Positions 1 through 64,000 of a DNA stretch of 64,000 nucleotides are shown one piece after another. A model generated the notes under the pieces. It was not told the origin of the DNA. It saw only the letters and a list, made by a program, of their open reading frames with translations, and made no database searches. Within the stretch, counting starts at the first letter, position 1. Every line of letters begins with the position of its first letter. Made by a program: the position numbers and the translations under genes. Location: the NCBI GenBank assembly GCA_030390025.1, contig CM059432.1:1922001-1986000 (forward strand), written 5' to 3'. This DNA is from Squalus acanthias (taxonomy: Eukaryota).

Positions 1-169
1 ATGCCATTGCTAATTCCGCGCAGAAAGACAAATTCACAATTACAGAAAGTAAATAGATGAAGCAAAATAATGCACGATGGGATTGGCCATTAACGAGTGG
101 ACTAGATCGCGTCCTGTAACAGTGCTTGAAGACAAAAATCCCGAGCGAGGGAAATTTAAAAAAAAATTA

Positions 170-510
170 GGGCAGATAGAGAGAAACTATTTCCTCTGGT
201 GGGGGGAGTCCAGAACAAAGGGGGCAGAACCTTAAAATTAGAGCCAGGCCATTCAGGGGTGATGTCAGGAAGCACTTCTTCACACAAAGGGTAGTGGAAA
301 TCTGGAACTCTGGCCCACAAAAAGCTGTTGAGGCTGGGGGTCAACTGAAAATGTCAAAACTGAGATCGATAGATTTTTGTTGGGTAAGGGTATTAAGGGT
401 TACGGAACCAAGGCGGGTAGATGGAGCTAAGATACAGGTCAGCCATGATCTCATTGAATGGCGGAACAGGCTCGAGGGGCTGAATGGCCTCCTCCTGCTC
501 CTATGTTCCG
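170..510 (+). mobile_element. CR1 LINE 3' fragment (ORF2 C-terminus + 3'UTR)
   Basis: Encodes RKHFFTQRVVEIWNS-type CR1 C-terminus; 3' hairpin ggaacaggctcgaggggctgaatggcctcctcctgctcc and tail ctatgttcc. Confidence 0.85.
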
Positions 511-1256
511 ACCCTCTTTGAAATTGAATCACTAAGGAGCAATGCTCTGAATGTGAACAGAACTATCCCATGCAAGAAATAAACCCGATTACAACGTATG
601 GATAGAAGTCCTTAATTTCCTTCAATTCCTGAGAAGGGAAGTCGATAATATTCTAATCTACTTTCAGATCCCAAACAGTCTAATCTATTTTATTTATAGT
701 TCAACTGACACACTGGTCAATTCGTCCTTTTTTTTAAAAGATCAATTTGAGAATCTAAATCATTCTATAAACGTTATGACCATTTTCTGGAGAATAAAGC
801 CAAGGTTTAGTGACCATTTGCAGTAACTTGGCCAGACAATCACACACACAAAATAGAGGCTGGAACCTCTTTCGGATGAGACGTTAAACCGAGGCCCCGT
901 CTGCCCTCTCAGGTGGACGCAAAAGATCCCACGGCCACTATTTCGAAGAAGAGCAGGGGGAGTTCTCCCCGGTGTCCTGGCCAATATTTATCCCGAAACC
1001 ACTGTCACGAAAATAAGATTATCTGGTCACTGTCTCAATGCTGTTTGTGGGAGCTTGCTGAGTGCAATTTGGCTGCCACGTTTCCGACATTAGAGCATAA
1101 GAATTAGGAGCAGGAGTCGGCCACACGGCCCCTCGAGCCTGCTCCGCCATTCAATAAGATCATGGCTGATCTTCGACCTCAACTCCACTTTCCTGCACAT
1201 ACCCCTTGATTCCCTTAGTAACCAAAAATCTATCGATCTCTGTCTTGAATATACTC

Positions 1257-1432
1257 GGTTATAGTCCAACAGCTTTATTTGAAATCACAAGCTTTCGGAG
1301 CGCTGCTCCTTCACCTGACGAAGGAGCAGCGCTCCGAAAGCTTGTGATTTCAAATAAAGCTGTTGGACTATAACCTGGTGTTGTGCGACTTCTCACATTT
1401 GTCCACCCCAGTCCAACACCGGCATCTCCACA
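1257..1432 (+). mobile_element. ORF-less fold-back insertion, probably derived from a Penelope-type terminal repeat, with 14-bp TSD
   Basis: tcttgaatatactc duplicated at 1243-1256 and 1433-1446; perfect 56-bp inverted repeat 1257-1312 / 1320-1375. Confidence 0.85.
1311..1346 (+). ncRNA. Minimal type I hammerhead ribozyme motif
   Basis: UCAC-CUGACGA-A-GGAGC-agc-GCUCC-GAAA-GC-UU-GUGA: intact core, stem I UCAC/GUGA, stem II GGAGC/GCUCC, palindromic AGCU in place of stem III. Confidence 0.75.
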
Positions 1433-3840
1433 TCTTGAATATACTCAACGACTGAGCCTCCACAGCCCTCTGGGGCAGAGAATTCCAAAGATTCACCACC
1501 CTCTGAGTGAAGAAATTTCTCCTCATCTCAGTCTTAAATGGCCGACCCCTTATCCTGAGACTGTGACCCCTGGTTCTAGACTCCCCAGCCAGGGGAAACA
1601 TCCTCCCTGCATCTACCCTGTCAAGCCCTCTCAGAATTTTGTATGTTTCAATGAGAGTTTCAATTACAACAGCGATTACACCTCAAAACTAAAATACTTC
1701 ATTGGCTGTAAAAGCCCTTTGGGACGTCCTGAGGTGGTGAAAGGCGCTATAGAAAGGCAAGTTCCTTCTGTTTATATCCTGATTATAATCCTTTGCCCAG
1801 CGAGCTCTCACTACACCCAGTTAATGTAAAGCAAATCTCTCTCTCCACGCCGATGCTTGTGACACATGCGAGCGTGCATTGAAAGCTTTATCTTGCAATA
1901 GGCGGAGGCACATTGCTCCGACTGCTATCAGCAGTCTGCTTCTTCTGTCAGCTGATAGCGAGAAGTTAAAGTGGGTCTTTCCAAACGATTTGACTGCATT
2001 ACGAAGCTTTTAAAGTGAGGTGAAGGTGGAGGGAATTCAATAGAAAGCTGACACATTCTGGGCAAGCGAAGGCCCCAGACAGACACGAAAGATGACTGAA
2101 AGTAAACACGGCAGATTCCAAATTAGCAACAAAAAAAACACAGGGCACAGCGCTTTCGATTAAAAAATAATAATAATGGCCGTGGTAGTTTGGGGGCGGG
2201 GGGGGGGGGGGAAATGTGTGTGTGTGGGGGGAGCAGGCACATCCTATTTTCTTGAAAAACCCGTCTCGTGTCGGGAGAGAGCAGGGCGGGAAGAGGAAGT
2301 GAGGATGGAGACATGCAGGCGCGACACCCCATGCCTGCGACTTGCAGCACAGTTCAGCTGGCCCACGGGGAACAGAGCAACCGCACTTTTAGCTGATGAT
2401 TTATAATTTGGCGGCATTAGATGGATCAATTAAAATGGGGAGACTAAACAGCCACGGAAAACCCACCGGAGCAAAGTCAATAAAACCAGGACTGTTCCCC
2501 TCGCCCCCACCCCCGCCCCATCACCGCCCCACCCCCTCTCCACCAAACGCCTGGCCAGTTTAACTTCAGCTGACAAGAAGTGGGGAGAGAAGTGGGAAAA
2601 TGCGTCCGATATGCCAGCGTGTTTTTTACTTCTTCATTGACCTGCCTTTCCAAAGTGACATTAAACAGAATCGGCGAACTCCAGTTCACAAGGTTCACCT
2701 CCAGATTCCTGATGAAATATTTAATAAATCTAGCAGACAACCAACTCTTAAACGACGGGTGGGTTATTAATGGGCTGGGTCTCGTCTGCACACCTCTTGG
2801 CAATACTGATGGGACCCTCACCCACCCGAGTGGGGGGGGGGGGGGAGCAGGTGGACAGAGAGTGGCGGGGAGCAGGAGGGGCAGTGGAACAAACAAGAGA
2901 GAGAGAGAGAAAAGTATTGCACTTGTATTTTCTTTTTAAGACAAAGGAACATTTGGACGAAGGAGGATCTACCATGCGGTATCTCGAGATTTCTTAATAG
3001 AAATGACATTTCCCACAGTGCATGCCAGAGTTCCAGTCAGACAGCAGCACGCTGGCCAGAAACCTGCTCGCTCAGTGTGGGGGGGCCAGGCCAGATTAAC
3101 ATAATTTGACGCCACACGGTCTTTGAAGCAAACTCAATATTTCAGCAGAAATAAAAGCAAGAGAGAGAGAGAGAGAGCCCAGACATTTTTTTTCCCCAGG
3201 AATATTTCTCTCCCCTGCCCCCCCTCTCTGTCCACCCCCTCCTAAAATGCCATGGCTGCTCTTCCACCCCTCCCCGCGCACACAATCACATCGAGAGAGC
3301 TTCGTTATCTCAACTAAATCAGAACTGGTTGCATTTGGGAACGTCATTAGGAAGCGCGATCCAATACAGATGGGAGTTTTTGGCAAATCTAGCTGACTTC
3401 AGAGCATTCGCCTCATAAAGCACATTTAGCCTTCCTTCTTTTTTTCCAAATCGTTATCTTACACCATTAACCAAACAAAATAAAATAATTAATAATCATT
3501 TGCACAATAAGCTCAGTGCACCGCACCTCTAGATTTACCTGTTTGGGAACAACACAACATGTCGATTCAGATTTATACAGAATTAGGTCACAAATGTTAT
3601 GGTGGCAGCATCCATTACACAGTATTTACAGCACAGAAACAGGCCATTCGGCCCCACTGGTCCGTGCCGGTGTTTCTGCTCCACACGAGCCTCCTCCCAC
3701 CCCTCTTCATCTCACCCCATCAGCATGTCCTTCTATTCCTTTCTCCCTCATGTGTTTATCTCGCTTCCCCTTGAATACATCGATGCTATTCACCTCAACC
3801 ACTCCCTGCGGTAGCGAGTACCACGTTCTCACCACTCTCT

Positions 3841-4276
3841 GTCAGCTGTGGCTCAGTGGGTAGCACCCTTGTTCTCTGAGTCATGAAGGTTGTGGGCTCA
3901 AGTACCCCGTCCAGAAACTTGAGCGCAAAAATCTAGGCTGACGCGACTAGTGCAGTGCTGAGGGAGTGCTGCACTGTCAGAGGTACCGTCTTTTGGATGA
4001 GATGTTAAACCGAGGCCCCGCCTGCTCTCTCAGGTGGGTGTAAAGGATCCCACGGCACTTTTTCGAAGACACTTATCCCTCAATCAATATCACTAAAAAC
4101 AGATTATCCGGTCATTATCACATTGCTGTTGGTGGGAGCTTGCTGTGCGCAAATTGGCTGCCGCATTTCCTACATTACAGCAGTGACTACACTTCAAAAG
4201 TTCTTCACTGGTTGTAAAGTGCTTTGGGACATCCTGAGGTTGTGAAAGGCGCTAGATAAAGGCAATCTTTCTTTCT
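3841..4276 (+). mobile_element. Full-length tRNA-derived Deu-domain SINE
   Basis: Head gtcagctgtggctcagtgggtagc (A box), degenerate B box, Deu core, tail aaaggcgctagataaaggcaatctttctttct. Confidence 0.9.
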
Positions 4277-4423
4277 GGGTAAAGAAGTTTCTCCTGAATT
4301 CCTTATTGGATTTATTAGTGACCTATCTTACATTCATGACCTCTAGTTCTGGTCTCCCCCACAAGTGGAAACATCTTCTCTACGTCTACCCTATCGAACC
4401 CCTTCATAATTTTAAAGACCTCT

Positions 4424-4910
4424 ATTGAAACATATAAGATTGTGAAGGGGTTGGATCGGGTGGATGCGGGGAGGATGTTCCCGATGACGGGTGAGACTAG
4501 AACTAGGGGACATAGTCTTAGAATAAGGGGCTGCTCTTTCAAAACTGAGATGAGGAGGAACTACTTCACTCAGAGGGTGATAGGTCCATGGAATATGCTG
4601 CCACAAAAAGCTGTAGAAGCTACATCATTAAATAAATTTAAAACAGAAATAGACAGTTTCCTAGAAGTAAAGGGCATTAAGGGTTACGGGGAGCGGGCAG
4701 AAATTTGGACATGAGTCTAGGTTCGGATCCGGTCACGGCCCTGTGGGTAGTGGAGCGTGTAGCCTGATTCTGTTAGATGCAGGAGATGGTTCTGTGATAG
4801 ATAGTAGATTGGCGGTTAGGATCAGATCAGCCATGATCTTATTGAATGGCGGAGCAGGCTCGAGGGGCCGTTTGGCCTACTCCTGCTCCTATTTCTTATG
4901 TTCTTATGTT
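4424..4910 (+). mobile_element. CR1 LINE 3' fragment with an extended 3'UTR
   Basis: ORF 4442-4714 is a CR1 C-terminus; tail ttcttatgttcttatgtt; tctat on both sides. Confidence 0.9.
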
Positions 4911-5257
4911 CTATCAGGTCATCTCTTGATCTTCTCTTTTCTAGGCGCGTTCTGGTGCCTCACTGCACTACTCTTCAAAAAGCACTATAGTAAACGGACA
5001 GTGCAGTAGGTGGGTATGTGTGAGGGAATCGACAATATAGTCCAGTCTACAAGTCTAGACCTCACTACAAAAACAAAGCATAATACACATTGATCATCTC
5101 CTTTCACACAAGCTCGCCGCTGTCCAGACCCTTACTGGCTCCTTAATCCTGTATGTTCAGTCACTATCTAAACAAATCATTAGGAAGGCTACAACTAAAG
5201 CCAGCTGGCCCTCGCACACTGCTTACTATTGCTGCACAGACCTTGTATGTGGCACAT

Positions 5258-5640
5258 AACTACATAAGAATTAGGAGCAGGAGTCGGCCACACGCCCCCT
5301 CGAGCCTGCTCCGCCATTCAATAAGATCATGGCTGATCTTCTACCTCAACTCCACTTTCCCGCCCGATTCCCATATCCCTTGATTCCCCTAGAGTCCAGA
5401 AATCTATCGATCTCAGCCTTGAATATACTCAATGACTGAGCCGCCACAGCCCTCTGGGGTAGAGAATTCCAAAGATTCACAACCCTCTGAGTGAAGAAAT
5501 TCCTCCTCATCTCAGTCTTAAATGGCCGACCCCTTATCCTGAGACTATGCCCCCTAGTTCTAGACTCTCCAGCCAGGGGGAAACAACCTCTCAGCATCTA
5601 CCCTGTCAACCCTCTCAGAATCTTCTATGTTTCAATGAGA
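5258..5640 (-). mobile_element. CR1 LINE 3' fragment
   Basis: ORF 5346-5597(-) RGHSLRIRGRPFKTEMRRNFFTQRVVNLWNSLP. Confidence 0.9.
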
Positions 5641-5654
5641 CTTTAAAAAAATGT

Positions 5655-6080
5655 ATTCATTCAAGGGATGTGAGCGTTGCTGGCAAGGCCAGCATTTATT
5701 GCCCATCCCTAATTGCCCTTCAGAAGGTGGTGGTGAGCCGCCTTCTTGAACCGCAGCAGTCCGTGTGGTGAAGGTGCTCCCACAGTGCTGTTAGGGAGGG
5801 GGTTCCAGGATTTTGACCCAGCGACGATGAAGGAACGGCCGATATATTTCCAAGTCAGGATGGTGTGTGACTTGGAGGGGAACTTGCAGGTGGTGGTGTT
5901 CCCATGCGCCTGCTGCCCTTGTCCTTCTAGGTGGAAGAGGTCGCGGGTTTGGGAGGTGCTGCCGAAGAAGCCTTGGCGAGTTGCTGCAGTGCATCTTGTA
6001 GATGGTACACACTGCAGCCACGGTGCGCCGGTGGTGGAGGGAGTGAATGTTTAAGGTAGTGGATGGGGTGCTGATCAAGC
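5655..6080 (-). mobile_element. 3' end of a second non-LTR retrotransposon family ('LINE-X'; clade not assigned)
   Basis: SLHHRRTVAAVCTIYKMH...WNSLP-type C-terminus; tail gggcaataaatgctggccttgccagc...atcc; at least 7 copies in the window. Confidence 0.75.
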
Positions 6081-6307
6081 AACAATACTTACTCTTGACT
6101 GAATGCAAGACTGGTTGCAGCGCACTGCCTAGAATTGGTTACCAATGCAGCATTGATGGAAAATATGCCACCGAACCCTGTGCCTAAATCTAAATTGGGA
6201 TTACGCATCCCGTGCCGGCAGCTCGGTGACCCCCTGAACCTAACCAAACGGAACCAAACGGTTAGGGTCAATCCGCTGCACCCTGCAGGCAGACTCCGCA
6301 AGCGTCC

Positions 6308-6890
6308 CTTGGTGAGGCCACACCTGGAGTATTGTGCGCAGTTTTGGTCTCCTAACTTAAGGAAGGACATTCTTGCTATTGAGGGAGTGCAGCGAAGGTT
6401 CACTAGATTGATTCCTGGGATGGCCGGACTGACATATCAAGAAAGATTGGGTCAACTGAACTTGTATCCTCTGGAGTTCAGAAGAACGAGGGGGGATCTT
6501 ATAGAGACATTTAAAATCCTGACTGGTTTCGACAAATTAGATGCGGGCAGAATGTTCCCAATGTTAGGGAAAACTAGAACCAGGGGTCACAGTCTAAGGA
6601 TTAAGGGGAAGCCATTTAAGACTGAGCTGAGGAGGAACTTCTTCACCCAGAGAGTGGTGAATCTATGGAATTCTCTTCCACAGAAGGTTGTTGAGGCCAG
6701 TTCGCTAAATATATTCAAAAGGGAGTTAGATATAACACTCACAACTAGGGGGATCAAGGGGTATGGCGAGAAAGCAGGAATGGGGTACTGAGGTAGCATG
6801 TTCAGCCATGAACGCATTGAATGGCGGTGCAGGCTCGAAGGACCGAATGGTCTACTCCTGTACCTATTTTCTATGTTTCTATGTTTCTAT
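6308..6890 (+). mobile_element. CR1 LINE 3' fragment
   Basis: LVRPHLEYCAQFWSP...WNSLPQKVVEA; tail (ttctatgt)n; gtccc on both flanks. Confidence 0.9.
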
Positions 6891-7062
6891 GTCCCGCCCG
6901 GTTTATGCGCCGCGGGGAATTTGCTGCTGGTTCTTTTTGCAGTCTCAAGTTTGTCTGACAATCAGACATCGCAGCCGAGTGAAAAGGTCACACAAAAAAC
7001 ACCGAAGCTATCTTCTGCTTTAAGATGTTGATTAACCAGTGCCATGTACTTACTCAACATTT

Positions 7063-7500
7063 ACAGCACAGAAACAGGCCATTCGGCCCAACTGGTCCGT
7101 GCCAGTGTTTACGCTCCACACGAGCCTCCTCCCACCCCTCTTCATCTCACCCCATCAACATATCCTTCGATTCCTTTCTCCCTCATGTGTTTATCCAGCT
7201 TCCCCTTAAATGCATCTACGCTATTCGCCTCAACCACTCCCTGTGGGAGCGAGTTCCACATTCTCACCACTCTCTGGGGAAAGAAGTTTCTCCTGAATTC
7301 CCTATTGGATTTATTAGTGACTGTCTTATATTGATGGCCCCTAGTTCTGGACTCTCTCCAAATAGAACCATTTTCTCTACGTCTACCCTATCAAACCCTT
7401 CATAACCTGAAGGAGCTCTATCAGGTCACTCAGTCTTCTCTTTTCCTGATGGGTGTAACCGCTCAGATCTGGTAACATCCTCGTCAATTCTTTTCGTGCA
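7063..7500 (-). mobile_element. CR1 LINE 3' fragment
   Basis: Same subfamily as 3625-4945. Confidence 0.85.
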
Positions 7501-7524
7501 TTCTTACTTCAGAAAGAAGGTAAG

Positions 7525-7725
7525 AACTCGCATTTCTCCAGCGCCTTTCACCACCTCAGGACGTCCCAAAACGTTTCCCAGCCAATGAAGTACTTTTTGA
7601 AGTGCGGTCACTGTTGTAATGTAGGAAACGCGGCAGCCAAAAATTGCGCACAGCAAGCTCCCACATACAGCAATGAGATAAATGACCAGATCATCTGTTT
7701 CGGGTTGAGGGATAAATATTGGTCA
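7525..7725 (-). mobile_element. Deu-SINE 3' half
   Basis: Reverse complement of the SINE tail and Deu core. Confidence 0.85.
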
Positions 7726-8179
7726 ATAATAATGAACTAATATCTATTTTGGAACTAATCAGGTTACTTTCTATTGTGAAAAATGAATGAACTTGAAGGA
7801 GCACAAATGATAATTTAATTTTTGGGTCCAAATGGTTTCAGTAGATTGCCCTTGTTCATTATTCTAGACACTTGCGACAATTTTTGCCTGGGTGGAATCT
7901 AGTTAACAACATTTTGATAAAAAGGAATGCAGAGTTTGAGTTAAATTGCCCGATTCAATTAGTACGGGCGATTAGGACCAGAACCTGTTAAAATGTGTGA
8001 AACCAGAGGATTTAATAAGGAAACCATTTGCTGCATTTCCACTGTTTAGAATTCAGGTCATTTTTCCTCAGGGAGTTTTCATGATTTTAAACAAATTCCC
8101 TGTCTGGAAACCTGTTCCAAGATTTAGGTGGTGGAGAAAACCGGATCGAATCGGCAAAAATCCCAGGATGAACAGAAAA

Positions 8180-9160
8180 ATGGGGAGGGGAGAGGGGAGA
8201 GGAGAGGGAAGGGAGGGGAGGAGAGGAAGGGAGGGGAGGAGCGAATAGGGGAGGGAGGGTAGGGGAGAGGAGGGAGGGGTGGATAGGGAGGGTAGGGGAC
8301 GGGGGAGGGTGGGGAGGGGAAGGAGGGGGAGGGTGGAGGGAGGGAGGAGGGGTGGGGGAGGGGAGGATGAGGGAGGGAGGGCAGGGGGGGTGTGGTGGGG
8401 GAGGGGAGGGAGGGGTGAGGTTGGGGTGGGGGAGGGAAGTGAGGGGGGAGGGGAGGGAGGGCGTGTGGTGGGGGGGAGGGAGGAGGGGTGGGGGAGGGGA
8501 GGGGGAGGGAGGGAGGGCAGGGGGGGTGTGGTGGGGGAGGGGAGGGAGGGGTGAGGTTGGGGTGGGGGAGGGAAGTGAGGGGGGAGGGGAGGGAGGGGGG
8601 GGTGTGGTGGGGGGAGGGGAGGGGTGGGGGAGTGAGGGGGAGGGGTGGGGGTGGGGTGGGGGTGTGGTGGGGGGGGGGGGAGGGGGAGGGGTGGGGGAGT
8701 GAGGGCGAGGGGGAGGGTGTGGTGGGAGGGAGGGGAGGGGAGGGGTGGGGGAGTGAGGGGGAGGGGTGAGGTTGGGGTGGGGGAGGGGAGGGTGGGGGAG
8801 GTGGGAGCGTGAGTGAGGGGGAGGGTAAGGTTGGGGTGGTGGGGAGGGAGGGAGGGGGAGGAGTGTGGGGGGGAGGAGAGGGTGTGGGGGAGTGAGGGCG
8901 TAGGGGCGAGGGTGTGGTGGGGGGGAGGGGAGTGAGGGGGAGGGGTGGGAGAGTGAGGGGGAGGGGGTGGTGGTGGGGATGGGGGAGTGAGGGGGAGCGG
9001 TGTGGTGGAGGGGTAGGGGAGTGAGGGCGAGGGGGAGGGGAGGGAGGGGAGGGTGTGGTGGGGGGTAGGGGAGGGGTAGGGGAGTGAGGGCGAGGGGGAG
9101 GGGAGGGAGGGGGAGGGTGTGGTGGGGGGTAGGGGAGGGGTAGGGGAGTGAGGAGGGAGG
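8180..9160 (+). repeat. ~1 kb G-rich low-complexity tract
   Basis: Dense GGG/GGGG runs separated by A/T, almost no C; recurring subunits such as ggggtgtggtgggggagggg. Confidence 0.95.
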
Positions 9161-9456
9161 TTTTACAAATGCTGCAGTTTTGGTTTGTGTAAGAATTTTA
9201 CTAGCCAAGAAATAAACTACCGAGGGGGAGCTACTGCAGACCCTAGTCAATAATCCCCCAAGCAGAGGTGATTAATTTACAATAAATTTATAGGTAAGCA
9301 GATTTTTTTTGAAACCTTGCTTTTATTCTTTGCTGCGGTAACTGTGCCAGGTCACAGTGGGCTGCACAGGTGAACAGATGGGCTGTTGGGAGGTTCAGAA
9401 TTCGAGGAGAATGTCTGGATGTTCAAAGACAATTCAACACAGTGAGGCTATGCTCA

Positions 9457-10352
9457 TGGCTGCTTCGCCAAGTTGGTAGCAATCTTGCCTTTGGATAAGA
9501 AGGTTGAGGATTCAAGTCCCACTCCAGAGACTTGAGCACATAAAGCGAGGTTGACATTCCAGTGCAGTGCTGAGGGAGCGCTGCACTGTTGGAGGGGCAG
9601 TACTGAGGGAGCACCGCACTGTCGGAGGGGCAGTACTGAGGGAGCGCTGCACTGTTGGAGGGGCAGTACTGAGGGAGCACCGCACTGTCGGAGGGGCAGT
9701 ACTGAGGGAGCGCTGCACTGTCGGAGGGGCAGTACTGAGGGAGTGCTGCACTGTCGGAGGGGCAGTACTGAGGGAGCACCGCACTGTCGGAGGGGCAGTA
9801 CTGAGGGAGCGCTGCACTGTCGGAGGGGCAGTACTGAGGGAGCACCGCACTGTCGGAGGGGCAGTACTGAGGGAGCACCGCACTGTCGGAGGGTCAATAC
9901 TGAGGGAGCGCCGCACTGTCGGAGGGGCAGTACTGAGGGAGCGCTGCACTGTCGGAGGGTCAATACTGAGGGAGCGCCGCACTGTCGGAGGGGCAGTACT
10001 GAGGGAGCGCCGCACTGTCGGAGGTGCCGTCTTTCGGATGAGACGTTAAACCGAGGCCCCGTCTGCTCTCTCAGGTGGACGTAAAAGATCCCATGGCCAC
10101 TATTTCGAAGAAGAGCAGGGGAGTTCTCCCCGGTGTCCTGGGGCCAATATTTATCCCTCAACCAACATCACTAAAACAGATGATCTGGTCATTATCACAT
10201 TGCTGTTTGTGGGAGCTTGCTGTGCGCAAATTGGCTGCTGCGTTTCCTACATTACAACAGTGACTACACTTCAAAGAGTACTTCATTGGCTGTGAAGCGC
10301 TTTGGGGCGTACGGTGGTCGTGAAAGGCGCTGGAGAAATCCAAGTCTTTCTT
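9457..10352 (+). mobile_element. Deu-SINE carrying an internal 33-bp tandem array
   Basis: Degenerate tRNA head, array 9565-10024, Deu core and tail. Confidence 0.9.
9565..10024 (+). repeat. 33-bp minisatellite, ~14 units, SINE-derived
   Basis: Unit cagtactgagggagcrcygcactgtcggagggg; 11-aa periodicity in the ORF track. Confidence 0.95.
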
Positions 10353-11089
10353 TCCCCCAAAAAGCTGTTGAGGCCAAACAGAAATTTCAAAACTGAGATT
10401 GATATTTTGGGTAATGGTATTAAAGGTTACGGACCCAAGGCGGGTAGATGGGAGTTAAGATACAGATCAGCCATGATCTAAGTGAATTGCGGAACAGTCT
10501 CGAGGGGCTGAATGGCCTCCTCCTGCTCCTATTTCTTATCTTCTTATGTTCCACAGCAGCATTCAAAGAAGAGGAGGCAGTTCTCTCGGTTTGCTAGCTG
10601 TCGTTCCCTCAAAGGCAGATCAACCAGCCAGTGCGGTTTGTGGGATCCTGCTGTGTAGAAAATGGCGGCCAGGGTTGCCGGTGTAACAGCGATCACCTCG
10701 CCCCAAAGTGTGTGAAATCACATCATAAGCGAAGCGTTTGGAAACATTTCTGCGACATGATCAGGCGCTATATAAATGCGAGTAAATTCTGCTTTTCACT
10801 CATTGTAATAACTATCTTGCACAATATTTAATTTAGAACATAAGAAATAGGAGCAGGTGTAGGCCATTCGACCTTTCGATGTCCCATTGCTGTTTGTGGG
10901 ATCTTGCTGTGCGCTAATTGGCTGCCGCGTTTCCTACATTACAACAGTGACTACACTTCAAAAAGTTCTTCATTGGCTGTAAAGCGCTTTTGGGACATCC
11001 TGAGGCCATGAAAGGCGCGGTAGAAATGGGAGTCTTTCTTTCCATCAACTCCCTGTTCACCCTCCATCGAACTCCGAGTCCTTAACCAA

Positions 11090-11350
11090 TTTCGTTCCCT
11101 CATCCCCATACTGGCCCACACCATCAACCTATCTCTTTCCTTTGTCACCGTCCCACCTCCTCAAGAAATCTGCTCCCATAACCCCTCTACTCCTCCCAGC
11201 CACTGGCTACCCCCTTCATCGTCCCCAAGTCCTGGAATGCACTGTTGCCTCCTAACTATGCTCCCACTTCTCCTTGTTCATGATCCTCCAGATCAGATTG
11301 CAGCCCGCTCTCAGTACTGAGAACTCACTGGTCAAAGTCACAAACCGCTG
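11090..11350 (+). mobile_element. Highly decayed L2-type RT fragment
   Basis: QPALSTENSLVKVTN resembles the L2 RT motif FRxxHSTETALVKVTND; pyrimidine-rich like L2. Confidence 0.5.
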
Positions 11351-11473
11351 TAAACTCCACCCTCGGTCAGCGCCTCTCCCCTGGAGCCCACCACTGTGGT
11401 CCTGCATGCTTCAAATTCCATTAGAAACCCGTAGCAATATCGGCATTACACTGCCATAAAGAAATAATAGAAA

Positions 11474-11768
11474 GACTTGCACCTATATAGAGCTCAGGAC
11501 ATCGCAAAGCGTTTTACAGTCAATGAAGTACTTTTTGAATTGTAGTCACTGTTGTAATGTAGGAAACGCAGCAGCCAATTTGCGCACAGCAAGCTCCCAC
11601 AAACAACAATGTGATAATGGCCAGATACTCTGTTTTTTTGTGATGTTGGTTGAGGGATATATCTTGGCCAGGACACAGGGGAGAACTCCCCTGCTCTTCC
11701 TCGAAACAGTGCCATGGTATCTATTACATCCACCTGACGGGGCCTCGGTTTAACGTCTCATCCGAAAG
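11474..11768 (-). mobile_element. Deu-SINE fragment
   Basis: Reverse complement of Deu core and tail. Confidence 0.85.
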
Positions 11769-11769
11769 A

Positions 11770-13378
11770 CACATCCATGCAGGCATTAAGTTGCAATCCA
11801 GGCATTACGTTGACCCCAATGCCTCCTCCTCCTTTTCTAGCACCGTCACCTCTGCTGTATCTCAGGGGGACCAACATTGGTCAGACTCCCTTCAATTACA
11901 TGCTACCCCTTGGCAATGCTTCCACATGTGGGGGTCTAAACCAGGCGTACATTGATGACTGTATTGGTGCCGTTTCCTCCTCTCACCCTGAACTAGATCA
12001 TTTCAATCACTTTGCTTCCAATTTCCACCCTTCCCTCACCTTCACATGGTCCATCTCCGACTCTTCCCTTCCCTTCCTCGACTTCTCTGTCTCCATTTCT
12101 GGGGATAGGCTATCGACCAACATCCACTATAAGCCCACTGACTCCAACAGCTACCTGGACTACACTTCCTCCCACCCCGCTTCCTGTAAGGACTCTATTC
12201 CATTCTCCCAGTTTCTCCGTCTCCACCGCAACTGTTCTGACGATGCCACCTTCCATACTAGTGCTTCTGGTATGTCTTCCTTTTTCCTCAACTGAGGATT
12301 CCCCTCTACCGTGGTTGACATAGCCCTCGACTGTGTCCGTTCCATTTCCCACATTTCTGCTCTCACCCCTTCCCCTCCCTCCCGGAACCACGATAGGGTT
12401 CCCCTTGTCCTCACCTTTCACCCCACCAGCCTCCACATTCAATGGATCATCCTGCGCCATTTCCGCCACCTTGGGTATGATCCCACCACCAAACACATCT
12501 TCCCCTCACCTCCCCTTTCAGCATTCCGAAGGGACCGCTCCCTCCGCGACACCCTGGTCCACTCCTCTATCACCCCCAACACCCCTTCCCCTTCGCCCGG
12601 CACCTTCCCGTGCAAGCGCAGGAGATGCAACACCTGCCCTTTTACCTTCTCCCTTCCCACTGTCCAGGGCCACAAACACTCCTTCCAGGTGAAACAGCGA
12701 TTTACTTGTACTTCTTGCAATTTAGTAACTGTATTCGCTGCTCACGATGCGGCCTCCTCTACATTGGGGAGACCAAACACAGATTGGGTGACCGCTTTGC
12801 GGAGCACCTCCGTTCAGTCCGTAAGCGTGACCCCGAGCTTCCGGTCGCCTGTCACTTTAATTCTCCGCTCCACTCCCACTCTGATCTCTCCGTCCTCGGC
12901 CTCTTACACTGTTCCAATGAAGCTCAACGTAAGCTCGAGGAACAGCACCTCATCTTTTGATTCGGCACTTTACAGCCTTCTGGACTTAACATCGAGTTCA
13001 ACAATTTCAGACTATAAATTGGCCCCTGTATTTCTTTATTTTTTTCTCTTGTTTCCTCACATGGTAGCTGTTAATGTTGCTGCCATCATCATCCACACAT
13101 CATCTAGAGTCATCTTTTGTTTCTTCACTTGTTCCATTACCATCTCCTTTTGCCTTGCACCATCATCCCTTTTGTCTCTTAATCTCTCCTGCCTTCCACC
13201 CTATCACAGACCTTCCCTTTGTTCTTTCCTCCCCTCCTCCCTGCCCCTGCTTAAAAATCTCTCCTCTCTAACCTTTCCCAGTTCTGATGAAGGGTTCGAC
13301 CCGAAACGTTGACTCTGTTTCTCCTCCTCGATGCTGCCTGACCTGCTGAGTGTTTCCAGCACTTTTTGTTGTTATTTT
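11770..13378 (+). mobile_element. Penelope-like retroelement (Neptune-type), 5'-truncated and disabled: RT C-half, Cys-rich linker, GIY-YIG endonuclease, terminal repeat
   Basis: YIDDCIG, LPFLD, YKPTDS..YLDYTSSHP (RT); FPCKRRRCNTCPF linker; CIRCSRCGLLYIGETKHRLGDRFAEH..PVACHFN (GIY-YIG); in-frame TGA at 12293 and 12958, frameshift near 12725; natural stop ~13017. Confidence 0.92.
13280..13314 (+). ncRNA. Minimal type I hammerhead ribozyme motif in the Penelope terminal repeat
   Basis: AGUU-CUGAUGA-A-GGGU-ucg-ACCC-GAAA-CG-UU-GACU. Confidence 0.8.
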
Positions 13379-13379
13379 A

Positions 13380-14087
13380 GGCCATAAATATAAGACAGTC
13401 ACCAATAAATCCAATTGGGGATTCAGGAGAAACTTCTTTACCCAGAGAGTGGTGAGAATGTGGAACTCGCTACCACAGGGAGTGGTTGAGGCGAATAGCA
13501 GAGATGCATTTAAGGGGAAGCTAGATAAACACATGAGGGAGAAAGGAATAGAAGGACATGCTGACAGGGTGAGGTGAGTCGGTCACATTCTATGTAATCA
13601 AAGTCCCCCACCAAGGATGTTGCCGGGAGTAGAGAATCTTAGCTATGAGGAAAGACTGGATAGGCTGGGTCTGTTTTCCTTGGAACAGAAGAGGCTGAGG
13701 GGAGACCTTATTGAGGTGTATAAAATTATGAGGGGCCCAGATAAAGTGGATAGAAAGGACCTATTTCCCTTAGTGGAGGGGGCAAAAACCAGGGGGCACA
13801 GATTTAAAGTAATTGAGGGGAGGTTTAGAGGGGATTTGAGGGGAAATTTCTTCACCCAGAGGGTGTTGGGGGTCTGCAACTCACTGCCTGAAAGGGTGAT
13901 AGAGGCAGGAACCCTAACCACATTTAAAAAGTACTTGGATGTGCACTTGGGATGCTCTAACCTGCAGGGCTACGGACCAAGAGCTGGGAAGTGGGATTAG
14001 GCTGGATAGCTCTTTGTTGGCCGGCGCGGATACGATGGGCCGAAATGGCCTCCTTCCGTGCTGTAACTTTCTGTGATTCTATGATTC
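13380..14087 (+). mobile_element. Two adjacent CR1 3' fragments of different subfamilies (13380-13575; 13614-14087)
   Basis: ORFs 13350-13577 and 13617-14000 are CR1 C-termini; tail ttctgtgattctatgattct. Confidence 0.88.
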
Positions 14088-14244
14088 TGACCTCTTGCCA
14101 CATGGCAAGCTCACCCCCCCCCCCCACTCCCCCCCCGCCACCCCGCTACCCTAAGTCCTCCCAAACTCCAATGTCACATCCTCCAGCGCAGCCTGAGCTA
14201 GTCCACTGGGAGATCCATCCGTAACTTAGATCGATCGGTAGAGG

Positions 14245-14555
14245 GACTTGCTTTTCTACAGCGTCTTTCGCTGCCTCAGGACGTCCCAAAGCACTTTACA
14301 GCCAATGAAGTACTTTTTTGAAGTGTGGTCACTGTTGCAATGTAGGAAAGGCGGCAGCTGATTTGCGCACAGCAAGATCCCCAAAACAGCAATGCAATAA
14401 TGATCGGATAATGTGTTTGTAAGTGTGGGTTGAGGGATAAATATTGGTCAGGGCACCGGGGAGAACTCCCCCTGCTCTTCTTCGAAATAGTGGCCATGGG
14501 ATCTTTTAAGTCCGCCTGAGAGAGCAGACGTGCCTCGGTTTAACGTCTCATCCGA
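14245..14555 (-). mobile_element. Deu-SINE fragment
   Basis: Reverse complement of Deu core and tail. Confidence 0.85.
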
Positions 14556-14589
14556 AATTACTGATGGAAAATATCAACATGGGAACTCA

Positions 14590-14945
14590 TATACAGCACA
14601 GGAGGAGGCCATTCGGCCCATCGTGCCTGTGCCGACTCTTTGAACGAGCTCTCCAATTAGTCCCACTCCCCCTTGCTCTTTCCCCACAGCCCTGCAAATT
14701 TTTCCCCTTCAAGTATTTATCCAATTCCCTTTTGAAAGTTACTATTGAATCTGCTTCCACCGCCCTTTCAGGCAGCGCATTCCAGATCACAACAACACGC
14801 TGCGTAAAAAAAATTCTCCTCATCTCCCCTCTGGTTCTTTTGCCAATTACCTTAAATCTGTGTCCTCTGGTTACCGACCCTCCTGCCAATAGAAACAGCT
14901 TCTCCTTATTTACTCTATCAAAACCCTTCATGATTTTGAACACCA
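14590..14945 (-). mobile_element. CR1 LINE 3' fragment
   Basis: ORF 14587-14946(-) RGHRFKVIGKRTRGEMRRIFFTQRVVVIWNALP. Confidence 0.9.
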
Positions 14946-15112
14946 ACTATTAAACAAAAATGATTTATAAAGAATATTTCTGTCTCCCATCGACAATGCC
15001 CACTTACAAAGTCACAATTACTGCTGATTTTAATTTTTCACACATTCGCATGCTTTCAGATTACAGGCACAGATTGGCATTCTGTTGCCATCGTCCTTCC
15101 CAAATTTTTTTT

Positions 15113-15660
15113 TTCATTCAGAGGATATGGGCAACGTTGGCAAGGCTGGCATTTATTACCCATCCATAATTGCCCTTGAGAAGGTGGTGGTGAGCTGCCT
15201 TCTTGAACCGCTGCAGTCCGTGTGGAGAAGGTACTCCCACAGTGCTGTTAGGGAGGGAGTTCCAGGATTTTGACCCAGCGACGATAAAGGAACGGCGATA
15301 TACTTCCAAGTCAGGATGGTGTGTGACTTGGAGGGGAACTTGGAGGTGGTGGTGTTCCCATGCGCCTGCTGCCCTTGTCCTTCTCGGTGGAAGAGGTCGC
15401 GGGTTTGGGAGGTGCTGCCGAAGAAGCCTTGGCGAGTTGCTGCAGTGCATCTTGTAGATGCTGCAGCCACGGTGCGCCGGTGGTGGAGGGAGTGAATATT
15501 TAAGGTGGTGGATGGGGTGCCAATCAAGCGGGCTGCTTTGTCCTGGATGGTGTCGAGCTTCTTGAGTGTTGTTGGAGCTGCACTCATCCAGGCAAGTGGT
15601 GTAGATGGTACACACTGCAGCCACGATGCGCCGGTGGTGGAGGGAGTGAATGTTTAGGGT
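15113..15660 (-). mobile_element. LINE-X 3' fragment with a short internal duplication
   Basis: LKKLDTIQDKAARLIG..SLHHRR..SWNSLPNS; segment ~15453-15500 recurs at ~15601-15655. Confidence 0.8.
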
Positions 15661-16974
15661 ATGTTCAAGTGCCAAGGATTTGGCCTGTTCTCGAAGAACT
15701 GAAGAAATCTCCTTGCTCTAATTTGTGGGATTCTAGTGAAGCATTATCTGATCGGGACGCCATTCTCGGACTAGTAGAAATTACTCCAACACTGCCCACC
15801 TTTCACGACAGTTTATTTAAGCAAAATTGTTATTATTCGGAATAAAGAGCATATTCTTTTTTTTAACAGGAAACTGCTTTTCGTATTCACCTTGCCAGAA
15901 GAGAAAAAGGAGAGCTTTGAAGGTGCACTGAACTTGACAACAGGGGTGAGATAGTGTAAGTGTGCCTGGTGCTGCGGTCTATTATTGCTCAGGGCGCTGA
16001 ACTGTTTTGAAGTCTACGCTCGCTCTCTGTCTTTCACTGTCACTTCGGCCTCTTCAGAATCATTCCGCAGCCTCATTTCAACAAATAATAAGCAAACCGT
16101 GAGGCCGTATACAGCCCCTCAAAAATGAATAATTACTGCTGGCACATCTTAATCCATCAAACTGGTTTAGAACTAACGTGACGTATTGAGATGTTTGCTG
16201 TTGTGTGGGCAGCTTATCAGATGCACCAGGTGTCTGACCTCTCACACAACATGCATCTTTTATGGCCTTCTCAACTGATACAAAAACCATCCAAAAAACA
16301 CTCTTCGTTCGAAGGTACACTTCATGATGGAGTGCGCTCTCTGTACAGCTGTCAGAAACAGACTTGTACGGAGGGATTACCATACTGGTAACTATCTTCT
16401 CCCTTAAAGCATGTGTTATCAGATATCGCAAATATCATTTTAGAATTCTAATTCTTCCTAATTAAACTCGCCTCGTTTGATGCATTAGTTAGGAAGGCTG
16501 TTCAATGCTCCGCTGGATATATCCCTAGATCCCAGCTATTGTATACTGTTGCAACTCTCCTATTTGATGCTTTGGGCTCCGAGCTCAACACACTCGAGGA
16601 AGGTCCCTGTTGCTGAATTTTTATCTGGTCCTCACTTATCAAATATAGTCACATACTCCTTTTGTGCGGGTCTAATTATGTGGCGATATTTTAAGACACA
16701 TTTTTTCGGGGGATTTAATGAGCTTTAGCAGAGCTGGTAGACATTTGCCTCTAGGTGCCTTCAACAGACTAGAGTCAGTAACTTTTCAGGTGTGGGGACG
16801 TTGGGAGTTACTGACTATCTCCCAAGAGTGGCTCGACTGAAGAGCTGAAAGACCCGTCATTGTGTGTGTAGAAGATCAGGGTTCACACATCACTGTGCAA
16901 TATTTCATTCAGTGTGCTCTCACTGAACTGTTCCCTCAGTTAGAGAACTACTCCCTTCTAGATAAATTTACAAC

Positions 16975-17430
16975 ACCTTGTATTTATACAGTGCCTTTAA
17001 CATAGTGAAACGTCCCAAGACACTTCACAGGAGCCACAGAAGGAGATATTAGGGCGGGTGACCAAAAGCTTGGTCAAAGAGGTAGATTTTAAAGAGAGTC
17101 TTAAAGGAGGAGAGAGAGGTGGAGAGGCGGAGACGGTTAGGGAGGGAATTCCAGAGCTTGGGACCCAGGCAGCTGAAGGCATGGCCACCAATGGTGGAGC
17201 GATTAAAATTGGGGATGCGTAAGAGGCCAGAATTGGAGGACCGCAGAGATCTCGGAGGGTTGTAGGGCTGGAGAAGGTTACAGAGATAGGGAGGGGGGCG
17301 AGGCCGTGGGGGGATCTGAACACAAGAACAAGAATTTTAAAATCGAGGTGTTGCCAGACCAGGAGCCGAGGTAGGTCAGCGAGCACAGGGGGGTGATGGG
17401 TGAACGGGAGTTGGTGCGAGTTAGACTTTG
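16975..17430 (-). mobile_element. L2 LINE 3' fragment
   Basis: PVLADL..L..QHLDFKILVLVF..HGLAP motif; L2-type tail. Confidence 0.85.
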
Positions 17431-17444
17431 AAACGCAGTCACTG

Positions 17445-18520
17445 TACGCAGCGGGTTGTTGTGATCTGGAACGCGCTGCCTGAAAGGGCGGTGGAAGCAG
17501 ATTCAATAGTAACTTTCGCAAGGGGAATTGGATAAGAACATAAGAAACAGGAGCAGGAATAGGCCACTTGGCCCCTCGAGCCTGCTCCGTCATTCAATAA
17601 GATCTTGGGCTCAAAGCCACTTCCCTGCCCGCTCCCCATAACCCTTCACTCCCTTATCTTGCAAAAATCTGTCTATCTCCACCGTAAATGTATTTAATGA
17701 CCCAGCCTCTACAGCTCTCTGGGGCAGAGAATTCCACAGATTTACGACCCTCTGAGTGAAGAAGTTCCTCCTCATCTCAGTTCTAAAAGGGCGACCCTTT
17801 ATTCTGAGACTGTGCCCCCGAGTTCTAGGTTTCTGAAACATCCTCTCTGCATCTATCCTGTCGAGCCCCCTCAGAATCATAGAATCATAGAAGATAGGAG
17901 CAGGAGTAGGCCATTCGGCCCCTCGAGCCTGCTCCGCCATCTAATGAGATCATGGCTGATCATCCAAACTCAGTACCCTGTCCCTGCTTTCTCCCCATAT
18001 CCCTTGATCCCTTTAGCCTTAAGAAATATATCCAACTCCTTCTTGAATATATTTAATGAATTGGCCTCTACTGCCTTCTGTGGCAGAGAATTCCACAGGT
18101 TCACCACTCTCTGGGTGAAGAAATTCCTCCTCATCTCAGTCCTAAATGGCTTACCCCTTATCCTGAGACTGTGACCCCTGGTTCTGGACTCCCCGACCAT
18201 CGGGAACATCCTTCCTGCATCTAGTCTGTCTAGTCCTGTCAGAACTTTATAAGTTTCAATGAGATCCCCTCTCATTCTTCTAAACTCCAGCGAGTATAAG
18301 CCCAATCGACCCAATCTCTCTTCATACGTCATTCCTGCCATTCCAGGTATCAGCCTGGTGAACCTTATATGTTTCGATAAGATCATAAATACTTGAAAAG
18401 AAAAATGTGCAGGACTGTGGGGAAAGAGCAGGGGGGGAGTGGGACTAATTGGAGAGCTCGTTCAAAGAGCCGGCACAGGCACGATGGGCCGAATGGCCTC
18501 CTCCTGCGCTGTGTAACTCT
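17445..18520. mobile_element. Nested CR1 cluster: a + strand fragment split by two - strand CR1 3' ends (17536-17875, 17876-18365)
   Basis: ORFs 17611-17940(-) and 17970-18386(-); outer copy resumes at ~18385 ataaatacttgaaaag. Confidence 0.85.
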
Positions 18521-19089
18521 ATGATGCTGATGTTATACGAGGAGTCACACTCCTCACTATTCCACTCTACGGATCTTTGTATCTTTGTGCGTATGTTTTT
18601 TTTAGGGAAACGGCACTGCGGGTTCTTGATTTTCTACAGAATGTTTGAGCGGCTGATTAAATAGCGACATTACTGCAGCCTTGACTGGGATGGCTCTGTG
18701 ACCACCTCCCCCTGCAGTCTTATGCATTCAGTCTGCCATTGTTCGGTCTTCAGTAATTGTTCCCCATCTCAATCCCACCAGGGACACAAACTATTTTTTG
18801 ATTAAATTAACTTATTCATGAGCCGCATGTCTGTGTTAACCTCGCACCACAGTCAACGCAATCATTATTTATTTACTTTTAAATCAGGCACGTTTGAAGT
18901 TCATAACAGAGCACGTGAACACTTTGTGGCAAATAGCTGGTGCAGAGGTATTGCCTCAAAAGCACACTTTAATCAGACAAGACAGTGAACAGTATATACG
19001 CAAGCATAAACAAACGTCTGCATTATTGTCCTCTGTTCATTTTATGCTCCGAAGAGGATGTCATTAAGGGTGCAGTTATAAAAAGAAAC

Positions 19090-19830
19090 AAACTTGCATT
19101 TCTATCACGCCTTTCACGACCACCGGACATCTCAAAGTGCTTGACAGCCAATGAAGTACTCTTTTGGAGTGTAGTCACTGTTGTAATGTAGGAAACGTGG
19201 CAGCCAATTTGCGCACAGCAAGCTCCCACAAACAGCAACGTGATAACGGCTAGATAATCTGTTTTAGTGATGTTGCTTGAGAGATAAATGTTGGCCCAGG
19301 ACACCGGGGAGAACTCCCCTGCTCTCCTTTGAAATAGTGGCCATGGGATCTTTTACGTCCATCTGAGAGAGCATACGGGGCCTCGGTTTAACGTCTCATT
19401 CAACGACGGCACCTCTGACAGTGCGGCACTCCCTCAGTACTGCACTGGGAGTGTCAGCCTAGATTTTTGTGCTCAAGTCTCATGGAGTGGGACTTGAACC
19501 CACAACCTTCTGACTCGGAGGCAAGAGTTCTACCCACTGAGCCAATTTGCTCTCACAGGTGGATGTAAAAGATCCCATTGCACTATTTTGAAGAAGAGCA
19601 GGGAGCGTTCTCCCTGGGGCCAACATTTATCCCTCAACCAACATCACTAAACCAGATTATCTGGTCATTATCACATTGCTGTTTGTGGGAGCTTGCTGTG
19701 CGCAAATTGGCTGCCGCGTTTCCCACATTACAACAGTGACCACACTTCAAAAAAGTACTTCATTGGCTGTAAAGCGCTTTGGGACGTCCTGAGGTGGTGA
19801 AAGGCGCTATAGAAATGCAAGTTTTTCTTT
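19090..19830. mobile_element. Adjacent inverted Deu-SINE pair (19090-19544 minus, near full length; 19548-19830 plus, 3' half)
   Basis: Both match the SINE consensus in opposite orientations. Confidence 0.9.
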
Positions 19831-20464
19831 CCACTGATCTGATCTGAGATGAGATAATTGAGTGGAGACCGGGGATTGAACCTGGCCCAGTGTGGACCAG
19901 TTACTGGATCTGTTGAGTTGCTGTGGGAATGTGGCCGTTTAAGTTTTTGCCGTCACTTGGCTCTGATCTAACATTAAAAAGCAGTTAGAATTGGCCTTCC
20001 ACACTGCTGGTCTCAATTCATTGTGGGATGACGTCACACTCGAGTTAAACCACCCATTGTGCATTGAAGCAAAAGCCAAAAAGTTCTTCAAATCAAATTG
20101 CACATGTGTGATTTAACTGGCCAATAATGCAATTTCCCCCAAATTGCTGGCAATGACGTGGAACTTCCCTCTTTGCTTTCAGGCATCTGAGCGGCCCAGA
20201 TCTGGGAGTGTTCTAAAGATACTTCTTGGTTACAACAGTCTTTCCTCCTTAGTTTATTCCTGTCCATTCTGCAGTATCTGACTGGCAGTCTCCTGGGCAG
20301 CCAAATCTCTAGCTGTTTCAGAGCGTTTTTCATTAACGTGGTTATGCTATGAGTCAGTGTCGTAATCAGAGCTTTGGAACTCAATCTGCACAGCATAATT
20401 GGTAGTGCTTCCCCCTTTCTACTAAAGGACAACTTCACTAAACATGCATTTAAAGTATGATCTC

Positions 20465-20878
20465 CATCCACCACCTTAAACATTCACTCCCTCCGCCACC
20501 GGCGCACCGTGACTGCAGTGTGTACCATCTACAAGATGCACTGCAGCAACTCGCCAAGGCTTCTTCGGCAGCACCTCCCAAACCCGCGGCCTCTTCCACC
20601 GAGAAGGACAAGGGCAGTAGGCGCATGGGAACACCACCACCTCCAAGTTCCCCTCCAAGTCACACACCATCCCAACTTGGAAGTATATCGGTCGTTCCTT
20701 CATCGTCGCTGGGTCAAAATCCTGGAACTCCCTCCCTAACAGCACTGTGGGAGCACCTTCACCACACGGACTGCAGCGGTTCAAGAAGGCAGCTCACCAC
20801 CATCTTCTCAAGGGGCTATTAGGGATGGGCAATAAATGCTGGTCTTACCAGTGACGCCCACATTCCTAGAATGAATTT
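20465..20878 (+). mobile_element. LINE-X 3' fragment
   Basis: AVCTIYKMHCSNSPRLLRQHLPNPRPLPPRRTR; conserved tail. Confidence 0.8.
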
Positions 20879-20957
20879 TTAAAAGATACCCACATAATCT
20901 TTTTACCTTCCTTCTGGCTTGGACAGAGTGTCAGGGGAAGGAGAAGAAAAATTACAG

Positions 20958-21420
20958 CAACTTGTATTTGTACAGCGCCTTTAACATAGTAAAACCTTCC
21001 GAGGCGATTTACAGGAGCGTTATAAGACAAAAAATTGACACTGAGCCATGTAAGGAGATAGGACAGGTGAAAGAGGTAGGATTTAATGTCTTAAATGAGG
21101 AGAGAGAAGCGGAAAGGTTTAGGAAGGGAATTCCACCGATCCACAAAAGCTTGGTCAAAGAGATAGGTTTTAAGGAGCATCTTAAAGGAGGAGAGAGAGG
21201 TAGCGAAGTTTAGGGAGGGGATTCCAGAGCTTGGGGCCCAGGCAGCTGAAGGCACGGCCGCCAATGGTGGAGCGATGGAAATCGGGGATGCGCAAGAGGC
21301 AAGAATTGGAGGAGCGCAGAGATCTCGGAGGGTTGTAGGGCTGGAGGAGGATACAGAGATAGGGAGGGGGTGATGCCATGGAGGGATTTAAGATGAGGAT
21401 GGGAATTTTAAAATCGAGAA
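20958..21420 (-). mobile_element. L2 LINE 3' fragment(s)
   Basis: RSLRSS..LRIP..RSTIGGRAFSCLGPKLWN. Confidence 0.85.
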
Positions 21421-21785
21421 GTCGCAATTCCTCAAATCACTCGGGAAAGTGGAAGCGCTGGGCAAGTTAAGAAGCTGCAATGTGCTGACTTAAAAAAAAC
21501 AAGGTTTTCTTTCCTTTGATACAGAGGACCAACGAGAGCAAGAAACACAGGGACACGCAGGGTGGGGGGGGGGAAGATAATTACAAAATATTTTTAAAGA
21601 AACAACTACACCATTTTAACATAAAAAGCCACACAAGAATATTTGTTAAGGGCAGATATTTCAAGGCCATAAGGATTTTCAAAAATAGTCCCAATTCCTG
21701 CAATTCTGTCCCTTATTAACAATTCAGAACAAGTTTCCAACAGGACCAAAACAAACAACACAGAGCTACAGAGACAAAAAATAAT

Positions 21786-22538
21786 GGCCCGGAATTTGCG
21801 GTTAGCGGCGATGCGACTGCACTCGCCACTGACCTTGAACAAAGCTGCCCACAGAGATCTCGCGATCTCTGCGGCAAAAACTTTCGGTTTCTCAACGTGG
21901 AATTGACTGTGGCGCTGTGAATAGAGGATTCCTAGCATGATGCAGCAGTAATCATGTTATCAAGCTGTCTAAGCAGCCAGTCACAATGAAGAACTCTCAC
22001 AGACAGCAAACTAGGAAATAAAAAGCGCTGATTATCTGCACTTTTTAAAAATGTTGCAGAGAGCGAAATAAAGATTGGGACATACACGTGGAGTTAAGGT
22101 AGAAGCTGATATATCATGAACAAACTTTAACTAAAAAAAAATAATTTTTTAATTAAATTTTTTATCATAGTAGAGAAAATTGACATTCCACAAATATAAA
22201 AATTAGTTTTTCAGGGCCAGAACAGTTGTTTAGCAGAAGATATGCTGTTAAAATCCCAGTTACACCTATTCCAACAAAGCTTAACATTTAATGGGGTGTT
22301 TAACAGCAATATTACCGCGGAAAAGCCGAAGTTTTCATCAGTTTCACTGATTGCCGGCTATGGGGAGGGCGGTCCACAGAGTGGCCAGTGTTGGAGCAGT
22401 GAATGACTGACCGCAACTTCAGGATTTCCCTGTTTATCTGCGCATACGCTAAATCCTGAAGTTACGGTCAGTTTCAGAGGGGTAATGACGGCAAACGCTG
22501 AGAATTTCACCGCCATTACCCACCGCAAAATCCGGGCC
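21786..22538. mobile_element. Non-autonomous TIR element (PIF/Harbinger-like MITE), 753 bp
   Basis: TIR ggcccggaatttgcgg / ccgcaaaatccgggcc; 3-bp TSD aat on both sides. Confidence 0.8.
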
Positions 22539-23850
22539 AATATTCCCACAAACAGAGTAAGGACTCTCTAAGACCTGAAGTAAAAATTGAAAGGGCCGAT
22601 ACCTAAACAGCACCAAACTCTGATCTTCCAGGGACAGAAGAGACTAGAATTGTAAACATATTGGAACAGTGGTGAATTAGAGTTTGGGACTCCCCCGCGG
22701 AAATTAACGTTAAGCTCCAACACACTGCCAAATTCCACTGACGCAATCGAACCGAAGTGACTGTCGCAGCCAATGCACCACTTTGAATAAGCGGAAGCAA
22801 CCAAGCATGAAATGGCACTAATATCTCTGCGATTGAAACACTGTCTGAACGAAAGGTGGAAAAGTTGGAGATTTATTAATTTGCTGAAACGGAGGCTTTG
22901 GTCGTCCGTAATGGGTATCACTTTCACAAGAGCACAAAGAGTACTCTGGGGGGAGGGGAGGGGAGGGGAGGGGAGGGGCTGGGGGGCAGTGGAAGGTGGT
23001 TTGTACATCGAGTAATTGTTTTTTTTTACTGGTACCTACTTGTCCTTTTACAGCATGTGCATTTGAAACAGACAGGGTTGACAGGTCTCACACATGTACC
23101 TGCAACTCAGACTTTATTGAAGTTTCATGATTTATAATAAGCATAAACTTTAGTACATACACATGCACAATCACCTTAACATTAACATTATTATACTCGT
23201 ATGCCTTTGTTACCTCTAGACTTGACTATTCCAACGCACTCCTGGCCGGCCTCCCACATTCCACCCTACGTAAACTTGAGGTCATCCAAAACTCGGCTGC
23301 CCGTGTCCTAACTCGCACCAAGTCCCGTTCACCCATCACCCCTGTGCTCGCTGACCTACATTGGCTCCCAGTTAAGCAATGCCTCGATTTCAAAATTCTC
23401 ATCCTTGTTTTCAAATCCCTCCATGGCCTCGCCCCTCCCTATCTCTGTAATCTCCTTCAGCCCCACAACACCCGGAGATATCTGCGCTCCTCTAATTCTG
23501 CCCTCTTGAGCATCCCTGATTATAATCGCTCCACCATTGTTGGCCGTGCCTTCTGTTGCCTGGGACCCAAGCTCTGGAATTCCCTCCCTAAACCTCTCCG
23601 CCTCTCTACCTCTCTTTTGTCCTTTAAGATGCTCCTTAAAACCTCCCTCTTTGACCAAGCTTTTAGTCACCTGCCCTAATATCTCCTTATGTGGCTCAGT
23701 GTCAAATTTTGTTTGATAATCGCTCCTGTGAAGCACCTTGGGACATTTTACTACGTTAAAGGCGCTGTATAAATACATGATGTGGAGATGCCGGTGTTGG
23801 ACTGGGGTGGACAAATGTGAGAAGTCGCACAACACCAGGTTTATTTGAAA

Positions 23851-23887
23851 TCACAAGCTTTCGGAGCGCTGCTCCTTCGTCAGGTGA
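23851..23887 (-). ncRNA. Minimal hammerhead ribozyme motif (minus strand)
   Basis: Reverse complement reads UUCAC-CUGACGA-A-GGAGC-agc-GCUCC-GAAA-GC-UU-GUGA. Confidence 0.75.
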
Positions 23888-24049
23888 AGTGAAGAGATGC
23901 ATATAGGCACAGCATATATAGTCAGAGAGCACAACCAGATGATTACAGTTAATCTTTCTAACTGCCCTTTATCACACCTCGGCAGAGAGATAATCACGGC
24001 AATCAAAGGTGTGGACTATATATGCTGTGCCTATATGCATCTCTTCACT

Positions 24050-24086
24050 TCACCTGACGAAGGAGCAGCGCTCCGAAAGCTTGTGA
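24050..24086 (+). ncRNA. Minimal hammerhead ribozyme motif (plus strand)
   Basis: tcac-ctgacga-a-ggagc-agc-gctcc-gaaa-gc-tt-gtga. Confidence 0.75.
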
Positions 24087-24667
24087 TTTCAAATAAAGCT
24101 GTTGGACTATAACCTGGTGTTGTGCGACTTCTTGTGCGACAAGTTGCTGTTGTTGTTTAATACTTATAAATCTTTTCCTAATATCCTGGGCAAAAGCCCA
24201 AAAGGGATGATGTTCAAATAAATGCCGATTTTGGAAAAAAATTGTCTATATTTTAAAAAGGACATTTCTGGTCACTGCAACATAAAGCATCATGGGTAAG
24301 AATCAGGTTTATTATTAGCTTTTAGTCCCTGTTTTGTTAAGATCAAAATATCCAATTTTATTCCTATACTTTAACACAGTTTATCTCTTCAAAGGAAGAG
24401 GCCTATAATGTTGCCAAAAAGAATAGTAAGCCTCAGGATTGGGAGGATTTTAGAATTCAGCAAAGGAGGACCAAGAAATTGGTAAAGAAAGGGAAAATAG
24501 AATGTGAGAGTAAACTAGCGAGAGACATAAAAACAGACTGAAAAAGCTTCTATAGGTATGTAAAAAGGAAAAGATTAGCGAAAGTAAATGTGGATTCCTT
24601 ACAGGCTGAGACAGGAGAAATTAAAGTGGGGAATAAGGAAATGGCTGGGAAATTAAACAAATACTTT

Positions 24668-25386
24668 GGGCTGGATTTTCAATGACCCGTGGAGTCGGGT
24701 TTGGAGGCGTGTGGGGGGTTAAAGTTGCAGATTCGGGGGTCCCGACCCCACACAATTTTGACAAAATCGGTCGCGGGGTTCCCGACTCCGTCCCGCCTCC
24801 AAGAGGTGGGAGAGGCCATTAAAGCCCTTAACAAGCCCTAAATTGGCTCTGTAATGCCATTTTGAAACGTTTTAGCTAGTTTAACCCTTTTCCGACGTGA
24901 AGTACGCCTGATGTGAAACACGCCAGTGAAACCTGGCAGGAGCACAAGTGGATAGCTGACTATCAGCTGCAGGTCCACTATTACAACGGAGATGTGATGA
25001 AGGTAGTAGTAGTATTAGGTCTGAAAGTCGCCTCTGATGCTGCTGCATTGAATGTCTTCAGAGACTGCCTGGGAGGACTTGGTTGCAAAAAAAATTCTCT
25101 CTCTCACTCTCACTCTGAGATGCTGCTCATTTTGCATCCAGGTCCTCTCACAGCAAAAGCCAGGCAATCTCTGAGACCAGGCAGTCTCTGACCTGCAATG
25201 ATGACATCATCAGAGGCGACTTTCAGACTGAAACCACTAATTGGTTCATGGGTTCCCACATGCTGGAACTCAATTGCCCAATTAAGTGAAAATTGCATCA
25301 ATCTCCCACATCCAATTGCAGGCGGGTGGATAACACAAAATGCGGATGACACAACCCCAACCCGCCCCAGTATCAAAATCCAGCCC
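24668..25386. mobile_element. Non-autonomous TIR element (Harbinger-like), 719 bp, inside CR1
   Basis: TIR gggctggatttt / aaaatccagccc; TSD ttt; removal restores CR1 aaatactttgtgtctgtcttcac. Confidence 0.85.
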
Positions 25387-26160
25387 TTTGTGTCTGTCTT
25401 CACGGAAGAAGATGCAAAAAACTTCCCGGAAATAGTGGAGAACCAAGGGTCCAGCGAGAATAAGGAACTGAAAGAAATTAGTATTAGTAAAAAAATAGTA
25501 CTGGAGAAATTAATGGGACTGAAAGACAATAAACCCCCTGGACCTGACAGCCTACAACATAGGGTTTTGAAAGAGGTGGCTATAGAGATAGTGGATGCAT
25601 TGGTTGTCATTTTCCAAAATTCCATAGATTCCTGTGGATTGGAAGGTAGTAAATGTAACCCCACTATTTAAGAGAGGGAGAGAGAGAAAATGGGGAACTA
25701 CAGACCAGTTAGCGTGACATCAGTAGTAGGGAAAATGCTAGAATCTATTATTAAGGACGTGGTAACAGGGCACTTAGAAAATAATAATAGGATTGGGCAG
25801 AGTCAACACGGATTTATGAAAGGGAAATCGTGTTTGACAAATCTGTTAGAGTTTTTTGAGGTTGTAACTAGCAGAATAGATAAGTGGGAACCAGTGGATG
25901 TGGTGTATTTGGATTTTCAGAAGGCATTCGATAAGGTGCCACACAAGAGGTTATTAAACAGAATTAGGGCTCATGGGATTGGGGGTAATATACTAGCATG
26001 GATTGAGGATTGGTTAACAGACAGAAAACAGAGAGTAGGAATAAACGGGTCATTTTTGAGTTAGCAGGCTGTAACTAGTGGGGTACCGCAAGGATCAGTG
26101 CTTGGGCCTCAGCTATTCACAATCTACATCAATGATTTGGATGAGGGGACCAAATGTAAT

Positions 26161-26902
26161 GGCCCAAAAATTCGTGAGGGAGCCTTCGTGCGAGGGTAAG
26201 GCTTCCCCGCGATCTCTCACTGCGCACTGGCTTTTTCAGTCCGAGCTCGCACGAACTTGATGTTCTGGACAGCTGCTGTGCTGGGCTTGCGTATCCCACA
26301 GGCGCAGTTAATTCGTGCGAGCTGTGGGATCACGTGACTCAGTTAGAGCCAATGGCAGCACACCATCTTTCATTCATAGCTTTCACATAAGTGCTGAGAA
26401 AGCTATGAATCTATACCCCCCAAAAGAACAGCTAAACCTCAATTAATTTTTTTTAAAAACCCATCACATTAATAAAATAAGTATAGTTAAATAAATTAAC
26501 CATTTTAAACAAAAAATTAAATTTTTGAAAAAATTTAAAATCTTTTAAAAAGTTATAAAAATAAACTTACCTGTCTTTAAAGTCTCTAAAAAAGATATAC
26601 CTGTTAAAAAAAATTCAAAATAATACTTAATTAACTACTTACCTTGTTAAAAGAGGGTCTTACGCCTCCTTTCTTTATGTCTAAAATGTTCCATGCTTAC
26701 CTGCGCGTTCAAAGCACTAAGTGCACTGCGTGCGCGCAGCCTGTAGCGCGCACGCGGTTCACCTAGGAACCGCCCCCTTTTGAATTCACCAAGTGCCGGT
26801 TTTCAGCGCATGCGCAGTGCATGCAGAAAACCGGCAAGTGGAGACAGAATACGCGAGAGTACACAGTGCGTACTCTCGCGTAGCGGCACTAATTTTTGGG
26901 CC
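26161..26902. mobile_element. Non-autonomous TIR element (Harbinger-like), 742 bp, inside CR1 RT
   Basis: TIR ggcccaaaaatt / aatttttgggcc; flanks aat/att; removal restores tgtaat-atatccaagtttgctgatg. Confidence 0.85.
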
Positions 26903-27014
26903 ATTATATCCAAGTTTGCTGATGATACAAAGCTGGGTTGGAATGTAAGTTGTGAGGAGGATGTAAGGAGGCTTCAAGGGGATATAGACAGGCTAAGTGA
27001 GTGGGCAAGAACAT

Positions 27015-28663
27015 GTATACCAGACTGTTAAGAGAAGTAAGAGAGGAAATAGCAGAGGCTCTGACCATCATTTTCCAATCCTCTCTGGCTACAGGTGTGG
27101 TCAAAATTGAGAGGTCGCACAACACCAGGTTATAGTCCAACAGTTTTATTTGAAATCACAAGCTTTCGGAGCTATCGATCGCCCCTTCCTCAGGTGTGGT
27201 GCCAGAGGACTGGAGAACTGCTAACGTGGTACCGTTGTTTAAAAAGGGAGACAGGGATAGACCGAGTAATTACAGGCCAGTAGTAACCAAACCTCGGTGG
27301 TGGGAAAATTATTGGAAAAAATTCTGAGGGACAGGATAAATCTTCATTTAGAAAGACGTGGATTAATCAGGAACAGTCAGCATGGATTTGTTAAGCGAAG
27401 GTCGTGTCTGACTAACTTGATTGAATTTTTAAGGAGGTAACAAGGAGGGTCGATGAGGGTAGTGCGTTAGATGTAGTCTATATGGATTTTAGCAAGGCTT
27501 TTGATAAGGTCCCGCATGGCAGACTGGTCATGAAAGTAAAAGCCCATGGGATCCAAGGAAAAGTAGCAAGTTGGATCCGAAATTGGCTCAGAGGCAGGAA
27601 ACGAAGGGTATTGGTTGAAGGGTGTTTTTGTGACTGGAAGGCTGTTTCCAGTGGGGTTCCGCAGGGCTCAGTACTGGGTCCTTTGCTTTTTGTGGTATAT
27701 ATCAATGATTTGGACTTGAACATAGGAAGTATGATTAAGAAGTTTGCAGATGATATAAAAATTGGCCGTGTGGTTGATAATGAAGAAGAAAGCTGTGGAC
27801 TGCAGGAAGATATCAATAAATTAGTCAGGTGGGCAGAACAGTGGCAAATGGAATTCAATCCGGAGAAGTGTGAGGTAATGTATTTGGGGAGGGCTAACAA
27901 GGAAAGGGAATACACAATAAATGGGAGAACACTGAGAAGTGCAGAGGATCAGAGAGACCTTGGTGTGCATGTCCACAGATCCCTGAAGGTAGCAGGACAG
28001 GTAGATAAGGTGGTTAAGAAGGCATACGGGATACTTGCCTTTATTAGCCGAGGCATAGAATATAAGAGCAGGGAGGTTATGCTTGAACTGTATAAAACAC
28101 TAGTTAGGCAGCAGCTAGAATACTGCATGCAGTTCTGGTCACCACATTACAGGAAGGATGTGATTGCACTAGAGAGGGTACAGAGGAGATTTACGAGGAT
28201 GTTGCCTGGGCTGGGGAATTTTAGCTATGAGGAAAGATTGCATAGGCTGGGGTTGTTTTCTTTGGAACAGAGGAGACTGAGGGGAGAACGTATTGAGGTG
28301 TATAAAATTATGAGGGGCCGAGATAGAGTGGATAGGAAGGACCTGTTTCCCTTAGCAGAGAGGTCAATAACCAGGGGGCATAGATTTAAAGTAATTGGTG
28401 GAAGGTTTAGAGGGGATTTGAGGAGAATTTTTTTCACCCAGAGGGTGGTGGGGATCTGGAACTCACTGCCTGAAAGGGTGGTAGAGGCAGAAACCCTCAT
28501 CACATTTAAAAAGTACTTGGATGTGCACTTGAAGTGTCGTAGCCTACAGGGCCATGGACCAAGAGCTGGAAAGTGGGATTAGGCTGGAGAGCTCTTTGTT
28601 GGCCAGCACAGACACGATGGGCCGAATGGCCTCCTTCTGTGCCGTAAACTTCTATGATTCTAA
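27015..28663 (+). mobile_element. CR1 LINE of a second subfamily inserted in the first; 366-aa open RT/C-terminal frame
   Basis: ORF 27482-28582 [31 protein letters not shown]; tail ttctatgattcta. Confidence 0.93.
27102..27196 (-). ncRNA. Solo ~95-bp hammerhead-bearing insertion (variant of the 1257/23778 family)
   Basis: Minus strand CAC-CUGAGGA-A-GGGGC-gaucgaua-GCUCC-GAAA-GC-UU-GUG; caggtgtggt duplicated at 27092-27101 and 27191-27200. Confidence 0.75.
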
Positions 28664-29499
28664 GGCAAATGGAATATAATGTGGAGAAAGGTGAAGTTAT
28701 CCACTTTGGTAGGAAAAATAGAAAAGCAGAGTATTTTTTAAATGGTGAGAGATTGGGAAATGTTGATGTTCAGAGGGACCTGGGTGTCCTTGTACACGAA
28801 TCACTGAAAGTTAACATGCAGGTACAGCAAGCAATTAGGAAAGCAAATGGTATGTTGGCCTTTAATACAAGAGGATTTGAGTATAAGAGTGAAGATGTCT
28901 TACTGCAATTGTATAGGGCCCTGGTGAGACCACACCTGAAGTATTGTGTACAGTTTTGGTCTCCTTACCTAAGGAAGGATATACTTGCCATAGAGGGAGT
29001 GCAACAAAGGTTCACCAGACTGGTTCCTGGGATGGGGGGAATTGTCCTATGAGGAGAGATTGAGTAGACTAGGCCTATATTCTCTAGAGTTTAGAAGAAT
29101 GAGAGGTGATCTCATTGAAACATACAAAATTCTTACAGGGCTTGACAGGGTAGATGCAGGGAGGATGTTTCCCCTGGCTGGGGAGTCTAGAACCAGGGGT
29201 CACAGTCTCAGAATAAGGGGTCGGCCATTTAGGACTGAGATGAGGAGAAATTTCTTCACTCAGAGCGTGGTGAATCTTTGGAATTCTCTGCCCCAGAGGG
29301 CTGTGGAGGCTCAGTCGTTGAGTATATTCAAGACAAAGATCGATAGATTTTTGGATATTAAGGGAATCAAGGGATATGGAGATCGGGCGGGAAAGTGGAG
29401 ATGAGGTAGAAGATCAGCCATGATCTTATTGAATGGCGGAGCAGGCTCGAGGGGCCGAATGGCCTACTCCTGCTCCTATTTCTTATGTTCTTATTCAGA

Positions 29500-29830
29500 A
29501 TCTCACAGCACAAAAGGAGGCCATTCGGCCCATCGTGCCTGTGCCGGCTCTTTGAAAGAGCTCTCCCATTAGTCCCACTCCGCCCTGCTCTTTCCCCATA
29601 GCTCTGCAAAAATATCCTTTTCAAGTATTTAACCGATTCCCTTTTGAAAGTTACTATTGAATCTGCTTCCACCGCCCTTTCAGGCAGCGCATTCCAGATC
29701 ACAACAACTCACTGCGTAAAACAATTCTCCTCATTCCCCACCTCTCGTTCTTTTGCCAATTACCTTAAGTCTGTGTCCTCTGGTTACCGACTATCCCGCC
29801 AGTGGAAATGGTTTCTCCCTATTGACTCTA
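29500..29830 (-). mobile_element. CR1 LINE 3' fragment
   Basis: IWNALPERAVEADSIVTFKRE. Confidence 0.85.
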
Positions 29831-29984
29831 TCAATTTCTAATTTCTGCTTAATTGGAGTGTTGGAGGGAAAGCTGAAACATACCAGAGTTGCACTGAGGA
29901 GAAGAGGCTGCTCAAAGCAGCAGTTTGCCCCGGGCGAATTTCTCCCTCTCCCCCATTAAGAAAGTAGAAAATAGAATAAACATT

Positions 29985-30440
29985 TATCTCAAGAAGCTCG
30001 ACACCATCTGGGACAAAGCAGCCCGCTTGATTGGCAGCCCATCCATCACCTTAAACATCCAGTCCCTCCACCACTGGCGCACCGTGGCTGCAGTGTGTAC
30101 CATCTACAAGATGCACTGCAGCAACTCGCCAAGGCTTCTTCGGCAGCACCTCCCAAACCCACGACCTCTTCCACTTAGAAGAACAAGGGCAGCAGGCGCA
30201 TGGGAACACCACCACCTCCAAGTTCCCCTCCAAGTCACACACCATCCTGACTTGGAAATATATCGACCGTTCCTTCATCGTTGCTGGGTCAAAATCCTGG
30301 AACTCCCTCCCTAACAGCACTGTGGGAGTACCTTCACCAAAGGGACTGCAGCGGTTCGAGAAGGCGGCTCACCACCACCTTCTCAAGGGGCAACTAGGGA
30401 TGGGCAATAAATGCCGGCCTTGCCAGCGACACCCACATAA
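29985..30440 (+). mobile_element. LINE-X 3' fragment
   Basis: LKKLDTIWDKAARLIG..SLHHWRTVAAVCTIYKMH. Confidence 0.8.
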
Positions 30441-30560
30441 CAAAAAACATGGTTCCCATTTGGAGATTTTGCTTCCAACACATTGGGACAGAATTTGCTG
30501 GGAGAGTCACGCCAAGATTAATGGCACTTGCCGCTAAATGTGTAAAGCATCCAGCAACTT

Positions 30561-30921
30561 AACATAGAAACATAGAATCTAGGAGCAGGAGTAGGCCATT
30601 CGGCCCGTCGAGCCTGCTCCACCATTCAATACGATCATGGCTGATCATCCAAATCCAGTACCCTGTCCCTGCTTTAATCCCCACAGTACACATATCCCAC
30701 CCTACCCCCGTAACCCCACATATTTAATTCCCCTTAACATATCCCATCCTATCCCCATAACCCCACATATTTAATCCCCCCCTAACACTAAGGGTCAATT
30801 TATCATAGCCAAATCAACCTAACCCGCACATTTTTGGACTGTGGGAGGAAACCGGAGCACCCGGAGGAAACCCACGCAGACACGGGGAGAATGTGCAAAC
30901 TCCACACAGACAGTCACCCTG
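30561..30921 (-). mobile_element. V-domain SINE (HE1-like) with CR1-derived tail; tRNA head missing
   Basis: Minus strand gtggagtttgcacattctccccgtgtctgcgtgggtttcctccgggtgctccggtttcctcccacagtccaaa matches the V-SINE core; CR1 hairpin and tail at 30561-30670. Confidence 0.85.
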
Positions 30922-32168
30922 AACATAAGAACATAAGAAATAGGAGCAGGAGTCGGCCATACGACCCCTCGAGCCTGCTCCGCCATTCAATAAGATCATG
31001 GCTGATCATCGACCTCAACTCTACTTTCCTGCACTATCCCCATATCCCTTGATTCCCCGAGAGTCCAAAAATCTATCGATCTCAGCCTTGAATATACTCA
31101 ACGACTGAGCATCCACAGCCCTCTGGGGTAGAGAATTCCAAAGATTCACAACACTCTGAGTGAAGAAATTCCTCCTCATCTCAGTCCTAAATGGCCGACC
31201 CCTTATCCTGAGACTATGCCCCCTGGTTCTAGACTCTCCAGCCAGGGGAAACAACCTCTCAGCATCTACCCTGTCAATCCCCCTCAGAATCTTGTATGTT
31301 TCACTGAGATCGCCTCTCATTCTTCAAAACTCCAGAGAGTATCGGCCCATTCTACACAATCTCTCATCATAGGACAGCCCTATCATACCAGGAATCATTC
31401 GAGTGAACCTTCGTTGCACCGCCTCCAAGGCAAGTACATCCTTCCTTCGATAAGGAGACCAAAACTGTGCACAGTACTCCAGGTGTGGTCTAACTAAAGC
31501 CCTGTACAATTGTAGTAAGACTTCCTTACTCTTGTACTCCAACCCCCTTGTAATAAAGGCCAACATGCCATTTGCCTTCCGAATTGCTTGCTGTACTTGA
31601 ATGCTAACTTTCTGTGATTCCTGTATGAATCATAGAGTCAGAGTCATAACGGCACAGAAGGAGGCCTTTGGCCCATCGAGTCCGTGCCGGCTCTCTGTAA
31701 AGCAATCCAGTCAGTCCCATTCCCCCGCTCTATCCCCGTAGCCCTGCAAGTTTATTTCCCTCAAGTGCCTATCCAGTCTCCCCTTGAAAACATCGAGTGT
31801 CTCCGCTTCCACCACTTCCGTCGGCAGCGAGTTCCAGGTCCTCACCACTCACTGCGTAAAAAAGGTTTCCCTCACATCCCCCCTGTATCTCTTGCCCAAA
31901 ACCTTAAATCTGTGTCCCCCAGTCCTTGTACCATCAACTAGTGGGAACAGCCTTCCCCCGTCTAGCCTATCCAAACCCGTCATAATCTTGTACACCTCTA
32001 TCAAATCACCCCTCAACCTCCTTTGCTCTAATGAAAACAAATCCAGCTTCTCCAACCTGTCCTTGTAGCTAAGATCCCCCATCCCCGGAACCATTCTGTT
32101 AAATCTCCTCTGCACCCTCTCAAGGGCCTTCACATCCTTCCTAAAGTGTGGTGACCAGAACTGGACAC
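30922..32168 (-). mobile_element. Two adjacent CR1 3' fragments (30922-31625; 31628-32168)
   Basis: ORFs 31021-31320, 31324-31566 and 31849-32133 (-). Confidence 0.9.
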
Positions 32169-32664
32169 CCTCTGAACACCAACATTTAATACTTTCTCTT
32201 AATAGTTAAATAGTTGCTGGAGCAGGAGTCAATGTAGGTCAGCGGGCACAGGGGTGATGGGTGAACGGGACTTGGTGCGAGTTAGGACACAGGGCAGCAG
32301 AGTTTTGGATGAGCTGAAGTTTACGGAGGGTGCAAGATGGGAGGCCGGCTGGGGGAGCACTGGACTGGTCTAAGATCGAATTCTCTTCCCTCTTCCTTTC
32401 ACGCACTACAATTAAAACTTTCCTAAACACTTCCTGTACCAACACCAAACTCTACTCAGCTGCTGCCAGTGGGCACGGGCTGTCAGCATCAACCCTGAGC
32501 TCAGTCTGTTGTGTTCATCAATTCATTTTCTTCCCTCCAAAGTGTAAACATACCATCTTCCTTGAAGGCTGCAATCCACTTAAGACAAGAGGCCAGTCCT
32601 TACATGAAGAAAGAAAGGAAGAAAGGGTGAAAGACAGAAAGAAAGAAAGAATGGAAGGAAGGAA

Positions 32665-34086
32665 ATACTTGCATTTTTACAGCATCTTTCACGACCTCAG
32701 GATGTCCCAAAGCACTTTACAGCCAATGAAGTACTTTTGAAGTGTAGTCACTGTTGTAATGTGGGAAACGCGGCAGGCAATTTGTGCACAGCAAGCTCCC
32801 ACAAACAGTAATGTGATGATGACCAGATCATCTGTTTTTTTAGTGATGTTGATAGAGAGATAAATATTGACCAGGACAGCGGGGAGAACTCCCCTGCTCT
32901 TCTTCAAAATAGTGCCATGGGATCTTTTACATCCACCTGACGGAGCAGACGGGGCCTCGGTTTAATGTCTCATCTGAAAGACGGCACCTCCGACAGTGCA
33001 GCACTCCCTCAGTACTGCCCCTCCGACACTGCAGCGCTCCCTCAGTACTGCCCCTCCGACAGTGCAGCACTCCCTCAGTACTGCCCCTCCGACAGTGCAG
33101 CACTCCCTCAGTACTGCCCCTCCGACAGTGCAGCACTCCCTCAGTACTGACCCTCCGACAGTGCGGCGCTCCCTCAGTACTGACCCTCCGACAGTGCAGC
33201 ACTCCCTCAGTACTGCCCCTCCGACAGTGCGGCGCTCCCTCAGTACTGACCCTCCGACAGTGCAGCACTCCCTCAGTACTGACCCTCCGACAATGCAGCA
33301 CTCCCTCAGTACTGACCCTCAACAGTGCAGCGCTCCCTCAGTTCTGCCCCTCTGACAGTGCAGCACTCCCTCAGTACTGCCCCTCCGACAGTGCAGCACT
33401 CCCTCAGTACTGACCCTCCGACAGTGCAGCTCTCCCTCAGTACTGCCACGACAGTGAAGCGCTACCTCAGTACTGACCCTCCAACAGTGCAGCGCTCCCT
33501 CAGTACTGACCCTCCGACAGTGCGGCACTCCCTCAGTACTGCCCCTCCGACAGTGCAGCGATCCCTCAGTACTGCCCCTCCGACAGTGCGGCGATCCCTC
33601 AGTACTGCCCTTCCGACAGCACGGCGATCCCTCAGTACTGCCCCTCCGACAGTGCGGCGCTCCCTCAGTACTGCCCCTCCGACACTGCGGCACTCCCTCA
33701 GTACTGACCCTCCGACAGTGCGGCGCTCCCTCAGTACTGCCCCCTCTGACAATGCAGCGCTCCCTCAGTACTGCCCCACCGACAGTGCAGCACTCCCTCA
33801 GTACTGCCCCTCCGACAGTGCGGCGCCCCCTCAGTACTGCCCCTCCGACAGTGCGTCGCTCCCTCAGTACCGCCCCTCCGACAGTGCAGCGCCCCCTCAG
33901 TACTGCCCCTCCGACAGTGCAGCGCCCCCTCAGTACTGCCCCTCCGACAGTGCGACGCTCCCTCAGTACCGCCCCTCCGACAGTGCAGCGCTCCCTCAGT
34001 ACTGCCCCTCTGACAGTGCGGCGCTCCCTCAGTACTGCCTCTCCGACAGTGCAGCGCTGCCTCAGTACCGCACTGGAGTGTCAGCC
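32665..34086 (-). mobile_element. Deu-SINE carrying an internal 33-bp array (~33 units); tRNA head absent
   Basis: Tail and Deu core 32665-32985; array ~32985-34070; ends gcactggagtgtcagcc. Confidence 0.9.
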
Positions 34087-34547
34087 ATGGAATAGACAAA
34101 GATCCTTTGGGCCACTGAGAAAGTGCTTTTACATGGTGGCTGTTTAGCACAGTGGAAGGGACATTGTTAAAACGGACTCCCTCGTCCCATGATAACGGAA
34201 TCTATTATGATGATCTTTGCGGGCTATGGGGAGTTGGTGCTTGGGCGTCACCTCTCACTATCCGAACTAAACAAGCATCAAGCGCCTTAAAAGTTCATGT
34301 CGTTTTCACTTATCATTGATGCAAATGCAACTTAATTAATCTCACGAGAGATGTTAATAGTCAAAGGTACAACTTCCAGCAAGCCTCAATCCCCCAAATA
34401 TTCAAGTGTGAACTCTAGAATATTAATTTAGCATTACAGGCTACATTTAAAAAAATTTTTTTATCGGCACCTGGTTGTCACTGGCAAGGCGACTTTTATT
34501 GGCCATCCCGAGTTGCCCTGAGAAAGTGGTGACGTGGCCTTTTCATT

Positions 34548-35020
34548 GTCAGCCGTGGCTCAGTGTGTAGCACCTTTGTTTCTGAGTCAGAAGGTTGTGG
34601 GTTCAAGTCCCACTCCAGAGACTTGAGCACATAAATCTAGGCTGACACTCCAGTGCGGTGCTGAGGGAGTGCTGCACTGTCGGAGGTGCCGTCTTTTGGA
34701 TGAGACGTTAAACCGAGGCCCCGTCTGCTCTCTCAGGTGGACGTAAAAGATCCCATGGCACTATTTCGAAGAAGAGCTGGGGAGTTCTCCCCGGTGTCCT
34801 GGCCAATATTTATCCCTCAAACAACATCACCAAAAAAGAACAGATTATCTGGACATTATCACATTGCTGTTTGTGGGAGCTTGCTGTGTACAAATTGGCT
34901 GCTGCGTTTCCTACATTACAACAGCGACTACACTTCAAAAAAGTACTTCATTGGCTGTTGAGCATTTTGGGACGTCCGGTGGTCGTGAAAGGCGCTATAG
35001 AAATGCAAGTCTTTCTTTCT
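34548..35020 (+). mobile_element. Full-length Deu-SINE inserted in an old LINE-X remnant (~34470-35345)
   Basis: A box tggctcagtgtg, B box ggttcaagtcc, Deu core, tail ctttctttct. Confidence 0.92.
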
Positions 35021-35344
35021 AACTGTCACACTCCTCGTGCTGATGATGTTCCCCTAATGGTGTTTTTGTAGGGAGTATTCCAGGCTATTGATCCAGCGAT
35101 GATGAAGGAACGATTGATTATACGGCCAAGTCCGGGTGGTGTGTGACTTGGGGGGGATGGAGTGCCCACAACATTGCTGTTCTTATCCATCTCGGTGGTT
35201 GAGGTTACTGCAGATCACACCTCCTGCAGCCACTGTGCACTGATAGTGAAGAGGGCAGATACTGAGTGCAGTCACAGGGGCCACGAAAAAGAGAACTCTT
35301 CTGTCCTGGATGGTTGTTGTTGCAGCTGCACCCATCCCAGTGAG

Positions 35345-35982
35345 TGTTGGCCTTTATTACAAAGGGAATGGAGTATAAAAGTAGGGAAGTCCTGTTACAA
35401 CTGTACAGGGTATTGGTGAGACCACACCTTGAGTACTGCATACAGTTTTGGTCTCCTTATTTAAGGAAGGATATATTTGCATTGGAGGCAGTTCAGAGAC
35501 GATTCACTAGGTTAATTCCTGAGATGAGGGGTTGACTTATGAGGAAAGGTTGAGCAGGTTGGGCCTATACTCATTGGAATTTAGAAGAATGAGAGGTGAT
35601 CTTATTGAAACATATAAGATACTGAGGGGGCTCGACAAGGTAGATGCAGAGAGGATGTTTCCCCTCGTGGGGAAATCTAGAATGCGGGGGCACCGTTTTA
35701 GAATAAAGGGTCGCCCTTTTAGAACTGAGATGAGGAGGAATTTCTTCTCTCAAAGGGTCGTAAATCTGTGGAATTCTCTGCCCCAGAGAGCTGTGGAGGC
35801 TGGGTCATTAAATACATTTAAGGTGGAGATAGACAGATTTTTGCAAGATAAGGGAGTGAAGGGTTATGGGGAGCGGGCAGGGAAGTGGCTTTGAGCCCCA
35901 GATCAGCCATGATCTTATTGAATGGCGGAGCAGGCTCGAGGGGCCAAGAGGCCTATTCCTGCTCCTATTTCTTATGTTCTTA
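35345..35982 (+). mobile_element. CR1 LINE 3' fragment
   Basis: ORFs 35344-35535 and 35532-35894. Confidence 0.9.
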
Positions 35983-36156
35983 TAGCCAACTTGCCGATTC
36001 GTCTGGTCCAGTTAAGCTTCGAGTCAATGCTCATCTCCCCCAGATTTTGATGCTGGAGTATTTTGCGACGACTTGTTCTATTTCCAGATGGTCATTAGCG
36101 ATCGCTTAAGTGCCACGAATGTACCTTCCCACGTGTCAGCCCAAGTCTGCTCCTTA

Positions 36157-36548
36157 GAGCAGAGAAGGTTAAAGCGGAGATTTAATAGAGGTGTTCAAAA
36201 TCATGAAAGGTTTTGATAGAGAGAAGCTGTTTCCATTGGCAGGAGGGTCGAGAACCAAAGGACACAGATTTAAGGTAATTGGCAAAAGAACCAGAGGGGG
36301 AGATGAGGAGAATTTTTTAACGCAGCGAGTTGTTGTGATCTGGAACGCGCTGCCTGAAAGGGCGGTGGAAGCAGATTCAATAGTAACTTTCAAAAGGGAA
36401 TCGGATAAATACTTGCAGTGGAAAAATTTGCAGGGCTGTGGGGAAAGAGCAGGGGGAGTGGGACTAATTGGAGAGCTCGTTCAAAGAGCCGACACAGGCA
36501 CGATGGGGCGAATGGCCTCCTTCTGTGCTGTATCATTCTAGGATTCTA
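36157..36548 (+). mobile_element. CR1 LINE 3' fragment
   Basis: ORF 36191-36541. Confidence 0.88.
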
Positions 36549-36959
36549 AACTTGGACATTGCCCGGGCCCTGCAGGACGCTGGCATGAGCTGTTTCATTA
36601 TTTCAGCAGCTGTGAATGAAAGGCAAAATCATCAGCAAGCATTCCCCACTCTGTCATTGATGAAGCAGCTGAAGATGGTTGGACCAAGGACGCTTCCCTG
36701 AGGAGCACCAGCAGCGATGTCCTGGGGCTGCGATTACTGGCGTCCGACCATTCTTATTCAGCCAGCCCTGACCTACTTCACTCCATATTTCAATGGTCTC
36801 AGCTGCACAGGGACGAGGGAAGCTGGAACTGGCCTCATTCAAGTGGTGAGACGTCAATGTTAGTGCAACTAGGGGGTTCCGTGGTAGTGGGGCAACTGTG
36901 CCTGCCTATAAAACTACACTCAGTGTAGACACTGGATACAGTAGACAGGTTGATATTTG

Positions 36960-38882
36960 TACATAGAATTACATCGAATCTACAGCACAGAAACAGGCCA
37001 TTCGGCCCAACTGGTCCGTGCCGGTGTTTATGCCCCACACGAGCCTCCTCCCACCCCTCTTCATCTCACCCCATCACCATATCCTTCTATTCATTTCTCC
37101 CTCATGTACTTATCTAGCTTCCCCTTAAATGCATCTGTGCTATTCACCTCAACCACTCCCTGTGGTAGCGAGTTCCACATTCTCACCACTCTCTGGGTAA
37201 AGTTATTTCCTTGTTGGATTTATTAGAATCATAGAAACATAGAAAAATAGGAGCAGGAGTCGGCCATTCAGCCCTTCGAGCCTGCTCCGCCATTCAGTAT
37301 GATCATGGCTGATCCTCTATCTCAATACCATATTCCTGCTCTCTCCCCATACCACTGGATGCCTTTTGTGTCTAGAAATCTATCTATCCCCTTCTTAAAT
37401 ATATTCAGTGACTTAGCCTCCACAGCCTTCTGTGGTAGAGAATTCCACAGGTTCACCATCCTCTGAGTGAAGAAATTTCTCCTCATCTCAGTCCTAAATG
37501 TCCTACCCCATATCCTGAGACTGTGACCCCTCGTTCTAGACCCCCCCAGCCCGGGGAAGCATCCTCCTTACATCCAGTCTGTCTAGCTCTGTCAGAATTT
37601 TATACGTTTCAATGAGATCCCCTCTCATTCTTCTAAACTCTAGTGAATACAGGCCTAGTCGACCCAATCTCTCCTCATACGACAGTCCTGCCATCCCAGG
37701 AATCAGTCTGGTGAACCTTCGCTGCACTCCCTCTATGGCAAGTATATCCTTTCTTAGGTAAGGAGACCAAAACTGGACACAGTACTCCAGGTGTGGTCTC
37801 ACCAAGGTCCTATACAACTGTAGTAAGACATCCTTGCTCCTGTACTCAAATCCTCTTGCAATGAAGGCCAACATACCATTTGCCTTCCTAACTGCTTGCT
37901 GCACCTGTATGTTTGCTTTCAGTGACTGGTATACAAGGACACCCAGGTCCCTTTGTACATCAACATTTCCCAATCTATCACCATTTAATTAATATTCTGC
38001 CTTTCTGTTTTTCCTACCGAAGTGGATAGCTTCACATTTATCCACGTTATACTGCATCTGCTATGTATTTGCCCACTCACTCAACTTGTCTAAATCGCCT
38101 TGAAGCCTCTTTGCATCCTCCTCACAACTCACAATCCCACCTAGTTTCGTGTTGTCAGCAAACTTGGAAATATTACATTTGGTTCCCTCATCCAAATCAT
38201 TGATATATACAGTATTGTGAATCGCTGGGGCCCAAGCACTGATCCCTGCGGTACCCCACTAGTCACCGCCTGCCACCCCGAAAAAGATCAATTTATTCCT
38301 ACTCTCTGTTTCCTGTCTGTTAACCAATTTTCAATCCATGCCCCCAATTACCCCCAATCCCATGTGCTTTAATTTTGCACACTAACCTCTTATGTGGGAC
38401 TTTATCAAAGACCGTCTGAAAATCCAAATACACCACATCCACTGGTTCTCCCTTATCTATTCTACCAGTTACATCCTCAAAAAACTCCAGTAGGTTTGTC
38501 AAACATGATTTCCCTTTCATAAACCCATGTTGACTTTGTTTAATCCAGTTGATATTTTCTAAGTGTCCTGTTATCACATCCTTTATTTTCCCTACTACTG
38601 ATGTTAGGACAAACCGGTCTGTAGTTCCCTGTTTTCTCTCTCCCTCCTTTTTTAAATAGTGGGGTTACATTTGCCATCCTCCAATCTGTAGGAACTGTTC
38701 CATAATCTATAGAATTTTGGAAGATGACAACCAATGCATCCACTATTTCCATGGCTACCTCTTTTAGTACTCTGGGATGCAGATTATCAGACCCTGGGGA
38801 TTTATCGGCTTTCAGTCCCATTAATTTCTCCAGCACTATTTTTTTACTAATACAAATTTCCTTTAATTCCTCCTTCTCCCTA
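36960..38882 (-). mobile_element. Short CR1 tail (36960-37225) plus long CR1 RT remnant (37226-38882)
   Basis: ORFs 37536-37973, 38320-38577 and 38540-38836 (-) carry CR1 RT motifs. Confidence 0.92.
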
Positions 38883-39150
38883 TGGGCGATTTTACCCCTA
38901 CTGGCTCAGCAGAAACCTGGCGGGCGGGCAGTTAAAATCGCCCCGGGCTCTCACCTGTCCGAAAGCCGCCACAATCGAGACATCTGCGATTTTAACCCGC
39001 TCTCCTGAGCAGGCGGCGAGGACGCCCGCCCGGAGCCAACGGGGTCCTTCTTTACACAGGTGTGTTGCGGCCCCATGACATCATTGAGGCCCGACTGTGA
39101 TTTTAACTCGGGCCTGAGCGGGGGAATCCACCCGGAGTTAAAATCGGGGT
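38883..39150. mobile_element. Truncated GC-rich element with repeated inverted CGATTTTAAC motifs; related fragment at ~42345-42520 in opposite orientation
   Basis: gggcgattttacc / gttaaaatcgccc and further copies; ccgctctcctgagcagg...ggacgcccgccc has its reverse complement near 42480-42510. Confidence 0.6.
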
Positions 39151-39867
39151 CTTTTTACAGCACAGAAACAGGCCATTCGGCCCAACTGCTCTGTGCCGGT
39201 GTTTCTGCTCCACACGAGCCTCCTCCCACCCCTCTTCATCTCACCCCATCACCATATCCTTCTATTCCTTTCTCCCTCATGTGTTTATCTAACTTCCCCT
39301 TAAATGTATCTGTGCTATTCACCTCAACCATTCCCTGTGGTAGAACTGTTCCACATTCTCACCACTCTCTGGGTAAAGAAGTTCCTCCTGAATTTGCGAT
39401 GGGCTAAATGGCTTTTTTTTCCTGAATTCTTGCGTCCGGCGCTCCTGCAGTTCCCGATTGTCTTTTTAACTCCAACAATTGGGCAATGCCCGTCGAGTAA
39501 TGCGTTTAAAGAAACACAGGTGCTAAACCGAGGGCGCAGCAAGTCACAAGCCAGGACTGAAGATCTCATTATTCTAATCCTCCAGAAACGTGTACCGACC
39601 CCAGCACGCGGATGAATATAAGGCAACGCGGAGAAAGCGTTACTGTTACGTGTTAAATTAAATGTAATGCATTATTAATGGCTTCCAATTACCAAAAATA
39701 AACAGATCATGTTATTTCAGTACCCTGCCACCGACTCCCTAAACAAATTACCTCGTTAGTTTCTGCACACATCTTTTTTTAAAAATTGATCGCTGACGGG
39801 GGCAGAGATAACTCGAACCCGGATGGCTGTTACTCTATATAATAACCGTGAGCTCAGGTACTAAAGT

Positions 39868-40310
39868 GTCAGCCGTGGCTCAGTGGGCAGCACCCTCAGT
39901 CTCTGAGTCAGAAGGTTGTGGGTTCCTAGTCCCACTCCAGAGACTTGAGCTCAAAAATCTAGGCTGACCCTCCAGTGCAGTGACTGAGGGAATGCCGCAC
40001 TGTCGGAGGTGCCGTCTTTCGGATGAGATGTTAAATCGAGGACTCGGGTGAATGTAAACAATCCCACGGCTACTATTTCGAAGAAGAGCAGGGGGGGAGT
40101 TCTCCCCGGTGTCCTGGCCAATATTTATCCCTCAATCAACATCACTTAAAAAACCCCAGATTATCTGGTTATTATCACAGTGCTGGTTGTGGGAGCTTGC
40201 TTTGGCTGCCACATTTTAACAGTGACTACATTTCAAAAAGTACTTCGTTGACTGTGATATGCTCTGGGACATCCTACAGTTGTGAAAAACGTGATATAAA
40301 TGTCTTTCCT
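39868..40310 (+). mobile_element. Near full-length Deu-SINE (diverged)
   Basis: gtcagccgtggctcagtgggcagc head; Deu core. Confidence 0.88.
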
Positions 40311-40487
40311 TTTTCCTGGCCCTGCAAGAGAAGTCCTGACCGCCCCCCCCCCCCACCGATCATAGGAAGAGGAGGAGGCCATTCAGCCCCTCGAGCCTGT
40401 TCCACCATCCAATGAGATCATGGCTGCAAAACATAGCATCGACAGCAGTTGCAGGTTCTACTCATTCGACACATCATAACAGAGATA

Positions 40488-41346
40488 GGGGGAAAAATTC
40501 AGTTGGTTGCGCCTCCCGTTAGTGCTTTAAGAGGGCGCTAATGGGGCGCAAAGCAACTAGCGCCCGGGCGTGGCGATGTTTGCTCCGCTCGTGAAATTAA
40601 CTAGACATTTTGCGGCGGTGCTAAACACTACCGCCACGATCTCCTGCGCCGGCAGATTGTGACGTCAGTCGAGTGCGCAACGCCCGGGTAGCGCCCCAGA
40701 GCGGATATTGAGTGGCGCCCCCTGCCTTACCGCCTGCCGCTAGCAACGACAGGTTGAGGGGAGCGTTTTGCAGTCAGGAAGGGACTGGGGGAGCGCTATT
40801 TAAAGGCGAGAGCTTCCTGCCTTTTTTTGTTGGTGACATTTTTGAACCACGCATTGTGAGAGAGAGAGAGAGACTTCTGGAGAGATTCAACGCTGTGTGA
40901 AGGAGTTTTGGGTACTGAGCAGCACTTTGCAGGTTCATTTTGATTTGCCCTTCCTTGTATCGATTTAGAAGAGACTGTGGGGGTTGCACTCTGAGCTCTT
41001 TCCCTGGTTCTCTCCATTATTCTTTCCAGCAGATTTGATGTACAGGTCTCTCCAAGCCGAGATTCAAAGCTGCAATGAGCAGGATGTGGATGGAAAGCAA
41101 GATCAACCCTCCCCTTTAAGAACTGGCCGGCGCCATTGTGTGTGTGTTCCATTGCTGACTGACATCACATGAGCTTCGCCAGCGCTCTGAGGTAGCGCCT
41201 CGCTCCTCGGCCTTTGCGCCTTAAGACAGATGTGTAGCGCCTGATTTAGCGCTCCAATCACCTCCAGGGGCGATAAAAGTCAAGTTTTATCTTTGCGCCC
41301 GGCCGACAATTGCACCCCAAATGGGGCGATACTGAATTTCTCCCCC
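40488..41346. mobile_element. Non-autonomous TIR element (Harbinger-like), 859 bp, CpG-rich
   Basis: TIR gggggaaaaattcagt / actgaatttctccccc; TSD ata; many agcgcc/ggcgct subterminal motifs. Confidence 0.8.
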
Positions 41347-41419
41347 ATAGAGTCATCAACTGGCTCCTGAGTATCTGGTGAGTTATAATATAATGATTTC
41401 ATTCACTCCATGTAAATTA

Positions 41420-42335
41420 CATAGGAACACAGGAACAGGAGGAGGCCATTCAGCCCCTCGAGCCTGCTCCGCCATTCAATGAGATCGTGGCTGATCTGTG
41501 ACCTAACTCCATATACCTGCCTTTGGCCCATATCCCTTAATAACTTTGGTTAACAGAAAGCTATCAATCTCCGATTTAAAATTAACAATTGATCTAGCAT
41601 CAATTGCCGTTTCCGGAAGAGAGTTCCAAATTTCCACCACCCTTTGTGTGTCGAAGTGTTTCCTAATTTCACTCCTGAAAGGTCTGGCTCTAATTTTTAG
41701 ACGATGCCCCCTAGTCCTAGATTCATCAACCAGCGGAAATAGTTTCTCTCTATCTACCCTATCTGTTCCCCTTAATATCTTGAAAACTTGGATCAGATCA
41801 CCCCTTAACCTTCTAAATTCCAGGGAATACAACCCTAGTTTGTGTAATTTCTCATCGTAATTTAACCCTTGAAGTCTGGGTATCATTCTGGTAAATCTAC
41901 GCTGCCCTCCCTCCAAGGCCAATATATCCTTCCTAAGGTGTGGTGCCCAGAACTGCTCACAGTGCTCCAGGTGTGGTCTAACCAGGGTTTTGTATAGCTG
42001 CAACATAACTTCTACCCCCTTCTATTTTAGTCCTGTAGATCTAAAGGCCAGCATTCCATTAGCCTTTTTGATTATTTTCTGTACCTGTTCATGACGTTTT
42101 AATGATCTATGTCCCTGGACCCCCCAAGTTTCTTTGGACCTCCACTGTTTTTAGCTTTCACCATTTAGAAAGTACCCTGTTCTATCATTTTTAGATCCAA
42201 AGTGGATGACCTCAATTTTGCTTACATTGAAATCCATTTGCCACAGTTTTGCCCATTCGCTTAATCTGTCAATATCCTTTTGTGATTTTATGCTTCCATC
42301 TACACTGCCTACAATGCCGCCTATCTTTGTGTCAA
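41420..42335 (-). mobile_element. CR1 LINE 3' fragment
   Basis: ORF 41503-42006(-) LYKTLVRPHLEHCEQFWAP. Confidence 0.92.
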
Positions 42336-42744
42336 TCCTCTTCGCCCTCTGGGTTTAGCCCTGGTGGGGAAACCCACTGCCACTTCCCGCTCAGGCCGCC
42401 CAGTAAGAATCGGAGTTGGTTGGCGACATCATCGGGGCCCAACGCGCACATGTTGAAGAAGGACCCCGCCGTCTTTGGGCGGGCGTCCTCACTGCCTGCT
42501 CAGGAGAGCGGATGGAAGATAATGATCAGATCGTCCGGTTCTTTTTTTAGTGATGTTGGTCGAGGGATAAATATTGGGCAGGACAGAGGAGGAGCAGACA
42601 CTCCACGGCTTCCCAGGGTGGTCAGTCAGTCAGTGGCATTTCAACGGGGCTCGGGATTAGAATTAAAAACAAACGGGGACCTCATTTCTGGAGCAGAAGT
42701 TCAGTTTCCAACTTGCTCCATAGCTCGCTCACTGAACACTGGGA

Positions 42745-43470
42745 TTATAGGAGCAGGAGGAGGCCCTTTGGCCCCTCGAGCCTGTTCCGTCATTCAATCA
42801 GATCATGGCTGCACTGTATCTTAACTCCATCCACCCGCCTTGGTTCCATATCCCTTATAACAACAACAACTTGTATTTATATAGCACCTTTAACGTAGTA
42901 AAATGTCCCAGGGCGCTTCACAGGAGCGATTATCAAACAAGATTTGACACCGCATGAGGAGATATTAGGACAGATGAACAAAAGCCTGGCCAAAGAGGGA
43001 GGTTTTAAGGAGCGTCTTAAAGGAGGAGAGAGAGGTAGAGAGGTTTAGGGAGGGAATTCCAGAGCTTGGGGCCCCGGCAGCTGAAGGCACGGCCACCAAT
43101 GTTGGAGCGATGAAAATCGGGGATGCTCAAGAGGCCAGAATTGGAGGAGCGCAGAGATCTCGGAGGGTTGTAGGGCTGGAGGAGGTTGCAGAGTTAGATT
43201 AATTCCCTTGCCTAACAAAAAATCCATCGATCTCAGTTTTGAAATTTTCAATTGACCCCCCCAGCATCAGCATCAACAGCTTTTTGGGGGAGAGAGTTCC
43301 AGATTTCTGCCACCCTTTGTGTGAAGAAGTGCTTCCTGACATCACCCCTGGCTCTAATTTTGAGGTTATGCCCCCTTGTTATGGGCTCCCCCCCCCCCCC
43401 CCACCAGAGGAAATAGTTTCTCTCTATCGACCCGGTCAACTCCTTTAATCATCTTGATCACCTCGATTAG
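42745..43470 (-). mobile_element. CR1 3' fragment split by an L2 3' fragment (42860-43190)
   Basis: CR1 tail to ccatatccctt, L2 (aca)n tail and body, CR1 resumes aattcccttgcctaac. Confidence 0.82.
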
Positions 43471-44344
43471 ATCGCATGTCAATCTTCCAAAGCTGATGTT
43501 TCGACCTCCACCCGGGGTTTGTACTGGATCGCGATCTGCCTGGGGGAATTTTCCCCTCCTTAGTCCACTGTTCTCTTGTCTCGCTGCCCCTGCCGAGAGC
43601 AGCTAAGGAAGCGAAAGCTAAGGGACTGAAAACCAGACCTTCCTGCTCTGGCCCCGGTCGGTCTCCAATCACGGGGTTGAATCGGCGACTCCAGGCACAA
43701 GGGAAGCCGTGGCTGTAAGTTGCGGTTTTTTTTCTTGGCAGTCAAAATATTCTCAGAGCGTTTCCGTGAAGTCTGCTCCAAATAACAAGTATTTGTTTCC
43801 ATTAAAGGCTTTACGCCACTCCCCCCCCGCCCCCCCCCAAACCTTTTATAGGCGACCTCACTCAGTTGGGCACAGAAGGCTCCAGCCCGTGCACAGATGT
43901 GGCCTTGGTTGATGAGTGCAACGCATGAGCAGTTCTGAAAGGGCCAATTATACCTCCTCCACCCTCCCCTTGAAATAAGCTGGCAGAGGCTGGTCTTTTG
44001 CGTGCCAGCATCCTCCGAGACTGATATTTGCACTTGCATCCCCGCTCTCCGGTTACCAGAAACCCTTTTCTACAAAGTCCACTCGCTTCAGCCATCCCTG
44101 CGACAGGCTCGCTTTCAGAGCTTTGCCGCCTTTTCGAACTTCAGCTTCCTAGGCCAGCACTCGGGCGCCCCCTTTTTAAAGGCCCCTCACTCCACTGGCT
44201 GGTCAAACGTGTGGGGTCTGGCCGCACGTTTGTGTTCAGACCCCTGCCAGAATTCAAACTGAGTTGTTCAAATAATATGTCGGTGCTGGACTGTGTTGGT
44301 AAACCCTTAACCAGTCAATCAATAGATTTTACATACATACTTGA

Positions 44345-44870
44345 GGAAAAACTTCTTCACCCAGAGGGTGGTTGGAATCTGGAACTCACTGCCTGAAAGG
44401 GTGGTAGAGGCAGGAACCCTCACAGCATTCAAGAAGCATTTAGATGAGCACTTGAAACGCCATAGCATACAAGGCTACGGACCAAGTGCTGGAAAATGGG
44501 ATTAGAATAGACAGGGCTTGATGGCCGGCGCGGACACGATGGGCCGAAGGGCCTCTTTCTGTGCTGTATAACTCTATGACTCTATGACATACGAACATAC
44601 GAATTAGGAGCAGGAGTCGGCCACTCGGCCCTTCGAGCCTGCTCTGCCATTCAATCAGATCATGGCCGATCTGATTACTCCACATTCCCGCCTACCCCCG
44701 ATAACCTTTCATCCCATTGGTTATCAAGAATCTATCTACCTCTGCCTTAAAAATATTCAAAGACTCTGCTTCCACCGCCCTCTGAGGAAGAGAGTTCCAA
44801 AGACTCGTGACCCTCTGCGAGAAAAAATTCTCCTCATCTCTGACTTAAATGGGCGACCCCTTATTTTAAT
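44345..44870. mobile_element. Tail-to-tail CR1 3' ends (+ 44345-44585; - 44588-44870)
   Basis: Tails (actctatg)n and (aacatacg)n abut. Confidence 0.85.
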
Positions 44871-45369
44871 ACGCTGTTGGTATTTTCTGGGGTTGTTCTA
44901 TAAAGTACATGGAAATTACATTTATGTGTTAAATCATTTCCTGAATATAAAAAAAAACACCTCAGGTTGAAGCCATTAAAGTAAGTAACACAGTCTGGCG
45001 TAGGATTTATGGGAATGAAGATTTTTGAAGTTGGGGTTGAGCAGGCCTGGTTTCCTGACAGAGACCTGCAGGCTCTTGTCTTCACCTTCAAATCATGAGA
45101 CCGAGAAATCAAGCTCCCTCTGTGCTCTCAATTATACCGAAAAACAAGGAGCAGAAGTCTTCAGTAATTCAATCCCAGTGGAAGGTTCTTCATGCTGTTT
45201 TCACCATTGGATCTGCTGACAGCAGCACTCCCACCATCCCCTCCTGGTCGGCTGTCAGACGTTGCTCGTGCAATGTGAGCTGTACTGCACTGCCCTGCAG
45301 CCTACCCTTGGGGTCCGCCTTCAAGCGCACCAATGAGTGCTGGCTTGATACAATGGCCAGAAGGGGCTG

Positions 45370-45564
45370 AGAGAGAAAGAGACTGAGGGAGAGAGAGAGA
45401 CAGGCAGACAGAGAGAGAGAGAGAGAGACAGATAGAAAGAGACAGACAGAGAGAGAGAGACTGAGAGAGAGAGAGAGACAGGCAGACAGAGAGAGAGAGA
45501 GAGAGAGACAGGCAGACAGAGAGAGAGAGACAGATAGAAAGAGACAGACAGAGAGAGAGAGACT

Positions 45565-45598
<34 letters not shown>

Positions 45599-46392
45599 GA
45601 GAGAGAGAGAGACAGGCAGACAGAGAGAGAGACAGATAGAAAGAGACAGACAGACAGAGAGAGAGAGAGTGCGAGAGACAGACAGACAGAGAGAGGCAGG
45701 CAGACAGAGAGAGACAGATAGAAAGAGACAGACAGACAGAGAGAGACTGAGAGAGCGCGAGAGACAGACAAACAGAGAGAGAGAAAGAGATAGAGAGACT
45801 GAGAGAAACTGAGAGACAGACAGACAGAGAGAGACAGACAGACAGAGAGACTGAGTGAGAGAGAGATTGAGAGAGAGAGAGAGAGACGGACAGAGAGACA
45901 GACAGAGATAGAGAGACAGAGAGAAGACAGAGAGAGACAGAGAGAGAAGGAGAGAGAGAAAGAGGGAGACAGAGAGAAGACACACAGAGAGAGGCAGAGA
46001 CAGAGAGAGAGACAGAAAGAGGAAGATAGAGAGACACAGAGACAGAAAAAGAGAGACTAGACAGAGAAAGAGAGACAGAGACAGAGAAAGAGAGAGAGAC
46101 TGAGAGAGACAAAGAGAGGCACAGAGAAAGAGGCACAGAGACAGAGACAGAGAGAGAGACACACAGCGAGTGAGAGAGAGACAGAAACAAAGAGATAGAG
46201 ACAGCGAGAGAGAGAGACATTGAGACAGAGAGCGAGACAGAGAGAGAGCAAGAGACAGAGACACAGGGAAAGACACAGACAGGGAGAGAGAGACAGAGGC
46301 AGAGACAGAGAGAGAGAGACAGAGAGAGACACAGAGAGAGAGAGAGACAGAGACAGAGAGAGACACAGAGAGAGAGAGACAGAGAGAGAGAC

Positions 46393-46423
<31 letters not shown>

Positions 46424-46545
46424 GAGACAGAGAGAGAGAGAGAGACAGAGACAGACAGAGAGACAGAGACACAGGGAAAGACACAGACAGGGAGAGAGAG
46501 AGACAGAGAGAGAGAGACAGACAGAGAGAGGGAGAGAAAGGGGAA
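45370..46545 (+). repeat. Complex (GA)n/(GACA)n/(GAGACA)n polypurine-biased microsatellite
   Basis: Direct inspection. Confidence 0.97.
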
Positions 46546-47229
46546 GAAAACAAAAGTCTCAGTGAGTATTCTGATAATCTGACAGGGCTGCCCGTGCTCA
46601 GACTGAGAGGAGCTGCTGCACTCCTGGGCTGGAGGCTGCGTAATTCAATCCTACAGCTGCACAAACAGGCAGCCGTCTGCACACACACTTGAATTCCTGC
46701 TTTCAAAATATACTGTAGAAAATTCCTGAGAGCTACTTTCCATACGGTTAATGAGCAAATGCTTAATGTCCAACCCTTTCAATTTAATTTGAATTTATGG
46801 GGGACTTGGATTCCAACACATGTGCACAAAAACAGCAACTGCGCAACCCCTCAGATTACACTGGCTCTAATTACACATTTATCATATTCTTTCAGTTTGC
46901 ATCTGACGTGTGATGTTGTACATTACAGTACACTCACAGACTTAATTCTGTAACCACACCACAGTGTTGAGCTAACAAGTAATGCATTGTGTAAGATTGG
47001 GCAATTTTCTCAACTGTACACACAGTAATTATATCACCTCCTAGCCTTAATTAGGATTTCAAATCTTTGTAAGTGTTTCTATGGTTCTTTTCTCAAAAAA
47101 TAAATTCTAGTTGCATGCTGTACTCAGGTAACAGAAGCTGCTGTTTTCTCTGATTATATTGGCCATATATTAAAAAAAAACTTTCGAAAATCATTGCTGG
47201 AGTATATAATTTCCCTTTCAACATATGCC

Positions 47230-47785
47230 AACCTTGTTTTCAAATCCTTCCATGGCCTCGCCTCCTCCCTGTTAACCTCCTACAACCCTCCGAGATCTCG
47301 GCGCTCCTCCAATTCCAGCCTCTCGCGCATCCCCCCGATTTCCATCGCTCCACCATTGGTGGCCGTGCCTTCAGCTGCCTGGGCCCCGAGCTCTGGAATT
47401 CCCTCCCTAAACCTCTCCGCCCCTCCGCCTCTCTCTCCTCCTTTAAGACGTCCCTTAAAACCTCCCTCTTTGACCAAGCTTTTGGTCACCTGGCCTAATA
47501 TCTCCTTATGTGGCTCGGTGTCAAATTCTGTCTGATAATCACTCCTGTGAAGGGCCTTGGGGACCAATGCTCCCGTTTAGCTGCGTGACCACACGGCGGT
47601 CTTCAGGTCCCGCGCAAGCCGTCCACTGGCCTTTGTTTGGGGAAAAACCGCGCATGCGTGAAAATGTGAATGGGCCGCGCAGCCAGTTAAAGGGCCCGCG
47701 CTCCGAAAAAAATATAAGAGGGAACATTGGTCGGGACGTTTTACTGCATTAAAGGCGCTATATAAATGCCAGTTGTTGTTGTTGC
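47230..47785 (+). mobile_element. L2 LINE 3' end with a small MITE in its tail
   Basis: LVFKSFHGLA..; tail aaaggcgctatataaatgccagttgttgttgttg. Confidence 0.85.
47565..47729. mobile_element. 165-bp hAT-like MITE
   Basis: TIR caatgctccc / gggaacattg; degenerate ~8-bp duplication (ttggggac / gtcgggac) of L2 cttgggac. Confidence 0.65.
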
Positions 47786-48084
47786 CGCCAGTCTCACTGA
47801 ATTGCATTTTTCAAGTAAATCTTTCATTGATGCAGCTGCTGAAGATGAGGTGGGTTCCACCCAAATGAGCAGTGGACACGGAACAACATGAAGGTCAGCA
47901 CTGGTTGGAAAGAGAAGGCTGAGGGGTGACCTAATAGAGAGCTTTAAAATTATGAAAGGGTTCGATAGGGTAGACATAGAGAAGACATTTCCACTTGTGG
48001 GCGAGACCAGAACAAGGGGCTATAAGACAGTCACTAATAAATCCAAAAAGGAAGTCAGGAGAAACGTCTTTACCCAGAGAGTGG

Positions 48085-48547
48085 ATGCACGCAGACACAC
48101 ACAGACACGCATGCAAGCACACACACCTGCACACAGACACACGCACGCACAGACACACACGCACACAGACACACGCACGCACAGACACACACGCACACAG
48201 GCACACACACGCACAGACACACACGCACACAGACACACGCACGCACAGACACACACGCACACAGGCACACACACGCAGACACATGCACACACATGCAAGC
48301 ACACAGACAGACGCACGCATGCACGCATAGACACATGCATGCACACACGCAGACACACACGCACACAGACACACACACACACGCACAGACACACACGCAC
48401 AGACACACACACACACACACACGCACAGACACACACACACACACACACACGCACACTCATACACACACACGCACACTCATACACACACACGCACAGACAC
48501 ACACACACACGCACAGACACACACACACACGCACAGACACACACACT

Positions 48548-48579
<32 letters not shown>

Positions 48580-48636
48580 GACACACACACTCACACACAC
48601 ACACACAGACACACACGCAGGCACAGACACACGCAC
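48085..48636 (+). repeat. Complex (CA)n / gcacagacaca microsatellite following a CR1 fragment (47910-48085)
   Basis: Direct inspection. Confidence 0.97.
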
Positions 48637-50169
48637 ATAATATAGAAAAATTTGGTGAAAGCAAATATTACATCTTAAAAGTATTTCAGGTACCGGAATG
48701 GTATAGAAGAATTCAGGTGAGACACTGCACTAAAGCTATGGAAAATGAGACTTGCACATACAGGTGGTTCTGCACAAGGTGAATGCTGCGTCTGTGAAGC
48801 ACTGCACAGTATTACTTGGTGCTTTGAGCCATAGCTACAAGGTTACGGACTAGTCCAGGTCAGTGTTCAGTGGATCCATTTCCTCTCTCTCGGCTTCTCA
48901 TGTTAACCTGGTGATTTAGTGCCTTGCATTAAGAGCAATTCACCTGCCTCTAGTGTCTCTCTCGTCTCTTCCCCCCCACCACCCCCAGGGACCGAGGTGG
49001 AGAATAAAAAAGTTCCCCATATGGCGAAGTCAAGCTGCTGCTAGCCTGCTGTGTGCGTGCTGTGGGGATAGCAGCTTCTGAAAAACCCCAGCTGGTAGTT
49101 GGAAGGGATTCGAACATTACTGCACCTCAGTGCCGTCTCTGCTCCCTTTGGCAACTATTGGCTTCCTATAAAAAATCTGTCCACACGACAGCCATTTTCG
49201 GTTCCCCTCATTCCTTCTCTGCCGTTTTCTGTCGCAAATTGAACATTTGGTCTCTCCTTAACCGCAGGATAATCGAAAGCCTCCATCTGCTGTGCTCCCC
49301 GCGGAACTCCGAGAGGTGCAGACTGCGCCACAGCGCAAGCCACAGCAAGGTTCTCACCTGTCTCGCACAGACTGGCGACCAGGAATTTTTTAAAACGCTT
49401 TTTAAAAAAAAAAGGAAGAAAAATAAAATGTCTCAACCTGAACAATTTCCGCGAGGCGGGTGCCTGAGGGTTTATAAACTGGCCGCTATCGGATTGCAGG
49501 GACTGGGGCTTTGGCCTTGGTGTGTTAGGATAGAGCTGACAGCTGCCGTGCTTCCTACACACCTCCGAGCCCTGCTGCTTTTAGCCTGCAGTCAAGAGCG
49601 GCCTCACGATGTATTGCTTAAAGCCGACCTCATGGACCAAGCTTTCCGCCACCTGCCCGGATATCTCCTGACGTGGCTCGGTGTCAGATTCTGTCCGCTA
49701 ACACCGCCATGCTCTCACCCCCCAACTCCCCCTCCCTATCTCTGAAACCTCCTCCAGTCCCCACCACCCTCCCAGATCTCCGCGCTCCTCCAATTCCGGC
49801 CTCTCGCGCATCCCCCCCCCGCCGATTTCCATCGCTCCGCCACAGGCGGCCGTGCCTTCAGCTGCCTAAAACCGGGGATGTGCAAGAGGCCGGGACTGGA
49901 GGAGCGCGGAGATCTCGGAGGGTGGTAGGGACTGGAGGAGCGCGGAGATCTTGGAGGGTGGTAGGGACTGGAGGAGATAGGGGAGGGAAAACCAGGACAT
50001 TCCTTCATAACGCTGGGCGGTGGGCGTTGCCATGTAGGAGCAGCCCCAAGAGTTCCTGGTCTGAAGTTTAACAAGTGGCACCCAATGCTGACTGTAGATA
50101 TTGTACATGCGCACTGGAGAGAGAGAGAGAATTTGACAATTCCAAGATAAAACCAGAAGGTTTACCCTG

Positions 50170-50548
50170 ACTCACCTGCCCTAATTTCTCCTTGTGAGGC
50201 TCGGTGTCAAATTTGTTGTCTTATAATAACTCCTGTGAAGCGCCTTGGGACGTTTTACTAGGTTAAAGGCGCTATATAAATACAAGTTGTTGTTGTCATA
50301 GTCTCAGGATAAGGGGTCGGCCATTTAGGACTGAGATGAGGAGGAATTTCTTCACTCGGAGTGCTGTGGATGCTCAGTCGTTGAGTATATTCAAGGCTGA
50401 GAGATTTTTGGACTCTCGGAGAATCAAGGGATATGGGGATAGTGCAGGAAAGTGGAGTTGAGGTCGAAGTTCAGCCATGATCTTATTGAATGGTGGAGCA
50501 GGCTCGAGGGGCCATGTGGTCGACTCCTGCTCCTAATTCTTATGTTCT
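50170..50548 (+). mobile_element. L2 tail (50170-50295) followed by a CR1 3' end
   Basis: Tail motifs of each family. Confidence 0.85.
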
Positions 50549-50953
50549 AAGGTGCTGGAATGAGATAAAAAATCATTTATGACATTTTGGGTGTGAGCCC
50601 TTGACCAGAATCGGTTCTGAAGAAGGATACGCCACTCAAAACCTCACACCCTGCCTATCCTCACTGCAGGGACTAACTGGCCATCTGTATCTCTCAGGGA
50701 ATTTTATTTAATATTTCAGACTTCCAGCATTTTCATTTTTTTTTTGTGTCCTTATTGCCTGTCTGCCCTCTCTGGTGGAAAAAGGTTCCATGGCACTATT
50801 CGAAGAAGAGCAGGGGAGTTCTACCTGGTGACCTGGGGGCCAATATTTATCCCTCAACCAACATCATTAAAGAAAGAAGCACATTGCTGTTTGTGGGATC
50901 TTGCTGTGTGAAAATTCAGACCAACAAAGGAGTAGCTGCAGGAAGGAAATGAG

Positions 50954-52350
50954 GCAGTGGAGCTGGCACTGGGACAGCAGTGGAGCCGGCACTGGGACAG
51001 CAGTGGAGCCGGCACTGGGACAGCAGTGGAGCCGGCACTGGGACAGCAGTGGAGCCGGCACTGGGACAGCAGTGGAGCCGGCACTGGGACAGCAGTGGAG
51101 CCGGCACTGGGACAGCAGTGGAGCCGGCACTGGGACAGCAGTGGAGCCGGCACTGGGACAGCAGTGGAGCCGGCACAGGGACAGCAGTGGAGCCGGCACT
51201 GGGACAGCAGTGGAGCCGGCACTGGGACAGCAGTGGAGCCGGCACTGGGACAGCAGTGGAGCCGGCACTGGGACAGCAGTGGAGCCGGCACTGGGACAGC
51301 AGTGGAGCCGGCACTGGGACAGCAGTGGAGCCGGCACTGGGACAGCAGTGGAGCCGGCACTGGGACAGCAGTGGAGCCGGCACTGGGACAGCAGTGGAGC
51401 CGGCACTGGGACAGCAGTGGAGCCGGCGCAGGGACAGCAGTGGAGCCGGCGCTGGGACAGCAGTGGAGCCGGCGCAGGGACAGCAGTGGAGCCGGCGCTG
51501 GGACAGCAGTGGAGCCGGCGCTGGGACAGCAGTGGAGCCGGCGCAGGGACAGCAGTGGAGCCGGCACAGGGACAGCAGTGGAGCCGGCGCAGGGACAGCA
51601 GTGGAGCCGGCACTGGGACAGCAGTGGAGCCGGCGCAGGGACAGCAGTGGAGCCGGCGCAGGGACAGCAGTGGAGCCGGCACAGGGACAGCAGTGGAGCC
51701 GGCACAGGGACAGCAGTGGAGCCGGCGCAGGGACAGCAGTGGAGCCGGCGCAGGGACAGCAGTGGAGCCGGCACTGGGACAGCAGTGGAGCCGGCACAGG
51801 GACAGCAGTGGAGCCGGCACTGGGACAGCAGTGGAGCCGGCGCAGGGACAGCAGTGGAGCCGGCTCAGGGACAGCAGTGGAGCCGGCACAGGGACAGCAG
51901 TGGAGCCGGCACAGGGACAGCAGTGGAGCCGGCGCAGGGACAGCAGTGGAGCCGGCGCAGGGACAGCAGTGGAGCCGGCGCTGGGACAGCAGTGGAGCCG
52001 GCACTGGGACAGCAGTGGAGCCGGCACTGGGACAGCAGTGGAGCCGGCGCAGGGACAGCAGTGGAGCCGGCACAGGGACAGCAGTGGAGCCGGCGCAGGG
52101 ACAGCAGTGGAGCCGGCGCAGGGACAGCAGTGGAGCCGGCACTGGGACAGCAGTGGAGCCGGCACTGGGACAGCAGTGGAGCCGGCACTGGGACAGCAGT
52201 GGAGCCGGCACTGGGACAGCAGTGGAGCCGGCACAGGGACAGCAGTGGAGCCGGCGCAGGGACAGCAGTGGAGCCGGCACTGGGACAGCAGTGGAGCCGG
52301 CGCAGGGACAGCAGTGGAGCCGGCACTGGGACAGCAGTGGAGCCGGCGCA
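50954..52350 (+). repeat. 23-bp minisatellite, ~61 units
   Basis: Unit cagcagtggagccggcRcWggga. Confidence 0.97.
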
Positions 52351-53949
52351 AGGAACAGCCGATATACTTCTAAGTCAGGGTGGTGTGTGACTTGGAGGGG
52401 AACTTGGAGGTGGTGGTGTTCCCATGCGCCTGCTGCCCTTGTCCTTTTTTAAGCTGGATAAGCACATGAGGGAGAAAGGAATAGAAGGATATGCTGATAG
52501 GCTGAGATGTAGTAGGGTGGGAGGAGGCTGGTGTGGAGCAGTTGGGCCGAATGGCCTGTTTCAGTGCTGTCCATTGTATGTAATCATAGAATGATACAGC
52601 GTAGGAGGCCATTCGGCCCATTGTGCAACAGCACAATTGAAATCATTTTAAGTTTAGTATTGAACCCAAACACTAGTATCCCTGTTCAACTATAAACAAA
52701 TCGCCTGAAGTTCGAGACCGATTAACTGTCCCTCCTTATCAGCCCCCTGTTTTTACGTTGAGGCCCAATCACCAGCTACCGACCGGCACTGAGGAGATTG
52801 ATTCTTAATTCTGCTTTCCATATATTACTGCGTTACTTCCAGCTGCCATTAGAAATGAATTGCAGTCGTTTGTCCTTGAATGGTCATTAAATATTCCATT
52901 ACCATTACGGTATTCGTAGGTAAAAGCTATTTGTGAAGGATTTATGTTAGTTTGCGGCACCCGAATTTAAATATTCGCTCATTCAAGGAGTTGTCCTCAC
53001 AAAATTGAAGAGGACTACAGTAATTGAACAATAATGGATGAAAATGTACGTGGAAAAAAAAGCGTGCTTAGATAAGTAGCTTTATAAAAGTCTAAAGCAT
53101 GCATTTTCATGAATTGCTGTGTGCTCTGGCTAATATAGAAGGCAATATCTTGTGTTAATACACACTGGTTCTTTTTCTCTGTCTGAAAGATTGGGATATG
53201 GAGGCAATAACCAGCTCCGCAGGGTGGTTGTGCGATTTACTAATTACCCGACGCAGACAAATGCCAAAGTCCGGAGATTATGCTGAGTACAGAATCCCTG
53301 TGGTGGGCAACATCAGTGATCTGCTTCCCCCACCTTTCACCTTCCAGGGAAAAACCAGAAACAACACCATTGAGTCCGTGCCTCCAGCACCCGCTGCACC
53401 CCCCCCCCGCCCCACCCACCCCCCAACGCTCTCTCTCTTCCCCCCTTTCCCCCCTTTTTTTCATCGGGGAAGGGGACGGTGAGTTACTCTTCCTTCGGGA
53501 AGTGGCTGCCCATTTCCCCTTGTCCTCGAGTCAACGGGAGGTCCATCGGCCTGGCAACAAGGCGGTTTTATGTCAACATCTTCGTCCTCCCGCCCGAATT
53601 GCGAAAGGAAAGGGAGGGAGAGAGAGAGAGAGTGTGGGCCAGAAACACTCCTGCTGAGAGCTGGATAACCCATCGCACTTGTGACCTGGCAGCTTCTGCT
53701 GCAAGAACAAGCTGGGCCTCAGACTGACGGCAACACAATATCCGAAGCAACCCTCTTAATTGCCGTGCTGTTGGGATTCGGTGCGAGAGAGCACAGTTAC
53801 ACAGCGCAACACTGATTACATTTAAAAAAAAAATGGCAATGGATTACATTCTCCCCCAGTGTTCGGAAAGGTGCATGAAGATGTTAAAACAGCTTCTGAT
53901 GCCTTGTCTCTTTTTGCTCCTAGGAAACTATGGGCAATTCGAAGCAGTT

Positions 53950-55610
53950 ATTGAAGTTTTCTGGATATTAAGAGGAATGGATAGGGTAGATGGAGAGAAA
54001 CTATTTCCGCTGGTTGGGGATTCTAGGACTAGGGGGCAGAGTCTAAAAATTAGAGCCAGACCTTTCAGGAGTGAAATTAGGAAACACATCTACAGGTTGA
54101 TGCTGAGAGGTTGTTTCCCCCTGGCTGGAGAGTCTAGAACTAGGAGGCATAGTCTCAGGATAAGGGGTCGGCCATTTAGGACTGAGATGAGGAGGAATTT
54201 CTTCACTCAGAGGGTTGTGAATCTTTGGAATTCTCTACCCCAGAGGGCTGTGGATGCTCAGTCGTTGAGAATATTCAACGCTGAGATGGATAGATTCTTG
54301 GACTCTAGGGGAATCAAGGGATATGGAGATCGGGCGGGAGTGGAGTTGAGGTCGAAGATCAGCCATGATCTTATTGAATGGCGGAGCAGGCTCGAGGGGC
54401 CATGTGGCCAACTCCTGCTCCTCATTCTTATGTTCTTATTACCACCCATCCTAGGTTATATTTTCCTCTCCGTCTGTTAAAGTTGGTGGAAAAATTCATC
54501 CTGACTTGGAAATATATCGGCCGATCCTTCATTGTCGCTGGGTCACAATCCTGGAACCCCCTCCCTAACAGCACTGTGGGAGCACCTTCACCACACGGAC
54601 TGCAGCGGGACAAGGCGGCGGCTCACCACCACCTTCTCAGGGGGCAACTAGGGATGGGCAATAAATGCCGGCCTTGCCAGCAACGCCCACAACCCCATGA
54701 ACGAATAAAAAACAGTCAGTGTGAGTAACTTGCCGGAGGGGGTGGGGGAGTCCTCGCATTATATTCACATAACCTATTTTGGTTAATGTCGGTGATTGGA
54801 GGAGATATTACTGAATGTCAATGAGAGCTGACCAAGTCGTTTCCGCGTCACCTGCCCCGTCGGGAGGGAGTTCAACATTGAGGTGAGGGAGAGAAATCAC
54901 ATCTCGTGGACTTGTTTGAAGTAGAGCAGCAGCACTACATAGAATGTACAGCACAGAAACAGGCCATTCGGCCCAACTGGTCAATGCTGGTGTTTATTCT
55001 CCACACCAGCCTCCTCCCACCCCACTTCATCCAGATAGATAGATTTCTAGACACAAAAGGCATCAAGGGGTATGGGGAGAGAGCGGGAATATGGTATTGA
55101 GATGGAGGATCAGCCATGATCTCATTGAATGGCGGAGCAGGCTCGAAGGACCAAATGGCCGACTCCTGCTCCTATTTTTCTATGTTTTCTATCTCACCCC
55201 ATCAGCATATCCTTCTATTCCTTTCTCCCTCATGTGCTTATCCAGCTTCCCCTTAAATCCATCTACGTTATTCGCCTCAACCCCTCCCTGTGGTAGCGAG
55301 TTCCACATTCTCGCCACTCTCTGGGTAAAGAAGTTTCTCCTGAATTCCCTATTGGATTTATTATATTTATGATCCCTAGTTCTGGTCTCCCCCACAAGCA
55401 TTTTCTCTACGTCTACCCTATCGAACCCTCTTCATAATTTTAAAGACCTCTATCAGGCCACACCTCAGTCTTCTCTGTTCTAGAGAAAAGAGCCCCGGCC
55501 TGTTCAGCCTTTCCTGATAGTTATAGCCTCTCAGTTTTGGTATCATCCTTGTAAATCTTTTTTGCACCTCCTCCACATATCCTCTTTTGTGATATATAGA
55601 GACCAGAACT
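53950..55610. mobile_element. Cluster of CR1 3' fragments (53950-54440 +; 54938-55610 - with nested + tail 55035-55190) and LINE-X (54497-54705 +)
   Basis: C-terminal motifs and tails as above. Confidence 0.82.
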
Positions 55611-56094
55611 GTATACGGTTGAGGTTAACACACAAAAGAATGGGCCAGTGGGCTAGTGTGGTCTAACCAAGGTTCCAGACAAGCTTCCCCCAGAAGTGAT
55701 TGACGCTTTCTGGAGCACCGGGCTAACACACTGTCCCTTTCACCTCTGTGTTAAATCCAGCACAGGTGGAGGCAATGAAAGATGACTAATTATTGTCATT
55801 TTTCTTGCTTTAAACTGCTTTATGGTTTCCAATTAAAATGCAGATTGGACTATGCTGGGCAGGGGCATAGCTGCAAATGGCAACCCCTCCTCCTGCTCCT
55901 CCCTCAGTGACGCTCGGGCTCTAAGAGGGAGGGATATAAGAGGATGCGAGCAGCCTCTTGTCCTGTTTGTGGACTTGGGCAGTTTTGGAGAATGGCAGAA
56001 AATATCGTTTAAGTTCAATTAAAAACGATTGGGATCTAATTCCGCCAGAAGTTGGAGGTGGTTGACTTGTAAGATGAAATGGAGGCTTTCGGGA

Positions 56095-56552
56095 GTCAGC
56101 CGTGTCTCAGTGGGTAGCCCCCTCGCCTCTGAGTCAGAAGGTTGTGGGTTCAAGCCCCACTCCAGAGACTTGAGCACAAAAATCCAGGCTGACACTCCCA
56201 GTGCAGTGCTGAGGGAGTGCTGCACTGTCCGAGGTGCCGTCTTTCGGATGAGACGTTAAACCGAGGCCCCGTCTGCTCTCTCAGGTGGACATAAAAGATC
56301 CCACGGCCACTATTTTGAAGCAGAGCAGGTGAGTTATCCCCCGGTGTTTATCCCTCAACCAACCTCACTGAAACAGATGATCTGGTCATTTATCACATTG
56401 CTGTTTGTGGGATCTTGCTGTGTGCAAATTGGCCGCCGCATTTCCTACATTGCAACAGTGACTACACTTCAAAAAGTACTTCATTGGGTGTAACGCGCTT
56501 TGGGGCGTCCTGAGGTGGTGAAAGATGCTGTATAAGCGCAAGTCATTCTTTC
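56095..56552 (+). mobile_element. Full-length Deu-SINE
   Basis: tRNA-like head (B box ggttcaagccc), Deu core, tail. Confidence 0.9.
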
Positions 56553-56554
56553 TA

Positions 56555-57155
56555 AAGGGAAGTTCTGCTACAGCTACACAAAGCCCTGGTTAAGCCACAT
56601 CTGGAGCACTGTGTACAGCTGTGGCCACCCCACCTCAGAAAGGATATATTGGCCTCGGAGGGAGTGCAGCGCAGATTCACCAGAATGTTACCAGGGCTCC
56701 AAGGTTTAGATTATGAGGAGAGATTACACAAACTCGGCTTGTATTCCCTGGAATATAGCAGGCTACGGGGTGATTTGATTGAGCTCTTTTCGGATTTTGA
56801 AAGGAATGGATAGGGTAGATGGAGAGAGACTTGTTCTGCTGGTGGGGGGAGTCTAGGACAAGAGGGCATCACCTTAAAATCAGGGCCTGGCCATTCAGGA
56901 GAGAAGTTAGGGAAACACTTCTTCACACAAAGGGTGGTAGAAGTGAGGAACTCTCTCCCACAAAAAGCAGTCGATGCTGGGGCTCAATTAATAATTTTAA
57001 GTCTGAGATCGATAGATTTTTGCTAGACAAGGGTATTAAAGGATATGGAGCCAAGCGGGGTGGATGGAGTTAAGATACAGATCAGCCGTGATTTAATTGA
57101 ATGGCGCAAAAGGCTCGAGGGTCTGAATGGCCTCCTTCCTGTTCCTGTGTTCCTA
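56555..57155 (+). mobile_element. CR1 LINE 3' fragment
   Basis: gccacatctggagcactgtgtacag (PHLEHCVQ); tail cctgttcctgtgttcct. Confidence 0.88.
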
Positions 57156-57479
57156 TTGATCCTTATAATATAAATCAAACAGTAATTCACTGCTCTCTAA
57201 ATCATCAACGTTGCCAGGGAGGCAGGGGGGGGGGCGGGGGCGGGAGCGCGGTGGATTATAAAATTTACTGAGGGCCTAGACAGCAGGAAACGTGAATGAT
57301 TTTCAGCTCTGAGTAATGAAGGGTCACAGTAATACAGAGTCAGGCAAGAGGAATTGAAATCAGCACAAAGAAATATGGAGCTCAGTTCCATTTCTTCCTG
57401 CTGATTCTTGATTTCTAGAGCTTGTAAGATATTCCCCACTGTCCCTGCCCCACTTCACTTGAAGTTACTGTCCTTTTAC

Positions 57480-58660
57480 ATCGGATTACACAGGATATAC
57501 GGCACAGAAACAGGCCATTCGGCCCAACCAGTCCATGCCGGCGTTTATGCTCCACTCGAGCCTCCTCCCGTCTTTCCTCAACTAAATCTATCAGCGTAAC
57601 CCTCTATTCCCTTCTCCCTCATGTGCTTGTCCAGCCTCCCCTTAAATGCATCTATACTGTTCGCCTCAACCACTCCCTGTGGTAGCGAGTTCCACATTCT
57701 CACCGCTCTCTGGGTAAAGAAGTTTCTCCTGAATTCCCTATTGGATTTCTTGGTGACTATCTTATATTGATGGCCTCTAGTTTTGCTCTTCCCCACAAGT
57801 GGAAACACTCTCTGTATCCACCCTATCAAAACCTTTCATAATTTTAAAGACCTCTATTGGGTCGCCCCCTCAGCCTTCTTTTTTCAGGAGAAAAGAGACC
57901 CAGCCTGTTCAGTCTTTCCTGATAGTTATAGCCTCTCAATTCTCGTATCATCCTTGTAAATCATTTTTTGTACCCTGTCCAGTGCCTCTATGTCCTTTTT
58001 ATAATATGGCGACCAGAACTGTACACAGTTGATGTCTAGTTCCATAGTCACTGATGGTGCCCTGCAGCCTCCCCCAATGGCCATTCTTTCATGTTTGAAC
58101 CTCAACTCAACTCTAATTGAAAGAGCTCTCCAATTAATCTCATCCCCCCCCTGCTCTTTCCCCACAGCCCTGAAAATTTCCCCCCTTTTTCCCCTTCAAG
58201 TATTTATCCAATCCCCTTTTGAAAGTTACTATTGAATCTGCTTCCACGGCAGCGCATTCCAGATCACAACAACTCGCTGCGTAAAAAAAATTCTCCTCCT
58301 CTCCCCCTCTGGTTCTTTTGCCAATTATCTCCAATCTGTGTCCTCTGGTTACCGACCCTCCTGCCAGTGGAAACAATCTCTCCCTATTTACTCTACCAAA
58401 ACCCTTCATAATTTAGAACACCTTGATTAAATCTCCCCTAAACCTTCTCTGCTCCAAGGAGAACAATCCCAGCTTCTCCAGTCTCTCCACGTAACTGAAG
58501 TCCCTCATCCCTGGTACCATCCTGGTACCATCCTGGTAAACCTCCTCTGCACCCTCTCCAGGGTCTTAACATCCTTCCTAAAGTGCGGTGCCCAGAATTG
58601 GACACAATACTCCAGCTGGGGCTTAACTTGTGTTTTATAAAGTTTTAGCATAACTTCCTT
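57480..58660 (-). mobile_element. Two CR1 3' fragments (57480-58030; 58115-58660)
   Basis: ORFs 57578-57829, 58140-58409 and 58505-58687 (-). Confidence 0.88.
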
Positions 58661-59086
58661 GCTAAACTGCATTTTGTGGGGCGTCACGTCACGTCACATA
58701 TTATTGCTGTTAGGAGTTACTCAGTCCACCTACTTGCAGTACCATCATCTACAAACCATTCCCAAGAGTCTGCTGATCTGATACTCGATGTTTCCACGCT
58801 CACCATTTCCTGATAACACGGCACAATTCAGGAGCAACAGAGGAAACTGGGAAGCCCAATGCTGCACCACCTGTTTGTTCATTGTTGGAGGTGAAATGTG
58901 TCATTGTCGGGCCCAGATGTGTCACCAACAACAGGATTTTTGTCACATCTGTTCCAGATGTGTCATTCTGCACAGTTTTGTTAAGGAGATGCTGAGTGTT
59001 GCTTCCTGCAATGTTCACTCACAATGAAGCCATATTGAAGGGAAGCAATATTTCATCATTCTTTAGTTTCAATTCCATTAGTGTCA

Positions 59087-59597
59087 AAGACGTGAAGGCT
59101 TTGGAGAGGGTGCAGAGGAGATTTACTGGAATGGTTCCAGGGATGAGGGACTTCAGTTACGTGGAGAGACTGGAGAAGCTGGGGTTGTTCTCCTTGGAGC
59201 AGAGAAGGTTAAGAGGAGATTTTATAGAAGTGTTTAAAGTCATGAAGGGTTTAGACAGTGTAGATAGAGAGAAACTGTTCCCATTGGCGGAAGGGTCGAG
59301 AACCAGAGGACACAGATTTAAGGTAACTGGCAAAAGAACCAAAGACGACATGAGGAAAAACTGTTTTACGCAACGAGTGGTTAGGATTTGGAATGCGCTG
59401 CCTGATAGGGTGGTGGATACAGATTCAATAGTTGCCTTCAAAAGGGAATTGGATAAATACTTGGAGGAGAAAAATTGCAGGTATATGGGGAAAGAGCGGG
59501 GGAGTGGGACTAACTGGATAGCTCTTCGAAAGAGCCGGCACAGACTCGATGGGCCGAATGGCCTCCTTCTGTGCTGTACTATTCTATGATTCTATGA
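59087..59597 (+). mobile_element. CR1 LINE 3' fragment
   Basis: KDVKALERVQRRFT..WNALP; tail ttctatgattctatga. Confidence 0.9.
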
Positions 59598-59675
59598 TTA
59601 AATTCCTTTATGTTGCATCTAGGAATGCATCAGTTTTGTTTTGCATGTGTATACCATGCTTGTCAGTTTCTGATG

Positions 59676-60207
59676 GGGCACTGTCACCCACGAACCCCAC
59701 ACCCCAGGACAGGGCACTGTCACCCACGAACCCCACACCCCAGCACAGGGCACTGCCCCCCAGGGACCCCAGCACAGGGCACTGCCCCCCAGGGACCCCA
59801 GCACAGGGCACTGCCCCCCAGGGACCCCAGCACAGGGCACTGCCCCCCAGGGACCCCAGCACAGGGCACTGCCCCCCAGGGACCCCAGCACAGGGCACTG
59901 CCCCCCAGGGACCCCAGCACAGGGCACTGCCCCCCAGGGACCCCAGCACAGGGCACTGCCCCCCAGGGACCCCAGCACAGGGCACTGCCCCCCAGGGACC
60001 CCAGCACAGGGCACTGCCCCCCAGGGACCCCAGCACAGGGCACTGCCCCCCAGGGACCCCAGCACAGGGCACTGCCCCCCAGGGACCCCAGCACAGGGCA
60101 CTGCCCCCCAGGGACCCCAGCACAGGGCCCTGCCCCCCAGGGACCCCAGCACAGGGCACTGCCCCCCAGGGACCCCAGCACAGGGCACTGCCCCCCAGGG
60201 ACCCCAG
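59676..60207 (+). repeat. 29-bp minisatellite (~16 units) preceded by two related 36-bp units
   Basis: Unit gggcactgccccccagggaccccagcaca; leading units gggcactgtcacccacgaaccccacaccccagsaca. Confidence 0.96.
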
Positions 60208-60829
60208 TCCGTCACTGCTTGCCGCAGGAAAGTTGAGGAGAAAAAAGGGGAAAAAGGAATATGAATTAAAAAATCATATTTTATGCTTAGAGATTTATTA
60301 CGATAAAAAGGATTAATTTGCGGGTTAAAATGTCAGCCCTTTCTATCCCTTTAAAATCTCGTTACATTTTGCATATTCCGTTTCCCTTTTCCATTATTAT
60401 TGAGATCGTAAAGGAGCTTCCAGTCACTGGCTGATCATTTTGTCATCAAATTATATTACCTTTATACTCCCTTCCTCCCGCCGGTATTAAAAAAAAAACT
60501 GCTCTAATCCTGAAAAACTGCACAAGAAACACTTTGCAGTCCACAAGATGCTGGAAATGTCACAGCAAGTCAGCTATACAGCAGTAAATAAACACCAGTG
60601 CCCAACTAACAACCAATTATTTTTGCAAGGCGCCTCACCTAGAACTGACAACATTCCACACAAGTGGTTTCTGGAAGTGGAGTCAGAGTGGCAGGGCTGG
60701 CAACTGATCTTGACAGGAGTGGGACCGGGTATGAATGACTGCCTTGCCCAGGAATGGTAGGTACGCTGCCCACCCAAACATAGGAAGCTGCACGAACACA
60801 GACCCGATATCATCGTTCAGACGGCACCT

Positions 60830-62978
60830 GAGACTAGGGTCCTGAAGTTAAATAAAGGAAACTACGATGGTATGAGGCACGAGTTGGCTAGGATGGATTG
60901 GGGAACGTTACTTAAAGGGTTGACGGTGGATAGGCAATGGCAAACATTTAAAGATCGCATGGATGAACTACAGAATTTGTTCATCCCTGTTTGGCATAAA
61001 AATAAAACAAAAAAGGTGACTCAACCGTGGCTAACGAGGGAAATTAGGGATAGCATAAGATCCAAGGAGAGGACATATAATTTGGCCAGAAAAAGCAGCA
61101 AACCTGAGGATTGGGAGCAGTTTAGGATTCAGCAAAGGAGGACAAAGGGATTAATTAAGAGGGGGAAAAGAGAGTATGAGAGTAAGCTTGCAGGGAACAT
61201 AAAAACTGACTGTAAAAGCTTCTATAGATATGTGAAGAGAAAAAGATTGGTCCCTTGCAGTCAGAATCAGGAGAATTTATATTGGGGAACAAAGAAATGG
61301 CAGACCAATTAAATACATACTTTGGTTCTGTCTTCACAAAGGAGGACACAAATAACCTCCCAGAGATGTCGGGGAACACAGGGTCTAATGAGAAGGAGGA
61401 ATTGAATGAAATCAGTATTTGTAGGGAAATGGTGTTAGGGAAATTGACGGGATTGAAGGCCGATAAATCCCCAGGGCCTGATAATCTACATCCTAGGGTA
61501 CTTAAGGAAGTGGCCCTAGAAATAGTAGATGCATTGCTGGTCATCTTCCAAAATTCTATAGACTCTGAAACAGTTTCCATGGATTGGAGGATAGCTAATG
61601 TAACCCCACTATTTAAAAAAGGTGGTAGAGAGAAAACGGGGAATTATAGACCGGTAAGTCTGACATCGGTAGTGGGGAAAATGCTGGAGTCCATTATAAA
61701 AGATGTAATAGCAGAGCATTTGGAAAACAGTGACAGGATCGGACAAAGTCAACATGGATTTACAAAAGGTAAATCATGCTTGACTAATCTACTGGAATTT
61801 TTTGAGGATGTAACTGGTAGAATAGATAAGGGAGAACCAGTGGATGTGGTGTATTTGGACTTTCAGAAGGCTTTCGATAAGGTCCCGATAATATCTCCAA
61901 GTTTGCAGACAACACAAAGCTTGGTGGGCATGTGTGCTGTGAGGAGGATGCAGAGAAACTCCAGTATGATTTGGACAGGTTGGGTGATTGGGCAGATGCA
62001 TGGCAAATGCAGTATAATGTGGATAAATGCGAGGTTATCCACTTCGGTGGCAAAAACAGGAAGACAGATTATTATATGAACGGCAATAGATTGGGAAAAG
62101 GGGAAGTGCAACGAGACCTGGGTGTCCTTGTGCACCAGTCGTTGAACATAAGCATGCAGGTGCAGCAGGCGGTTAAGAAGGCAAATGGTATGTTGGCCTT
62201 CATAGCGAGAGGATAAAGCTAAAGGTATCAAGGGATATGGGGAGAAGGCAGGTACAGGGTACTGAGTTTGGATGATCAGCCATGATCTCATCGAATGGCA
62301 GAGCAGGCTCGAGGGGCCGAATGGCCTACTCCTGCTCCTATCTTCTATGTTTCTATGATTCGAGTACAGGAGCAAGGATGTCTTGCTGCAGTTGTACAGG
62401 GCCTTGGTGAGACCATGCCTTGAGTATTGTGTGCAGTTTTGGTCGCCTTATCTGAGGAAGGATGTTCTTGCCATGGAGGGAGTGCAGCGAAGATTCACCA
62501 GACTGATACGTGGGATGGCAGGAATGACGTATGAAGAGAGATTGGGTCGATTAGGCTTATATTCGCTAGAGTTTAGAAGAATGAGAGGGGATCTCATTGA
62601 AACTTATAAAATTCTAACAGGACTAGACAGACTAGATGCAGGAAGGATGTTCCCGATGGCGGGGGAGTCCAGAACCAGGGTTCACAGTCTAAGGATAAGG
62701 GGTAAGCCATTTGGGACTGAGATGAGGAGGAATTTCTTCACCCAGAGAGTGGTGAACCTGTGGAATTCTCTGCCACAGAAGGCAGTTGAGGCCAATTTAT
62801 TAAATATATTCAAGAAGGAGTTAGATATATTTCTTAAGGCTAAAGGGATCGAGGGATTTGGGGAGAAAGCAGGGACAGGGTACTGAATTTGGATGATCAG
62901 CCATGATCTCATTGAATGGCGGAGCAGGCTCGAGGGGCCGAATGGCCTACTCCTGCTCCTATCTTCTATGTTTCTATG
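60830..62978 (+). mobile_element. Long CR1 ORF2 remnant with an internal RT deletion (~61886) and a nested CR1 tail (62215-62358)
   Basis: ORFs 60872-61312, 61255-62079, 61932-62216 and 62383-62886; AFDKVP joined directly to the sequence before KFAD. Confidence 0.92.
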
Positions 62979-63019
62979 TTTACCTGGACAGTCACCTGCG
63001 CTGAAAACACCGGCATGGA

Positions 63020-63425
63020 CCTCGATTTTAAAATTCTCAGCCTTGTTTTCAAATCCCTCCACGGCCTCACCCCCCTCTCCATCTCTGTAACCTCCTCCAG
63101 CCCCACAACCCCCTGAGATCTCTGCGCTCCTCCAATTCCGGCCTCTTGCCCATCCCCGATTTTAATCGCTCCATCATCGGTGGCCGTGCCTTCAGCTGCC
63201 TGGGCCCTAAGCTCTGGAATTCCCTCCCTAAACCTCTCCGCCTCTCTCTCCTCCTTTAAGATGCTCCTTAAAACCGACCTCTTTGACCAAGCTTTTGGTC
63301 ACCTGTCCTAATATCTCCTTATGTGGCTCGGTGTCGAATTCTATTTGATAATCGCTCCTGTGAAACGCCTTGGGACGTTTTACTACATTAAAGGTGCTAT
63401 ATAAATACAAGTTGTTGATGTTGTT
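63020..63425 (+). mobile_element. L2 LINE 3' end
   Basis: LDFKILSLVFKSLHGL; L2 tail. Confidence 0.88.
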
Positions 63426-63641
63426 GGGCCGAATGACCTGTACCTGTAAATTCTAATGCAGGTACTACACTGCACAGAAAAAGCTACAGTACCATTGAGG
63501 ATATGTCATGGCAGTGTAACTAAGATTTTAAGCAGGCCGATTTCAGCAGGAATATAGCACGTTTCTTATTGTAAACTGTAGGAGTTCTTTGGGTGCAGTA
63601 TCCTGGCCCTTGTAGAATGGCAGTGGGAGTGGGCACAAAAT

Positions 63642-64000
63642 CCCATCCACCACCTTAAACATTCACTCCCTCCACCATCGGCGCACCGTGGCTGCAGTGT
63701 GTACCATCTACAAGATGCACTGCAGCAACTCGCCAAGGCTTCTTCAGCAGCACCTCCCAAACCCGCGACCTCTACCACCTAGAAGGACAAGGGCAGCAGG
63801 CACACGGGAACACCACCGCCTCCAAGTTCCCCTCCAAGTCACACACCGTCCTGACTTGGAAATATATCGGCCGTTCCTTCATCGTCGCTGGGTCAAAATC
63901 CTGGAACTCCCTCCCTAACAGCACTGTGGGAGCACCTTCACCACACGGACTGCAGCGGTTCAAGAAGGCGGCTCACCACCACCTTCTCAAGGGCAATTAG
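63642..64000 (+). mobile_element. LINE-X 3' fragment, runs off the window
   Basis: AAVCTIYKMHCSNSPRLLQQHLPNPRPLPPRRTR. Confidence 0.8.

Follow-up and report, generated by a model that had tools for sequence, protein, structure and literature searches.

A palindromic cassette with two opposed minimal hammerhead motifs is very probably the stump of one young Penelope-like retrotransposition event

The window analysed here, a stretch of 64,000 nucleotides from Squalus acanthias, is repeat-rich animal DNA, about 61% of which matches itself. The initial annotation had described an insert of about 360 bp in an L2 tail with perfect inverted arms of 84 bp, and this description was confirmed. The arms, at 23840-23923 and 24014-24097, pair with zero mismatches and form the longest perfect inverted repeat of the cassette, whereas the longest inverted repeat found in base shuffles of 23000-25000 (n=200) was 13 bp. 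A further 20 perfect pairs lie outside the arms (23820-23839 / 24113-24132), beyond the point where the left arm has a 15-nt deletion. The element-derived sequence spans 23778-24132; beyond it come the templated filler and what may be a 3-nt target duplication. The two sides of the cassette differ, a 42-nt tail being present on the left only. No ORF was seen in it, and all three frames have a stop between the hammerhead core and the tail end. Repeats of the window that we take to be of L2 and CR1 type are so named below. The cassette and its insertion site are made up as follows:

23191..23777 (start approximate), plus strand: 3' part of the older host LINE, presumably L2-type, ending at the target site
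23775..23777, plus strand: ACA, left copy of the possible 3-nt target duplication, recurring at 24139-24141
23778..23819, minus strand: 42-nt tail, a 3' extension present in the long copy only
23778..24015, minus strand: long copy, very probably the 238-nt 5'-truncated 3' end (pseudo-LTR) of a Penelope-like element (PLE), comprising left arm and spacer, with continuous depth in three runs
23851..23887, minus strand: hammerhead motif (minimal type I) of the long copy, by motif anatomy and descriptor
23924..24013, minus strand: 90-nt hairpin loop, by contig depth the long copy's upstream portion and no separate spacer module
24014..24015, no strand: inversion junction with 2-nt microhomology (GA), the native match running to 24015 and the inverted copy starting from 24014
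24014..24132, plus strand: short inverted copy of 119 nt, 5'-truncated and without tail, by inverted-repeat comparison
24050..24086, plus strand: hammerhead motif (minimal type I) of the inverted copy, cleavage predicted after 24082
24132..24140, plus strand: templated filler of 9 nt, identical to 24120-24128 and overlapping with the target duplication
24139..24157, plus strand: right ACA, then the remaining L2 tail

The empty site is visible in public contigs, hundreds of whose loose ends continue into the L2 tail behind 23774 and 23777, and it is read through in three of the five other L2 tail copies found within the window. The ACA duplication is so short that chance or microhomology could possibly explain it. 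Features private to the long copy are the 15-nt deletion, which falls between 23839 and 23840, and changes at 23929, 23933 and 23934. The 90-nt loop has no significant fold when taken alone (z -0.75).

Each arm had been said to carry a complete minimal hammerhead, and both motifs were indeed found at the places claimed. In the plus-strand motif, stem I is formed by 24050-24053 / 24083-24086, and the core CUGACGA (24054-24060) is followed by an extra A at 24061, by stem II (24062-24066 / 24070-24074), by GAAA (24075-24078) and by a palindromic AGCU, with U 24082 preceding the predicted cut. The mirror copy reads from 23887 to 23851 on the opposite strand, and in both copies stem II is 5 bp long with a 3-nt loop. 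Numbering follows the established hammerhead consensus, and the label is based on the consensus features that Cervera and De la Pena listed (PMC4209133). The minimal type I features present are the conserved core, the extra base after A9 (between 9 and 10.1), G10.1-C11.1 and palindromic 15.2-16.2. A minimal-hammerhead descriptor matched five times in the window, twice within the cassette at 24054 (plus) and 23883 (minus), as against no match in each of 30 shuffles. The ribozymes had also been called intact; this holds for the motif, which is complete, but no Rfam hammerhead model matches, there being no match in the window at the gathering score and no hammerhead among the four matches at E<=10. 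MIR821 and MIR946, two Rfam candidates, were rejected because their scores lie far below gathering and their matches reflect the hairpin only. The arm order confirms that on either strand an antisense copy precedes the ribozyme. Per strand, the cassette holds a single hammerhead and no same-strand tandem units, the nearest same-strand motifs being 3.3 kb away on the minus strand and 10.8 kb away on the plus strand. For a hammerhead dimer, the computed intermolecular helix is 6 bp (-6.5 kcal/mol). Contig variants at 23896-23907 reach up to 48%; over 23778-23886 no substitution is listed (a loop II insertion only), and the 3' flank is equally invariant.

To follow the cassette beyond this locus, four public runs were mapped onto 23690-24040, an interval that includes the left arm and the spacer and reaches 27 nt into the right arm. 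X1 and X2 are DNA runs of the best-matching organism, X2 possibly being the window's own sample, and X8 is a putative RNA run, its RNA status being a guess; X21 (raw reads of a related organism) gave 11 reads, too few for use. Summed contig depth over 23774-24013, a quantity that is not copy number and is drawn from contigs that drop rare variants, was 1.9x10^5 to 3.5x10^6 in X1 and X2, the X1 values resting on about 55% of the run. Depth is unbroken over this interval in three runs, so that left arm and spacer form a single native piece on the minus strand. The bin 24002-24013 has depths of 306,165, 190,961 and 5,489 in X1, X2 and X8, respectively, whereas bin 24026-24037, which requires the inversion junction, has 0, 7.85 and 0. 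An edge effect does not account for this drop, because depth in the left edge bin is still 195,726 and 536,375. The value of 7.85 in X2 fits a single locus, as the listed X2 pieces span depths of 3-10.9; none of the 24 pieces listed spans the junction. Behind 24015 the contigs switch to other sequence as a loose end (26 records in X1, 16 in X2), and the native element is therefore longer and the copy in the cassette 5'-truncated. Thus, the left arm and spacer belong to a very abundant repeat that runs natively beyond 24015, and the 24013/24014 inversion junction looks single-locus.

Among the 15 joints listed (of 49), three change strand, all of them elsewhere than the cassette junction. The strand-change joints 23814/23890 and 23962/24001 have depths of 135 and 54.6 in X1, as compared with 14-33 for the listed L2-flank pieces; they are possibly recurrent inversion hot spots or duplicated loci, and some inversion breakpoints of the PLE family may recur.

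The window holds two further copies of the same family and the remnant of another PLE:

1257..1433, no strand: second palindromic insertion of the family, with 56-bp perfect arms, a 7-nt loop, a 4-nt microhomology and a 14-nt target duplication
27101..27196, minus strand: third family copy, diverged and single, truncated at the hammerhead, with a 10-nt duplication overlapping the element ends
~11850-13360, strand not given: broken PLE remnant of another family, with the C-terminal part of an RT, a CxxC-type linker, a GIY-YIG look-alike and a hammerhead core at 13284

The palindrome at 1257-1433 contains one complete hammerhead only (core at 1315, plus), and its stretch 1309-1393 is 100% identical to 85 nt of the cassette. 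Its microhomology sits at a native mini-hairpin of 4 bp next to the hammerhead core (loop 1313-1319), its tail is one-sided, and its target duplication encloses both arms. The centre, arm length and short-arm end of this palindrome all differ from those of the cassette. The copy at 27101-27196 has motif changes at N7, in one stem II pair (to G-U) and in the loop only, this being the one copy compared. The presence of two whole ribozymes in the cassette is thus a matter of the chance position of the inversion, since the sister palindrome completes one and the third copy ends at the hammerhead. As side observations, the sister palindrome is the cleaner of the two and a good test case for cDNA snap-back, and the third copy has an 8-nt loop II and a 5' end that overlaps the target by microhomology. 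The remnant at ~11.9-13.0 kb shows look-alikes of HTH_animal and GIY-YIG (Atlas scores 0.97 and 0.96, to be taken as leads), and it has a minimal hammerhead of its own, with the core at 13284 and helix III palindromic, which differs from that of the cassette. Pfam gave no matches on four frames of this remnant and L2, and neither did a structure-sequence search. The CxxC-type linker of the remnant presumably points to Neptune.

Other repeats of the window were noted in passing. Within a CR1 fragment, the stretch 24670-25385 carries nested inverted repeats of 24 nt (25019-25042 / 25205-25228), with 15 nt inside, and is bracketed by a 23-nt inverted repeat (24657-24679 / 25375-25397); it looks like a small DNA transposon. 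Two adjoining CpG-rich short palindromes with arms of 22 and 16 nt, in an otherwise unique stretch at 26786-26882, are probably an inner portion of a MITE. At 50850-52450 and 59620-60260 lie long tandem arrays that are GC-rich and contain open frames in both orientations, and tandem arrays with a shared short unit are found at 9420-10080 and 32900-34200.

We consider it very probable that the cassette is the stump of one young retrotransposition event by an abundant Penelope-like element. A PLE origin had been proposed before, and four features, all of them non-coding, support it. The geometry is inverted, with a long copy on the minus strand adjoining an inverted copy on the plus strand, both 5'-truncated. 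The tail is one-sided, as it is in the sister palindrome. The pseudo-LTR carries a hammerhead, the descriptor matching in both arms. Finally, target duplications are short and variable or replaced by microhomology, and poly(A) is lacking: the duplication is 3 nt here, which is weak, and 14 nt and 10 nt at the sister copies. The identity of the arms and of the 85 nt shared with the sister palindrome bears out the young age that had been suggested. A protein search for an ORF beginning at the tail (a 40-aa stretch, for which the search is weak) returned one candidate and none at E<=0.01. Exact-pattern scans for relatives gave no match in viral sequences, in metagenomes or in one genome scan; two matches in bacterial genomes were rejected as chance, having no similarity to the window. 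In the papers searched, no account of this PLE family was found, although it may be listed in the supplements to Cervera 2014 and Li 2026, and in the literature on sharks, Penelope and the hammerhead ribozyme the word 'shark' was found only as the ribozyme's name.

The initial annotation had gone further, taking the palindrome for a young non-autonomous, ribozyme-only family; such a propagating unit would be MITE-like or retrozyme-like. The perfect arms, the lack of an ORF and the young age speak for such a unit, as do the palindromic form of two of the three family copies in the window and the depth of some other inversion joints, which exceeds that of a single locus. Nevertheless, the junction depth of 0, 7.85 and 0 against 10^5 in the adjacent spacer, the native upstream continuation of the repeat and the different centres of other palindromes argue strongly against it, and retrozymes require same-strand tandem hammerheads, while those of the cassette are opposed. 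A MITE-like element, having the same ends and the same internal junction at many loci, is largely refuted by the single-locus depth and by the different centre of the sister. We therefore regard a propagating unit as very improbable. The initial annotation had itself held that palindromes with varying breakpoints would mark insertion by-products, and this is what was found in the sister palindrome and the other strand-change joints. Slightly less improbable, though still highly unlikely, is an inverted arm that arose after insertion, by inverted duplication at the DNA level or by a second, independent insertion alongside. The private deletion of the left arm, missing on the right, and the repair-type filler at the right junction would fit such a history; yet both arms sit within a single target site, the two L2 flanks fit together exactly, host sequence is nowhere mirrored, and at 1257-1433 both arms lie inside one 14-nt target duplication.

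A host function, be it a regulated cleavage switch or a selected source of hairpin RNA, is extremely unlikely. Read-through RNA would fold into a stable hairpin (-230.5 kcal/mol, z -21.8), and small RNAs from PLE copies have been described in rotifer and fly (PMC3846280). On the other hand, no host gene was seen, with none of 150 scanned open frames matching Pfam (of 175 in the window, the other 25 being frames of the second PLE together with some that are short or of low complexity); the inversion junction has zero depth in X8, the putative RNA run whose RNA status is a guess; opening the ribozyme faces a barrier of 68 kcal/mol with no near partner for a dimer fold; and this young insertion shows no signs of conservation. 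An artefact of the assembly or of a library fold-back has an equally minute probability. Inverted PLE structures are known to trouble assemblers (PMC8557442), and the junction was not seen in X1, but deletion, tail and filler make the arms unequal, the flanks restore the empty L2 site and do not mirror each other, and in X2 the depth past the junction is 7.85.

As the stump of a PLE insertion, the cassette is a fresh instance of an already published layout, both its geometry and its opposed hammerheads being in print. Cervera and De la Pena reported in 2014 (PMC4209133) that dual minimal hammerheads occur on opposite strands at distances of 100-700 bp, and linked them to truncated PLEs, and the pair in the cassette is about 170 bp apart. 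As in the minimal hammerheads of metazoan PLE pseudo-LTRs, which there lie mostly in truncated copies, the motif is of type I, without helix III, with a 4-bp stem I, an extra base after A9, G10.1-C11.1 and palindromic 15.2-16.2; unlike them, it has a stem II of 5 bp rather than 7-8 bp, and the opposed pairs of that paper are from Schistosoma. An inverted 5'-truncated copy and a one-sided tail are typical of PLEs (Craig 2021, PMC8557442; curation guide, PMC8969392), and published insertions likewise show head-to-head 5'-truncated copies with a tail at one end, a short or absent target duplication and a microhomology junction (Arkhipova 2013, PMC3846280; Craig 2021, PMC8557442). In contrast to these, the cassette keeps only the last 238 nt, all of it pseudo-LTR with no ORF seen, and its 42-nt tail is slightly longer than the published 30-40 nt. 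PAc, a Poseidon element of Anolis (Frangieh 2024, PMC11167929), resembles it in having a hammerhead just upstream of the 3' end, an AT-rich target and a tail, but the PAc ORF starts inside the hammerhead, whereas all frames of the cassette stop between core and tail end. The hammerhead of this lizard PLE needs the element protein and is dispensable for insertion in vitro. Non-LTR retrozymes (Cervera 2020, PMC7229834; Li 2026, bioRxiv 10.64898/2026.07.22.740005) are also ORF-less, of about 300-360 bp, of type I and PLE-related. However, they consist of head-to-tail repeats whose same-strand, mostly canonical hammerheads release circles, and the cassette is head-to-head and single; with one hammerhead per strand, the cassette was rejected as a non-LTR retrozyme.

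With this in mind, one may propose an origin for the cassette. The element endonuclease would have nicked an AT-rich site in the L2 tail, and reverse transcription would have begun at the tail end and halted after about 238 nt, leaving the long copy whose anatomy is seen. Joined to it at the 2-nt microhomology is an inverted duplicate of part of this end, which would have been made in the same event, after which the right end would have been repaired with the short templated filler. Within this explanation, the most likely source of the inverted half is fold-back of the cDNA and copying upon itself, to which we give about an even chance; a second nicked strand that primed a second cDNA on the element RNA is a serious but lesser candidate. 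In the two palindromes the long arms end at nearly the same point (within 1-2 nt) and the short arms 18 nt apart, and for this reason the evidence leans to fold-back. The 15-nt deletion of the left arm has no counterpart on the right and points to the alternative, unless it arose later; under fold-back it must postdate the insertion. Palindromes at such junctions were read by Arkhipova in 2013 as self-priming on an antisense template (PMC3846280), and both this model and the 7-nt loop at 1313-1319 fit cDNA fold-back. The PLE protein studied by Frangieh in 2024 cuts and extends both target strands in vitro, starting at two sites that bound the tail (PMC11167929), so that priming from both strands would be allowed and could yield inverted copies. 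The way in which PLEs make inverted ends is listed as unresolved by Craig 2021 (PMC8557442), and the available literature on Penelope and twin priming showed no evident model in which priming at two nicks gives rise to PLE inversions.

On this account, the two hammerheads would be present only through the location of the motif in the duplicated pseudo-LTR, and the copy would be dead, having no ORF, ribozymes that are opposed and not tandem, and a read-through hairpin of about 104 bp that, as computed, blocks ribozyme folding. In computed folds of the full palindrome, ribozyme stem pair probabilities are 0.0 on both strands, which supports the earlier proposal that the ribozyme is sequestered in a long hairpin, and forcing these stems open costs 68.1 kcal/mol. 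Taken alone, the long copy forms stem II with a probability of about 0.96 and stem I with about 0.6, and the short copy prefers another fold. The proposal of a switchable cleavage unit fares poorly, given this cost and a published test in which cleavage by a single minimal hammerhead was undetectable and that by dimers was low (PMC4209133). Because of the closed stems, the energy penalty and the lack of a same-strand partner nearer than 3.3 kb, the cassette is best seen as silenced and not switchable. If transcribed, it could yield dsRNA and possibly be a substrate for ADAR or Dicer.

As a single locus, the cassette is of little importance, being a dead retroelement fragment, and such stumps are an annotation trap, as they resemble microRNA precursors or MITEs. 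One may speculate, although the odds are clearly against it, that fold-back stumps are routine for this family, as two of the three copies in the window would suggest, and that thousands of them, when read through, could brake the family by near-perfect hairpin RNA. If so, the insertion mechanism itself would build a brake, by way of hairpin RNA directed against the element's 3' end and ribozyme, and the junctions of the stumps would tell cDNA snap-back from priming by both nicked strands. As a class, young stumps of this kind record how Penelope-like elements build their inverted ends.
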